64,000 bases of DNA from Candidatus Marinacidobacterales bacterium (GTDB lineage Bacteria; Acidobacteriota; Vicinamibacteria; Marinacidobacterales; DATDRI01), in assembly GCA_965226495.1 (NCBI GenBank), contig OZ245365.1:384001-448000 (forward strand). Direction: 5' to 3'. The notes beneath the pieces were generated by a model. That model had not been told where the DNA came from. It ran no database searches and worked only from the letters and a program-made list of their open reading frames with translations. Positions 1 through 64,000 of this stretch are shown piece by piece (positions within the stretch are counted from its first letter, which is position 1; every line of letters starts with the position of its first letter). The position numbers were made by a program, and so were the translations under genes.

Positions 1-125
1 GGCTCCACTTCGGTTGGAATTTAAGACTTCCTCTGTTGGTGAGCTGCCTGGCGACTCTGGTTCTGGGGTTGTATCCGGAGCCGCTGATCTCTGCGGCCCG
101 CCGCGCCGCCCTAGAGCTCTTCTAG
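1..125 (+). CDS. nuoN: C-terminal fragment of probable NADH-quinone oxidoreductase subunit N (partial, runs off window start)
   Basis: Frame 3 reads LHFGWNLRLPLLVSCLATLVLGLYPEPLISAARRAALELF* (TAG 123-125). A final TM helix ending in LGLYP followed by an amphipathic helix is typical of NuoN/MrpD-type C-termini. Only about 40 codons are visible. Confidence 0.6.
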   Translation, partial: LHFGWNLRLPLLVSCLATLVLGLYPEPLISAARRAALELF

Positions 126-150
126 CGCCTTGGGAAAGTCAAAGGCGATC

Positions 151-228
151 AGACGGGATAACAGGATTCACGGGATACGGAATGCAACGACACTTCCCTC
201 TTATCCCGTTATCCGTGTAATCCTGTCT
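151..228. repeat. Imperfect inverted repeat with ~9-bp internal periodicity between convergent genes; possible bidirectional terminator
   Basis: agacgggataacaggattcacgggata (151-177) is complementary to tatcccgttatccgtgtaatcctgtct (ends 228). Confidence 0.5.
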
Positions 229-1648
229 AGTTTTTTTGCTCCTGCAGGCTTCGCAAAGCCCTCGCCAGCGTTTCCTCTTCCTCGGGAGTCACCGTTCGCA
301 GATCTAGCAGCACCTGGTCGTCTGCGATGCGCGCGATCACCGGGGGGTCGTGACCACGCAAGCGGTCCAAGATCGTCTGCGCGGAGAGATTCTTCGCGCG
401 AACGCTAACCAAAGAGGTCGGTAACTCGGCCTCCGGTGCAGCGCCTCCCCCGACTTTGGAGGCTCCGTCGAGCAACGAAAGCTCGAGTCCCTTTACGTCG
501 TCGAGAGATTTCACAAGGCGGCGACCGCGGGATCGTACTTCGGAGGCAGGTGCGGAGAGCATCTTGAGCACCGGAATGTGCTCCGCCGCTTTGCCTTGAA
601 CGAAGGCCTCGAGTGTTGCCTCGAGCGCCGCGTAAGTGAGTTTGTCCACTCTCAGCGCACGCGCCAGCGGATTCTCCCGACACTTCTTCACACTTTCTGC
701 GAGTCCGACCAGGACTCCAGCCTGTGGACCACCCAGGAGTTTGTCCCCGGAAAAAGTGATCAAGTCCACACCGGCGGCAAGGCTGTCCTGCACGGTCGTC
801 TCGTACGGTAGCCCGTAGGAGCGCAGTGAGAGAATGTTGCCGCTTCCGAAATCTTCGATCACCGGGATCCCTCGCTCTTTGCCCATCGCCACCAGCTCTT
901 CGGTCGATGCGCTTTCGGTGAAACCCACGATTCGAAAATTGGATGGGTGGACACGGAGGATGAGAGCGGTGTCCGGACCGAACGCCGCTTCGTAGTCTTG
1001 GATTCGCGTCTTGTTGGTCGTTCCGACTTCGCGCAGTCGAGCGCCGCTTCTCTCCAGGATGTCGGGAATTCGAAAGGAACCGCCGATCTCTACCAGCTCG
1101 CCGCGAGAGATCAATACTTCCTTGGAAGCCGCGAAGCTATTGAGGGTGAGCAGAACGGCCGCGGCGTTATTGTTGACAACCAAAGCGTCGTAACCCGGGA
1201 AGAGGCGCTCGAGTGGCCGGACCGCGTGTTTCTCGCGTCGGCCTCGCTTGCCGGTAGTTAGATCGTACTCGAGGTTGCTGTAGGAGCTAGCCACCCGGGC
1301 GACCGCCGCGATCGCGGATGGCGACAGGGGTGCTCGACCGAGGTTGGTGTGCACGATGATGCCGGTGGCGTTGATCACGGAGACTAGGGTCGGCGCACTG
1401 GCCATGGCCAGCTGGCTTCTTATCGAGCTCTCCATCGAAGCAAGCGCTCGATCGAAGGTACTCTGATTGATTCGCGCGTCCCGTACCGCATCCCGGAGCC
1501 CCGACAGAGCGGAGCGGGTAGCGGCGACGAGCGGGTCTCGTCCGAACTCGGCCTCGAGTCTACGAAAGCCGGCTTGATCGAGGAGTTTCTCGACGCTCGG
1601 TAGGCGTCTTAGAAGCTGGCCGACATCGCCGGCCGATGCGGTGCCCAT
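227..1648 (-). CDS. selA: L-seryl-tRNA(Sec) selenium transferase
   Basis: Motifs VINATGIIVHTNLGRAPL, YSNLEYDL, VVNNNAAAV, SRGELVEIGGSFRIPD and the PLP-lysine motif FSGDKLLGGPQAG. Start trimmed to ATG 1648 (ORF track starts at 1705). Confidence 0.96.
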   Translation of the reverse strand: MGTASAGDVGQLLRRLPSVEKLLDQAGFRRLEAEFGRDPLVAATRSALSGLRDAVRDARINQSTFDRALASMESSIRSQLAMASAPTLVSVINATGIIVHTNLGRAPLSPSAIAAVARVASSYSNLEYDLTTGKRGRREKHAVRPLERLFPGYDALVVNNNAAAVLLTLNSFAASKEVLISRGELVEIGGSFRIPDILERSGARLREVGTTNKTRIQDYEAAFGPDTALILRVHPSNFRIVGFTESASTEELVAMGKERGIPVIEDFGSGNILSLRSYGLPYETTVQDSLAAGVDLITFSGDKLLGGPQAGVLVGLAESVKKCRENPLARALRVDKLTYAALEATLEAFVQGKAAEHIPVLKMLSAPASEVRSRGRRLVKSLDDVKGLELSLLDGASKVGGGAAPEAELPTSLVSVRAKNLSAQTILDRLRGHDPPVIARIADDQVLLDLRTVTPEEEETLARALRSLQEQKN

Positions 1649-1725
1649 AATCGAGATCCGAGGGAACTGCTGTCGTTGACAATAGTTAGCGTTTCCAGGT
1701 AGCATTCTAACATAGCTAAACGATC

Positions 1726-2139
1726 ATGGCCGAAGACCGGGCGAAGAACTACATCGAGAGACTTCCCGAGATCATCGAACGTCGGGAGGAGGATATCTCC
1801 CATCTGGACCCACAGATGGTGGAGATCCTCTATCCGGAAAGGCACGCTCGCGACTTCTCACTCACCGTGGTTTTCGGTCCGTCGGCCGATCCGAAGTATG
1901 CGGAGGCCGTCTCCCTTGCCGAGCGCGCCCTGAGGTATCGTAGGGAGGGGCAGGATCGATGGCTACGCCACTACGCGAGCTACACCGTCAACGAGGTGGA
2001 GGAGCTGCATCGATTGTTTGGTTACGTCGGAGAGTCTCCCAGCTGCGAGATATTGGTGAACGACAAGAAGGTGCCTTACGCTCGCGAGCTGTGGTTGCCT
2101 TTTTTCTGGTTCTTCCGAAAGGAAGAGCGGCAAACGTAG
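1726..2139 (+). CDS. Hypothetical protein (137 aa)
   Basis: ATG start and host-like codon usage; divergent from selA; next gene follows closely. No motif recognised. Confidence 0.75.
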   Translation: MAEDRAKNYIERLPEIIERREEDISHLDPQMVEILYPERHARDFSLTVVFGPSADPKYAEAVSLAERALRYRREGQDRWLRHYASYTVNEVEELHRLFGYVGESPSCEILVNDKKVPYARELWLPFFWFFRKEERQT

Positions 2140-2148
2140 GAGGCGCGC

Positions 2149-2725
2149 GTGGGTTTCTCTTCGGACATGGAAGCGCTCAAGAAGGGCATGAAACAGCTCG
2201 AGATCGAGTACGAGCGAGTACGAGCAGTGGTTCTCCGGGGCTCTCAAACAACCACCTTGGCCAACTAAGAAGAAAGTCGAAAACATCATTCGAAATTATT
2301 CCCGGAACCCCCCGCAAAACTTGGCCGAGCAGGCGGTGTTCCAAATGCACCAGGCAAAGTACACAACCTACGCCGAAATGTGGAACCGCCGGGTGCGCCT
2401 CAAGGAAGAAGGGCGACTCGCCACCGGTCGCGAGGAGCGATCGAAGCGGGTTCCTGCGCCGTCACCCATTACAGACGGGCCATCACGTCAAGCTGCCAAG
2501 GGCCAGAAGGGAAAGCCGGGAGACGAGTTTCGGAAAGTCTTCGACAAGTATGTTGCCGCCAAGCAGGAGGCGGGTCAGTCCACCAGCAACTTGAACTACG
2601 ATAGCTTCCGTAAGGTCCTTTCCAAACAAACGAAGCAACTCCAAAGTGGCGGCTACAAGAAAGTCGACTTCGGCGTCTCGATGAAAGGGGGAAAGGTCTC
2701 GGTCGTAGCCAGGCCGAAGAAGTGA
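2149..2725 (+). pseudogene. MXAN_5187 C-terminal-domain-like protein, frameshifted by a 10-bp tandem duplication
   Basis: GGAGG at 2139-2143, then GTG 2149. CGAGTACGAG occurs twice (2205-2224). Removing one copy joins the N-terminus to ORF 2321-2725, giving ~188 aa (IEYEQWFSGALKQPP...YAEMWNRRVRLKEEG...YDSFRKVLSKQ...VDFGVSMKGGKVSVVARPK). Confidence 0.7.
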
Positions 2726-3540
2726 CCCGCGGTCTCGGGTCTCTTTTGTCCTCGCTTTTTCCCCGCTTCATCCTTCTCACGCTGCTGTTCGTCATGGTGC
2801 CCGGTTTCGTTGACGCATGGCCGGCTCCCACCTACCGGAACATGGTCTACGACACCCTGCTCATCATGCCTCCGACGCTTCGGCGTGTCCTCTGGCGGAA
2901 TGAAGCTTATTTGTTGAAGGGAGTCTTCGGGCTGGAGGGAGAAATGGCGTCGGCGCTGGCCCGGGACGGTTTGGCGGGCTCTCTGTCCCAAGACACCGCC
3001 CGTGCCGTGGATCAGAGGGTCGACGGCATAGCAGAGCAGGTGAATCAACATCGCCCGTTCCGTGAAGTTGCTTTCGAATTGGGAAAGCTTCTCCGCATCG
3101 CTGCCGACTTGGCCGACCCGACGGTGGTGGGTGCCTCGGATCCGCGACTCGCGCGCGCCAGCGGAGAGTTTCATCGCTTCGTTACGCTGCACCTCGAGGA
3201 GTTTCCCCTGGTCTACGACTGGAGTCTCCCGTCGACGTTAAAGGGCGGGGTCTCGGTCACGACACTACTGCAACGGCTCTCGTCTACCAGTAGGGCTTCC
3301 GTTCCCGACCTGGCGGATGCTTTCTGGAAGGACGGCCGGTTGGTGCCGGCCACGGCATTCGACTATCGTTCTGTCCCTTATGCGATGGCCTCCTTGGGCT
3401 ACTCGCGGGGGGTTACCGCGGCTTCCTATCTCTGGCTGGCCGCTTGGGAAAAGGCGAACGGCGATTTCAGGGGTTACCGGTTCTTCGCGGAGGAAAAACC
3501 AGGAATGACGAGGGCTCGCAAGAAGCCCGCTTCGGAGTAA
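2722..3540 (+). CDS. Exported hypothetical protein, possibly phospholipase C/P1-nuclease-like fold
   Basis: Signal peptide ending VDA-W; segment FELGKLLRIAADLADP; GTGA overlap with the upstream gene. Confidence 0.7.
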   Translation: MTRGLGSLLSSLFPRFILLTLLFVMVPGFVDAWPAPTYRNMVYDTLLIMPPTLRRVLWRNEAYLLKGVFGLEGEMASALARDGLAGSLSQDTARAVDQRVDGIAEQVNQHRPFREVAFELGKLLRIAADLADPTVVGASDPRLARASGEFHRFVTLHLEEFPLVYDWSLPSTLKGGVSVTTLLQRLSSTSRASVPDLADAFWKDGRLVPATAFDYRSVPYAMASLGYSRGVTAASYLWLAAWEKANGDFRGYRFFAEEKPGMTRARKKPASE

Positions 3541-3710
3541 CAGCCCTGAGCCCGAGCGGAGCGCGAACGTCAGTGAGTCGCGAAGCGAGTAGCGAGTGGG
3601 GGTGGGGCCCCGCGAGCGCTGATAACAGCCCTGAGCCCGAGCGGAGCGCGAACGTCAGTGAGTCGCGAAGCGAGTAGCGAGTGGGGGTGGGGCCCCGCGA
3701 GCGCTGATAA
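3541..3710 (+). repeat. Two identical tandem 85-bp REP-like units (family A)
   Basis: cagccctgagcccgagcggagcgcgaacgtcagtgagtcgcgaagcgagtagcgagtgggggtggggccccgcgagcgctgataa at 3541-3625 and 3626-3710. Confidence 0.95.
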
Positions 3711-3758
3711 ATTTTGAACAAGTTTTATAACAAAGCCAAAGAAGGGAAGAAGAAGAAC

Positions 3759-5345
3759 ATGAACGCTTCGCGAGAAAAATCCAAAACTCGGGCGCTGCTG
3801 AGCGTTGCCAACAAGGAGGGGATCGTCTCGTTTGCGAGAAGCCTTGCGGAACGAGGCTACGAGGTTGTCTCGAGCGGCGGCACCGCAAGCGTACTCTCGA
3901 AAGAGGAGATTCCGGTTACTCCGGTGCCGGAGGTAACGGGGTTTCCCCAAATACTTGGAGGTCGGGTGAAGACGCTTCATCCACTTATCCATGGCGGCAT
4001 CCTGGCGCGCCGCAACTTGGCTTCTGATCTCGAGGAGCTCGAGCAAAACGAAATTATCCCGGTCGATATCGTCGCGGTGAACTTCTATCCCTTCGAAGCC
4101 AAAGTCGCGGAGAAGAGCGCCGTCTCCGAGATCATCGAGAACATCGACATTGGCGGGCCGAGCATGCTGCGAGCGGCCGCTAAGAACTTCCAGCACGTGA
4201 TCCCGGTCGTCGACCCCAGGGACTACCCGCTGGTTCTGGGAAAGCTGGACGAAGGCATGGACCTCGCGACTCGACTCTACCTGGCGGTGAAGGCCTTCCG
4301 CGCCAGTGCTCGCTACGAGGCGGCCATTGGTTCCTACATGACGCAATTGGAAGCGCACGGGGAGGAATTGGTTGCGGCCGAGCTCGATGCATCACTGCCC
4401 TCGACGCTCAGCGTTTCCTTCGAGAAGGTTCAAGATCTCCGCTACGGTGAAAACCCCCATCAGTCAGCGGCTTTCTATCGCGAATCGGGCGGAGTGCCTA
4501 CTGCGGTGGCAGGCGCCAGAAAGCTTCAGGGGAAGGAGCTCTCGTACAATAATATTTTAGACCTCGACGCTGCTTGGCGCCTTACGTGTGAGTTCGAAGA
4601 TACCGCCGCGGTGGTGCTCAAGCACACCAACCCGTGCGGGGTCGCTGTCGGGGAAACGCTCTCGAGCGCCTACGTCAAAGCGCGCGAAACCGATCCGACC
4701 TCGGCCTTCGGCGGAATCGTCGGGCTCAACCGGCGGGTGGACAGGAAAACCGCGAAGGAGTTGGCTTCGACGTTCCTAGAGGCGGTCATTGCCCCGGGCT
4801 TCGAGCCCGATGCCATCGAGGAGCTCAGCGGGAAGAAAAACCTCCGGCTCTTGGCCATCGATGATCCACTTCATTCGGCGGGATGGGAAGGGCACAACCT
4901 GTGCCGAGTGGTAGGAGGGTTGCTGGTCCAGGATTGGGACAACTCGCCATTGGATCGTGAGCGCTTGGAGATCTCGACCAAACGCAAACCGACCGAACAA
5001 GAAATGGCGGCGCTCGAGTTCGCCTGGAAGGTGGCCAAGCACGTGAAGTCGAACGCCATCGTGATTGCCAAGGATCGCCACACTTTGGGGATCGGCGCTG
5101 GCCAAATGAGCCGAGTGGATTCGTGCGGCCTTGCGGTGACTAAGGCCCAGAGCTCGCTAGAGGGATCGGTGGCCGCTTCCGACGCCTTTTTTCCCTTTCG
5201 CGATGGGCCGGATCAGTTGGCCGATGCCGGCGTCCGAGCAATCATCCAGCCTGGCGGATCTATCAGGGACGAAGAGGTGATCAACGGAGCGGACGAGCGA
5301 GGGTTGGCAATGGTTTTTACCGGAGTGCGCCACTTCCGTCACTGA
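3759..5345 (+). CDS. purH: Bifunctional AICAR transformylase/IMP cyclohydrolase
   Basis: [47 protein letters not shown] and C-terminal RHFRH. Start trimmed to ATG 3759. Confidence 0.98.
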
Positions 5346-6322
5346 AACGAGGCTAATAGTTCGTCTGCGTCCACCGCTGCGGTACCGAGTTTCCCGACCA
5401 CGATTCCCGCCGCCTGATTGGCCAACCTCGCGGAGTTGGCTAGCGACGCGCCGCCACTCAGTGCGAAAGCGATGGTGGCGATCACGGTATCGCCCGCTCC
5501 GGTGACGTCGAAGACTTCCCGTGCCGAAGCATCGATGTGCACGGCGGGTTTGCCCTTCTCGAACAAGGACATGCCTTGCTCACCTCGAGTGATTAGGACC
5601 GCCTGACAGCCGAGCTTGCTGAGGATCGTGCGCGCCGCTCGAGTCAGCCCGGGCGCATCAACAATGCTCGTCTCCGTGAGGCGCTCGGCTTCGTGGATGT
5701 TGGGTGTCACCAGATTGACGTTTCGGTACTCGCCAAAGCGGGCGAGCTTCGGATCTACCAGAATCGGAATTTTCCGCCGTCGCGCGAGTCGAGTGCATTC
5801 CCGAAGGATCTGAGTCGTCAAGACACCTTTGCTGTAGTCGGAGAGAACCAGGGCGCTTGCGCGCTCGACCGCGGCGGCGACCTTATCGAGAGCGAGCTTT
5901 TCGAGGGATCGGGAAATGTCGTTCCGCGACTCGCGGTCGGCCCTCACGACTTGCTGGCTTTGCGCGATGATCCGGGTTTTTAAGGTGGTAGGCCGGGTCG
6001 GATCGGTGAGTAACCCTTCCTCCGATATTCCCACCTCTTGAAGCACTCCGCGCATGCGCCGAGCGGCATCGTCTTCTCCCAAGATGCCGATAAGAAGAGG
6101 TTCGCTTCCCAAGCTGTGTAGGTTGTGAGCGACGTTGGCGGCGCCGCCGAGGTGGAAGCTGTGACCGGAGACGTCCACTACGGGCACCGGTGCTTCGGGC
6201 GAGATGCGAGACACGTTCCCCCAAACGAACTCGTCGAGCATCAGGTCGCCAATGATCGCGACCTCCTTGCCGCGGGCGGCTCGGAGAATCGCTGAAGCTC
6301 GCTTAGCCGAGACCGCGGTCAA
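5339..6322 (-). CDS. rfaE1: D-glycero-beta-D-manno-heptose-7-phosphate kinase (RfaE domain I, PfkB family)
   Basis: GDLMLDEFVWGNVSRISPEAPVPVV, GGAANVA, SDYSKG, DVTGAGDTV, VVGKLGT. Confidence 0.93.
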   Translation of the reverse strand: MTAVSAKRASAILRAARGKEVAIIGDLMLDEFVWGNVSRISPEAPVPVVDVSGHSFHLGGAANVAHNLHSLGSEPLLIGILGEDDAARRMRGVLQEVGISEEGLLTDPTRPTTLKTRIIAQSQQVVRADRESRNDISRSLEKLALDKVAAAVERASALVLSDYSKGVLTTQILRECTRLARRRKIPILVDPKLARFGEYRNVNLVTPNIHEAERLTETSIVDAPGLTRAARTILSKLGCQAVLITRGEQGMSLFEKGKPAVHIDASAREVFDVTGAGDTVIATIAFALSGGASLANSARLANQAAGIVVGKLGTAAVDADELLASFQ

Positions 6323-7554
6323 GGAAGTACGTCCCCCGGTGTTTCGGTTCGATTGCGTTCGAGCACGACGGGTATCGCCATAGCAAATAGAAAGAGCATG
6401 AGAAACTCTGAATCGCCGAAGTTGTACTCGAAGAGCCCCGCAGTCAACCCCGCGCCCATGAGAGCCAAGGCTCCGGCTGCCAATCCGCGACCGCCATTTT
6501 CAGGTGGTGCACGCCCGCCTGTCGGAGTCGCCCGGTAGGACCGAATACTTACCGTCAATCCAATGGCCATCAGCCATACCCAAGCCAATAGACATGGTAA
6601 ACCACGTTCGGCCGCGATTTGAACGACATTATTATGTAAATGAATATTCTGCAGGTGCGGAGCGCCCTCCAACCTATAGATAGGATAGACCGACTTCACC
6701 ATATTCGGACCCACCCCGAACCATGGGTGATTGGCGGTCATCTGGATGCCACTCTTCAACATGTACATACGGTCTCGGCTCGAGCGATCGGGCCGGACGA
6801 GCGATCGTACTCTCTTCTCGACATCGCTGGGCACCAGAAGCATGGCTCCGATAAGGATCACCGGGATTCCGATCAGCAGGCGTCGGTCGCGCAAGAAGCA
6901 CAACAAGCCGAACGCCACCAGCACGCCGATCCAGGCGCTGCGTGTCAACGAGAGTGCCAGAGCAACCAGAATCAAAACCAAACTTCCCGCGAGGAAGGCG
7001 CGTCTTCGACGGCCAAAGAGTAGCTCGGCAAACGCGAGCACGCCGACGCCCATGAGCAGCCCGGCGAACGTCATGTAATGGCTCATAAATCCGCGGATCC
7101 GATGATTGATGTCGCCCAGATCGCTGAAAAAATACTGCCATAGGGAGAAAAGCGCGCCCAAATCGGCCACGACGATCAAGACCAACACCAAACGCTCCAG
7201 CGTCGAGGTTCGGCGAACCACACTGACGACAACATATGGAATCGCGAGGAGCGCCAGCTTCTTCACGCTGGCAAAGCTTTCTGCCGGCTCGAAGGAGAGT
7301 CCCGCCGAGGCGATGCTGCAGAGAGCGAACAGGCCGAGCGGCCAATCGAACGGCAGCCGCACCAGTTCCGCTTTGCCGGCCGCGAGTTGATACAGCCAAA
7401 CGAGCAGTACGATCGTCAGCACGATCTGGGAAGCGGCGATGGAGATCTGGATGAGAGCGAGCCAGAAACCGATGACGAAGACAAGCGATGATTCCCGGCC
7501 CGCGAGCTCGGCCAGCCGATTCGTCCCGGGGAGGGTGGAGGCGGCGGCCTTCAC
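6319..7554 (-). CDS. O-antigen ligase family (WaaL/Wzy_C) membrane protein
   Basis: Many TM segments; LTRSAWIG, HPWFGVG and HLHNNVVQIAAERG motifs. Start set at GTG 7554, next to the upstream stop. Confidence 0.88.
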   Translation of the reverse strand: MKAAASTLPGTNRLAELAGRESSLVFVIGFWLALIQISIAASQIVLTIVLLVWLYQLAAGKAELVRLPFDWPLGLFALCSIASAGLSFEPAESFASVKKLALLAIPYVVVSVVRRTSTLERLVLVLIVVADLGALFSLWQYFFSDLGDINHRIRGFMSHYMTFAGLLMGVGVLAFAELLFGRRRRAFLAGSLVLILVALALSLTRSAWIGVLVAFGLLCFLRDRRLLIGIPVILIGAMLLVPSDVEKRVRSLVRPDRSSRDRMYMLKSGIQMTANHPWFGVGPNMVKSVYPIYRLEGAPHLQNIHLHNNVVQIAAERGLPCLLAWVWLMAIGLTVSIRSYRATPTGGRAPPENGGRGLAAGALALMGAGLTAGLFEYNFGDSEFLMLFLFAMAIPVVLERNRTETPGDVLP

Positions 7555-7555
7555 G

Positions 7556-8614
7556 TCATCCTTCCCTTCGCTCGGCCCTGCTCGGCATGTCCGCAGGCAA
7601 GAGCTCCAAAGCGGCATCGAGCACACTGTCGACCGGGAGCTCTGTGAGGCAGGCGAACTGTGCCGGATTGACGCACCATTTGCCGTGGCACGGGCTGCAT
7701 TCTAGGCCGGCCGCGATCGCCCGATGAGGAACGCCCCAGGGATGCCATCGTTCAGGATCAGAGGAACCAAATATGCCCACCACCGGGGTACCCAACGCAG
7801 CGGCGACGTGCATGGGGCCGCTGTCGTTGCCTACGTAAAGCGAGGCGGACTCTATTAAGGCCATGAGCTCCCCGGATGTGAGGCCGGAGGCCACCGGCAG
7901 CTCCGGTAAGAAAAACTCGGCGAGAGAGTGTTCTGGGCCCGGCAAGCTGACCACCACCGGTCGCCCGGTGCGCTCTTTCAGCGAGCGACTGAGCTCGAGG
8001 AATCGCTCGGCAGGCCATTCTTTGGACAGAAAGCTGGCGGTAGGTTGGAACAGCAGGTAACCCTTGATAGGAACACCGAGCCTACCCAGTCGTCCGTTCA
8101 CTTGGGCGCGAGCTTCCGTAGGGACTCGAAGACTGGGGAGCAGATCGCGCACCGGCATTCCCATCGCCGCCACTAATGAGGCTTGGTCATGAACGGTATG
8201 GGTGGCAGCGGGATCGGCGAAGACTTCTTCCGGCCGCCCGACACGCAGGTTGTAGGCCAAGCGAAACCTGTAGTTTTTCCGGCCGACCCGGAGCGGTGCT
8301 CCCGAAGCCGCGGTGAGCCATGCGCTGGTCGGTCCACCGTGAAAGTTGATCGCCGCATCGAAACCTATGCCCCGGAGTCTTTTCGCGAGCGAGATTTTGT
8401 CGAAGCTACCCCGGCCGAGCGGCAACACTTCGTCGACCGAGCGATGCCCCTCGAGAAGATCGGCGAACTCCTCGGCCAGCACGACGTAGAGCTTCGCTTC
8501 TGGCAGGGCGGAGCGAAGCGCATCCAGGGCCGGGGTCATTAGGACCGCGTCTCCCATGGAGCGAAGCCGCAGGCACAGGATCTTACGAAGCCCGCGGTGG
8601 ACGAGTTGGCTCAA
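7556..8614 (-). CDS. Glycosyltransferase family 9 (LPS heptosyltransferase-like)
   Basis: LRLRSMGDAVLMTP, KEWPAERF, VGNDSGPMHVAAALG, FGSSDP and CSPC...C...C. Probable TTG start overlaps the Trm112 stop (TTGA). Confidence 0.9.
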   Translation of the reverse strand: MSQLVHRGLRKILCLRLRSMGDAVLMTPALDALRSALPEAKLYVVLAEEFADLLEGHRSVDEVLPLGRGSFDKISLAKRLRGIGFDAAINFHGGPTSAWLTAASGAPLRVGRKNYRFRLAYNLRVGRPEEVFADPAATHTVHDQASLVAAMGMPVRDLLPSLRVPTEARAQVNGRLGRLGVPIKGYLLFQPTASFLSKEWPAERFLELSRSLKERTGRPVVVSLPGPEHSLAEFFLPELPVASGLTSGELMALIESASLYVGNDSGPMHVAAALGTPVVGIFGSSDPERWHPWGVPHRAIAAGLECSPCHGKWCVNPAQFACLTELPVDSVLDAALELLPADMPSRAERREG

Positions 8615-8802
8615 GTAGTCGACTTCGTGTCGGACTGTTCGATGGTGGCCTCGTCCACGAGCATGATCGGAATGTCGTCCCGGATGGGGTACACCCGGAA
8701 ACATGTGCCGCATTTGAGAGCGGCGCCTTCTTTCACCAGCGTGACCGGCGTTTTGCACACCGGGCACGCCAAGATCTCCAGTAGCTCAGGATGGATGGCC
8801 AT
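8611..8802 (-). CDS. Trm112 family protein (YcaR/UPF0434)
   Basis: LLEILACPVCK...LKCGTC.RVYPIRDDIPIMLVDEA. Confidence 0.93.
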   Translation of the reverse strand: MAIHPELLEILACPVCKTPVTLVKEGAALKCGTCFRVYPIRDDIPIMLVDEATIEQSDTKSTT

Positions 8803-8824
8803 ATAGCAGTCCCCAGTGAAAAAC

Positions 8825-8852
8825 TTTATAACAGGCCGCTCACGGGTGTCAA
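8825..8852 (-). promoter_or_regulatory. Sigma70-like promoter for the Trm112-LPS operon
   Basis: Minus strand reads TTGACA-16 nt-TATAAA with an extended -10 TG. Confidence 0.65.
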
Positions 8853-8899
8853 TCTGACACTACCGCCGCCCTCGGCAGAACCCATTCATGTCACTTTCG

Positions 8900-8928
8900 T
8901 TGACAACCTTCCGCGGGGGTCCGATAAT
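8900..8928 (+). promoter_or_regulatory. Sigma70-like promoter for the TPR-ispE operon
   Basis: TTGACA (8900-8905), 17-nt spacer, GATAAT (8923-8928). Confidence 0.7.
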
Positions 8929-8960
8929 GGTTTTAAGCGTCGTGTGACCGCACAAAACAT

Positions 8961-10967
8961 ATGTCCTTAAAGAGCTCGAAAAGCCCCGACAGCCCCGAGA
9001 GCCCAGAGAGCCCGGGCAGCCCGGACAAATTGTACCGCTTCGGTTTTTCCGTGTCTGTCGTGGTCTTTTGGGCCTCCGGCGTACTGCTCGCCGTTCCTGC
9101 TCAGGCCCAGGTGGACGGTAACGCGGAGGCCTACTATCTGTACTGCCTCGGGCGGATGAACGAGGGGCAGATGAACGCGAGTGGGGCGAAGCAATACTAC
9201 GGCCAGGCCATCGAACGCGATCCCAACGCGGCGTACCTCCATTACGCCCTCGCCAGCGTGTACGCGAGAGCCAACGACGCACAGAAAGCGATCGCGAGCG
9301 CAACCCGTGCGATACAGCTCGATGGTGAGCTCGCGGCAGCCCACCGGTTGCTTGCCAACACTTACTTCCAGCTGAGTCGCAATCAGGACCAGGGAGGATT
9401 GTCCGAGCTCGCGATCAAGGAGTACAAGGAGACGGTACGCCTCGAACCGCGCGACGGGGAAAGTCGGCTAGGACTGGCGCAGCTCTATCTCATGCGCGGG
9501 CAGATTGAAGAAGCGTCAGAGCAACTCGAACAGCAGATCGAGAACGACCCCACCTCCTCCTATGCGCTTTACCTCTTGGCCCAGGTGCGACGGGAGCAAG
9601 GCGACGTCAAGCGAGCAGCCGACCTACTCCGCCAATCGATCGAGGCCGAGCCCCGACACCAACGAGCTCGCATCCTATTGGCCACGCTCTACGAGGAGCT
9701 TGGGGAGTTCGATCACGCGGCGACCGTCTATCGGGAGGCCCTCGACATGGCCCCCCGGGATCCCAAGCTGCTTCAACAGCTCGCCACATCGCTGGCGCAA
9801 GCCGGACGTATGGAAGAAGCGGCGGCCGAGTTCGAGCGTGTCCTGGAAATGGAGCCGGATCGGGCTGAGGCGCTCTTCGGGTTGGCGCTGGTACGACGAG
9901 ATTTGAGACAGCCCGACCGAGCCGAGGCGCTTCTCGAAGGGTTGCTCCGACTCAACCCTCAACACATTTCAGGTCGCTTCGCACTGGCCGGAGTATACGA
10001 GGACAAGCGGGAGTATCGTTCTGCGATCGAAGAGTTGAAGAACCTCTTGTCCCTACCCCAAGATTCCTATCCGGTCGGACGGCGAGTCGAGTTCCTGGCC
10101 CACCTCGGGTTCGCCCATCAAAACCTCGGAGACAACGCCGAGGCGGTTGCCGCGTTCGACAAGGCGCGCCATCTCATGACAGACGATCCTCGCTTCGAGG
10201 CATACGTTGTTCACGCACATTTGGCGGCTGATGATGCGGCCGCGGCGGCGGAAGCGAGCAGGCAAGCACTCGCGCGATTTCCCGGGGACTCGCGCCTACA
10301 GATTTTGAAAGCACAAGTGCTCTATGAAGAGGGTCATGAAGAGCAGGGCCTGAAGCTGCTTCTCGACCTTTCGGCGGATTCACCGGACGATGGAATGTTG
10401 GCTGGCTCCGTTGCCAATTACCTCCAAAACGCCCGTCGATTCGAAGAGGCGGAGAGTTTCTTAGATAGCGCGATCGGCCGCATGCCGGAGGACGAGCAAC
10501 TCTTGTTTCAGCTCGGTGCGGTTCTAGAACGGCAAGGCAAAGTCGATGCCGCTGAGGCGGCTTTCACGAAAGTCCTGACCCTGAATCCGGAGAGTGCCGG
10601 CGCTCTGAATTATTTGGGTTACATGCTGGCCGACCGCGGAGTTCGGCTCGAAGAGTCTCTCGCATACGTTCAGCAGGCGGTGGCCCTCGACCCCTATAAC
10701 GGCGCTTATCTCGACAGCCTAGGGTGGGTCTACTTCCGGCTCGGTAGGCTCGAGCTCGCGGAGGAGAACCTTCTGAACGCCATCGAACGCTTGCGTACCA
10801 CAGGCGTGGTTTACGATCACCTTGGCGACCTCTATTATCGTAAGGGTGAACGCGAAGAGGCCGTTCGCTTCTGGCGCCAGGCAGTGGAGCAAGAGGACGA
10901 CGAGCTGGAGAAAGATCAGGTCGTTCAGAAGATTGAAAAAGCCCGTTTCGGTAACGACCTTCCCTAG
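8961..10967 (+). CDS. Exported tetratricopeptide-repeat protein
   Basis: Signal-like segment ending AQA; many TPR helices; C-terminal ALNYLGYMLADRG...P.NGAYLDSLGWVYFRLG...DHLGD. Confidence 0.92.
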   Translation: MSLKSSKSPDSPESPESPGSPDKLYRFGFSVSVVVFWASGVLLAVPAQAQVDGNAEAYYLYCLGRMNEGQMNASGAKQYYGQAIERDPNAAYLHYALASVYARANDAQKAIASATRAIQLDGELAAAHRLLANTYFQLSRNQDQGGLSELAIKEYKETVRLEPRDGESRLGLAQLYLMRGQIEEASEQLEQQIENDPTSSYALYLLAQVRREQGDVKRAADLLRQSIEAEPRHQRARILLATLYEELGEFDHAATVYREALDMAPRDPKLLQQLATSLAQAGRMEEAAAEFERVLEMEPDRAEALFGLALVRRDLRQPDRAEALLEGLLRLNPQHISGRFALAGVYEDKREYRSAIEELKNLLSLPQDSYPVGRRVEFLAHLGFAHQNLGDNAEAVAAFDKARHLMTDDPRFEAYVVHAHLAADDAAAAAEASRQALARFPGDSRLQILKAQVLYEEGHEEQGLKLLLDLSADSPDDGMLAGSVANYLQNARRFEEAESFLDSAIGRMPEDEQLLFQLGAVLERQGKVDAAEAAFTKVLTLNPESAGALNYLGYMLADRGVRLEESLAYVQQAVALDPYNGAYLDSLGWVYFRLGRLELAEENLLNAIERLRTTGVVYDHLGDLYYRKGEREEAVRFWRQAVEQEDDELEKDQVVQKIEKARFGNDLP

Positions 10968-11037
10968 TGCCCTGCATCAGTCCATGGTTTCATCCATGGT
11001 CCCCGAAATTCGCGAGGCGCCGCATCGGAAAAACCTG

Positions 11038-11835
11038 ATGGGGCCCACCGCCGTTCGCTTGGTTGTGTTTCTTTGCCTCCTAACAATCGGGGGGTGCAGC
11101 CGCCGACCCATGAGTCCGCCGAGCGACGTTCCTGCGGTGCCTCTTTCTGCCGAGGAAACCGGACGATTTCTCGAGCTACTCGAACAACAACGCGAATCGG
11201 TGCAACGGTATCAGGCGATCGTTCGAGTTCGAGGCAAAGGCCCGGAAGGGAAGTTCCGCGCTACTGAGCTCATTATTTTCGAGCGGCCGGATCGGGTTCG
11301 CGTCGAGCTCGTCGCAACCTTCGGCGCGAGCCGATGGATCGCGGTGGCCAGCGCGGGTGAGATTACGGTCTTGTTTCCGCGTAGCCGCGAGTACCTGAAA
11401 GAGTCAGCAGTCGAGGACGTGGTGGGAGCGCTCCTTGGGATCCGCCTGAGCCCGTTCGAGATCATGGCCATTCTTGTCGGAACTGGTTTGCCGGTTACTT
11501 CGTCGAGTCTGGTTCGGGCTGAGCGCCACGGTGAGAAGGTTCGCCTCTTGCTGAAGGAGGGTCGCGTCGAGCTGGAAGGCGACCAGGTTCGAGAGGCGCA
11601 ACGCGAGGGCTATCGTGTCATCTACCCGACGGCGTGGAAGCAGACGGGAAGGGCCGCCCCCGACCGGATCGAGCTCGTGAGCGACGGGCTCGAGGCGTCG
11701 CTGAGCGTGGACGATCTGGACATCAATATCCGTCTCGACCCCGAAGCATTCGTCGTCACCCTTCCCGCTGGAGCGGATCGCCTCGGCCTGGCCCAAATAG
11801 GAGGCGAGGCCGTTTTTGTGAAGCGGAGTCAGTGA
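11038..11835 (+). CDS. Lipoprotein, LolB/LolA-fold-like (putative)
   Basis: Lipobox LTIGG-C; beta-rich body; lies between the TPR gene and ispE. Start trimmed to ATG 11038. Confidence 0.7.
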   Translation: MGPTAVRLVVFLCLLTIGGCSRRPMSPPSDVPAVPLSAEETGRFLELLEQQRESVQRYQAIVRVRGKGPEGKFRATELIIFERPDRVRVELVATFGASRWIAVASAGEITVLFPRSREYLKESAVEDVVGALLGIRLSPFEIMAILVGTGLPVTSSSLVRAERHGEKVRLLLKEGRVELEGDQVREAQREGYRVIYPTAWKQTGRAAPDRIELVSDGLEASLSVDDLDINIRLDPEAFVVTLPAGADRLGLAQIGGEAVFVKRSQ

Positions 11836-12722
11836 AAGTCCGCGCCTACGCTAAGGTGAACCTCGGTCTCGAGGTGTTATTCCGTCGCGAGGATGGCTAC
11901 CACGAGCTGCGGACGATCCTTCAGACCGTGGACCTTTACGATCGCCTGAGTTTCAAATCGCGCTCGAGCGGGATTGAGCTCGACCTGCCTGACCTGCCTG
12001 GCCAGGAAGCCCCGAGCCTACCGACTGGATCCGAGAACCTCGTGGTGCGAGCCGCGGAGCGGCTCGCCGAGCGAATAGGTCGCCCGGTGGGAGTACGGAT
12101 ACAGCTCCAAAAGCGCATCCCCGCTGGTCGCGGGTTGGGGGGAGGAAGCTCGGATGCGGCGGTGACCCTTCTGGCGCTCAACGAGCTTTGGCAAGCGGGT
12201 TTGTCCTATCGAGACTTGTCGGGCTTGGCGGCAGAGCTCGGCATGGACGTGCCCTTTTTTCTATTCGGCGGAACCGCCCTTAGTGTGGGTCGTGGTGACG
12301 AGATATTCCCACTAGCCCATCAGGTCGCTGTGCCGATCGTGTTGATTCTACCCGACTTCGCAATTTCGACCGCCGCTGCGTATCGGAATTTGATATTGAC
12401 AAAGCGGGAGTCGAGCCTTACACTCCACTCCTTTGCGTCGTCCACTTTTGGCGGGGGGAACGAGCTTCCCGACCTGACGAACGATCTGGAAACCGCAACC
12501 GGGGAGCATCTCTCCTCTATCAATGGATACAAGCAGATCCTTCTTGAGCTCGGTGCTGTCGCCTCTGTAATGTCCGGCAGCGGCTCGGCTGTCTTTGGGA
12601 TATTTGATGACGAGGTGGTGACTCGATCCGCGGCTCAATCCTTGAAAGGACGAGGAATCCACGCCATTGCGACTCGCACGTTAGCAGGAAACACGTATCG
12701 AGAGAGACTACTGGAGCATTAG
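11832..12722 (+). CDS. ispE: 4-diphosphocytidyl-2-C-methyl-D-erythritol kinase
   Basis: AYAKVNLGLEV, DGYHEL, IPAGRGLGGGSSDAA, GMDVPFF, MSGSGS. GTG start overlaps the upstream stop. Confidence 0.96.
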   Translation: MKVRAYAKVNLGLEVLFRREDGYHELRTILQTVDLYDRLSFKSRSSGIELDLPDLPGQEAPSLPTGSENLVVRAAERLAERIGRPVGVRIQLQKRIPAGRGLGGGSSDAAVTLLALNELWQAGLSYRDLSGLAAELGMDVPFFLFGGTALSVGRGDEIFPLAHQVAVPIVLILPDFAISTAAAYRNLILTKRESSLTLHSFASSTFGGGNELPDLTNDLETATGEHLSSINGYKQILLELGAVASVMSGSGSAVFGIFDDEVVTRSAAQSLKGRGIHAIATRTLAGNTYRERLLEH

Positions 12723-12761
12723 TCAGGGCGCTCTGGCGATGCCTGAAGGAGGGAGGCTCCT

Positions 12762-13106
12762 ATGGAAATCACCGAGGTTCGGGTTTTCCCCGTGGAGGAC
12801 GAGAAGCTCAAGGCCTTTGTCTCCATCATACTAGACAACTGTTTCGTCATTAGTGATATCAAAATCATTAATGGTCCAAAGGGACTCTTCATCTCGATGC
12901 CTAGCAAGAAACGGAAAGACGGCACTTTTAGGGATATTGCGCACCCGCTGAACAGCGATACTCGTCGGATGATGGAAGAGAAGGTACTCAACTGCTACCA
13001 GGCCGAAGTTTCCGGAGCATCGGACATCCCGTCTCGCGTACTCTCGGAGGGGGAGCATTCGACGGAAACAGTGGGAGGGGAAGAGGCGGAGGCAGCTAAG
13101 ACCTAG
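12762..13106 (+). CDS. spoVG: SpoVG family nucleic-acid-binding protein
   Basis: MEITEVRV, KLKAFVSI.LD, GLFISMPS, FRDIAHPLN; GGAGG SD. Confidence 0.95.
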   Translation: MEITEVRVFPVEDEKLKAFVSIILDNCFVISDIKIINGPKGLFISMPSKKRKDGTFRDIAHPLNSDTRRMMEEKVLNCYQAEVSGASDIPSRVLSEGEHSTETVGGEEAEAAKT

Positions 13107-13157
13107 GGTACAATGGTGACGCCCTGAAGTGAGCTCGTTAGGGTCTTTGACTGAGGA

Positions 13158-13232
13158 TGGGGCGTGGCCAAGCGGTAAGGCACCGGTCTTTGGAACCGGC
13201 ATTCGAAGGTTCGAATCCTTCCGCCCCAGCCA
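13158..13232 (+). tRNA. tRNA-Gln(TTG)
   Basis: Cloverleaf tggggcg...cgcccca-g-cca; anticodon arm ccggt-ctTTGga-accgg; GTTCGAATC T-loop. Confidence 0.97.
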
Positions 13233-13255
13233 TTACGGCCGCCTGGGTATGTTGG

Positions 13256-13630
13256 CCGCAGATCTTTGCTGGGCGTCCATTGGGCGTTGATTGCTGCTAT
13301 CTAACCCGGCAGGACGCCGATGGTGGCAACCGAACATTTTGGCGGCCAACACGATCTGAGATACTAAGGACGCAAGGCGCACGGCTCGTTCCGCTCGCGA
13401 AGCCGGTGAACTCGACTTCGCGAGCCGTAAATCCGCTAAGGCTCAAACCGCCGTCTGGCTAGGTTGAGATTGGCACGACGTATTTTGACGGCCAGCAGGC
13501 AAAAACATCCGTCTGGCTGGGCGACAGTGGCAACGAGGTGTCGTAGCGCCCGTCAGGATTTGAGAGGCGCTCGGCTAACTCGATAGTAGCAACGGGATAT
13601 TTTGGCGCCCGATAGGACCTGAGAGGCGCC
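13256..13630. repeat. Degenerate array of ~58-59-bp non-coding units (family C): one inverted and four direct copies
   Basis: Cores at 13318-13361, 13465-13507, 13522-13565 and 13581-13624; copies 1 and 4 match at 34/44 positions without gaps. Inverted copy at about 13256-13302. Confidence 0.75.
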
Positions 13631-13657
13631 TTTAGTATCGGCTGGGGACGTAATCAC

Positions 13658-14602
13658 ATGGGCAGACCGCTGAAAGTCTTCGGTGGGAGCTGTAATCCGG
13701 CGCTCACGGCAAGTATCGCCGAGAGCCTCGGCGTACCTCTCGGCAAGGCCGACCTCCGAAGGTTCTCCGACGACGAGGTCTCGTTCCAGATTATGGAGAA
13801 CATTCGAGGGGCCGACGTCTTCGTGGTCCAACCGACCCCGCCGCCGGTCAACGAGAACCTCATGGAGCTCCTCATCATGATAGACGCCTTCAAGCGAGCT
13901 TCCGCCAGCCGTATCACCGCGGTTATGCCGTACTATGGCTACGGACGACAGGACCGGAAAGACAAACCAAGGGTGCCCATTACGGCCAAGCTGGTGGCGG
14001 ATCTATTGTCGACGGCGGGGACCAGCCGCGCGATTACGATGGATCTCCACGTAGGCCAGATCCAGGGGTTCTTCAACGTGCCGGTGGATCACCTTTTCGC
14101 GGCACCGGTCATGTTGGAGTACGTTTCTTCGCTTGACCTGAAGAACCTGGTGATTGTTTCTCCCGACGCCGGTGGCGTGGAACGGGCTCGTGCCTATGCA
14201 AAGCGTTTGAAAGTTCCCCTGGCGGTAATGGACAAGAGGCGAACCGAGGCGTCGAACGAGATAGAGAAAATATATGTCATCGGTGAAGTCGACGGGGCGA
14301 TCGCCCTCATCGTCGACGACATCGTGGATTCTGCGGGAACCTTAGTGAAGGCGGCCGACGCACTGCTGGATGCCGGGGCGGCGCGGGTTCTTGCATGCTG
14401 CACCCATCCGGTTCTGTCGGGAAAAGCGGTGCAGAGAGTGTCGGAGTCGAACATAGAAGAACTCATCGTCTCCGATTCGATCCCCCTCCCGCCAGAGAAG
14501 AAGAACCAATCGAAGCTCAAGGTACTTTCCGTCGCTCCGCTTCTGGGAAAAGCGATTCAAAGCGTTCACGACGAAGCCTCGGTCAGCTCGCTATTCGTTT
14601 AA
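13658..14602 (+). CDS. prs: Ribose-phosphate pyrophosphokinase
   Basis: FSDDE, PYYGYGRQDRK, DLHVGQIQGFF, SPDAGG, VDDIVDSAGT. Confidence 0.98.
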   Translation: MGRPLKVFGGSCNPALTASIAESLGVPLGKADLRRFSDDEVSFQIMENIRGADVFVVQPTPPPVNENLMELLIMIDAFKRASASRITAVMPYYGYGRQDRKDKPRVPITAKLVADLLSTAGTSRAITMDLHVGQIQGFFNVPVDHLFAAPVMLEYVSSLDLKNLVIVSPDAGGVERARAYAKRLKVPLAVMDKRRTEASNEIEKIYVIGEVDGAIALIVDDIVDSAGTLVKAADALLDAGAARVLACCTHPVLSGKAVQRVSESNIEELIVSDSIPLPPEKKNQSKLKVLSVAPLLGKAIQSVHDEASVSSLFV

Positions 14603-14776
14603 TGGAGGTCGACACCGATCCCTGACCGGGGTCGCTCCAATTGACCAATGACTACCGTCGTGGCATGGTGATTGTTTCGGATTTCTAAGATCGGAACGGT
14701 ACTGGCGTCTTGCGAAACCGCAGTTTGGCACCTCGGGTGATTGACGCTGAGAACGAAACAGGAGGGACTAGTACAC

Positions 14777-15463
14777 ATGGATAAGATGGTTGTTGAGGCC
14801 CAACCGAGGGCCTCTTTCGGAAAGGGAGCGAACCGGAAGCTTCGTGCCAAAGGCATGATCCCCGCAATCGTGTATGGGGAAAAGAAAGATTCCATTCCAG
14901 TGGCGATCGACCCCAAAGTGGTGATCCGAATCCTGCGCTCCGACGCGGGCGCGAACACGATTTTCGACCTTCAGATCGAGGGTGCCAAGGGCACCGAGAA
15001 CGTGATGGTGAAGGACTACCAGCTCGAGCCCATCGAACACGACCTGCTACACGCCGACTTGATTCGGGTGGCGATGGACCATGCCTTGACACTGTCTATT
15101 CAGATCGAGCTCACCGGAATCCCGCTTGGCGTCAAAAACGAGGGCGGAATGTTGGACTTCGTCAGTCGGTCCGTTGAGGTCTCTTGCATGCCGGCGGACA
15201 TCCCGGAGAAGATCAAGGCCGATGTGTCCCACCTCGAGTTAGGCAATCTGATTCGCGCGGGCGAGCTGGAGCTTCCCGAACGGGTGACCTTGCTCAGCGA
15301 TTCCGGGTTAGTTATCGCCCACGTCGAGGCACCGAAGGTCGAGGAGGAGCCTGAGGCGGAAGTGGCAGCCGAAGAAGGGGCGGAAGCTGCCGAGCCGGAG
15401 GTTATCAAGAAGGGCAAGGCTGACTCGGAGGGCGAAGGCTCCGAGGGGGGCTCTTCCGAATAG
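14777..15463 (+). CDS. rplY: 50S ribosomal protein L25/Ctc
   Basis: GKGANRKLR..G.IPAIVYG, HADL, GVKNEGG, acidic tail; GGAGG SD at 14761. Confidence 0.96.
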   Translation: MDKMVVEAQPRASFGKGANRKLRAKGMIPAIVYGEKKDSIPVAIDPKVVIRILRSDAGANTIFDLQIEGAKGTENVMVKDYQLEPIEHDLLHADLIRVAMDHALTLSIQIELTGIPLGVKNEGGMLDFVSRSVEVSCMPADIPEKIKADVSHLELGNLIRAGELELPERVTLLSDSGLVIAHVEAPKVEEEPEAEVAAEEGAEAAEPEVIKKGKADSEGEGSEGGSSE

Positions 15464-15508
15464 GGTCAGCCGTGCGCAAGGTTCGCTTCGCTCGACTGAG
15501 ACACGTGA

Positions 15509-16105
15509 TTGCGGTTGCTAGTTGGGTTAGGTAATCCGGGTCCTCGATACGTCGGGACACGACACAACCTTGGTTTCGCCGCGGTCGAGCGAATCGCTCG
15601 CGAGTCCGATGCTCGGTGGGAGCAAGCCTCACCGAGAAGTCTCGTCGCCGAGGGGACTTTCGAGGGGCAGTCGATCGTGCTCGCCAAGCCGCTAACCTAT
15701 ATGAACCTGAGCGGGCGGGCCGTGGTAGAGTTGACCCGGGACCGGGACATCACCGTTGAGGAATTGTTGGTGTTCTTGGACGATGTTGCCTTGCCATTGG
15801 GAACGCTTCGACTTCGGCGGCGCGGAAGCGATGGCGGTCACCTAGGACTTGCTTCCGTACTGGAGTCTCTGGACACCGAGGAAGTATCTCGGGTCAGGCT
15901 GGGCATGGGTCCGGACGAAGGATCGCTGGAAGGATCGAAGTGGGAGGAACGTGATCTCGCCGAGTTCGTTCTAGAGCCCTTTTCCTCTCCAGAGCAGGAG
16001 GTTGTCGAGAAGCTCTTGGAACGAACGGTTGACGCGACCCGCGCGCTGTTCCGGTATGGGATAGAGCGGGCGATGTCTTTGTACAATCGAGCCCCTGAAG
16101 TCTGA
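15509..16105 (+). CDS. pth: Peptidyl-tRNA hydrolase
   Basis: LLVGLGNPG..Y..TRHNLGF, KPLTYMNLSG, GSDGGH.G. Confidence 0.96.
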   Translation: MRLLVGLGNPGPRYVGTRHNLGFAAVERIARESDARWEQASPRSLVAEGTFEGQSIVLAKPLTYMNLSGRAVVELTRDRDITVEELLVFLDDVALPLGTLRLRRRGSDGGHLGLASVLESLDTEEVSRVRLGMGPDEGSLEGSKWEERDLAEFVLEPFSSPEQEVVEKLLERTVDATRALFRYGIERAMSLYNRAPEV

Positions 16106-16113
16106 TTGGGGAC

Positions 16114-16162
16114 GACTCCTTGCTCTCTCCATAGAGAGAGGGCTTGATATCCGTAGGGAGGG
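16114..16162 (+). promoter_or_regulatory. Probable S6:S18 autogenous-control leader
   Basis: Outer stem ctcctt/agggag contains the SD-like strand; inner hairpin gctctctc/gagagggc; unpaired CCG at 16151-16153; directly upstream of rpsF. Confidence 0.65.
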
Positions 16163-16174
16163 TAAGAAAGAACG

Positions 16175-16681
16175 ATGAGAGGATACGAATTGATGTACAT
16201 CCTCGAGCCCAATCCGGACGAAGAGGCCACCAAGGCGCTCATCGGCCAGATCGAGGAATTCATGGGCAAACAGGGCGTCAGTATCGAGGGGACCGATCCA
16301 TGGGGCAAGCGCAGGTTGGCCGGTGGGATCGGCCGTCACTCCGAGGGCTACTACGTCCTGAGTCGGCTCAAGGCGGAGGCGGAAGCGATCTCGGAGTTGG
16401 AACGGCGACTTCGTGTTACCGACGGGGTGCTACGGTTCCTCACCGTCCGCGTGGACAAAGATCAGGACAAGGTCGAGCGGCGTAAGGCGCGTAAAGCGGC
16501 CCGCGAGCAGGCGCGGCGCGAGCGGAAAAGGAAATCGATGGCGGCAGCAGGCGAAGAGGCGGCGGCTCGGCAAGCTGAAACGGGCGGATCGACCGAGGTG
16601 GCCGCGCCAGCCGAGCCGCCCAAGCCAGCCGAGCCGCCCAAGCCAGCCGAGCCGCCCAAGCCAGCCGCGGAGGTCGAATAA
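16175..16681 (+). CDS. rpsF: 30S ribosomal protein S6 with long C-terminal extension
   Basis: [29 protein letters not shown]; tail contains (PAEPPK)x3. Confidence 0.96.
16607..16667 (+). repeat. 18-bp tandem repeat (3.4 copies) in the rpsF tail
   Basis: ccagccgagccgcccaag repeated. Confidence 0.95.
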
Positions 16682-16965
16682 TGCCTCCCAGAAAGAAAGA
16701 TGGCGGTCGTGACGCTGGTAAAGACGCTGGTGCTCGGCGAGGCGGCAAGCGGTTTTTTTATCGAAGGCGAAAAGTATGTAAATTCTGCGCCGAGAAAATC
16801 GATTACATCGATTGGAAAGACCATCAGCTTCTCGCTTCCTTCATCCCGGAGAGGGCGAAGATCTTGCCGCGTCGCATCTCGGGTACCTGTGCCCCACATC
16901 AGCGAAAGTTGAAGACGGCCATTCAAAGGGCTCGTAACATCGCCTTGTTGCCGTTCACTTCGTAG
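16681..16965 (+). CDS. rpsR: 30S ribosomal protein S18
   Basis: [37 protein letters not shown]. Confidence 0.97.
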
Positions 16966-16992
16966 AGACCGAGGATTAGAGAGGAAGAAACC

Positions 16993-17439
16993 ATGCAGCT
17001 CATACTGCGCGAAAACGTCGATAAGCTCGGCAAGAGGGGAGACATCGTGGAGGTGCGCTCGGGGTTCGCTCGTAATTTTCTTTTGCCCCGAAACCTGGCG
17101 ATGGTGGTCAACGACAATAACGTCCGGCGGATGGAAAAAGACAAGAAGCTCGTCGCAGTCAAGCACGCCAAGGAGAAGGAAGAGAGCGAGGCTTTGGCAG
17201 CGCAGATCTCAGGAATGAAACTTTCCTTCCGTCGCAAGGTCCACGGCGAGGAGCTCTATGGGTCGGTCTCCGCAACCGATGTTGTAGAAGCACTGGCCGC
17301 GAAGGGATACTCCTTAGAAAGGCGGCGGATCCAGCTCGACGAACCTATCAAGAGCCTGGGGGAGTTCCCGGTCACGGCTCGGCTTCATCCCGATGTGTCC
17401 ACAACCCTCACGGTGACCGTGGAGAAGGAGGAAGAGTAG
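16993..17439 (+). CDS. rplI: 50S ribosomal protein L9
   Basis: MQLILRENV.KLGKRGDIVEV..GFARNFLLP, LYGSV, PIKSLG, LHPDV. Confidence 0.97.
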   Translation: MQLILRENVDKLGKRGDIVEVRSGFARNFLLPRNLAMVVNDNNVRRMEKDKKLVAVKHAKEKEESEALAAQISGMKLSFRRKVHGEELYGSVSATDVVEALAAKGYSLERRRIQLDEPIKSLGEFPVTARLHPDVSTTLTVTVEKEEE

Positions 17440-17442
17440 CCC

Positions 17443-18789
17443 TTGCCTCAGGAGGTTGCCCTCGAGAAGGCACTTCCGCACAGCCTAGAGGCGGAACGGA
17501 CCGTCCTGGGCGCCATCCTCATAGATAACGAGAGCTTCCACAACGCGTCCGAGATCCTCCGACAAGACGACTTCTATCGGCAAGCCCACCAGCGGATCTA
17601 TGCCCGCATGGAGGCCCTCTCCGTGCGCGGACAGGGGATCGATCTCGTTACCCTCAAAGAAGAGCTGTCTCGAGCGGGGGAGCTGGAGTCGTCAGGCGGC
17701 GTTGCATACCTGACGTCATTGGTGGACGGCGTACCTCGCGCGACCAACGTTCCCTATTACTCAAAAATCGTCAAAGAAAAATCCGTCCTGCGGAGCCTCA
17801 TCAGCTCCGCGAACCGCATCATCCAATCTTGTTTCGATGAGCCCGAGGACACCTCCACGGTTCTCGATCAAGCGGAGCGGTCTATTTTCGAGATCGCCGA
17901 GGGGGCGATCCAGACCGGTTTCGAGCCGGTAGGCGAGATCGTTCGCGGTACCTTCAAGTCTATCGACGAGCTGTCCGAACGTCGGGACATGGTCACTGGT
18001 GTCCCCACCGGTTTCGTGGAGTTCGAAGAACTGACATCCGGCCTTCAGCCGTCCGATCTCATCATCGTGGCCGCGAGGCCGGCCATGGGAAAGACCAGCT
18101 TCTGCCTGAACATCGCCCAGCACGCCGGACTCACTGGGTCACATACGGTCGGTGTCTTCAGCTTGGAGATGTCCAAAGAGCAGCTGGTGATGAGGATGCT
18201 TTGCTCCGAAGCAAGAGTCGATATGCATCGGCTACGCTCGGGGTTCGTTTCCGAAAAGGACTGGGCGAAGCTCATCCAAGCGGTTTCCCGACTCTCCTCA
18301 GCACGTATCTTCATCGACGATTCCGCCTCTTTGAGTGTGCTCGAGATGCGGGCCAAGGCGCGGCGACTCAAGCTCGAGCATGGTCTGGATCTCTTGATCG
18401 TCGACTACCTTCAGCTCATGCAAGGGCGAGGGCGGTTCGAAAACCGCACCCAGGAGATCAGTGGTATCAGCCGGGCACTCAAGGGCTTGGCGAAAGAGTT
18501 GAACATCCCGGTTGTAGCTCTCTCGCAACTCTCCCGTGCCCCCGAGAGCCGAGGAGATCACCGCCCACAGCTTTCGGACTTACGGGAATCGGGGGCGCTC
18601 GAGCAAGACGCCGACGTTGTCGTGTTTATTTACCGAGAGGAGACGTACGACTCGACTCCGGAGAACAAGGGGTTGGCCGAGCTCATCCTCAGTAAGCAGA
18701 GAAACGGGCCGACGGGCACGATCCGGGTCGCCTTCATCAAAGAGTACACTCGGTTCGAGAACTTGGAGTGGCGACAAGACCCCATCTGA
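17443..18789 (+). CDS. dnaB: Replicative DNA helicase
   Basis: PHSLEAE..VLG, AARPAMGKT, FSLEM, VDYLQL, LSQLSR, SDLRESGALEQDAD, KQRNGPTG; no intein. Confidence 0.98.
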   Translation: MPQEVALEKALPHSLEAERTVLGAILIDNESFHNASEILRQDDFYRQAHQRIYARMEALSVRGQGIDLVTLKEELSRAGELESSGGVAYLTSLVDGVPRATNVPYYSKIVKEKSVLRSLISSANRIIQSCFDEPEDTSTVLDQAERSIFEIAEGAIQTGFEPVGEIVRGTFKSIDELSERRDMVTGVPTGFVEFEELTSGLQPSDLIIVAARPAMGKTSFCLNIAQHAGLTGSHTVGVFSLEMSKEQLVMRMLCSEARVDMHRLRSGFVSEKDWAKLIQAVSRLSSARIFIDDSASLSVLEMRAKARRLKLEHGLDLLIVDYLQLMQGRGRFENRTQEISGISRALKGLAKELNIPVVALSQLSRAPESRGDHRPQLSDLRESGALEQDADVVVFIYREETYDSTPENKGLAELILSKQRNGPTGTIRVAFIKEYTRFENLEWRQDPI

Positions 18790-18849
18790 GCCACGGCCTT
18801 ATCTCCAACTTCCCCGTACATTCCGGTACATTTTTAGTCTGGCCCTTTC

Positions 18850-18873
18850 GGGGCGGCATCGCCCCTCTTTTTT
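18850..18873 (+). terminator. Probable intrinsic terminator after dnaB
   Basis: ggggcg-gcat-cgcccc followed by tctttttt. Confidence 0.65.
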
Positions 18874-18944
18874 CGTCATACCCCATTGGGCGTGTCATCG
18901 CCTCGGTCTGGCCTCGATGCGCCGGCCGTGTCGGGACCGGCGCG

Positions 18945-18953
18945 TGTTATAAT
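18945..18953 (+). promoter_or_regulatory. Extended -10 promoter upstream of radA
   Basis: TGTTATAAT. Confidence 0.55.
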
Positions 18954-19035
18954 CACTCGCTACTGGGCGCATTCAACACGTCTCAAGGCGAGAGCCATAT
19001 CGAATTGTTCTCTATCAGGTGCTTACGAGGAGTGT

Positions 19036-19059
19036 CCGCCTTCGCTGAAGCTTCGGCGG
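19036..19059. repeat. Short REP-like palindrome
   Basis: ccgccttcgctgaagcttcggcgg in the radA leader. Confidence 0.55.
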
Positions 19060-19115
19060 GAGCGCGCAATGAGGCACTAATGTTGACATCCGCTTTCTAA
19101 GATGACGTTCTAAAT

Positions 19116-20495
19116 ATGGCCAAGCTCAAGACTGCTTTTGTTTGCCAGGAGTGTGGGGTGAGCTCCGCCAAGTGGCTAGGTCGTTGCCCGGACTGCTCAG
19201 CGTGGAATAGCTTCGTCGAGGAGCACGAGACACCCCAGCAATCGGACTCTCGGCTCAAGAGCCTATCGGCCGGCGGTGGTCCTCGTCCCTACCTAGAAGT
19301 GAGCCCGGACGCAGCATCGCGGCTCGCTACCGGTATCGAAGAGTTCGACCGAGTGCTCGGCGGTGGAGTGGTCGCCGGATCCTTGGTCCTCTTGGGAGGC
19401 GATCCGGGCATCGGCAAGTCCACGCTATTACTGCAGGTTGCTTCGTGCCTCGCGGCCTCCACTCCCGGGCAGCGCCCGGTCCTCTATATCAGTGGCGAGG
19501 AGTCGGAGCAGCAGATCAAGCTTCGTGGGGAGCGGCTCGGTGTTAAGGCCGAATCTCTCCTCCTTTTCAGCGAGACCAATCTGGACCGCATCATCTCGGA
19601 GCTCAAGCACCATAAGCCGTCGCTGGTCGTTTTGGATTCGGTCCAAACGGTCTACTCTCCGAGATTCTCGTCCCCGCCAGGGAGTGTGAGCCAGGTCAGG
19701 GAAGCGGCTGCCGAGTTCCTCTACTTTGCAAAGTCCACCGGCACGCCGGTTTTTTTGATCGGGCATGTCACGAAAGATGGGAGTTTGGCGGGTCCTAAGG
19801 CTCTGGAGCACATCGTCGACACCGTGCTCTACTTCGAGGGCGAGCGTCACTATTCTCACCGACTCGTCCGAGCGACCAAGAACCGCTATGGTGCGACGGG
19901 TGAGTTGGGAGTCTTCGAGATGACCGGCTCCGGTTTGGAGCCGGTCGAAAATCCCTCAGGGCTATTCCTCTCCGAGCGTCCCGAAAAAGCGCCTGGGTCG
20001 GTGGTGGTGTGCAGCCTGGAGGGAACGCGGCCGCTGCTGGTCGAGATTCAGGCTTTGGTTTCTCGCTCTAGTTTCGGGTATCCGCGTCGCGTGACGCTTG
20101 GGATCGATACCAATCGAGTGGCATTGCTTCTGGCAGTGCTAGAGAAGAGAGTCGGACTGCAACTTTCCGCGGAAGACGTGTACGTGAATGTCGCCGGCGG
20201 GCTAGTTGTGGGCGAACCGGTGGCCGACTTAGGACTGGTGGCGGCAGTCGCATCCAGCTTCAAGGGGCTCCCGGTCGACTCACAAACCGTTCTACTGGGA
20301 GAAGTGGGGTTGGCCGGAGAGGTAAGGGCCGCACAGCAGGTACCAGTAAGAGTCAAAGAGGCGGCACGTTTAGGGTTCAACAAAATCATACTTCCGACTG
20401 GCAACTTACCCTTACCGGACGAGACGGGCGCTGATCTCGACATCGAGCTCGTTGGAGTCCGGAACGTCGGTGAGGCTTTGGAGCTGGTTTTCTAG
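19116..20495 (+). CDS. radA: DNA repair protein RadA/Sms
   Basis: CQECG..KWLGRCPDC zinc finger, GGDPGIGKST, KNRYG, Lon-like C-terminal domain. Confidence 0.98.
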   Translation: MAKLKTAFVCQECGVSSAKWLGRCPDCSAWNSFVEEHETPQQSDSRLKSLSAGGGPRPYLEVSPDAASRLATGIEEFDRVLGGGVVAGSLVLLGGDPGIGKSTLLLQVASCLAASTPGQRPVLYISGEESEQQIKLRGERLGVKAESLLLFSETNLDRIISELKHHKPSLVVLDSVQTVYSPRFSSPPGSVSQVREAAAEFLYFAKSTGTPVFLIGHVTKDGSLAGPKALEHIVDTVLYFEGERHYSHRLVRATKNRYGATGELGVFEMTGSGLEPVENPSGLFLSERPEKAPGSVVVCSLEGTRPLLVEIQALVSRSSFGYPRRVTLGIDTNRVALLLAVLEKRVGLQLSAEDVYVNVAGGLVVGEPVADLGLVAAVASSFKGLPVDSQTVLLGEVGLAGEVRAAQQVPVRVKEAARLGFNKIILPTGNLPLPDETGADLDIELVGVRNVGEALELVF

Positions 20496-20528
20496 TGGGT
20501 GAGTCGAAGTCAGTCGGTGAGCGAGAGA

Positions 20529-21554
20529 ATGGATATGTCCATATTCATAATTAGAGCCATTTTATTAGCTGCAATCATATATACGTCTACCGTCTACGCC
20601 CCCCTACCTTGGGGGCAACTTGCCAATGCGGTGCTCGGAGCTTTGTTGGGTGCCGCGATCATTTCCCTCGAGCTTCGGATTCGAACCGTTCCCGCGCCTC
20701 AAGTGGCGGGCGGCTTCATCGGGGCAGTCCTCGGAGTCATCCTGGCGCTGTTGGTGGGCATCCCTTTGGCCAAAATTCCGATGGGCGACAGCGCCCAAGC
20801 GTTCTGGCAATCTTTGGTGTTGCTCTTTCTAGCCTACTTGGGATTGCTCCTGGGCTTGAAGAAGGCCGAGTGGTTCGATCCGCTGTCGTTGGTGGCCCAC
20901 TTCCGAGGTGAAACCACTACGACGGTCCGCAATTTCAAGGTCCTCGACACCAGCGTAATTATCGACGGGCGGGTGGCCGATATCTGCGAGACCGGGTTCA
21001 TGGACGGCACGATGGTGATCCCGCAGTTCGTGCTCAAGGAGCTCCAACAGGTCGCTGATTCCGCCGATTCGCTCAAGAGAAACCGCGGTCGCCGGGGGCT
21101 GGACATATTGCAGAAGATTCGCAAAATGAGTGGGCTCGACGTCCATATTTCGGAGGTCGACTTTCCAGATGTCAAAGAAGTCGACCTCAAGCTCATCGAG
21201 CTGGCCAAAGTTGAAAACGCAAAGATCGTGACCAACGATTTCAACCTCAATAAAGTCGCGCAGCTGCAGGGGGTCCAGGTGCTCAACATCAACGAGCTCG
21301 CGAACGCACTGAAGCCAGTGGTACTTCCCGGCGAGTTCATGCGCGTGTTCATCTTGAAGGAAGGCAAGGAGTACAACCAGGGTGTCGCATACTTAGATGA
21401 TGGGACCATGGTGGTGGTCGATAACGCTCGCCAGCTCATCGGAAAAAACGTGGACGTTACCGTGACCAGTGTGCTTCAAACTACCGCGGGCAAGATGATC
21501 TTCGGGAAGGCCATCGATTCCCACAGTTCCGCGGCGGCGGGCGACAAAGGGTAA
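20529..21554 (+). CDS. Membrane-anchored PIN/TRAM domain protein (YacL-like)
   Basis: N-terminal TM helices; [54 protein letters not shown]. Start uncertain (20499, 20529 or 20535). Confidence 0.93.
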
Positions 21555-21578
21555 AGAGAGTTAAGCACAGTCCCGGCC

Positions 21579-22304
21579 ATGCTGGCCACGCTCCGAACCG
21601 TTCTGATCTCGATTCCCTTGGTGAGCCTCTACACCATCGTGTGTGGAGCGATCTCGATTCTCCTGGGGATGATCTTCCGAAGTGGAGACCCTTCGCATTG
21701 GCTGGCTCGTACCTGGTCGAGGCTCATCTTGGCGACTTGCGGAGTCCGAGTTTCTCTGAGTGGGCTCGAGAACTTGGAAAAGGATCAACACTACATTTTC
21801 GCTGCTAATCATCAGAGCATCTACGACATTCCGATCCTCTTTGCCTGGCTCCCGTTCTCGTTTCGTATCTTGCACAAAGAGTCACTCAATCGTGTACCGT
21901 TCATGGGCTGGCACCTGTACTTCTGTGGCCATATTTCGGTCGATCGTTCCAATCCGGTGCGTGCGCGCCAGAGTCTCGAGCGAGCAGCGAAACAGATCCA
22001 ACAAGGTACTTCGGTGCTAATTTTCCCTGAGGGAACCCGCAATGAGAACGGCTCTATCGGTCGTTTCAAACAGGGGTCGTTCTTGCTCGCTATCAAAGCG
22101 GGTGTGCCAGTGGTGCCGATCACGATTTCCGAGAGCTGGCGGATCATGAAGAGGGGCGAGGTCACGGTACACCCGGGCACGGTCAAGGTTCATGTGGAAC
22201 GACCCATCTCGGTCAAAGAGCTTGAAGAAGACGCGGCTGTCGCGCTTGCGAAACAAGTACGAGAAGTTGTCCTTAATAACTACGAGTCACCAACTTCTCA
22301 CTAG
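21579..22304 (+). CDS. plsC: 1-acyl-sn-glycerol-3-phosphate acyltransferase
   Basis: NHQSIYD (HX4D motif), IFPEGTR, FKQG. Confidence 0.92.
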   Translation: MLATLRTVLISIPLVSLYTIVCGAISILLGMIFRSGDPSHWLARTWSRLILATCGVRVSLSGLENLEKDQHYIFAANHQSIYDIPILFAWLPFSFRILHKESLNRVPFMGWHLYFCGHISVDRSNPVRARQSLERAAKQIQQGTSVLIFPEGTRNENGSIGRFKQGSFLLAIKAGVPVVPITISESWRIMKRGEVTVHPGTVKVHVERPISVKELEEDAAVALAKQVREVVLNNYESPTSH

Positions 22305-22305
22305 C

Positions 22306-22977
22306 ATGCACATTCACGTATCCGAAGAGCTCGCGAACCGGCTCAAGCTCGCCACCGCCCAATTCTCCGACGTCGACCTCTCCCGCGCCCGGTCCGAGCT
22401 GGAGGCGGAGCTCGACCGCGTGTGCACGAGACTCCGCGAGCAGTTCACCGGAGCGAGCTGGCTCGAAATCCCCGGCGTGGCGGAGACCCGGGCGCTCTAC
22501 AAAGCGATCGGACTCGACCCAACCAAAGTCAGGCCTTCGTCGGAGGCATTGCTCCGTCGTGTTCTCAAAGGGCAAGCACTCTATAAGGTGAACCTGCTAG
22601 TGGACACGGTGAACCTTTGTTCGCTCGAGTTTCAGCTCTCGTATGGCGTCTACGATTCCAAGACCCTGTCGTTACCGATTGAGGCTCGCCTCGGTCGATC
22701 AGGCGAGAGCTATCCGGGAATCCGCAAGGGGCCGGTGCACCTCGACGGACGGATCTGTTTAGCTGATCAAGAAGGACCGTTCGGTAACCCCACGTCGGAC
22801 TCCTTGCGATCGGCCATTTCCGAGATCACAAGGGAGACACTGATCGTCATATTTGCGCCCCATGGAATGAAGAGGGCCGACTTGGACAAACGGCTAGAGC
22901 AGACGATTGAGCGAGTCTCCCGGTTCACGGGTGCACGGCCTGCAAAATCTGTCGAGTCGGGAGAGTCGGGAGAGTAA
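22306..22977 (+). CDS. Stand-alone B3/B4 (PheT editing-like) domain protein
   Basis: GLDPTKVRPSSEALLRR, VN.LVD.VNLCSL, D.EGPFGNPTSDS. Start set at ATG 22306. Confidence 0.88.
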   Translation: MHIHVSEELANRLKLATAQFSDVDLSRARSELEAELDRVCTRLREQFTGASWLEIPGVAETRALYKAIGLDPTKVRPSSEALLRRVLKGQALYKVNLLVDTVNLCSLEFQLSYGVYDSKTLSLPIEARLGRSGESYPGIRKGPVHLDGRICLADQEGPFGNPTSDSLRSAISEITRETLIVIFAPHGMKRADLDKRLEQTIERVSRFTGARPAKSVESGESGE

Positions 22978-22979
22978 TC

Positions 22980-23696
22980 ATGGGGAGCGGCGATACCGTA
23001 ACCACCGTAGCGATTGTCGCGGCGGGTGGTTCCGGCACCCGCCTGAATGCGTCCCAGCCAAAGCAGTTTCTGGAGTTGGCCGGAAAACCTTTGCTTGCGC
23101 ATACCGTGGCTCGTTTCATGAGATCGTCGGTCGTCGACAGAATCGTTGTCGTGCTTCCCAGCAAAGGATTCGATCGGTACGAGGGGCTCATGGCTCCATG
23201 GTTCAAAGACGGAGCGCCCCTGGATATGGTTCCCGGCGGTGAGTCCAGGCAGGACTCGGTATGGAAAGGCCTCTCTACTCTGGAAGCTTCCTTTGAAGGA
23301 TGGATCGTGGTTCATGATGGCGCACGCCCCTTGGTGACGGAAGAAGTCATTCGCGACGTGGTCGAAGCCGGAAAACAGTTCGGGGGAGCCTTGGCAGGCC
23401 TTCCCGTCGAAGAAACGTTGAAAGAAGTAAACGCCGAAGCGGCGGTGCTAGGAACTATCGATCGGAGTCGTTACTATCGCGCTCAAACACCGCAGTGCTT
23501 TCGTCACCGGATCTTGCGAGAGGCGTTGGAGCGAGCGCGGGCGGACGGTTTCTTGGGCACGGATGAGGCACAGTTGGTCGAGCGAATCGGCGCGAAGGTC
23601 CATATGGTGCCGGGCTCGGTCAAGAACCTAAAGGTCACGACACGAGAGCACCTAGCGCTCGCGGAATACTACTTGAAGCTTGAGGAGCGGTCATGA
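22980..23696 (+). CDS. ispD: 2-C-methyl-D-erythritol 4-phosphate cytidylyltransferase
   Basis: AAGGSGTRL, KQFL, GGESRQDSV, VHDGARP, AQTPQ, TDEA, NLKVTT. Confidence 0.96.
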   Translation: MGSGDTVTTVAIVAAGGSGTRLNASQPKQFLELAGKPLLAHTVARFMRSSVVDRIVVVLPSKGFDRYEGLMAPWFKDGAPLDMVPGGESRQDSVWKGLSTLEASFEGWIVVHDGARPLVTEEVIRDVVEAGKQFGGALAGLPVEETLKEVNAEAAVLGTIDRSRYYRAQTPQCFRHRILREALERARADGFLGTDEAQLVERIGAKVHMVPGSVKNLKVTTREHLALAEYYLKLEERS

Positions 23697-24190
23697 CGTT
23701 ACCTGCCTTCCGTATTGGCTTAGGGATGGACGCCCATCGGCTCGCTGCGAACCGGACGCTGGTTCTAGGCGGGGTCGAGATTCCGTGCGGCCACGGCCTG
23801 GTAGGCCATTCGGATGGTGATGTTCTTCTGCACGCGCTCGCGGATGCGCTTCTCGGCGCGGTCGCGGCCCCGGACCTCGGATCGCTGTTTCCTTCCAGCG
23901 ACCCGCGTTGGCAATCAGCGTCGAGCCGTCTGTTCGTGGAGAAGGGGGTCCAGATCGTGGAGGACAAGGGCTACCGTGTCGTCCAGGTCGACGCGGTGAT
24001 CGTCGCGGAGAAGCCCCATCTGTCGGAGCATTTCGACGCCATGCGCGGGGCAGTGGCGGATATGCTGGGTATTCCAATGGACGCGGTCGGAATCAAAGCC
24101 AAAACATCGGATGGGATGGGTTTCACCGGCCGCCAGGAGGGCATCTTCGCCCAGGCGATCGTGATGGCGCAGCGAAAGGAGCCGTCTTGA
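23693..24190 (+). CDS. ispF: 2-C-methyl-D-erythritol 2,4-cyclodiphosphate synthase
   Basis: RIGLGMDAH, LGGV, GHSDGDVLLHA..DALLGA, DLG..FP. Confidence 0.96.
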   Translation: MTLPAFRIGLGMDAHRLAANRTLVLGGVEIPCGHGLVGHSDGDVLLHALADALLGAVAAPDLGSLFPSSDPRWQSASSRLFVEKGVQIVEDKGYRVVQVDAVIVAEKPHLSEHFDAMRGAVADMLGIPMDAVGIKAKTSDGMGFTGRQEGIFAQAIVMAQRKEPS

Positions 24191-24933
24191 CCACCCTGAC
24201 CGGAATTCATGCTGTGCGAGAAGCCCTCCGGGGCTCCCCGGAGAGGGTTCGCAAGGTGGTCATCTCGGAAGGTCGCTTGGATGTCCGCGCCCAGGAGATC
24301 CTCGAGCTGGCGCGGGCCGCAGGAGTACCCGTTTACCGCGAGCACCCTGGCGTTCTCAAGAACTTGGCGTCCGGCGGCCACCATCAGGGCGTCGTGGCGG
24401 AAATGGCGGCTCTGCGGTGGTGGAACCTCGACGAGGTGCTAGCTGGGGTTCCCGAACCGGCACTTTTGCTGGCACTCGATCGACTCGAGGATCCGCGCAA
24501 TCTCGGTGCGGTGGCACGAACCGCCGACGGGGCAGGCGTCTTCGGGATTCTGGTTCCTGAAAGGGGAAGCGCTCCCCCTTCTGGGGTCGCCGTCGCGGCC
24601 TCCGCCGGTGCGCTCCTCCATACACGGCTAGCCAGGGTGACCAATCTGACGAGTGCGCTGAAAAAACTGAAAGAAAAAGGCATATGGGTGGTAGGCTTGG
24701 CTCCCGACGGAGCCATGCCCTGGTATCAGTTCGACTACACTGTGCCATTGGCTCTGGTATTGGGTTCCGAGGGGAGAGGGCTTCGGCCGCTGGTTTCGAA
24801 GACATGCGACCAGTTGGTTTCCCTACCCCAGCGGGGAAGCGTTGGCTCGCTCAACCTGTCGGTGGCAGCCGGGGTGGTTCTTTACGAGGCCCTTCGTCAA
24901 AGAATGGTTGGCGGGCCCGGGCCGGCCCGCTAG
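24187..24933 (+). CDS. rlmB: 23S rRNA (Gm2251) 2'-O-methyltransferase
   Basis: GIHAVREAL, HQGVVA, DPRNLGAV.RT, GSEGRG, SLNLSVA. TTG start overlaps the ispF stop. Confidence 0.93.
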   Translation: MTTLTGIHAVREALRGSPERVRKVVISEGRLDVRAQEILELARAAGVPVYREHPGVLKNLASGGHHQGVVAEMAALRWWNLDEVLAGVPEPALLLALDRLEDPRNLGAVARTADGAGVFGILVPERGSAPPSGVAVAASAGALLHTRLARVTNLTSALKKLKEKGIWVVGLAPDGAMPWYQFDYTVPLALVLGSEGRGLRPLVSKTCDQLVSLPQRGSVGSLNLSVAAGVVLYEALRQRMVGGPGPAR

Positions 24934-24970
24934 AGTAGCGCAAAAATGCCCGGCAGGCGTACTTTCCCTA

Positions 24971-24999
24971 TTGCAGCACCGTGAACTGTGTGCTACACT
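24971..24999 (+). promoter_or_regulatory. Promoter of the tRNA-tuf operon
   Basis: TTGCAG, 17-nt spacer, TACACT with TG extension; 13 nt upstream of tRNA-Thr. Confidence 0.65.
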
Positions 25000-25012
25000 C
25001 GCTAGTTTGCAA

Positions 25013-25087
25013 GCTGGCGTAGCTCAGTGGTAGAGCAGCTGATTTGTAATCAGCGGGTCGGGGGTTCAAATCCCTTCGCCAGCTCCA
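25013..25087 (+). tRNA. tRNA-Thr(TGT)
   Basis: gctggcg...cgccagc-t-cca; anticodon arm gctga-ttTGTaa-tcagc. Confidence 0.96.
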
Positions 25088-25168
25088 GCTCGAGGCCTTA
25101 TTAAAGTGAAAATCCCCGACCCAACAGTATTAGCCCAAGGCCCGATTCACTCGCTACAGGGAACAGGC

Positions 25169-25255
25169 GGAGAGGTAGCGAAGCGGTCAAACGCTGCAGA
25201 CTGTAAATCTGCCGGCCTTAGGCCTTCGGAGGTTCGAATCCTCCCCTCTCCACCA
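25169..25255 (+). tRNA. tRNA-Tyr(GTA)
   Basis: ggagagg...cctctcc-a-cca; gcaga-ctGTAaa-tctgc; long variable arm. Confidence 0.96.
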
Positions 25256-25351
25256 GAACCTCCCGCCGGTGAGATTGGCGAGGATGGCGAGGATACCGAG
25301 ATTCGCCGAGATTGGCGAGGCCGGCGAAGGACCGGTGGATGGTGCCATCGT

Positions 25352-25427
25352 GCGGGAGTAGCTCAGTTGGTAGAGCATCAGCCTTCCAAGCTGAGGGTCG
25401 CGGGTCCGAATCCCGTCTCCCGCTCCA
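25352..25427 (+). tRNA. tRNA-Gly(TCC)
   Basis: gcgggag...ctcccgc-t-cca; tcagc-ctTCCaa-gctga; T-loop reads TCCGAAT. Confidence 0.94.
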
Positions 25428-25600
25428 TTGTCGAAGACTTCGGGCAAGGGCTGAGCCTGCTATTGGAAAGTTCGAACTGAAGTCTATTGATTTGAGGAAG
25501 CCGCTGAAACTGGCTGGCGAGGTCGTTTTCGGTGCATCCCACTGCAGAGTCCAGGGAATCTGGCTTCGAGTCGCAGAGGAATTGGAAGCAAGGAAATCGG

Positions 25601-25675
<75 letters not shown>

Positions 25676-25845
25676 CAACGTTTTCATAGATTGACGCTAT
25701 ATAAGGTTGCCGGGCATGTGTGGGGCTAAGGTGCCTTCCAGGCTCTGCTGGACGCCAAACCGTCGAGTTGCTGCTTTCAACGGAGCCAGGCATCGGTCCG
25801 CAAAGTGAAAAACACTCATCAAACCGTACTCATTGGAGAATAGCC

Positions 25846-27045
25846 ATGGCGAAGGAGAAATTTGATCGAAGTAAGCCGCATGTAAACGTGGGGACGATTG
25901 GGCATGTGGACCACGGTAAGACGACGTTGACGGCGGCGATAACGAAGGTCCTGCATAGCAAGGACGACAAAGTGTCGTTCCGGAGCTTCGACTCGATCGA
26001 CAACGCTCCTGAAGAGCGAGAGCGAGGGATCACGATCGCGACGGCGCACGTGGAGTACACGACGGATAACCGTCACTACGCGCACGTGGACTGCCCGGGC
26101 CATGCGGACTATGTGAAGAACATGATTACGGGAGCGGCTCAGATGGACGGAGCGATCCTGGTGGTGTCGGCGGCTGACGGGCCAATGCCGCAGACGCGGG
26201 AGCACATATTGTTGGCGCGTCAGGTAGGAGTGCCCTTCATCGTGGTGTTTTTGAACAAGACGGATGCGGTGGACGATCCGGAGCTGTTGGACTTAGTGGA
26301 GCTCGAGGTCCGGGAGTTATTGACGCAATACGAATTCCCTGGAGACGACATTCCGATCATACGTGGAAGTGCACTAAAGGCGTTGGAGGGAAGCGGAGAG
26401 CCAGGGGCGGAAGAGAGCAAGTCGATCATGGAACTGATGGCGGCTCTGGACGATTACGTGCCGCTGCCGGAGCGAGACATCGACAAGCCGTTCCTGATGC
26501 CGATCGAGGACGTGTTCTCGATTTCTGGTCGTGGGACGGTGGTGACGGGTCGTGTGGACCGTGGCAAGGTGAAGGTGAGTGAAGAGATCGAGATCGTCGG
26601 CATCCAGGAGACGCGCAAGCGTGTAGTGACGGGAGTGGAGATGTTCAAGAAGCTCCTGGACGAAGGGATGGCGGGGGACAACATAGGTGTTTTGCTTCGC
26701 GGGACGGAGAAGGACGAAGTGGAGAGAGGTATGGTGCTGGCCAAGCCTGGCTCGATCAAGCCGCACACGAAGTTTAAAGGAGCGGTCTACGTTCTGACGA
26801 AGGAAGAGGGAGGACGTCACACGCCGTTTTTCACGGGATATCGTCCGCAGTTCTATTTTCGTACGACGGACGTGACGGGAGTGGCGTCGTTGTCGAGTGG
26901 AGTGGAGATGGTGATGCCGGGCGACAACACGGACCTAGAGATTGAGATGATCACCCCCATCGCCATGGAGAAGGGACTGCGTTTCGCGATTCGCGAGGGC
27001 GGTCGTACGGTGGGTGCCGGCACCATCACCGATATCGTCGAGTAA
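25846..27045 (+). CDS. tuf: Elongation factor Tu (copy 1)
   Basis: [36 protein letters not shown]. Confidence 0.99.
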
Positions 27046-27061
27046 TGGAGTAGGCGAAGAA

Positions 27062-27214
27062 ATGGCACGGGATATCGTGACTCTAGCTTGTGGCGAGTGC
27101 AAGAGGCGGAACTACTCGACTACCCGGAACAAGAAGAAGACTACCGAACGCTTGGAATTCAAGAAATACTGTCGCTTCTGCCGGTTACATACAGCGCATC
27201 GGGAAACGAAGTAG
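27062..27214 (+). CDS. rpmG: 50S ribosomal protein L33 (Zn-binding form)
   Basis: [18 protein letters not shown]...[17 protein letters not shown]. Confidence 0.97.
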
Positions 27215-27253
27215 GTGGGGAGGCGGCCTGGTATCCCTGTACGGGAAAGCCAT

Positions 27254-27329
27254 AGGCCAGTAGCTCAATTGGTAGAGCACCGGTCTCCAAAACCGGGGGC
27301 TGGGGGTTCGAGTCCCTCCTGGCCTGCCA
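27254..27329 (+). tRNA. tRNA-Trp(CCA)
   Basis: aggccag...ctggcct-g-cca; ccggt-ctCCAaa-accgg. Confidence 0.96.
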
Positions 27330-27348
27330 CTCGAAGGGGCAACACGCG

Positions 27349-27567
27349 TTGAGTAAGATCGGAGATTATTTCACCCGGGTGCGGACGTTCGTCTCCGAAG
27401 TTCGTAACGAGTTCAAGAAGGTCACGTGGCCGCCCCGGAAGGAAGTCTACGGGACCACCCTGGTGGTTTGTTTGACGGTATTTTTCTTCGGCTTTTATCT
27501 GTACGGGTTGGACCTGATGATGTCATACGCTGCAGCGGCGCTAACCCGATTGGTGGGAGCTCAGTAA
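27349..27567 (+). CDS. secE: Preprotein translocase subunit SecE
   Basis: EFKKVTWP motif plus a single TM helix. Confidence 0.95.
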
Positions 27568-27589
27568 TTTCGTGAGGACCGAAACCGTA

Positions 27590-28120
27590 ATGGCTAAACA
27601 GTGGTACATCGTCCACACCTACTCCGGATTCGAGAAGAAAGTGGCGGACAGCCTGAAACAAAGAGTTCAGGCCTTCGAGCTGGAAGACCAAATCGGTGAG
27701 GTTCTGATACCGACCGAGGACGTCGTCGAGATGAAGGGAGGCAAGAAGGTTGTTAGCGCCAAGAGGTTCTTCCCCGGATACGTGCTAGTGCAGATGGATA
27801 TGAACGATAACACCTGGCACGTGGTGAAGAACACTCCAAAAGTCACCGGCTTCGTGGGGGCCGGGCAAAGGCCCGCGCCTCTGAGCCAGGAAGAGGTGGA
27901 TCAAGTCATCAAGCAGGTCACGGTTGCGGCGGAAAAGCCGAAACCCAAGTACACCTTCGAGGCGGGTGAACCGGTGCGAATCATCGATGGTCCCTTCAGT
28001 AACTTTTCCGGCGTGGTCGATGAGGTGAACCTGGACCGAAATACATTGAAGGTCATGGTCACGATTTTCGGGCGCTCGACTCCGGTTGAGCTCGACTTTC
28101 TCCAAGTGGAGAAGACGTGA
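27590..28120 (+). CDS. nusG: Transcription elongation factor NusG
   Basis: [22 protein letters not shown] motif [18 protein letters not shown]. Confidence 0.98.
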
Positions 28121-28121
28121 G

Positions 28122-28222
28122 CAGCCCTGAGCCCGAGCGGAGCGCGAACGAAGTGAGTCGCGCAGCGAGTAGCGAGTGGGGGTGGGGCCCCGCGAGCGCT
28201 GATGACAGCCCTGAGCCCGAGC
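28122..28222 (+). repeat. Third family-A unit (84 bp) plus a partial fourth unit
   Basis: Near-identical to 3541-3625; followed by the partial unit cagccctgagcccgagc. Confidence 0.93.
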
Positions 28223-28245
28223 GCTAATGATTCAAGCGGACTAAT

Positions 28246-28668
28246 ATGAAAAAAATACTGGGGTTAATCAAACTTCACATACCGGCCGGTAAGGCAACGC
28301 CTGCACCTCCGGTTGGACCGGCGCTCGGGCAGCACGGCGTCAACATCATGGATTTCTGTAAGGCCTTCAACGCCAAGACGAACAAGCAGGAGGGGTTAAT
28401 CATTCCGGTGGTCATCACCGTCTTTCAGGATCGCTCCTATAGCTTCATCACCAAGACGCCGCCGGCCTCGGTGCTGTTGAAGCGGGCGGTCGGGATAGCC
28501 AAGGGCTCGGGCGAGCCGAATCGCAACAAGGTTGGAACGGTGACGCTCCGGCAGGTCGAAGAGATCGCGAAGACCAAGATGCCGGACCTCAACGCGAGCG
28601 ACATCGAAGCCGCTAAGAAGATCGTGATGGGGACGGCCCGCAGCATGGGCATAGAAGTAGAGCAGTAA
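28246..28668 (+). CDS. rplK: 50S ribosomal protein L11
   Basis: [42 protein letters not shown]. Confidence 0.99.
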
Positions 28669-28681
28669 TTGGACCGGAGCG

Positions 28682-28732
28682 CGTGTTGGCCGCCAAATCA
28701 CGTGGTGGCTTCGACTGGAGCTAGCCAGGCGG
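28682..28732 (-). repeat. Dispersed family-C copy (reverse orientation)
   Basis: Reverse complement ccgcctggctag...caccacgtgatttggcggccaacacg matches the array units (ccgtctggctag; ttggcggccaacacg). Confidence 0.7.
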
Positions 28733-28756
28733 GAGGGGTGGGGCCCCGAGGAGCAC

Positions 28757-28862
28757 TAACCGGCCCGAAGGGCCGGCGGCCAGGAGGAATTGGGTCATTG
28801 AAATGCGGTGCCCAAGGGAACCTGGCCGGGTTTTAGGCGCGAGCGAAGAGCGAGCGCCGCGC
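28757..28862 (+). repeat. Family-B structured element, copy 1
   Basis: Homologous to the reverse complement of 60099-60201, with compensatory changes in three stems. Confidence 0.85.
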
Positions 28863-28887
28863 GCACTAAGGAAAGACAAAACAAGAG

Positions 28888-29580
28888 ATGGCAGGCAAAG
28901 GCTACACCAAAGCAGCAGAAGCGGTCGGCGACAAACAGGACTTCACGCCGGAAGAAGCGATCGAGCTCATCAAGAAGGTGAAGTATACAAAGTTCGACGA
29001 GACCGTCGAGCTGGCGATGCGACTCGGCGTCGATCCTAAGCACGCAGATCAGATGGTGCGGGGCACTGTGGTGTTGCCGCACGGACTCGGTAGGACCCGG
29101 CGAGTCTTGGCCATCGCCTCCGGCGAGAAGGTCAAGGAAGCGGAAGATGCGGGAGCCGACCTGGTGGGCGGTGAGGACATGGTCGAGAAAATCTCTGGCG
29201 GCTTCATGGATTTCGAGGCCGTCGTAGCAACGCCGGACATGATGCGCAGTGTCGGGAAGCTGGGCAAAATCTTGGGCCCGCGAGGTCTGATGCCCAACCC
29301 CAAGACCGGTACGGTCACGTTCGACATTGGCAAGGCGGTGAAGGAAATCAAGGCCGGAAAGGTCGAGTTCCGCGTCGACAAGACCGCCATCATTCACGCA
29401 GCGGTGGGGAAAGTGTCTTTCTCCGATCAGAGCTTGTTGGAAAATCTGCAGGCTCTCGTCGACAGCGTAATGAGAGCGAAGCCGTCCGCGGCGAAGGGTA
29501 AGTACGTCAGGAGCATTGCTCTTTCTTCGACGATGGGCCCCGGGCTAAGAATCGACCCGCAAGCGCTCGGAATCAAGTAG
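28888..29580 (+). CDS. rplA: 50S ribosomal protein L1
   Basis: [44 protein letters not shown]. Confidence 0.99.
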
Positions 29581-29596
29581 GCCTAGGAGGATTTGG

Positions 29597-30115
29597 GTGA
29601 ATCGAACCGAAAAACTGGTAGCGGTCGAGCAGCTAAACAAGGACGTCGAAGCCCTCTCGGGCGTATTTGCCGTGGACTTTCGGGGATTGAAAGTGGAAGA
29701 AGCCACCGAGCTTCGCAGGAAGATCAGAGAGTCCGGCTCGAAATACCGCGTAGTCAAGAACACCCTTGCCCTTCGTTCTCTCAAGGGAACTTCGTTGGAG
29801 CCAATCCAGGTTCACCTAAAGGGGATGACCGCATTGGCTTACACCGAAGCCGATCCGGTGGCGCTGGCGAAGCTCCTAAACGACTTTGCGAAGGATGTGC
29901 CGGTACTGACGTTCAAGGGCGGGATGATCTTTGGCAAGGAAGTCACCCCGGAGGAATGTAAGCAACTGGCGTCGTTGCCCAGCCGAGAAGAGCTTTTGGC
30001 GCAGCTACTCTCGGTGCTGCTGGCGCCGATACAGAATTTCTTGGGAGTGCTGGAGGCTCCCGCCCGCGACCTCATTTTGGTTTTGAAGGCCGCGGGAGAT
30101 AAGCCCACGGAGTAA
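29597..30115 (+). CDS. rplJ: 50S ribosomal protein L10
   Basis: DFRGL.V, VVKNTL, LASLPSREELLA. Confidence 0.97.
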   Translation: MNRTEKLVAVEQLNKDVEALSGVFAVDFRGLKVEEATELRRKIRESGSKYRVVKNTLALRSLKGTSLEPIQVHLKGMTALAYTEADPVALAKLLNDFAKDVPVLTFKGGMIFGKEVTPEECKQLASLPSREELLAQLLSVLLAPIQNFLGVLEAPARDLILVLKAAGDKPTE

Positions 30116-30161
30116 GTAATAAAAGAGGGTCCGATAGGGACCCCGAGCGAAGGAGCGATTC

Positions 30162-30545
30162 ATGGCAGACATTACGCAACAGGACGTAGTTGGCTACATA
30201 AAGGGGATTTCGGTCCTGGAATTGGCCGATTTGGTGAAGACACTTGAGGACGAGCTTGGCGTGAAAGCCGCTGCAGCCATGCCTATGGCAGTGGCGGGAC
30301 CTGGCGTTGGCGCTCCGGCCGCGGCCGAGGAGAAGACTGACTTCGACGTCGTACTGACCGCCGTCGGCGACAAGAAAATCAATGTGATCAAGGCAGTCCG
30401 CGAGGTGACCAGTCTCGGTCTCAAGGAAGCCAAGGACGTCGTGGAGGGTGTACCCAACACAGTCAAGGAAGGCGTTCCCAAGGAAGAGGCTGAGGCGATC
30501 AAAAAGAAGTTCGCGGATGCGGGAGCGACCGTCGAGCTTAAGTAG
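30162..30545 (+). CDS. rplL: 50S ribosomal protein L7/L12
   Basis: [33 protein letters not shown]. Confidence 0.98.
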
Positions 30546-30557
30546 CTTCGTCTTTTT

Positions 30558-30619
30558 AGGGCCGCCCCGGGTCGCGTGCAATGCCGCGTGCGATGCCGCG
30601 TGCGGTGGCCCTTCGTTTT
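30558..30619 (+). terminator. Possible attenuator hairpin between rplL and rpoB
   Basis: agggccgcc/ggtggccct stem followed by tcgtttt; loop holds 12-bp repeats. Confidence 0.45.
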
Positions 30620-30662
30620 GAATCGAGCTCGAGCCCTTTGGCTCGGCGACCGATAGGAGTTT

Positions 30663-33600
30663 ATGGGCACGATGCAGACAATGACTGCCAATCCATACCG
30701 GCAGAGGATCGACTTCTCGAGGATTCGAACCGCCATTCCCATCCCGAATCTCATTGAGATTCAGAAAAAATCCTACGAGCGATTCCTGCAGATGAGTCTT
30801 CTCACCTCGGAAAGAGAAGATTCGGGCCTGCAGGCTGTTTTCAAGTCTGTCTTCCCCATCACGGATTTTCGCGAGAACTGTGAGCTTCAGTTCGTCGAGT
30901 ACTCGATCGGTGTCTGGGAGTGCAAGTGCGGAAAACTCGAGGGGCTACAGCATCTGCGGCGAGCCTGCCACTCGTGTGGCGCGAGCATTCGTACGAACCC
31001 ACTCGGTGACCGAGAGGTCCCTTGCATGTCTTGCGGAAAGTCCAACGAGAATCGCGGGTCGGTCTGCGACACCTGCGGAGACTCTGTTGGGCTCAAGCTC
31101 AAGTATGACGTGGAGGAGTGTCAAGAGCGGGGTATGACTTACTCGGTTCCCCTTAAGGTCACCATCCGCCTCACCGTCTACGACAAGGACCCCGAGTCCG
31201 GCGTGCGGTCGATCCGGGACATCAAAGAGCAGGAAGTCTACTTCGGCGACATCCCGTTGATGACCGACAACGGCACGTTCATCATCAACGGCACCGAGCG
31301 AGTGATCGTCTCGCAGCTTCATCGATCGCCTGGTGTCTTCTTCCATGAAGTAGACAAAGGATCCTTTCTTGCCCAGATCATCCCCTACCGTGGCTCGTGG
31401 GTAGAGTTCGAGTTCGATCAAAAGAATCTGCTCTATGTCCGTATCGATCGAAAGCGGAAATTCCCGGCCACCGTCTTCCTCAAGGCGCTCGGACTTCGCT
31501 CCAACGAAGACATTTTGCGAATTTTCTATGCTGTGGATCGTGTCAACCTTCGAGACGGTACCCTTCAGCTCGAGGTCTCACCGTCTCTAGTAGGTCGGCG
31601 ACTTTCGAAGAACGTCACCCCACCGGATAAAAAGAAAGATGTCATCGTCGCAGCCGGCAAACGGATAACCCACGCCGCTCTGGAGAAAATCCAGAGTGCC
31701 GGCATCACCGAAATCGAGGTCGGGGAAGCGGATCTCGAGGGTGGCTTCTCGGTTGCCGATGTCGTCGATCGTGAATCTGGCGAAGTGCTGACCGAGTCGA
31801 ACGACGAGATCACACCTGAGGTGATCGCCCAGCTTGCCGAGTACAACCTGCCTTCCATCGACGTGTTCTTCCCGGCCCAGGTGGATGTCGGTCCGATCAT
31901 TTCTCTGACACTCAAGAAGGATTCGCTCAAGAGCTCGGAGGAGGCGCTTATCGAGATCTATCGCCGACTCCGGCCGGGAGACCCCCCGACGCTCGAGAGC
32001 TCCCGTTCGCTCTTCAAGGGAATGTTTTTCAACCCGCAGAAATACGACTTCTCACGAGTGGGAAGGCTCAAGCTCAACACCAAGCTGGGTCTGGAGGGAA
32101 GCCTCGACCAGCGACTGCTCGAGCCCGCCGATTTCTTCGAGGTCATCAAGTATCTCCTGAGGCTCCAGAAGAATGTCGGGTCGGTGGATGACATCGACCA
32201 CCTGGGTAACCGGCGCGTGCGATCGGTCGGTGAGCTCTTGGAGAACCAGTTCCGCATCGGTCTGGTACGGATGGAGCGAGCCATCAAAGAGAAGATGAGC
32301 GTCTATCAGGAGATGGCCACCGCCATGCCTCATGACCTCATCAACGCCAAACCGGTCATGGCCGCGGTCAGGGAGTTCTTCGGATCTTCCCAGCTGTCGC
32401 AGTTCATGGACCAGACGAACCCGCTTTCGGAGGTTACCCATAAGCGACGCCTGTCAGCATTGGGCCCAGGTGGACTTTCGAGAGAGCGCGCGGGGTTCGA
32501 GGTTCGCGACGTTCACCCGACCCACTACGGGCGGATCTGTCCCATCGAGACCCCAGAAGGTCCGAACATCGGTTTGATCAGCTCGCTTGCCTGCTTTGCC
32601 CGCATCAACGAGTACGGTTTCATCGAGAGTCCTTACAAGATGGTCAAGGACGGCCGTGTACTCGATCATGTAAAGGTGATGGTCACCGGGGATTCCTCGT
32701 TCAAGGTCGGCGAGGTCATCGAGCAGTCGGCTCTTGATAAGGAGAACAACAAGGTTTCGCGCGAGGGCAAACGGGTGGCGGAGGCCGAACCGCATGGTTT
32801 CTACCTCTCCGCTTGGGAGGAAGATCGCTATGTGATTGCCCAGGCCAATGCCAAGGTCGATGACCGTGGCCGTCTGGAGTCGGATCGGATCAACTGTCGC
32901 CAAGCGGGCAACTTCATTCTTGCTCCTCGCGAGCAGGTCAATTGCATCGATGTCTCGCCCAAGCAGTTGGTTTCCGTGGCGGCATCTCTGATTCCGTTTC
33001 TCGAGAACGACGACGCCAACCGCGCCTTGATGGGCTCTAACATGCAGCGGCAGGCCGTTCCTCTTCTGCGCGCTGAGGCGCCTTTCGTCGGAACGGGGAT
33101 GGAATATGTCACCGCCCGCGACAGTGGGGCGGTAGTTGTATGTCGACGCAGTGGAATCATCGACTCGGTGGACTCGCGGCGCATCATCGTTCGCATCGAG
33201 GGCGAGGGAACGAACAAGCGGGGCAAGGAGATCGGCGCCGACATCTACAATCTCACGAAGTTCAAACGGTCGAACCAGAACACCTGCATGAACCAGCGCC
33301 CGATCATCAAGGTCGGCGACAAGGTGGAAAAGGGCCAGGTTATTGCGGACGGCCCCTGCACCGACCAGGGTGAGTTGGCTCTGGGGCGCAACATTCTAGT
33401 GGCCTTCATGCCTTGGCGCGGCTACAACTTCGAAGACGCGATCTTGGTCTCGGAGAAACTGGTCAAGGCTGACGCCTACACCTCGATCCACATCGAGGAG
33501 TTCGACACCGAAGCCCGCGACACTAAGCTCGGACCGGAGGAGATCACTCGCGACATCCCCAATGTCTCGGAAGGCTTCCTGTCCAACTTGGACGAGTCGG

Positions 33601-34967
33601 GCATCATCCGCGTCGGCGCCTATGTGAAACCAGGCGATATCCTCGTGGGCAAGGTCACTCCTAAGGGTGAAACCCAGCTCACGCCAGAAGAAAAACTGCT
33701 GCGTGCCATCTTCGGTGAGAAGGCGGGTGACGTCAGGGATGCCTCCCTCACGTGTCCACCGGGCATCGAAGGGATCGTGGTGGACGTGAAGATCTTCTCC
33801 CGCAAGGGTGTGGAAAAGGACGAGCGGGCGAAGGCGATCGAGGCGGACGATTTGGGGTTGCTCGAGAAGAACCTCAACGACGAGATCCGCATTCTCAAGG
33901 AGGAGCGGAACAAGAGAGTGATCGAGCGTCTCTCCGGCAGCACCTTGGTGGAGGACCTCGTTAACCCGCGGACGGGCGAAAAGCTTCTCACCAGGAAGAC
34001 CAAACTGACTAAGGACGTCTTACGTGATCTGAAGCCGGGCTACTTGGGCCTTTTGGAGACCGATGTCTCCGTCGATATCCTGGACGAGATCCAGGAGATC
34101 GAAGACAAGACCGAGCGGCAGGTCGAGGTTCTCAAAGCGCTTTTCGACGAGCGCATGAATCGTCTCCAGAAGGGTGACGAGCTGCCACCCGGCGTTATCA
34201 AGATGGTCAAGGTCTACGTGGCCATGAAGCGCAAGCTGTCGGTCGGTGACAAAATGGCGGGACGACACGGCAACAAAGGTGTCATCGCCAGAATTGTCCC
34301 CGAAGAGGACATGCCCTACCTTCCCGACGGGACTCCGGTCGAGGTGGTCCTCAACCCGCTCGGCGTGCCTTCGCGTATGAACGTCGGGCAGATCTTGGAG
34401 ACCCACCTTGGTTGGGCTGGCAAGATACTCGGAAAATACTTTGCTACCCCGGTTTTCGACGGCGCTTCCGAGGCTCAGATCAAGGAGTTCCTGACCGAGG
34501 CGAACGACGGTGAGTCGTCGCACGGGGCCTTGAGACCCAATGTTCTGGAGGGTGGCAAGACCCTGCTCTATGACGGTATGAACGGCGAGCCGTTCGAGCA
34601 GGACGTCACCATTGGATACATCTATATGCTCAAGCTGTCCCATCTCGTCGACGACAAGATGCACGCCCGCAGCATCGGACCATACAGCCTAATCACCCAG
34701 CAGCCGTTGGGTGGCAAGGCGCAGTTTGGTGGGCAACGGTTCGGTGAAATGGAGGTTTGGGCGCTGGAGGCCTACGGTGCTGCGCACACCTTGCAAGAGC
34801 TGCTCACCGCCAAGTCAGATGACGTGTACGGTCGAGCAAAAATCTACGAGGCGATCGTCAAGGGCGACACCTCGTTTGCTCCAGGGCTCCCCGAATCGTT
34901 CAACGTTCTCATTCGGGAGTTGCAGAGCCTCTGTTTGGATGTCGAGTTACTAAAGACGAAAGATTGA
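30663..34967 (+). CDS. rpoB: RNA polymerase beta subunit
   Basis: [48 protein letters not shown]. Confidence 0.99.
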
Positions 34968-35016
34968 ACGCCACAGTACCCCAGGTAATGGAAAGACAGG
35001 ACAGGAGGATATACTC

Positions 35017-39231
<4,215 letters not shown>

Positions 39232-39349
39232 GTGCTAAGGGCACGGCACTCTGCGCGAGGAGCCATCAGCTGGCCCGAAGATGCCGAAAAAGCCGCTCTG
39301 GGCGCGGGAAATCGACCCGGAGCGGGCGCAACTTGTTATGGAAGAATCC

Positions 39350-39378
39350 TTGACAGGCTTTAACGGCCCTGCTAGACT
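39350..39378 (+). promoter_or_regulatory. Sigma70 promoter of the str operon
   Basis: TTGACA, 17-nt spacer, TAGACT with TG extension. Confidence 0.75.
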
Positions 39379-39469
39379 CGTCAGGTTGTGCTCTTGCAGG
39401 GCCGCCGGCCCTGCATTGCTATCTCTGGGCGGCTCAACAGCTTAAGGGAAATTACGGGAGTAGAAACTT

Positions 39470-39844
39470 TTGCCAACAATCAGTCAGCTGGTCCGCAAGG
39501 GCCGTAAGAAGCTGAGCTCGAAGACCGACAGCCCGGCACTCCAGGGGAGTCCGCAAAAGCGTGGCGTGTGTGTCCGTGTCTTTATCTCGACCCCCAAGAA
39601 GCCGAACTCGGCCCTTCGGAAAGTGGCAAGAGTAAGACTGACGAACGGAATCGAAGTGACGACGTACATTCCCGGGATTGGGCATAACCTGCAGGAGCAC
39701 TCGATCGTCTTGATTCGTGGCGGTCGTGTGAAGGATCTCCCTGGGGTTCGCTACCACGTCGTCCGTGGCGCATTAGACGCAGTTGGCGTTCAGGATAGGA
39801 AAAACGGCCGCTCCAAATACGGTGCCAAGCGGCCCAAAGCGTAA
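39470..39844 (+). CDS. rpsL: 30S ribosomal protein S12
   Basis: [30 protein letters not shown]; TTG start. Confidence 0.99.
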
Positions 39845-39867
39845 AGAAGTTTTGAGAGTTTCGGCCA

Positions 39868-40338
39868 ATGCCTAGACGAAGAGAAGTACCGAAGGCTGAA
39901 GTCAACGCGGACGCACTCTACAACAGTGTGCTTGTCTCGAAGTTCATCAACGTCGTGATGAAGGAGGGCAAGAAAAGCACCGCCGAGACGATTGTTTATC
40001 GCGCCTTCGACAAGATGCGCGAACGTGCCGATGAGGATCCGCTCAAGCTCTTCAAGAAGGCGGTCGACAACGTTCGGCCGTCGCTCGAGGTAAAGAGCCG
40101 CCGCGTGGGAGGCAGCAACTATCAAGTCCCCGTGGAGGTGAGGGTCGAGCGTCGGACATCACTTTCCCTGCGCTGGCTCGTGAATCAGGCACGCAACCGG
40201 CCCGAAAAGACGATGATCGAGAAGTTGGCTGGCGAGTTGCTCGACGCGGCCAATAACCGAGGCGGCGCAGTTAAGAAAAGAGAAGACACCCACCGGATGG
40301 CAGAGGCTAACAAGGCTTTTGCTCACTACCGCTGGTAG
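39868..40338 (+). CDS. rpsG: 30S ribosomal protein S7
   Basis: [26 protein letters not shown]. Confidence 0.99.
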
Positions 40339-40450
40339 CCAGCGGACCGGAAACATTAGAGCTCGGTGTCGTCCGGACCTCCCGAATCCGGCGGCGAACG
40401 GGCTTTTGAGGCCAGAGACGGGATATCCGTTCCTATAGAAGCAGTGTCCT

Positions 40451-42529
40451 ATGCCTAGATTAGTTCCTTTAACCAAGACGCGTAACATCGGCATCATGGC
40501 GCACATCGATGCGGGGAAGACGACTACCACCGAGCGCGTCCTGTACTACACCGGTATTACCCACAGGCTCGGTGAAGTGCACGAGGGCACGGCCACTATG
40601 GACTGGATGGAGCAGGAGCAGGAAAGGGGTATCACCATTACCTCGGCTGCTACCACCAGCTTCTGGCGCGACTACCGGATCAACATTATCGATACCCCAG
40701 GTCACGTCGACTTCACCGCGGAGGTAGAACGGTCCTTGAGGGTGCTGGACGGGGCGGTCGCCGTTTTCTGTGCCGTAGGTGGGGTCGAGCCCCAGTCGGA
40801 GACCGTCTGGCGGCAGGCGGATCGGTACCAAGTACCGCGCATTGCTCTCGTCAACAAGATGGACCGCACGGGGGCTGACTTCCAACACGCGGTAGAGATG
40901 ATGCGGACACGATTGGCGGCCAACGCGATTCCAATCCAGCTGCCCATCGGGGCGGAAGAGAACTTTGCGGGTGTCATCGACCTCATCAGTATGAAGGCGG
41001 TGCGCTACCTCGACGAGACACGCGGCGCAGAGTTCACCGTAGAAGAGATATCCGAGGATCACCTTGAGGCTGCGAAGGCCGCGCGGGACAAGCTTATCGA
41101 GGCCGTGAGCGAAGTTGACGACCACCTCATGGAACGTTACATCGAGGGAAAGACCGCCTCCAATGAGGAGATCGCGGCCGCCCTGCGCAAGGCAACCATC
41201 AGTCTCCAAATCGTGCCAGTTTTGTGCGGCTCCGCCTTCAAGAATAAGGGGATCCAACCTTTGCTGGATGCGGTGGTGGATTACCTCCCGTCCCCAGTCG
41301 ATGTTCCGGCGATCGTCGGCATCGATCCGGAAAAGGACGCAGAAGTGGAGAGAGCGGCTAATGACGACGCTCCTTTCTCCGGTTTGGTGTTCAAGATTCT
41401 CACCGATCCATTCGTCGGGCAGTTGGCCTTTTTCCGCGTCTACTCCGGGGTCTTGAAAAGTGGCTCATACGTTCTCAACGCGACGCGTGACAGCCGCGAA
41501 CGCATCGGACGAATCCTCAAGATGCACGCGAACAAGCGCGAGGACATCAAAGAAGTCTATGCCGGTGACATTGCCGCCGCGGTCGGCCTGAAAAGTGTTC
41601 AAACTGGCGACACGATCTGTGACCAGGACCATCCCGTCGTTCTGGAGTCGATGGAGTTTCCCGAACCGGTCATCTCGGTGGTCATCGAGCCCAAGACCAA
41701 GGTGGATCAGGAAAAACTAGGATTGGCCCTAGGCAAGCTCACTCAGGAAGATCCGACCTTCAAAGTCTTTAACGATCAGGAGACAAGCCAAACCATCATT
41801 AGCGGCATGGGAGAGCTTCACCTCGAGATCGTCGTCGACCGATTGCTCCGCGAATTCAACGTGGCCGCCAACGTCGGCAAGCCACAGGTCGCCTATAAAG
41901 AGACGATTCGCAAGAGTGTCAAAGCGGAAGGTCGCTACGTCCGTCAGACGGGAGGTCGTGGCCAGTTCGGTCACGTCAGGATCGAGATCGAGCCGATTCC
42001 GGGGCAGAAGTTCGAGTTCGCGAACGTTATTCGTGGTGGGTCCATTCCGCGCGAGTACATTTCGTCGATCGAGGCGGGCATCGTGGAAGCGATGGAGCAT
42101 GGCATCCTCGCCGGCTATCCGATGGTAGACATCAAGGTGAACCTCTACGACGGTTCCTACCATGAGGTGGATAGCTCGGAAATGGCATTCAAGATTGCTG
42201 GCTCCATGGCTTTCAAGGAGGCGGCTCGCAGTGCCGATCCAGTCCTCCTCGAGCCGATCATGCAGGTGGAAGTCGTGGTTCCAGAAGACTATATGGGTGA
42301 GGTCATTAACGATCTCAATTCCCGTCGGGGTCGCGTGACCGGCATGTCCGCCCGCAATAATACCCAAATCATTGGTGCCAACGTCCCGCTCGCCGAGATG
42401 TTTGGCTATGCCACCGATCTTCGTTCCGCCACCCAGGGACGCGCTACCTACACGATGCACTTCGCTGAGTATCAGGAAGCGCCCAAGCAAGTGGGCGAGG
42501 AAGTCGTAGCCAAGGTGCAAGGCCGTTAG
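40451..42529 (+). CDS. fusA: Elongation factor G
   Basis: [36 protein letters not shown]. Confidence 0.99.
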
Positions 42530-42617
42530 GTGACTACATTGCCGGACATATACCCACGCCTAAAGACGACAAAAAAGATGACCACGAAAAACGACCGATA
42601 AGGAGCAATAGGGAGTC

Positions 42618-43817
42618 ATGGCGAAGGAGAAATTTGATCGAAGTAAGCCGCATGTAAACGTGGGGACGATTGGGCATGTGGACCACGGTAAGACGACGTT
42701 GACGGCGGCGATAACGAAGGTCCTGCATAGCAAGGACGACAAAGTGTCGTTCCGGAGCTTCGACTCGATCGACAACGCTCCTGAAGAGCGAGAGCGAGGG
42801 ATCACGATCGCGACGGCGCACGTGGAGTACACGACGGATAACCGTCACTACGCGCACGTGGACTGCCCGGGCCATGCGGACTATGTGAAGAACATGATTA
42901 CGGGAGCGGCTCAGATGGACGGAGCGATCCTGGTGGTGTCGGCGGCTGACGGGCCAATGCCGCAGACGCGGGAGCACATATTGTTGGCGCGTCAGGTAGG
43001 AGTGCCCTTCATCGTGGTGTTTTTGAACAAGACGGATGCGGTGGACGATCCGGAGCTGTTGGACTTAGTGGAGCTCGAGGTCCGGGAGTTATTGACGCAA
43101 TACGAATTCCCTGGAGACGACATTCCGATCATACGTGGAAGTGCACTAAAGGCGTTGGAGGGAAGCGGAGAGCCAGGGGCGGAAGAGAGCAAGTCGATCA
43201 TGGAACTGATGGCGGCTCTGGACGATTACGTGCCGCTGCCGGAGCGAGACATCGACAAGCCGTTCCTGATGCCGATCGAGGACGTGTTCTCGATTTCTGG
43301 TCGTGGGACGGTGGTGACGGGTCGTGTGGACCGTGGCAAGGTGAAGGTGAGTGAAGAGATCGAGATCGTCGGCATCCAGGAGACGCGCAAGCGTGTAGTG
43401 ACGGGAGTGGAGATGTTCAAGAAGCTCCTGGACGAAGGGATGGCGGGGGACAACATAGGTGTTTTGCTTCGCGGGACGGAGAAGGACGAAGTGGAGAGAG
43501 GTATGGTGCTGGCCAAGCCTGGCTCGATCAAGCCGCACACGAAGTTTAAAGGAGCGGTCTACGTTCTGACGAAGGAAGAGGGAGGACGTCACACGCCGTT
43601 TTTCACGGGATATCGTCCGCAGTTCTATTTTCGTACGACGGACGTGACGGGAGTGGCGTCGTTGTCGAGTGGAGTGGAGATGGTGATGCCGGGCGACAAC
43701 ACGGACCTAGAGATTGAGATGATCACCCCCATCGCCATGGAGAAGGGACTGCGTTTCGCGATTCGCGAGGGCGGTCGTACGGTGGGTGCCGGCACCATCA
43801 CCGATATCATCGAGTGA
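42618..43817 (+). CDS. tuf: Elongation factor Tu (copy 2)
   Basis: Same protein as copy 1 except the end (DIIE versus DIVE). Confidence 0.99.
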
Positions 43818-43861
43818 AGACTAGAGACAGAGGCTAGCGGTCAGGAACCGAGTAGGAGACT

Positions 43862-44197
43862 ATGGCAGCAATAAGTGAAAAAATTCGAATTCGGCTTAAG
43901 GCGTACGACCATCGCATCCTCGACCAGTCCACGCACGAGATCGTAGAAACGGCGAAGCGCACCGGAGCGCGGATCGCGGGGCCGATTCCATTGCCCACGG
44001 TAAAGAACAAGTGGACCGTTCTTCGCTCGCCGCACGTCGATAAGAAATCGCGTGAACAGTTCGAAGTTCGCACCCACAAGCGGTTGCTGGACATCTTCGA
44101 GCCCACGCCACAGACCGTAGACGCTCTCATGCGCCTCGACCTCCCGGCCGGCGTGGATGTGGAAATCAAGGCCTTCGGGAAGGAGCATTCCAAGTAG
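43862..44197 (+). CDS. rpsJ: 30S ribosomal protein S10
   Basis: [30 protein letters not shown]. Confidence 0.99.
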
Positions 44198-44220
44198 TTT
44201 CCGCCCGACTTCGTGACAGG

Positions 44221-44250
44221 CCAGACTAGACCAGACTAGACCAGACTAGA
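44221..44250 (+). repeat. 10-bp tandem repeat (3 copies) in the rpsJ-rplC spacer
   Basis: ccagactaga repeated three times. Confidence 0.95.
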
Positions 44251-44261
44251 AAAGAGCAGCT

Positions 44262-44888
44262 ATGCCAAACGGAATCATCGGTAAGAAGATCGGCATCACG
44301 CAGCGTTTTGCTGCGGATGGTTCGGTGATCCCGCTCACTGTGGTGCAAGCCGGCCCCTGTGTCGTCGTGCAACGGAAGACCAAGGAGCGAGACGGCTACG
44401 ATGCCATTCAACTTGGTCTGGTGGAACCGGGTCGGAAGCTTCATACGAACAAACCAATGGAAGGGCACTTCAAGAAGGCTTCGGTGGCGCCTGTGAAAGT
44501 GCTGCGTGAGTTTCGAGTCGCGCCGGATGAAGAGTTGAAAGTGGGGGAGTCGGTTAAGGCTACGATGTTCACTCCTGCCGAACGAGTGAATGTCAGTGGG
44601 GTGAGTAAAGGCAAAGGGTTCGCCGGCGTGATGAAGCGTCATCACTTTGCTGGAGGTCGCGCCTCACATGGATCGATGTTTCACCGCGCTCCCGGTTCCA
44701 TCGGCCAATCGTCCTATCCGTCCAAGGTGATGAAGGGAATGAGAGCCCCCGGACACATGGGGCAGGAGCGAGTCACCGTAAAAAACCTTCAAGTAGTGGA
44801 AGTCAGTGAGGAAGACAATTTGCTCTTGATCAAGGGTGCAGTACCCGGAGCCAATGGAACTTACCTCGAGATCGTCAAAGTAGGTTAA
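44262..44888 (+). CDS. rplC: 50S ribosomal protein L3
   Basis: [35 protein letters not shown]. Confidence 0.98.
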
Positions 44889-44893
44889 CTCCC

Positions 44894-45520
44894 ATGCCGA
44901 CCGTACCGCTAATAGACATCGCCGGTAAGAACCGCAGCGAGCGGATTTTGAGTGACGTCGTTTTTGGCGTCAAGCCAAACCGCCATCTTCTATACGAAGC
45001 GGTGAAACAGTTTCGCGCCGGGCAGCGACGCGGTACGCACTCAACCAAGACTCGCGGGCTCGTTTCGGGTGGTGGAAAAAAACCTTGGCGGCAGAAGGGT
45101 ACCGGCCGCGCTCGGGTTGGCAGCAACCGGACGCCTATTTGGCGAGGCGGTGGAATCACTTTCGGTCCCCACCCTCGGGATTACTCGTTCAAGCTACCGG
45201 GAAAGGTTCAAAGAGGGGCGCTTCGCTCGGCTCTTTCGCTACGAGCCAGCCAAGGAGTGGTTCTGGTAATCAACGAGTTCGATCTCGAGAAACCCAGTGC
45301 CAAACGGCTACGTGCGCAGCTCGACGAGCTCGGAGCCACCAAGGGGACGTTGCTGGTCGATGTCAAACCGAACCGCGAGCTCCTGTTGTCGGCTAGAAAC
45401 CTGCCGGGAGTGGAAGTGCGGTCGGTGGCGGCTCTACATACTTATGAGGTTTTGGCGGCCCGACACGTTTTCCTCTCCGAGGACGCGGTCACCCACCTGG
45501 AACAGAGGCTCGGCTCATGA
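44894..45520 (+). CDS. rplD: 50S ribosomal protein L4
   Basis: TKTRGLVSGGGKKPWRQKGTGRAR, GGGITFGP. Confidence 0.98.
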   Translation: MPTVPLIDIAGKNRSERILSDVVFGVKPNRHLLYEAVKQFRAGQRRGTHSTKTRGLVSGGGKKPWRQKGTGRARVGSNRTPIWRGGGITFGPHPRDYSFKLPGKVQRGALRSALSLRASQGVVLVINEFDLEKPSAKRLRAQLDELGATKGTLLVDVKPNRELLLSARNLPGVEVRSVAALHTYEVLAARHVFLSEDAVTHLEQRLGS

Positions 45521-45807
45521 ACATGATGGACGTCATTCGGGGGCCCCTCATTACCGAGAAGGCGACCCGGCTCAAAGAAGATGGACGCACGCTTTGTTTC
45601 GAAGTCGCCACCGCGGCCAGCAAGTCCGAAATTCGCCTAGCAGTGGAAAAGTTGTTCAGTGTCAAGGTGGCCTCGGTTCGCACCGTCTCGATGCGTGGCA
45701 AGATGAAGCGCTACGGCCGATTCGAGGGGAAGCGTCCGGATTGGAAGAAAGCCTTCGTCACTCTCCGCAAGGGAGAGAAAATGATCGAGTTCTTCGAGGG
45801 GGTCTAA
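45517..45807 (+). CDS. rplW: 50S ribosomal protein L23
   Basis: PLITEK, K.EI..AVEKLF.VKV, WKKAFVTL. Confidence 0.98.
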   Translation: MNMMDVIRGPLITEKATRLKEDGRTLCFEVATAASKSEIRLAVEKLFSVKVASVRTVSMRGKMKRYGRFEGKRPDWKKAFVTLRKGEKMIEFFEGV

Positions 45808-45813
45808 CAAGCT

Positions 45814-46641
45814 ATGGGTGTGAAGAAGTTCAGCCCCACGTCGCCGGGACGGCGGTTCTTCACGGTTCAAACGTTCGAGGAGCTGACCACCGAGCGACCT
45901 CTCAAATCGTTGACCGAGTCCAAAAAAAGGACTGGTGGGCGCAACTCTGCCGGGCGGACGACGTCATGGTTTCGCGGGGGGGGCCACAAGCGTCGATACC
46001 GGGTCATCGATTTCAAGCGAGACAAAGAGGGAGTGCCGGCGAAAGTGGCGGCGATAGAGTATGACCCCAACCGGTCGGCCAGGATCGCGCGCTTACATTA
46101 TGCGGATGGGGAAAAGCGCTACATCTTGCAACCCACGGGACTGGAAGTCGGAGCGATGGTTGTTTCGAGTAGCACGGCCGATATTCTTCCCGGCAATTGC
46201 TTGCCCATCGAGTCCATTCCTCTGGGGACGATCATTCACAATGTGGAGCTCAAGCCGGGTAAGGGCGGACAGATGGCCCGCAGCGCGGGCGCCAGCGTGC
46301 AGCTGGTTGCGAAGGAAGGTGACTATGCCCACGTGAAACTTCCTTCCGGGGAGGTCCGAAGGGTTCATCGGCGCTGCCGGGCGACGATTGGGCAGGTGGG
46401 TAACCTCGATCACGAGAACATTACTTATGGCAAGGCGGGTCGCAGGCGTTGGCTGGGACGACGTCCACATAACCGCGGCGTGACCATGAATCCAGTGGAC
46501 CATCCCCATGGCGGAGGGGAAGGCCGGACGGCGGGAGGCCGACATCCCTCGACTCCTTGGGGAGTTCCGACCAAGGGCTATAAGACCCGTAACAACAAAC
46601 GCACGGACGATTTCATCATCCGTCGCCGTCGTCAAAAATGA
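45814..46641 (+). CDS. rplB: 50S ribosomal protein L2
   Basis: [36 protein letters not shown]. Confidence 0.99.
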
Positions 46642-46662
46642 ATTTGGTGTAGGAAAAACGCA

Positions 46663-46965
46663 ATGACTAGATCGTTAAAAAAAGGTGCTTTTGTTGACGA
46701 TAGCCTCATGAAGAAGCTCGACCACATGAACCAGCGGGGCGAGAAGAAAGTGATCAAGACCTGGTCACGTCGCTCGACCGTTACTCCGGACATGGTCGGC
46801 CACACGCTCGCCGTTCACAACGGGAAGAAGTTTATTCCGGTTTACTGCACCGAGAACATGGTGGGTCACAAACTGGGTGAGTTCTCGCCGACCAGAATCT
46901 TCCGCGGCCACACGACGAAGGCGGAGAAGGCGGCGCAGGTAGCTGCTGCCAGTAAGTCTAAATAA
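46663..46965 (+). CDS. rpsS: 30S ribosomal protein S19
   Basis: [30 protein letters not shown]. Confidence 0.99.
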
Positions 46966-46983
46966 GGGAAGCTCGAGAGAGAG

Positions 46984-47361
46984 ATGATTCAAGCTAGAGC
47001 GACGGCCAGATTCGTTAGAGGATCGCCGCAGAAGGCGGGGTTGGTGGTCGATCTGATCCGCGGTAAACGGGCGGTCGACGCGCTGGCGATTCTCCAGCAC
47101 ACCAATAAAGCGGTTTGTAAATTAGTAGAGAAGGTTCTTCGCTCCGCCATTGCCAACGCGCAGCAGCAAGCTCTCGAAGAGGCCAAGCGTATCGACGAAG
47201 ATGATTTGGTGGTTGTCGCCGCTTATGCGAACCAGGGCCCCTCCTTCAAGAGGATTCGGCCCGCACCCATGGGTAGGGCATTTCGCATCATCCACCGGAC
47301 GACTCACCTCACCATCCAGGTGGCCGAAAAGGAAGGTACTGCGCAAGGGCAGCCAAGCTAG
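46984..47361 (+). CDS. rplV: 50S ribosomal protein L22
   Basis: SPQKA.LVVDLIRG, SAIANA, GP..KR..P...GRA. Confidence 0.98.
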   Translation: MIQARATARFVRGSPQKAGLVVDLIRGKRAVDALAILQHTNKAVCKLVEKVLRSAIANAQQQALEEAKRIDEDDLVVVAAYANQGPSFKRIRPAPMGRAFRIIHRTTHLTIQVAEKEGTAQGQPS

Positions 47362-47414
47362 GGAACGCCGCAAGGCCAAGCTAAGAGAGACCAAGACCAG
47401 CCAAGAGGAGACAA

Positions 47415-48449
47415 ATGGGACAGAAGGTTCATCCGTACGGATTCCGGCTCGGGTATAACAAGACCTGGCGTTCGCGTTGGTATGCGGAACGGGACTACGG
47501 GAAGTTGCTGCACGAGGACCTCAAGCTCAAAAGGGATCTCAAGAAGCGGTTCTCTCATGCGGGCATTTCGCGAGTGGAGATCGAGCGGGCCGCCAACAAG
47601 CTCAAGATCAATGTCCATACATCGCGGCCTGGGATCATCATTGGTCGAAAGGGAACCGAGGTCGACAAATTGAAGACCGACGTGCAGGCGAGAACCCAGC
47701 GCGAGGTCTACATCAACATCATCGAAGTACCGAAACCGGAGCTGGATGCACAGTTGGTAGCTGAGTCGATTGCACTACAGCTCGTGAAACGTATTGCCTT
47801 CCGACGTGCCATGCGAAAGGCGGTCGACTCTACGATGCGTTTCGGAGCCCGCGGCGTCAAGGTTCGTTGCTCGGGACGATTGAACGGCGCGGAAATTGCG
47901 CGGTCCGAGTGGTACCTGAACGGACAGTTGCCGCTTCACACGCTTCGCGCCGACATCGACTACGGATTTGCCGAGGCCTTTACGACCTACGGGCAGATCG
48001 GAGTCAAGTGCTGGATTTACAAGGGCGATGCGTTCCCAACCGGGCCCGCCTTCCGTGAGGGAGTGCCTGGTCGGCGCCCTCGCCCGGGTGAGCCATCTGC
48101 GCCGACTCAGAAGGTCGAGACTCCCAGGGCTGTTCAAGCTAGCCCAGCCGGCCCAGCCGGCCCAGCCGGCCCAGCCGGCCCAGCCGGCCCAGCCCAAGAC
48201 CTGCCCCGGCGACCGAACCGGCTAAGGCTAAACCAGCAAAACCGGCTGAGCCTACTCCTGCCCCTGCCGCTAAAGTTGCTAAGGAAGCGGTCGCGCCGGA
48301 AAAGGAAGCCGAGCCTGCTAGTGATGCCAAGCTTGCTAGTGACGCCAAGCCTGCTAGTGACGCCAAGCCTGATGATGATGCCAAGCCCCCTGATGGAAAA
48401 GTCGGAAAAGTCGAGTAATCCGACCAAACGGAGAACTGCCGTATGTTGA
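47415..48449 (+). CDS. rpsC: 30S ribosomal protein S3 with long C-terminal extension (tail probably frameshifted; alternative stop at 48418)
   Basis: [15 protein letters not shown] domain [32 protein letters not shown]. Confidence 0.97.
48143..48194 (+). repeat. 9-bp tandem repeat (about 5.7 copies) in the rpsC tail
   Basis: cccagccgg repeated. Confidence 0.95.
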
Positions 48450-48868
48450 TGCCAAAGAAGGTTAAGTTCCGCAAACAACAGCGGGGACGCATGCGTGGCA
48501 AAGCCTGGCGGGGGCATACCGTTGCGTTCGGCGACTATGGTCTCAAGGCGCTCGAGCCGTGCTGGTTGACGGATCGGCAAATCGAAGCGGCTCGCGTGGC
48601 GATCACCAGGTTCATCAAGCGCAGCGGTCGTATTTGGATCCGGGTGTTTCCGGACAAGCCGGTTACCAAGAAGCCGCAGGAAACACGAATGGGTAAGGGT
48701 AAGGGCAGCCCCGAGTTTTGGGTGGCGGTAGTGCGACCCGGACGGATCCTTTACGAGATGGAGGGGGTCCCGGAGGACGTGGCTCGCGAAGCCATGAGAC
48801 TCGCTGGTCACAAGCTTCCCATTCGCACGAAGTTCACAGCCCGGTTCGAGGAGGAGTCCAAGCGGTGA
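48443..48868 (+). CDS. rplP: 50S ribosomal protein L16
   Basis: [31 protein letters not shown]. Confidence 0.99.
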
Positions 48869-49077
48869 AGGTGGAAAAATTTCGTGACCTCGGTGAAGAA
48901 GAGCTGGAGGCGAAGGAAGGAGATCTCCGCGAGGAGATTTTTCGCGCACGCATTCAAAAAGCGACCGGCCAGCTGGATCAGACCGGCAAGGTGCGAGCCC
49001 TGCGCAAGGATCTAGCCCGCGTGAAGACGCTCCTGGTTGAAAGGAAGCGTGTTCAGGTGGTTCAGGAGTCCAAGTGA
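48865..49077 (+). CDS. rpmC: 50S ribosomal protein L29
   Basis: [24 protein letters not shown]; GTG start overlaps the rplP stop. Confidence 0.96.
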
Positions 49078-49111
49078 CTTATCGAAGCAATAGCTGAGAG
49101 AGAGTGTCCGG

Positions 49112-49408
49112 ATGCCCAAGGTAAGCAAAGTTGGTATGGTGACTAGCAACAAGATGGATAAAACCGTCGTGGTGGCGGTGGAGCGGTTGGTTCGGCACCA
49201 TCTGTACAAACGAGCCTTCAAGAAGACCTCTACCTTCATGGCGCACGATGAGGAGAACCGATGTCGCATCGGTGACCGCGTCCGTATCGTGGAGAGTCAT
49301 CCTCTTTCCAAGCGAAAGCGTTGGAGGGTGACCGAGGTCATCCGCAGCTCCCCGGTCTATGAAGAGCCCGTGGAAACGGGCAACCAAAAGGCCTCCGCCG
49401 AGGGTTAG
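49112..49408 (+). CDS. rpsQ: 30S ribosomal protein S17
   Basis: [26 protein letters not shown]. Confidence 0.98.
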
Positions 49409-49478
49409 CCCTGGGATGGCCAGGTAGTAGCCAGTTGATAGTCAAGCTAAGTAGACGAATGGAAAGTCGAGTCTAATC

Positions 49479-49847
49479 ATGATCCAGATGCAAACCGTCC
49501 TCGAAGTTGCCGACAACTCGGGGGCCAAACGGATCGCTTGTATCCTCCCTCTGGGAGGGAGTGTGGGTAGAGTGGCTCACTTGGGCGATGTTATTACCGC
49601 TTCGGTCAAGGAGGCGACGCCGGAGAGCGCCGTCAAGAAGGGCACGGTGGTCAAGGCGGTTATCGTCAGGACTCGCAAGGAGCATCGTCGCCGAGATGGT
49701 TCTTATATTCGCTTCGACAAGAACGCAGCGGTCTTGATTAACGATCAAGGCGAGCCAATTGGAACGCGTGTCTTCGGGCCGGTGGCACGTGAGCTCAGGG
49801 AAAAGAAATTCATGAAAATCATTTCGTTGGCGCCAGAGGTTTTGTAA
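49479..49847 (+). CDS. rplN: 50S ribosomal protein L14
   Basis: [26 protein letters not shown]. Confidence 0.99.
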
Positions 49848-49849
49848 TC

Positions 49850-50179
49850 GTGTCAGTCGCACTTCGTATTAGAAAGAACGATCAGGTCGTGGTGATCGCG
49901 GGCCGGGACCGGGGAAAAAAAGGCAAGGTTCTTCGGATGCTCCCCTCGCGGAACCGTGCGATCGTCGAGCGCATTAACATGATGAAACGCCATACCCGTC
50001 CCAATCCCCAGCAGAACATCAAGGGTGGCATGGTCGAGCGGGAGGCCTCCATTGAGGTGAGTAATCTCATGATCGTCTGCAGTGAGTGTGATCGGCCAAC
50101 CCGGTCTCGTCACAAGCTCCTCAGCGATGGACGCAAGGTACGAGTCTGCCACCAGTGCGAAGGGGTGATAGACAAATGA
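49850..50179 (+). CDS. rplX: 50S ribosomal protein L24
   Basis: KOW motif D.V.VIAG.D.GK.G, KRH, EA.I..SN. Confidence 0.97.
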
Positions 50180-50721
50180 GCCGCCTCCAAGAGCACTACA
50201 AAAAGTCGGTGGTTTCCCAGCTAAAGAAGGAGCTCGGGATCGAGAACGTTATGGCCGTCCCGCGCATGGAAAAGGTCGTCGTCAATATGGGCGTCGGAGA
50301 GGGAGCCCAGAACATCAAGCTGCTCGAAGCTGCCATGGACGAGCTGGGTCGCATCACCGGTCAAAAGCCTGAGTTGAGGCGAGCCAAGAAATCGATCGCG
50401 TCCTTCAAGATTCGTGAGGGTAACCCGGTGGGAACCAGCGTGACGCTTCGCAGTCACCGGATGTACGAGTTCATGGATCGACTTTTCAACATTGCCCTTC
50501 CCAGAGTGCGCGACTTCCGGGGCGTGCCGGTTCGGTCCTTCGACGGTCGTGGCAACTTCACGCTGGGACTGAAGGAACAGCTAATCTTTCCGGAAATCGA
50601 TTACTCCCGTGTGGATCGGACACGGGGCATGAATGTGACTTTTTGCACTACCGCCGGAGATGACCAAAGTGCTCGCAGGCTGCTAGAGCTTATGGGTATG
50701 CCGTTTCGGCGACAAACGTAA
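50176..50721 (+). CDS. rplE: 50S ribosomal protein L5
   Basis: [34 protein letters not shown]. Confidence 0.98.
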
Positions 50722-50730
50722 TCGGGGGAA

Positions 50731-50922
50731 TTGAGCGTGGCGAAGAAATCATCAATAGCCAAGGCGCAGCGGACTCCTAAGTTCGCGGTGCGGCGTCATA
50801 GCCGTTGCCAGATCTGTGGGAGGGCACGTGCGTATCTACGAAAGTTCGCCATGTGTCGACTGTGCTTCCGCAAGCTCGCCTTGGAAGGGCAGATACCTGG
50901 CGTGATCAAGTCCAGCTGGTAG
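50731..50922 (+). CDS. rpsN: 30S ribosomal protein S14 (Zn-binding type Z)
   Basis: RCQICGR, CRLCFR, IPGV.KSSW. Start may be GTG 50737. Confidence 0.97.
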
Positions 50923-50934
50923 GAGAAATTCAAT

Positions 50935-51330
50935 ATGATGACCGATCCGATTGCGGACATGCTGACCCGGATTCGTAATAGCCTGCGGGCACGTCAAGCT
51001 AAAGTCGACGTCCCGGGCTCCAAGCTCAAGCAGGAGCTCGCTAGGATTTTGAAGGAAGAAGGGTACATTCAGAATTACAAGTTTATGGAGAATCGACACC
51101 AAGGTGTGGTGCGGGTTTTCTTTCGCAAGGGCACCGGTGATGAAGAAGTGATTCAGGGGCTCGCGCGTGTCTCTAAGCCGGGCTGCCGGATTTATTGCAA
51201 CAAGGACGAAATCCCCAAGGTTCAAGGGGGGTTGGGTATCAACATCCTGTCCACGTCTCGCGGTCTCATGACCGGCAAGCAGGCGACGCGTGACGGTGTG
51301 GGCGGAGAAATTCTTTGCAACATATGGTGA
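50935..51330 (+). CDS. rpsH: 30S ribosomal protein S8
   Basis: [26 protein letters not shown]. Confidence 0.99.
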
Positions 51331-51336
51331 TGTCTT

Positions 51337-51879
51337 ATGTCGCGTATCGGTCGTAAGCCCATTCCCATTCCCACCGGGGTAAAGGTGGCTCTCCACGAAG
51401 ATCGAGTCGAGGTGGAAGGGCCTAAGGGCAAGCTGGTTACCCGGCTGGCGAAGGGAGTGCGAATCGAACAGAGCGATGGGGAACTGCGCGCCGTTCCTGT
51501 CGAGGAATCGAAGGGCATTAGGCCGTTTTGGGGACTCACTCGCACTCTAGTGGCCAACGCCGTGCACGGCGTGACACAGGGTTTCTCGAAGGAGTTGGAC
51601 ATCGTGGGTATTGGTTACCGCGCGCAGGTGGAGGCCAAGAAGGTCTTGTTCAGTTTGGGCTACTCTCACCCCATCGAGTTCGAAATCCCTGCCGGCATCT
51701 CGGTCGACATCGAGAAACAAACCCGAATAACGGTGTCCGGTGTCGACAAGCAACAGGTCGGACAGGTCGCGGCCCGCATCCGCGACCTCCGGAAACCGGA
51801 TCCCTACAAGCAGAAGGGCATTCGCTATGTGGGCGAGGTACTCAAGAAGAAGGCGGGCAAGACGGGAGCCGCTACCTAG
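51337..51879 (+). CDS. rplF: 50S ribosomal protein L6
   Basis: [35 protein letters not shown]. Confidence 0.99.
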
Positions 51880-51886
51880 GCTGCTC

Positions 51887-51913
51887 AGCCTACATAGCCT
51901 ACATAGCCTACAT
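51887..51913 (+). repeat. 9-bp tandem repeat (3 copies) in the rplF-rplR spacer
   Basis: agcctacat repeated three times. Confidence 0.93.
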
Positions 51914-51925
51914 AGGAAGAGTCTT

Positions 51926-52285
51926 ATGAAAGTTCGGACCAGAGAGCAGGCGCGACAGCGCATTAAGTATCGAATTCGTCGCAAGCTTTCCGGCACGGCG
52001 GAGCGGCCGCGCCTTTGCGTCTATCGAAGCCTGAAGCACATCTACGCGCAGGTCGTGGATGATGCGACGGGGCGAACTCTGGTGTCTGCCAGCAGCTTGG
52101 AGAAGGATTTCTCCGGCAAAGTGGGTCAGAACCAGCAGGCGGCCACAGAGATCGGAAAGCTCGTCGCGGAACGCAGTAAGGAAAAAGGAATCGAGCAAGT
52201 GGTGTTCGACCGCAACGGGTTCAGATATCACGGCAGGGTAAAGACATTGGCAGACGCAGCGCGCGAGGGCGGGCTTAAGTTCTAA
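51926..52285 (+). CDS. rplR: 50S ribosomal protein L18
   Basis: [33 protein letters not shown]. Confidence 0.98.
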
Positions 52286-52314
52286 CCATTCTAGCTTTAG
52301 GGCTAAGGAGCTTC

Positions 52315-52824
52315 ATGCGATTACGACGGAAGATCGACTCGAGTTCGTTAGAGCTCAAGGACCAGGTTGTCAACATCAATCGAGTCACCAAGGTCGTCAA
52401 GGGTGGTAAGAACCTATCGTTCAGTGCCTTGGTCGTTGTCGGAGATGGAGCTGGGCACGTCGGTTTCGGCATGGGTAAGGCGAAGGAAGTTCCGTCCGCG
52501 ATTCGAAAAGGGATAGAGATCGCCAAGAAGAATCTCATTCGTGTACCGCTCTCCGGATCTACGATTCCACACCTGGTCATCGGGCGGTACGGCGCGGGCC
52601 GCGTGCTCCTAAAGCCGGCTCCCGAAGGTACGGGGGTGATCGCGGGCGGAGCAGTGCGTGCGGTAGTCGAGTCGGCGGGAATTAGGGACATTCTTACAAA
52701 GTCATTGGGAACGGCGAATCCTCACAACGTTGTGAAGGCGACGTTGCAAGGACTCATCGAGCTCCGAGACCCGGTAGTGGTCGCCCGCTTGAGGGGTAAG
52801 GAGCTTTCCGAGGTAACAGGATAG
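52315..52824 (+). CDS. rpsE: 30S ribosomal protein S5
   Basis: [27 protein letters not shown]. Confidence 0.99.
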
Positions 52825-52847
52825 GTGATGGCAGAGCCTGCCAGAAG

Positions 52848-53246
52848 ATGACGAAGAAGACAACGAAGGAGTCGCCGAGCAGCAACGCGGAGGTGCCCGC
52901 TAAGCCTGCTAAGCCTGCTAAAAAGGCTAAGCCTGCTAAGGAAAAGGCTGCTACAACTGCCAAGTCTGTCCCTGGCAGTAAAGTTGCCCCTGCTGCTAAA
53001 GCCGTTAAAGAGGTCAAGCCCACCGACGAAGCCGGCCCTGCGGTCTCGGCTAGGAAGACGGTGGCCGCTTCGGGGGTTTTCCAGATCAAGCTGGTGCGCA
53101 GTCTGATCGGTAGCTCCCCCCATCAGAGGGCGGTGGTCGCGGGATTGGGGCTTCGCCGCATCAACCAGATTGTGACACGACAAGACACGCGAGAGATTCG
53201 AGGAATGGTGGCCAAGGTGGCCCATCTAGTGAACGTTCTCGCCTGA
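52848..53246 (+). CDS. rpmD: 50S ribosomal protein L30 with ~75-aa Pro/Ala/Lys-rich N-terminal extension
   Basis: C-terminal IKLVRSLIG...[10 protein letters not shown]...DT..IRGMV.KV.HLV; lies between rpsE and rplO. Confidence 0.93.
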
Positions 53247-53254
53247 GGTTCGAA

Positions 53255-53701
53255 ATGGGTTTGGAATCGCTGAAACCAGCTCGCGGAGCGGTGAAAAACA
53301 AAAAGAGGATTGGCCGTGGTCCCGGCTCCGGTTGGGGCAAGACGGCCGGCCGCGGCCACAAGGGCGCGAAGTCTCGCTCCGGCTACTCGAGACGCTACGG
53401 ATTCGAGGGAGGCCAGATGCCCCTTATCCGACGCCTCCCCAAGCGCGGTTTCGTCAACAACTTTGCCAAGGAGCTGGCTACGGTCAACGTTCGCGACCTG
53501 GAGCGATTCCCGGAAGGAACAGTCGTGACGCCTGAGCTTCTGCAGACCACCGGGCTCATCCGAAAGTTGGGCGATGGGCTCAAGGTATTGGGCGACGGTG
53601 AATTAAAGAAGAACCTCGTCGTTCAAGCTCATCGGTTCAGCGCCACTGCGATCGCCAAGATCGAAGCCGCCGGAGGTAGGGCGGAGGTTTTGCCTACGTG
53701 A
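53255..53701 (+). CDS. rplO: 50S ribosomal protein L15
   Basis: [41 protein letters not shown]. Confidence 0.99.
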
Positions 53702-55083
53702 TTGAGAGCCTCAAGAACATCTTTCGCATCCCCGATTTGAGGAATCGGGTGTTGTTTACCTTGGCGATGCTAGCCGTTTATCGCCTCGGTAATCACGTGC
53801 CCACTCCCGGCGTCGATGCGAGGGCTCTCACGGATTTTTTCGAGCAGAACCGGGCCACTTGGTTCGGCTTCGTGGACATGTTCTCCGGAGGCAATCTTTC
53901 CAAGGTCACGGTGTTCGCCCTTGGGATCATGCCCTACATCAGTGCCTCGATCATCCTGCAGCTATTGACAGTGGTGTGGCCCTACTTGGAGAAACTCTCC
54001 AAGGAGGGTGAGTTGGGGCGAAGGAAAATAACTCAGTACACGCGGTACGGGACGGTCTTGTTGAGTGTGATCCAGTCGGCGGGCATCGCCGCCTTCCTGC
54101 AAAAGACGACGTTGACCGGAGGGATTACCTTGGTCAGCAATCCCGGCCTGGGCTTCACGCTCATGACGGTGTTGACGCTGACCGCAGGCACGGTGTTCAT
54201 CATGTGGCTGGGGGAGCAAATCACCGAACGCGGCGTCGGCAATGGAATGTCTTTGTTGATCTTTGCCGGGATCGTCGTGGGTTTTCCATCCGCCATAGTG
54301 ACCACCGTTCGCAACCTGCAGACCGGGCAGCAATCGATCCTCGTGGTGTTGCTCCTATCGGCTTTTATGGTCGTTGTGGTAGCAGCCATTGTTTTTGTAG
54401 AACGTGGGCAGCGGAGGATTCCCGTCCAATATGCCAAACGGGTCGTGGGAAGGAAGATGTATCAGGGGCAGTCGACGCACTTGCCGCTTCGCGTCAATAC
54501 CGGCGGAGTCATCCCGGTCATTTTCGCCAGCTCGATCATCGCTTTGCCGCAAACCTTTGCTTCGATGTTTCCGAGCAGTCCCTGGATGATAAATATCGCC
54601 CAGCAGCTGGCTTGGGGCATGCCGCTCTATACGCTCCTGTATGTTACGGCGATCATATTCTTTTGTTACTTTTACACCGCCATCATCTTCAACCCGAACG
54701 ACGTGGCCGATAACATGCGGAAATATGGCGGCTACATACCAGGAATAAGACCCGGGAAACGTACCGCGGAGTATATTGATTCGATCCTGACGCGACTGAC
54801 TCTAGGTGGCGCTATCTATTTGGCTGCGGTGGCCGTCTTGCCGGAGTTCTTGCTGGCAGGGTTCAAGGTCGCTCCCTTGCCCTTGATCGGGCCGTTTCTC
54901 GACTCGATTCTTCCGACTTTTGTGACGGAAGGACTGAACGTGACGTTCTATTTCGGGGGCACTTCGCTGCTCATCGTGGTGGGCGTCGCCATGGACACCG
55001 TTCAGCAGATAGAAAGTCAGCTGATCATGCGTCACTACGACGGCTTCATGAAGCGAGGGCGCGTCCGGGGAAGGCGGGGATAG
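53698..55083 (+). CDS. secY: Preprotein translocase subunit SecY
   Basis: [54 protein letters not shown]. Confidence 0.99.
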
Positions 55084-55087
55084 GGCC

Positions 55088-55753
55088 ATGCTGCGGCTGA
55101 TCCTCTTGGGGCCCCCGGGTGCGGGCAAGGGAACGCAAGCGGAAAGACTTTCTGAAGAATTGAAGGTGCCCCGTATCTCGACCGGAGACATCCTGCGGCA
55201 GGCGGTTGCCGATGGGACGAGGCTCGGGCTCGAGGCGAAAAAGGTCATGGAGGCCGGTCAACTCGTGAGCGACGAAATCATGCTGGGCATTATCCGAGAG
55301 CGATTGGCCCAGTCCGACGCGGCGAGGGGTTACATTTTGGACGGTTATCCGCGAACGCTTCCGCAGGCACGCTCGCTCGACGAGCTTATGGGGGAACATC
55401 CAGATCCGGCGGTGGTGGTGGCTAACATCAGCGTGGATGACGAGGAACTGGTTCGGCGCATCTCCGGCCGCCGGAGTTGTCCGAACTGCAAGGCGGTTTT
55501 CAATGTACATCTACATCCTCCGCAGAAGCCAGACGTTTGCGATGCTTGTGGGCAGGGGCTGGTGCAACGAGCGGACGACGAAGAGGATACGGTGCCGGAG
55601 CGCCTGGCTGTCTACGATCGTCAGACCAGGCCTTTGTTGGACTATTACGGAGATCGTGTGGCGAACGTCGATGGCCAGGGCAATCCACAAACTGTGTTCG
55701 AACGGCTCTCCTCCGTATTGGGGCAGAAGACTGGGGAGCGTGGGAACCCATGA
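55088..55753 (+). CDS. adk: Adenylate kinase (Zn-binding LID)
   Basis: GPPGAGKGTQ, STGDILR, LDGYPRT, CPNC...CDAC. Confidence 0.98.
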   Translation: MLRLILLGPPGAGKGTQAERLSEELKVPRISTGDILRQAVADGTRLGLEAKKVMEAGQLVSDEIMLGIIRERLAQSDAARGYILDGYPRTLPQARSLDELMGEHPDPAVVVANISVDDEELVRRISGRRSCPNCKAVFNVHLHPPQKPDVCDACGQGLVQRADDEEDTVPERLAVYDRQTRPLLDYYGDRVANVDGQGNPQTVFERLSSVLGQKTGERGNP

Positions 55754-56523
55754 TCGTCCGTCGATCCGAGAAAGAGCTGGAGAAGATGCACCGGGCGAAT
55801 GCACTGGTGGTCAGCGTCCTCGAGGAATTGACGGAGTCGTTGGAGCCGGGCATCAGTACCGAAGACTTGGATCGCCAGGCTGAAAAGAGCATCCGTAAGG
55901 CAGGCGCCGAGCCGGCCTTCAAGGGCTATCGCGGCTTCCCCGCGACCTTGTGTGTCTCGATCAACGACGAGGTGGTGCATGGCATTCCCTCGTCGGAACG
56001 AGTGATCAAGGATGGCGATTTGGTAAGCCTGGATTTGGGCACTATAGTGGAGGGTCTCTATGGGGACGGCGCGGTGACCGTCGCGGTGGGAGAGGTTTCG
56101 GAGTCCCTCCGGAAGCTTCTCGAGGTAACCGAGGCCGCGCTCTACAAGGGTATCGAAGCCATGCGGGTCGGTAACCGGATTTCCGACATCGGCCACGCAG
56201 TCCAAAGTTACGTCGAGAGCCAAGGGCTCTCGGTAGTACGGGATTTCGTCGGCCATGGCATCGGAACCTCGCTTCATGAGGATCCGCAGGTTCCTAACTA
56301 TGGAGAGCCCGGAAAAGGGCCGCGGTTGCTCCCGGGGATGGCTCTGGCGATCGAGCCTATGGTCAACGTAGGGGCACACTTCGTCAAGACGCTGTCGGAC
56401 AATTGGACGGTGGTGACGATGGACGGCAGCCATTCGGCCCACTTCGAGCGATCGGTGGCCGTTACCGAGAATGGCCCGTGGGTTTTGAGTGGGCCCAATC
56501 CTGGAGGGGGCAACGGTGTCTAA
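55750..56523 (+). CDS. map: Methionine aminopeptidase type I
   Basis: [33 protein letters not shown]; ATGA overlap with adk. Confidence 0.97.
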
Positions 56524-56734
56524 AGAGGACGCGATCGAGGTCGTGGCCACGGTGTTAGAACCGCTGCCCAACGCTATGTTCAAAGTAGAGCTCGAGAACA
56601 AGCACAAAGTGCTAGCCCACGTCTCAGGCAAGATGAGACGGCATTTCATCCGGATTCTGCCAGGGGATAAGGTTTTGGTGGAGCTTTCTCCCTATGACCT
56701 CACCCGCGGCAGAATCGTTTATCGGTACAAATAG
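56516..56734 (+). CDS. infA: Translation initiation factor IF-1
   Basis: [35 protein letters not shown]. Confidence 0.98.
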
Positions 56735-56742
56735 GAACGGGA

Positions 56743-56856
56743 ATGAAAGTTAGAGCATCAGTCAAACGCATGTGCGACAAATGCAAGGTCATTCGGCGCC
56801 GGGGAGTGGTGCGCGTTATTTGCACGAATCCCAAGCACAAACAGCGTCAGGGATAG
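56743..56856 (+). CDS. rpmJ: 50S ribosomal protein L36
   Basis: [37 protein letters not shown] (below the ORF-track cutoff; read directly). Confidence 0.98.
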
Positions 56857-56868
56857 GAGAAGAGAATC

Positions 56869-57243
56869 GTGGCACGAATCGCGGGTGTGGATTTACCACG
56901 CAATAAGCGCGTTGAGATTGGTCTGACCTACATCTATGGCATCGGGCGGATCAGGTCGAAACGGATTCTGGATGAGGCGGGCATCGGTGGCGAGATCCGG
57001 GTTCAGGATCTCTCCGAAGAGGAAGTGAGCCGGATCAGCAAAGTAATCGATGCCGCCGGCGGAGTGGAAGGAGATCTGCGCCAGGAGATCTCCATGAACA
57101 TCAAGCGGCTCATGGACATCGGCTCCTACCGGGGCTTCCGGCATCGTCGCAGCCTCCCCGTTCGCGGACAGCGGACCCACACCAACGCCAGGACCCGGAG
57201 AGGGCCTCGCAAGGGCACGATGAGAAGGACACCGACGAGGTAA
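56869..57243 (+). CDS. rpsM: 30S ribosomal protein S13
   Basis: [22 protein letters not shown]...[13 protein letters not shown]. Confidence 0.99.
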
Positions 57244-57247
57244 TTGC

Positions 57248-57661
57248 ATGGCGAAGAAGAAAGAAACAGACAAGAAGGGCAAGCGCAAGGCGTACAAGAA
57301 GAAGGAAAAGAAGACCCTCTACCAGGGTGTCGCCCATATCCGGGCGAGCTTCAACAACACGCTGATCACGATTACCGACCAACAGGGGAATCTCGTATGT
57401 TGGTCGAGCGCTGGATCTATGGGATTCAAAGGTTCCCGCAAGGGTACGCCCTTCGCCGCTCAGCAAGCGGCCCAATCCGCGGCCAACGCCGCCCGTTCAC
57501 TCGGCTGCAAACAGCTCGACGTGCGAGTCAAAGGGCCTGGCTCGGGCCGCGAATCCGCGATTCGGGCACTCCAGGCGGCGGGAATAGACGTGCGGTCGAT
57601 TCGCGACGTGACGCCTATTCCTCACAACGGTTGTCGGCCTCCAAAGAGGCGGAGAGTTTAG
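57248..57661 (+). CDS. rpsK: 30S ribosomal protein S11
   Basis: [38 protein letters not shown]. Confidence 0.99.
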
Positions 57662-57703
57662 CGATGTCGCAGCAGTGCGACGAGAGGACACGGAGGTAGT
57701 CTC

Positions 57704-58333
57704 TTGGCAAGGTATCGAGGCCCAGTTTGCAGGCTCTGCCGGCGGGAAGGCACGAAGCTCTTCCTCAAGGGGGAGCGATGTTTCACGGAAAAGTGCGCCA
57801 TCGAGAAGCGCAACTTTGCGCCCGGTCAGCATGGGAAGAGCCGTCGAGCCAGAATTCAGGGCTACGGCTTGCAGCTCAGAGAAAAGCAGAAGGTGAAGAG
57901 GATCTTCGGCTTGCTCGAGAAGCAGTTTCGTAACTACTTCGAGCGAGCCGAGCGTCAACGTGGAATTACCGGCGAAATCCTGCTGCAGTTACTCGAGCGC
58001 CGGCTCGACAACGCCGTCTATCGACTGGGGTTTGCCAGCTCGCGCGCTCAGGCCCGATTGTTGGTTTGCCACGGGCACGTACGGGTGGGCGAGCGGCGGG
58101 TCGACATTCCATCCTACATACTACGGCCGGGTGAGGTTATGACGGTTAGTCAGAAGTACAGCAAGAACCCTCAATTCCAACAGTCGCTGGAAGCGGCAAA
58201 GAGTCGAGGGACGCCACCTTGGTTGGAACTAGCTGAGGATCAAACGTCTGGGAGGGTTATCTCTCTCCCCAAGCGGGAGGACGTCGGTCTGCCGGTGCAA
58301 GAGCAGCTCGTCGTCGAGCTTTACTCGAAATAG
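57704..58333 (+). CDS. rpsD: 30S ribosomal protein S4
   Basis: CRLCRREG, PGQHG, QLREKQK, LERRLDN.VYRLG, VELYSK. Confidence 0.99.
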   Translation: MARYRGPVCRLCRREGTKLFLKGERCFTEKCAIEKRNFAPGQHGKSRRARIQGYGLQLREKQKVKRIFGLLEKQFRNYFERAERQRGITGEILLQLLERRLDNAVYRLGFASSRAQARLLVCHGHVRVGERRVDIPSYILRPGEVMTVSQKYSKNPQFQQSLEAAKSRGTPPWLELAEDQTSGRVISLPKREDVGLPVQEQLVVELYSK

Positions 58334-58353
58334 GTCTAGAGAAGGAGTTTTAG

Positions 58354-59310
58354 ATGCACTGGAAGGGATTTCAAAAGCCCAAGCGGCTCGAAGTAGATCG
58401 CGAAACACTGACCGAGCGATATGGTCGATTCTACGCACAACCATTCGAACGGGGATTCGGCACCACCGTTGGCAACGCGCTCCGGCGTGTTCTTTTGTCA
58501 TCGATCGAAGGCGCCGCAATAACCGCAGTCAAGATCGAGGGAGTCCTCCACGAGTTCTCCCCCATTCCCGGCGCCTTGGAGGATGCAACGGGAATCGTCC
58601 TGAATCTCAAGCAGATTCCCTTTAAACTCCACACGCCCGGCCCCAAGACGATTTATCTAAAGGCCGAGGGGGAGGGGCAAGTGAAGGCGGGGGACATCGA
58701 AGTGGACTCCGATGTGGAGATTCTCGACCCGGACGTTCACGTCGCGAGTCTAGCCGGCGGCGCCAAGCTCAACGTGGAGATGCGCCTCAAGACCGGACGC
58801 GGTTATGTGCCGGCCGACAGGAACTTCGACGAGGACCTTTCGATCGGTTACATCCCGATCGACTCAGTTCATTCGCCGGTGAAGAAGGTCAACTTCCTCG
58901 TTGAAGCTGCCCGTGTCGGCCAGGCGACCGACTATGACAAATTGACGCTCGACGTGTGGACGAATGGTTGCATAAGTTCACCGGAGGCCATCGGACTCGC
59001 CGCGAAGCTACTCAAGGATCATCTGTCGATCTTCGTGAATTTTGAGGAGGAAGGCCCGATAGACGAGGTATTGGTCGACCGCGATCGCGAGACGCTCAAC
59101 GAGAATCTTAACCGCAGCGTCGACGAGCTGGAACTCTCGGTTCGTTCCTACAACTGCCTGAAGAACGCGAACATTCAGACCCTCGGCGAGCTGGTACAGA
59201 AGTCTGAGTCCGAGATGCTGAAGACCAAGAACTTCGGGCGGAAGTCGCTCAACGAGATCAAGGAGATCCTCACCACGATGGGTCTTTCGCTGGGGATGAG
59301 AGTGGAATAG
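58354..59310 (+). CDS. rpoA: RNA polymerase alpha subunit
   Basis: [45 protein letters not shown]. Confidence 0.99.
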
Positions 59311-59903
59311 TGAGACACCGAGTAGCCCACCGTAAGTTAGGCCGCACGACGGAGCACCGGATAAGTCTGCTCCGCAATCTGGCGGCATCGCTCTTCATCC
59401 ACGAGCGTATCCGGACGACCTTGGCCAAGGCCAAGGAGCTTCGGCCCTTTGCGGAACGGCTTATCACTCTCAGCAAGAAGGACTCGCTTCATGCCCGCCG
59501 CCGGGCGCTTAGCATCATGGTGCACAAGGAGGCGGTCGCCAAGCTCTTTCGGGATCTGTCGGCGCGTTTTGCAGATCGCCCGGGAGGCTACACACGCATC
59601 TTGAAGCTCGGCCCTCGCAAGGGAGATGGTGCCCCGATGGCTTTCATCGAGCTCGTCGACTTCGCCTTCACTAAGGAGGCCTCTTCGAAGAAAGAAAAGG
59701 CCAAGGCGAAGCCGAAGGTTGATGAAGAGCCCGAGTCGGAGACCGCGCCCGAGGCCTCAGACGCCGAGGAAGAAGCTTCTGCGGCTCCCAAGAAGAAGAG
59801 TAAGAAGACCGGAGCCAAGAGGAAGACCGCACCGAAGAAGAAAGCCGCTTCCGATCCCGGGAAGAAGAAAGCTAGTAAGAAGAAGTCTAAGAAGAAGAGC
59901 TAG
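59310..59903 (+). CDS. rplQ: 50S ribosomal protein L17 with acidic/Lys-rich C-terminal tail
   Basis: MRHR...[26 protein letters not shown]. Confidence 0.98.
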
Positions 59904-59933
59904 TTAACCCACTAGCCCCGAAATTCATTAGTC

Positions 59934-59958
59934 CGAGCCCGGCTTCTCGCCGGGCTCG
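59934..59958. terminator. Perfect 10-bp hairpin between convergent rplQ and the fusA paralogue (possible terminator)
   Basis: cgagcccggc-ttctc-gccgggctcg; no clear U-tract. Confidence 0.45.
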
Positions 59959-60100
59959 CGGGGACCCCGCCACTGCCAGAAATCAATTAGTTGCCTGGGG
60001 CCCCACCCGCAGGTGTGATCTTGCCGGCATCTATCTCCGCTCGCGGGGACCCCACCCCCGCCAGAAATCAATTAGTCGCCTAGGGCCCCACCCCCAGGCG
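59954..60100 (-). repeat. Two ~62-bp direct repeats at 85-bp period carrying the family-A core
   Basis: gctcgcggggacccc...ccagaaatcaattagt.gcct.gggccccaccc starting at 59954 and 60039. Confidence 0.85.
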
Positions 60101-60201
60101 CGGCTCTCGCTCTTCGCTCGAGCCGAAAACCCGGCCAGGTTCCCTTGGCCGCTTGTTTCGTTTGCCAATTCCTCCTGGCCGACGGCCCTTACGGGCCGTT
60201 A
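60099..60201 (-). repeat. Family-B structured element, copy 2 (begins at the fusA-paralogue stop codon)
   Basis: Reverse complement: taacggcccgtaagggccgtcggccaggaggaattggc...gccaagggaacctggccgggttttcggctcgagcgaagagcgagagccgcg. Confidence 0.85.
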
Positions 60202-62289
60202 CTTTGCTTCTTCTTTTTCTGCTTTCAAAGACTCGATGAGTTTCTGGCGTAAGTGTGTCGGTACTTCGTTGTAGCGGGCGAACTCCATGTGGAAGTCCCC
60301 GCGGCCTCCCGTCATGGAAGTCAGGGTCGGTTCATAAGAAAGCATCTCCGCCATCGGCACCTGGGCCTTGATCATGGTCTGCGAGCCTTTCTTGTCCATT
60401 CCCTGTGTACGACCGCGGCGCGAGTTCAGGTCGCCTAGCACGTCCCCGGTGGTGTCGTCGGGCACGGAGATGAACACGTTCATGATCGGCTCCAGCAACG
60501 TTGGGCGACACGTGGGCATGGCCTCTTTGAACGCCAGCGAGCCGGCGATCTTGAAGGCGAGCTCCGAAGAATCGACGGCGTGGTACTTGCCGTCGTAGAC
60601 CGCCGCCTTGAAGTTGACCATCGGGAATCCCGCCAGGTACCCCCTCATCCGCGCTTCTTGGATCCCTTTTTCTACGGCCGGTACGTATTGCTTGGGGATC
60701 GATCCTCCGAAGATCTCGTTCACGAACTCGAATTCCGGGCCGTTGTCTACCGGCTCGAAGCGGACCCAGCAGTCGGCGAACTGCCCGTGCCCGCCGGTCT
60801 GTTTCTTGTGTCGACCGTGAGCCTCGGCGCTGACGGTGATGGTTTCTCGGTACGGTATCTTCGGTGGGTGTACGTCCACTTCTACGCCGAATTTTTTCTT
60901 CAGTCGCTCCACCACGACCTCGATGTGTAGCTGGCCGGTTCCGGAGAGAATCAGCTCGTTGGTGTTGGCGTCGCGGTGGTAACCCAAAATCGGATCTTCC
61001 TCCACCATACGCTGGAGGGCGTGACTGATCTTCTCCTCGTCGCCCCGCGACTTAGGCTCGATGGCGAAGCTGATAACCGGTTCCGGCGCAGAAATCGGAT
61101 CGTACACGATGGGGTGCGCCTTATCGCTGAGGGTATCCCCGGTATGGGTGTCTTTCAGCTTCATGACCGCACCGAGATCCCCAGCCGTGATTTCGGAGAC
61201 CGACTCCGGGTTCTTGCCTTGCAGGTGCGACAAGGCGCCGACCCGCTCCGTCAAATCCCTGCCGGCATTCAAGTATGCGGTGTCCGGTTTGAAGACGCCG
61301 CTCTGCACGCGAAACAAGGTGATGCGTCCTGCGTAAGGGTCGGCAACGGTCTTGAAGATGAAGACCGATGTCGGATCATCCTGGGAGGGTTTGCGGGTAA
61401 TTTCGTCTCCGCTCGAAGGGTCTTTTCCTTTCACCTCTCCGCGGGCCGCGGGGGACGGTACTAGATCCGCCACGTGATCCAACAGCGTTTGAACGCCAAT
61501 GTTGTGGGTCGCAGACACCGCCAGCACCGGGAAGACCCGTCCCGCCATCACGCCGGCCTTCAAGCCGTTCGTGAACTCGTCCTGGGTCAACTCGCCGGCC
61601 TCGAAGAATTTTTCCATGAGCGCGTCGTCACCTTCCGCAATCATCTCGGTCAGCGTGTTGCGGGCCTCATCCGCCCTGTCTTTCATGTCCTGGGGAATTT
61701 CCTGTTCTTCGTACGAGCCGTTCTCGTCTCCGCTCGAGACGAGAGCCTTCATCCGGAGGAGATCGACGACGCCGCGAAAGTCCTTTTCTTCGCCGATTGG
61801 TAGTTGAATCGGAACCGCGGCACGCCCGAAAGACTGTTGTATCGACGCCAAACTTCTTTCAAAGCTCGCACGCTCTCGGTCCAGCCGATTGATTACCAGA
61901 ATCCGGGGCAGGCTGAACTCCTCGGCAAACTGCCAAACCTTTTCGGTTTGGACTTCGACGCCGGCCACTGCGCAGACAGTGACCACGGCCGAATCTGCGA
62001 CGTGCAACGCGGCACGCGCCTCATGGATGAAGTTGCCGTAACCCGGCGTGTCCAAGATGTTGATCTTGGTTTTGTGCCACTCGCAGTGTGCCAGGCCGGT
62101 GGACAGGGTGATCTGGCGTTCTATCTCGTCGGCGTCGAAGTCGGTAACCGTATTACCGTCTTCGACCCTTCCGACACGGTTAACCGCACCGGAATCGAAG
62201 AGTATGGCGGAGGTTAGGGAGGTTTTTCCCGAGCCTCCATGGCCGACGATAGCAATGTTCCTGAGGTTGGCGGTGTCGTAGGTTTTCAT
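60199..62289 (-). CDS. Elongation factor G paralogue (EF-G2-like)
   Basis: Full five-domain EF-G layout with divergent G-motifs (GHGGSGKT, EIERQITL, DTPGY, NRLD); GQLH, HKKQTGGHGQF, DSSE.AF. Confidence 0.95.
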   Translation of the reverse strand: MKTYDTANLRNIAIVGHGGSGKTSLTSAILFDSGAVNRVGRVEDGNTVTDFDADEIERQITLSTGLAHCEWHKTKINILDTPGYGNFIHEARAALHVADSAVVTVCAVAGVEVQTEKVWQFAEEFSLPRILVINRLDRERASFERSLASIQQSFGRAAVPIQLPIGEEKDFRGVVDLLRMKALVSSGDENGSYEEQEIPQDMKDRADEARNTLTEMIAEGDDALMEKFFEAGELTQDEFTNGLKAGVMAGRVFPVLAVSATHNIGVQTLLDHVADLVPSPAARGEVKGKDPSSGDEITRKPSQDDPTSVFIFKTVADPYAGRITLFRVQSGVFKPDTAYLNAGRDLTERVGALSHLQGKNPESVSEITAGDLGAVMKLKDTHTGDTLSDKAHPIVYDPISAPEPVISFAIEPKSRGDEEKISHALQRMVEEDPILGYHRDANTNELILSGTGQLHIEVVVERLKKKFGVEVDVHPPKIPYRETITVSAEAHGRHKKQTGGHGQFADCWVRFEPVDNGPEFEFVNEIFGGSIPKQYVPAVEKGIQEARMRGYLAGFPMVNFKAAVYDGKYHAVDSSELAFKIAGSLAFKEAMPTCRPTLLEPIMNVFISVPDDTTGDVLGDLNSRRGRTQGMDKKGSQTMIKAQVPMAEMLSYEPTLTSMTGGRGDFHMEFARYNEVPTHLRQKLIESLKAEKEEAK

Positions 62290-62371
62290 TGCCCCTCCGT
62301 TTGCAAGATCGGAACCGGCCCGTCACATCGGGCTACGGATCAAACGTTGAACTCCCAGGACAGGCGGCGCG

Positions 62372-62380
62372 ATTATAACA
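62372..62380 (-). promoter_or_regulatory. Extended -10 promoter for the EF-G paralogue
   Basis: Minus strand TGTTATAAT about 80 nt upstream of the ATG; GGAGG SD present. Confidence 0.6.
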
Positions 62381-62560
62381 CCAGCGAGTTTTTCGGTGCA
62401 ACGCCGTCGCGCATCCGGGACAAGCGAGGCGGGGAGAAGGGGCTAGCCCGAACCGAAATAGACTGTCCGGGCAGAACGCTGCCGCCAAGGAATTTCGAGT
62501 CGGGGCCAGCTGGACCCGGCGCGAGGCCAGATTTGAGTGGGTTATAATCAGCCGGACGTG

Positions 62561-63472
62561 ATGGTGAACGGGCTTTCTGGTTTCAAGGGTAGGAGTAGGC
62601 GATACGCTCTTTCGTTCGGCGAGCGGTCTGTTTTCGCCGCCAGACTCGCATTGCAGGGGCGAGACTGGGCGGTGGTCGAGAAGTCAGAGCGCCCGTTTCC
62701 GCCCGAGATGGTTTCCGTGTCTCCCGTCGAGCCCAATGTCCATTCCGTGTCCGGCTTGGCCCGTATTACCGGCGAGGCCTTGGGCGAAGTCGGATGTCAG
62801 GGGGCCAGGCTGGCCCTCATCTTGTCGGATTTGGCGGTCCGTGCCTTTGCTCTACCCGTTGAAAAGCGCACTAAGCCGCTACAGATGCTGGCGAAAGTTG
62901 CCCCGCGGTTACCGTACGCAAGCCACGAGGCCGTTTTCGACACTTGGCGCGGCGCGTCTAACTGGGCGCTCGTCGCCGCCGTCCGGGGAGCGGTACTTCG
63001 CCAGTACGAAAAAGCGGTCGAGGCGGTCGGCTGCCGAGTCTCCTGGGTCGATGGAGCGAGCCTCATTAGAATTCCGGATTGGTCACGGGAAGTGAGCGCC
63101 GAACGGGAAAACACAGGGGGAGGAGAAAGGACCTCGGCACTCCTACAAGTGCACGTTCAACTCTACCCCGGCCACTACTCGCTCTCTGTTTTTCGAGGGG
63201 AACAGCTAATCGACATCCGCGTGAAGCTAATCGGCGCGGAGGATAGCGGCCGAATCGGCCGAATCAAGGACGAGCTGACCCGACTCCCAGCGATGTCCGG
63301 AGACGCAGAGTATGCACACCTAACGATCCACGGCGTTGGTGCGGCCACCCTTCTCGAGAAGCTCGGTGAACACGAACTGATGAAGGGGCGGGTGAGACTG
63401 GGCGACAATGGGCACGAGGCGCACCTTTCTTCACTCATGGCGACGTTGGTGCGAAGAGTCCACAAAACGTGA
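62561..63472 (+). CDS. PilM/GspL-like cytoplasmic actin-fold assembly protein (putative)
   Basis: LALILSD..VR, LPY..EAVFD, LVAAV....LRQYE..V...G pattern; followed by a PilN-like gene. TATAAT at 62543-62548 argues against the 62537 start. Confidence 0.65.
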   Translation: MVNGLSGFKGRSRRYALSFGERSVFAARLALQGRDWAVVEKSERPFPPEMVSVSPVEPNVHSVSGLARITGEALGEVGCQGARLALILSDLAVRAFALPVEKRTKPLQMLAKVAPRLPYASHEAVFDTWRGASNWALVAAVRGAVLRQYEKAVEAVGCRVSWVDGASLIRIPDWSREVSAERENTGGGERTSALLQVHVQLYPGHYSLSVFRGEQLIDIRVKLIGAEDSGRIGRIKDELTRLPAMSGDAEYAHLTIHGVGAATLLEKLGEHELMKGRVRLGDNGHEAHLSSLMATLVRRVHKT

Positions 63473-64000
63473 AGAACGGCATCAACTTGAGCTCGAGTCG
63501 CTCGTTCTTCGACGAGATTCCGCCGAAGCTTTGGTGGTTCGTTCTCTTCGCGGTTCTCCTCGTTTCCGGTTTGCACATGGCAATGATGTTGCGGCTCCAA
63601 AGCGTCAAGGAAGACGTTACTCAACGGATGCATGTCGGCCAGGATAGCCTGGAGGGATTGGATCGGCAGCTCGAGATGGTGCACGCCGACCTCAAAACGA
63701 AGGCTGCCTCTGAAACTATCGAGCAGCTTATTGCACTGGAGCGCTCGGGCATATTGATGACCATTGCACCCTCCGAGGTGCTCTACGAGATCGCAAAGGC
63801 CTTGCCGGGAGAGGCACGCCTCACATCGGTTCGCCTCAGCGCCGCCGTTTCCCAAGGGGAGCTAGAGTTGGACGCGGTGACCACCAACCCCCATGCGGTC
63901 GTTACCTTCCTGGGTAGACTCACCGAATCCCCACTTGTCCGGCGAGCGGAAGTGCTCGAAGAGACCCCTGTGTCAAGAGGAGAGTTCTTCTATCGGATCG
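63469..64000 (+). CDS. PilN-like protein (partial, runs off window end)
   Basis: GTG overlaps the upstream stop; MKNGINLS, one TM helix, coiled coil, VL.EIA.ALP..ARLTS, F...L..SP. Confidence 0.72.
   Translation, partial: MKNGINLSSSRSFFDEIPPKLWWFVLFAVLLVSGLHMAMMLRLQSVKEDVTQRMHVGQDSLEGLDRQLEMVHADLKTKAASETIEQLIALERSGILMTIAPSEVLYEIAKALPGEARLTSVRLSAAVSQGELELDAVTTNPHAVVTFLGRLTESPLVRRAEVLEETPVSRGEFFYRI

Follow-up and report, generated by a model that had tools for sequence, protein, structure and literature searches.

Two copies of a folded intergenic element lie in the window (the whole 64,000-nt stretch of DNA that was analyzed), and we conclude that they probably belong to a structured repeat family that is restricted to one lineage, mosaic in build, non-autonomous and intergenic, resembling REP/BIME elements and presumably borne on mRNA, and not to a translation-gene-specific regulator. 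Many copies lie between unrelated genes, so the element behaves as a REP-like passenger of mRNAs and not as a regulator of ribosomal genes. The repeat system, with about 35 B cores (the central part of the unit) and some 200 sister hairpins in the spacers of essential operons, is previously undescribed and belongs to the poorly known, uncultured Vicinamibacteria-class Acidobacteriota.

Architecture and covariation of the repeat unit

We aligned the copy at 28757-28862 (+ strand, copy 1) with the reverse complement of 60099-60201 (copy 2) and obtained a mean column identity of 83% over stretches of 141 bases. RNAfold predicts the reported helices for copy 1 and copy 2 alike (z-scores relative to shuffled sequences, -4.2 and -6.0), and the core pattern has 2 matches in the window where 0 are expected (100 shuffles). 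Shuffle statistics overstate independence here, since copies within and between genomes are related. The alignment, the sequence and the predicted folds thus bear out the initial annotation, in that both copies contain all of its listed stems and its purine loop. Stem 1 reads C-CGGCCC/GGGCCG-G in copy 1 and A-CGGCCC/GGGCCG-T in copy 2; stem 2 pairs CGGCCAGG with CCTGGCCG, and the internal loop is AGGAA/GGGAA; stem 3 is TTGGG/CCCAA in copy 1 and TTGGC/GCCAA in copy 2; and stem 4 is GGCGC/GCGCC versus GGCTC/GAGCC, enclosing GAGCGAAGAGCGA.

The full unit is about 130 nt long and comprises five helices (P1-P5), all of which covary. Their order is a P1 hairpin, the B core (P2, a 5×5 purine loop and P3), a P4 hairpin with tandem G.A pairs and a GAAGA loop, and a P5 hairpin or tail ending in CA[CT]T[AG]A. 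The extent of ~105 nt given in the initial annotation was therefore too short: the unit runs on to the fifth hairpin or tail, which ends at 28869 in copy 1 and at 60072 in copy 2.

Copy 1 is preceded on the same strand by a hairpin module of family A (GGGAGGGGTGGGGCCCCGAGGAGCACTAA, 28731-28759), recognized from its sequence, whose final three bases are TAA. The P1 hairpin (CCGGCCC-GAA-GGGCCGG, 28760-28776), found by RNAfold and formed by a helix that covaries across copies, leads into the B core (28777-28828), which is supported by the pattern match, the fold and a covariance-model score of 91.9 bits. Within this core, P2 pairs CGGCCAGG (28777-28784) with CCTGGCCG (28821-28828), the all-purine internal loop sets AGGAA (28785-28789) opposite GGGAA (28816-28820), and P3 pairs TTGGG (28790-28794) with CCCAA (28811-28815) beneath a variable terminal loop. 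A linker, GGTTTTA (28829-28835), follows in the alignment; it is present in copies of the element's own family and absent from the sister-family type, and so it is not a required U-tract. P4, the fourth stem of the initial annotation, occupies 28836-28858 (GGCGC, tandem GA/GA, GC/GC, loop GAAGA; RNAfold and RNAalifold), and the unit ends in a 3' tail, GCGCGCACTAA (28859-28869), which represents a shortened P5. The rplA start codon lies at 28888, 18 nt past the end of this tail.

Copy 2 has the same architecture on the - strand. Its P1 hairpin (A-CGGCCC-GTAA-GGGCCG-T, 60182-60199; from the fold) begins within the TAA stop codon (60201-60199) of an EF-G-like gene assigned by Pfam. The B core, with P2, the AGGAA/GGGAA loop and P3 (TTGGC/GCCAA), spans 60132-60181 (pattern match, fold and a covariance-model score of 97.1 bits); P4 (GGCTC, GA/GA, GC/GC, loop GAAGA and closing GAGCC; RNAalifold) lies at 60102-60124; and P5 is a hairpin of the family A type (GCGCCTGGGGGTGGGGCCCTAGGCGACTAA, 60072-60101; RNAfold) that ends the unit. 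Two further A-type hairpins and then the convergent L17 gene lie 3' of it. The core motif of the family A hairpin, GGGGTGGGGCCCC, has ~198 genomic occurrences when up to one mismatch is allowed; wherever it neighbors a B core the two have the same orientation.

Three further details of the initial annotation stood in part. It had both copies starting at TAA, which holds for copy 2, where the TAA is the stop codon of the EF-G-like gene, but not for copy 1, where the TAA at 28757-28759 is the end (CACTAA) of the preceding repeat module and the rplK stop codon lies ~90 nt upstream. The GAAA that it saw retained in the loop of stem 3 is frequent family-wide as YGAA but is not invariant. It counted stem 4 as part of the element; a structure is indeed present there, but it is a separable module, with 36 copies of its loop motif in the genome, 15 of them beside a core.

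To quantify the pairing, we examined two sequence sets. Across 63 sequences, 92.6% of the cells are paired, compared with 25-46% when partners are slid, and 14 of 19 pairs have changed on both sides. In a MAFFT alignment of 26 full units, which was not fitted to the structure, the corresponding values are 95.9% and 25-45%, with double changes in 17 of 27 pairs, and RNAalifold, run independently, returned five helices. Helix 1 shows changes on both sides in all 6 pairs of the larger set and in 4 of 5 pairs of the MAFFT set, in which helix 4 is 100% paired and has double changes in 4 of 6 pairs. The letters of the purine loop, AGGAA/GGGAA, are invariant in 59-61 of 61 copies; this constancy of the loop, shared by the outer P2 pairs, extends over two families and metagenomes, and the inner pairs covary. 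All stems thus keep pairing through compensatory changes, in agreement with the earlier proposal that selection acts on the structure, be it an RNA motif or a structured mobile repeat.

The fold is sense-strand-specific: of the two strands, the sense one gives the more stable structure in 51 of 61 copies. G.U pairs outnumber A.C mismatches in the stems by 50 to 12 (21 to 11 without one special pair), and helices P4 and P5, as well as P1 of the sister-family type, contain tandem G.A pairs. The 3' end CA[CT]T[AG]A is found in 51 of 56 rows, a count that is not independent, the end having been located with our own pattern.

Several other identities for the element were discarded. A K-turn requires a 3-nt bulge plus G.A/A.G pairs, a rule that the letters of the purine loop do not fit when compared by hand. 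An integron attC site, suggested by two arms, an unpaired spacer and a variable tip, was rejected by eye: the copies lack RYYYAAC/GTTRRRY boxes and are scattered among housekeeping operons. A small ORF within the element, suggested by GGAGGA ahead of an NTG in the P3 loop, was also rejected, its start codon not being conserved.

Distribution, genomic context and turnover

The genome contains 35 copies by nhmmer and 34 by the covariance model. The initial annotation had set out beforehand that scattered copies would point to a mobile repeat, and scattered copies are what we found, beside unrelated housekeeping genes. It had also allowed that further copies might break the stems or match a described family; they keep the stems, and no Rfam family matches. 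In a scan of the window against Rfam 15 only tRNAs reached the gathering score, none of them on the element, and a permissive scan (E≤10, 8 loci) gave a tRNA and chance-level matches, none on the core. Literature searches on repetitive extragenic palindromes in Acidobacteria, RNA motifs in Vicinamibacteria and structured RNA repeats in Acidobacteriota yielded no description of this repeat family.

Within the same family (f1), all 7 of the other genomes have the core, with 2-17 matches each (6 of 6 genomes if the unpublished G007 is left out), and so do 8 of 19 genomes of a sister family (f2). No match was found in the 28 genomes of a third family (f3), in 6 from other families of the class or in a phylum-wide sample of 150. 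In metagenomes, 36 covariance-model matches (34 distinct loci) were obtained among 80 loci returned for the core pattern. Viral contigs gave 4 matches to this pattern, none real by the covariance model (best 12.7 bits), and a phage origin was rejected.

The genes beside the copies have no common function: they are diverse housekeeping genes, many within operons (nqrA-nqrB, cox2-cox1, thiolase-3HCDH, HlyD-AcrB, dxr-rseP, rplK-rplA). Most copies are sense and begin 0-15 nt past a stop codon, and units placed immediately after a stop codon occupy the spacer as far as the start of the next gene. By manual tally of 35 copies, 28 follow a co-oriented gene at its 3' side in sense orientation, 3 occupy divergent spacers and 4 run antisense to both neighbors. 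An automated count of core motifs in co-directional spacers gave 17 sense versus 3 antisense; for all modules the figures are 63 and 23 (p = 2e-5). All modules together number 33 in convergent and 15 in divergent spacers, against a background of 780 to 780. Given this mostly sense orientation, the units are presumably transcribed within host mRNAs. When metatranscriptome contigs were compared with the region 27900-29900 of the window (four runs, a small share of their words), some exact low-depth contigs of the organism were found, with next to no cover at 28771-28904 and one contig stopping at 28753; such contigs break at repeats.

Units stack head to tail with sister modules (A, C and D) in one orientation, and among 80 multi-module arrays just 3 combine both strands. 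B copies are not biased between replichores (17 of 37 on the leading strand), while module C shows a lagging-strand excess (36 of 50). At the borders, the 5' flank is often stop-like (CTAA, CTAG or CTGA, in roughly 12 of 27 full copies by manual reading), many 5' junctions have no TAA, and TAA-like words stand at both borders in some copies but not all. In most co-directional cases the unit ends 3-25 nt short of the following start codon, often with no recognizable SD between.

If the element were a leader through which ribosomal protein L1 or L11 regulates its own operon, or some other regulator of translation genes, as the initial annotation suggested testing, a single position-conserved structure would be expected across related genomes. 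The placement of one copy between rplK and rplA and one behind the EF-G-like gene fits such a leader, as do copies in or near the nusG-rplK-rplA region of three relatives (G002, G005 and G007). The positions and flanks in these genomes, four with the present one, are non-identical, however, and the rplK-rplA spacer holds three different module sets in three congeneric genomes. The spacer contains no element in G001 and G003, is missing in G006 (TAATG overlap), and is short and free of the element in five genomes of families f2 and f3. The orthologue of the EF-G-like gene has no copy 3' of it in any of 19 relatives, including those with 91% and 89% amino-acid identity. In this genome only the copies at the two window loci flank translation genes; the 33 others adjoin unrelated genes. 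The proposed link to translation genes and the suggested binding of L1, L11 or L10-L12 are thus not supported by the comparative evidence, and we consider a leader hardly tenable, as it is already contradicted. The link to rplK and EF-G is coincidental, the product of a single window.

The occupancy and the module content of a given spacer change between related genomes. Among 14 copies in G002 with both flanks mapped, 5 share their spacer with a copy in this genome, and other spacers have different modules behind the same stop codon. About 40% of the G002 sites are occupied in this genome as well, as are both sites of G001, which also fits old elements that are slowly decaying or selected. 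Among the spacers of the relatives compared, we found no recent insertion with an intact empty site and no clean-bordered empty/filled pair; mobility is accordingly read from differing occupancy only.

We found no mobilizing enzyme for the element in the genome. A profile search with PF01797 (Y1_Tnp) yielded two ORFs, one flanked by inverted GGGGTC(A/T)GATCC words in a TIRYT-like arrangement, and the other, of 307 aa, with no repeat module beside it. Homologues of the latter occur in 2 of 7 f1 and 15 of 19 f2 genomes, including 5 of 5 of an element-free genus, a distribution that does not track the element. A TnpB partner was rejected because the only TnpB-like remnant in the genome is unrelated to the modules. 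CsrA is the obvious GGA-binder, and the many GGA words in the loops raised the idea of a CsrA sponge; this too was rejected, as none of 31 genomes, including 27 with a completeness of at least 90%, yielded a PF02599 match, whereas the control genomes did.

Relation to known repeats and competing explanations

It is instructive to compare the element with known repeat systems. It resembles the REP/BIME elements of Enterobacteria and Pseudomonas in its many dispersed intergenic copies and in its mosaic clusters of several module types. The traits given for REPs in the available text of PMC3733652, namely location 3' of ORFs in unidirectional or convergent spacers, near a stop codon that they sometimes supply, and G.T pairs in the stem, are shared by the element (as G.U pairs at the RNA level), as is presumed carriage on mRNA. 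In contrast, alignments of 35-63 copies contain no GT[AG]G or CGTC tag, the tetranucleotide that defines a REP at the foot of a 20-40 bp palindrome in the accessible parts of PMC3733652 and PMC6006769. The genome also has no RAYT gene flanked by modules (no REPtron), the units are longer, with five helices in fixed order, and the modules stand head to tail on one strand instead of forming inverted pairs. Finally, the element has an invariant purine loop and a sequence conserved across two families, whereas REPs are described as species-specific in the part of PMC6006769 at hand.

MITE-like repeats (Correia/NEMIS, ERIC, BOX, RUP), whose features are partly general knowledge and partly drawn from the available text of PMC3733652, are similar in their length of 100-200 nt beside coding regions, in being co-transcribed with stable RNA folds and, for BOX, in their modularity. 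Unlike these, and unlike a DDE-type MITE, the element has no terminal inverted repeats (its 5' end matches the reverse complement of its 3' end at 10.8 of 25 positions, versus 9.6 when shuffled), and no related transposase was found for it. The host phylum carries high-copy atypical hairpin repeats, and class 3 TnpA(Y1) "REPtron-like" systems are reported for Acidobacteria and Planctomycetes in the accessible part of PMC6006769. With IS200/IS605 PATEs and class 3 TnpA(Y1) systems, as described there, the element shares subterminal hairpins at both ends (P1 and P5), a short conserved 3'-end word with a similar word in the 5' flank, and a strand-specific build. It differs in having no adjacent or co-varying Y1 gene and no IS200-type TnpA beside its modules, in lacking a consistent CnGA foot (PMC6006769, same part) and in the absence of lagging-strand bias for the B core.

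In a purely selfish DNA element, a transposase or recombinase (of the IS200/IS605 PATE or folded-substrate type) would recognize the hairpins and the purine loop in single-stranded DNA and insert 3' of a YTRA word, e.g. a TAA stop, leaving the RNA fold as a by-product. We regard this as unlikely. The hairpins near both ends without terminal inverted repeats, the frequent stop-like word in the 5' flank and the recurrent 3'-end word (set by our own pattern) all agree with it; co-oriented head-to-tail arrays would be expected if each unit end recreates the target, and module C has its lagging-strand excess. Tandem G.A pairs and GAA-type loops are stable in DNA too. On the other hand, orientation tracks transcription for the core and for all modules, B copies are balanced between replichores, TAA is absent at many 5' junctions, and no cognate HUH gene lies beside the modules or co-varies with them. 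A transcription terminator or attenuator family, in which the P2/P3 rod followed by GGUUUU would end transcripts, is very improbable: although own-family copies do have a GC-rich rod followed by UUUU, and convergent spacers are preferred over divergent ones, the run of just 4 U residues is displaced by 2-3 nt and has no counterpart in the sister-family type, a simple terminator scan finds no site in the element, and many copies lie inside single operons, where termination would silence essential downstream genes.

A dedicated cis-acting RNA would place the function in the transcript: the CGGCC clamp and AGGAA/GGGAA loop would dock a lineage-specific RNA-binding protein or nuclease that sets processing, decay or downstream translation at operon junctions, and multiplication would be secondary to selection. 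The invariance of the loop and outer P2 pairs alongside covarying inner pairs, the sense-strand-specific fold, and the recurrent placement at operon junctions (among them the nusG-rplK-rplA region, where four genomes have it at differing positions) argue for it, as does the short distance to the next start codon, often with no recognizable SD; but that proximity is expected anyway if a unit lands behind a stop codon in a short operon spacer. The neighboring genes share no function, the module content at a given spacer is replaceable, and the search for a partner, CsrA included, found none. We therefore consider this explanation distinctly unlikely.

Under the preferred reading, a REP/BIME-like family, units would have spread or been exchanged at the DNA level, via a candidate hairpin-recognizing enzyme, possibly of the single-strand HUH type inserting 3' of a YTRA-like word, or alternatively by recombination between dispersed copies. 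By analogy with REPs, the stable helices could then serve in mRNA as 3'-end or intercistronic barriers or as processing sites, and the invariant CGGCC clamp with its purine loop may be a putative docking site of a trans-acting factor. To our knowledge, REPs lack invariant internal loops. Because REPs are also usually species-specific, and this element is conserved across two families, its conservation argues for a constraint stronger than that on a plain exonuclease barrier. A bolder version, which we offer tentatively and judge unlikely, makes the B core a putative folded single-strand docking site (CGGCC clamp, invariant 5×5 all-purine loop and variable rod) for a lineage-specific protein, and the five-helix unit a new stop-codon-seeking module that builds head-to-tail arrays at operon junctions and is kept for RNA-level operon control (insulation, processing or re-initiation).

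The invariance of the loop across two families, the strict module order and the placement directly behind stop codons go beyond a typical REP, and the CGGCC/AGGAA/GGGAA site provides a handle for finding a recognizing enzyme or RNA-binding protein. The system also lends itself to testing how operons cope with, or exploit, 130-400 nt of structured RNA between their cistrons. For annotation, the units account for long intergenic stretches that look "empty", for contig breaks and for spurious small ORFs in genomes of this kind.

Copy number and conservation of the fold

Element B occurs in many copies and has five helices, which are maintained by compensatory change and specific to one strand. 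Its two copies in the window, at 28757-28862 (+) between rplK and rplA and at 60099-60201 (-) behind an EF-G-like gene, show 83% column identity when 141-base stretches of copy 1 and the reverse complement of copy 2 are aligned, which confirms the alignment on which the initial annotation was built. The stems and loops it listed are all present in both copies, and RNAfold gives the same helices in each, with z-scores of -4.2 (copy 1) and -6.0 (copy 2) relative to dinucleotide shuffles. The predicted energies favor the sense strand (-59.1 versus -52.9 kcal/mol antisense for copy 1, -72.3 versus -62.3 kcal/mol for copy 2). The core pattern CGGCC NN GAGGAA ... GGGAA ... GGCCG has exactly two matches in the window and none in 100 shuffles. 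Both copies had been described as starting at TAA; this is correct for copy 2, where the stop codon ending the EF-G-like gene is that TAA, but in copy 1 it ends the preceding repeat module (CACTAA), and the rplK stop codon lies ~90 nt upstream. A cluster of six tRNA genes is located upstream of the nusG-rplK-rplA region (window 25013-25672, 27254-27326 (+) and 13158-13229 (+)).

The host genome (G000) is a single 6.34-Mb contig with 59% G+C. Iterated nhmmer finds 35 copies of the 86-nt core in it, ~5 of them partial. The initial annotation had proposed a covariance-model search of the genome and its relatives and a comparison with Rfam: a model constructed from the nhmmer copies (93 positions, 19 pairs) recovers 34 copies in the genome, so the two window copies belong to a family and are not an isolated pair, and no family in Rfam 15 matches. 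This model also detects the element in all seven other genomes of the host's own family, which span five genera with 2-17 matches each (6/6 without the unpublished genome G007), and in 8/19 genomes of one sister family (f2), while there is no match in 28 genomes of another sister family (f3), in six genomes from other families of the class, or in 150 further genomes of a phylum-wide sample. In metagenome contigs the core pattern occurs in at least 122 stretches, and the covariance model gives 36 matches, at 34 distinct loci of both own-family and f2 type, among 80 metagenome loci examined; the four core-pattern matches in viral contigs include no real element. G007 contributes to the 7/7 count, to two rows (L039, L054) of alignments A3 and A5 and to one copy upstream of rplA; none of our conclusions hinges on it.

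To quantify pairing, we compared each alignment with versions in which the partners were slid. In a model-fitted alignment of 63 rows, which leans towards structure, 92.6% of cells pair (25-46% slid), double-sided changes fill 167 cells (17-27 slid), 14 of the 19 pairs show compensatory change, and the covariation score observed exceeds those of all 500 shuffles. In a MAFFT alignment, which is not fitted to structure, 95.9% of cells pair (25-45% slid) and double changes occur in 17/27 pairs, with all five helices contributing, although the structure was derived from this same alignment and the copies are related, so these figures overstate independence. Even so, the effect size leaves little doubt that the fold is conserved by selection, as had been proposed from two copies, with stems that pair through compensatory changes in both alignments. 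Loop letters are identical in 59-61 of 61 copies. The fold is a property of the sense strand: G.U pairs outnumber A.C pairs 50 to 12 (21 to 11 without one pair that is G.U or G-C throughout), tandem G.A steps would become pyrimidine mismatches on the opposite strand, and the sense strand is more stable in 51/61 copies (mean 3.9 kcal/mol).

Architecture of the unit and its sister modules

The element as first described covers helices P1-P4 of a unit that is longer. Five helices are predicted by RNAalifold when 26 complete units (11 from G000, 15 from relatives) are aligned with MAFFT; the rows chosen were of the 'type 1' build and had a recognisable 3' end, which excluded the other build and any row whose end was not located. 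P1 is predicted as a GC hairpin of free sequence (CGGCCC/GGGCCG, CGGGCC/GGCCCG, CGACCC/GGGTCG or GGCGCG/CGCGCC). In P2 the outer five pairs, CGGCC/GGCCG, are invariant, and the inner three covary (GGG/CCC, AGG/CCU, GCG/(U)GC). P2 leads into an all-purine 5x5 internal loop, AGGAA opposite GGGAA, followed by P3, whose terminal part varies in length, and by P4, whose covarying stem of 4-5 bp continues through a tandem GA/GA step and GC/GC to a GAAGA loop that does not vary. P5 takes one of two predicted forms, either the 'family A' hairpin GCGCG-UGGGGGUGGGGCCCC-GCGCGC or the hairpin GAGCGAGCC-GAGGA-GGCGAGCGA, partly held by tandem G.A pairs; CA[CT]T[AG]A follows in both. Most rows are 129-136 nt long.

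In f2-type units the parts follow one another as before and the loop letters stay the same, but P1 is GCGAGC-GGA-GCGAGC, also a hairpin with tandem G.A pairs, the linker is missing, and P3 often contains a nested hairpin. In these units (L044-L051, L059-L065; metagenome loci L198-L263) the 5' strand of P4 reads UCCUCCCC and comes immediately after P2; this word is also complementary to GGGAGGA of the core, and on paper an alternative pairing could open the purine loop.

Units are combined with further modules. The family A hairpin (core GGGGTGGGGCCCC, ending CA[CT]T[AG]A) occupies window 28731-28759 (+), and minus-strand copies lie at 60072-60101, about 60035-60062 and about 59985-60012. With ~198 genome copies at no more than one mismatch it is far more abundant than B; it usually follows module C, is always co-oriented with its neighbors, and forms P5 of many B units. 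Module C (~55 nt; GAGCGCAGCCTTGAGCCGATGCG.AGTCGC....CGACGGAGCATCA.GCG; about 50 copies, e.g. G000:C1 3803260-3803340 and 5767000-5767083, both minus strand) defines the second build in G000: in half of the B units it stands in place of P4, with one or two A hairpins behind it. Its orientation is lagging-strand in 36/50 copies, the only replichore bias among the modules. Module E (GGCCGCCAAAT.ACG.GGT.GCTTCGAC..GAGCTAGCCAGGCGG) occupies window about 28696-28730 (+), where it precedes an A hairpin, has further copies at G000:C1 about 6193060-6193130 and about 53640-53700 (both minus strand), and recurs in the relative G002 at a spacer that has no B in G000.

Placement behind genes and turnover between relatives

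Units are found behind stop codons and within operons; most are in the sense orientation, they stack head-to-tail with sister modules, and spacer content varies between relatives. A hand tally of 35 copies gives 28 that are sense and 3' of a co-oriented gene, three in divergent spacers and four antisense to both neighbors; 37 automated matches to the 5' core motif give 17 sense and 3 antisense in co-directional spacers, with 10 convergent and 3 divergent. The four module types together form 157 arrays, and only 3 of the 80 multi-module arrays mix strands. Of these arrays, those in co-directional spacers are 63 sense versus 23 antisense (binomial p = 2e-5), while 33 lie in convergent and 15 in divergent spacers, compared with a background in which both kinds number 780. 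Of about 16 units that open an array, about 11 begin 0-15 nt behind a stop codon, and in most co-directional cases, in both G000 and f2, 3-25 nt separate the closing CA[CT]T[AG]A from the next start codon; the arrays thus fill the spacer up to the next ribosome-binding region. In two B copies, G000:C1:1141432-1141450 and 1991506-1991525 (both +), the stop codon (TAA or TAG) of the upstream AllG-like or YqeC-like ORF falls inside the P1 loop, so that the repeat supplies the gene's stop codon, as reported for REPs.

The proposed tie to translation genes did not survive this survey: in G000 only the two window loci involve them. Based on crude ORF calling, with 82 flanking ORFs compared with Pfam, the neighbors share no common theme. 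They include L11/L1, EF-G-like GTPase and L17, AllG, an HTH/AHSA1 pair, ETF-QO, YqeC/MobA, two volactin paralogues, chorismate synthase and deformylase, thiolase and 3-hydroxyacyl-CoA dehydrogenase, IMPDH, Nramp, NqrA/NqrB, lipoamide dehydrogenase, Dxr/RseP, methylmalonyl-CoA mutase, COX2/COX1, aconitase, two amine oxidases, HlyD/AcrB and others, and many copies separate genes of apparent single operons.

Behind the orthologous EF-G-like gene none of 19 relatives has a copy, including two at 91% and 89% protein identity, and the closest relative has other hairpin modules there. Three congeneric genomes carry three module sets in the rplK-rplA spacer, each directly behind the rplK stop codon and each followed by the same A-rich leader: E-A-B-P4-tail in G000, B-P4-A in G002 and a 38-nt remnant in G001. 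The same spacer contains only a P5-like hairpin in G003, is absent in G006, where rplK and rplA overlap (TAATG), and is short in five sister-family genomes; G005 has a unit between nusG and rplK. In G007 a B unit stands upstream of rplA behind an ABC-transporter gene, not rplK (L133, G007:C462:1-3428), which reflects either a real rearrangement or a mis-join of the fragmented assembly at the repeat. Assemblies do break at repeats: a G006 contig (L131, G006:C542) breaks off 159 nt upstream of rplA, and an exact RNA contig (run X1) ends at window 28753, immediately ahead of the B unit.

For 14 of the 17 copies in G002, both flanks map close together in G000, and five of these spacers, probably a sixth, hold B in G000 too; both copies in G001 are common to G000. 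Where a spacer is shared, the cores in it differ through paired changes, to roughly the extent seen between unrelated copies; of five non-shared spacers aligned, four hold different modules in G000 (E-A or C-A), which follow the same stop codon. Spacer occupancy therefore seems older than spacer content, and the aligned spacers suggest that arrays change by gain, loss or exchange of modules, like BIMEs. The compared relatives' spacers yielded no clean pair of empty and filled sites.

Kinship with known repeats and candidate partners

What kind of element is this? Of the two readings offered initially, it is the structured mobile repeat that holds, in agreement with the multi-copy spread and the varying spacer content. 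A DDE-type MITE was rejected because the element has no inverted ends, and a terminator because it has no proper U-tract, the f2 type has no U run, and many copies lie inside operons; a ribosomal-protein leader was likewise rejected. By analogy the element would work like REP/BIME sequences, but it lacks their defining GT[AG]G/CGTC tag and REP-flanked RAYT gene, and it differs from them in its fixed module order, one-strand stacking, invariant internal loop and conservation across two families. The kind of element is known, but this member of it is undescribed: the literature searched holds no account of it, and the supplements of PMC3733652 and PMC6006769 may list Acidobacteriota repeat families.

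The unit would be transcribed with its host genes and, as in REP/BIME systems, might form a stable structure in the mRNA, at the 3' end or between cistrons, that blocks 3'-to-5' decay or marks a processing site; as DNA it would spread or be exchanged. A single-strand (HUH-type) enzyme that inserts units 3' of a short word, so that every unit recreates the next target, would fit the often stop-like 5' flank (CTAA, CTAG or CTGA), the resemblance of that flank to the unit's own 3' end, the presence of subterminal hairpins, the one-strand arrays, and the lack of terminal inverted repeats between the 5' end and the reverse complement of the 3' end. Against such insertion, B motifs show no replication-strand bias (17/37 on the leading strand; genes 53%), and the search of the genome returned no cognate mobilising enzyme, its two Y1_Tnp ORFs having no flanking A/B-type modules.

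A trans-acting factor, which may be the mobilising enzyme or an RNA-binding protein, would be needed to account for the invariant CGGCC clamp and purine loop, and the conserved loop and the placement behind stop codons merit experiment. CsrA is excluded as this factor, as none was found in 31 genomes. One Y1_Tnp (HUH) ORF, of 279 aa with an HYH motif (G000:C1:1859779-1860618, minus strand; L125 1021-1860), has inverted GGGGTC(A/T)GATCC words on both sides. It fits the TIRYT class of PMC6006769, which describes GGGG[AT][CG]A[CG] flanks for TIRYT proteins, and it is unrelated to the A and B modules. Homologues of the other Y1_Tnp ORF do not track the element's distribution among relatives. The genome's only TnpB-type (PF07282) match, at G000:C1:19304-19462 (minus strand) with no A-D modules within several kb, is probably a remnant, since its open frame is only 128 aa.
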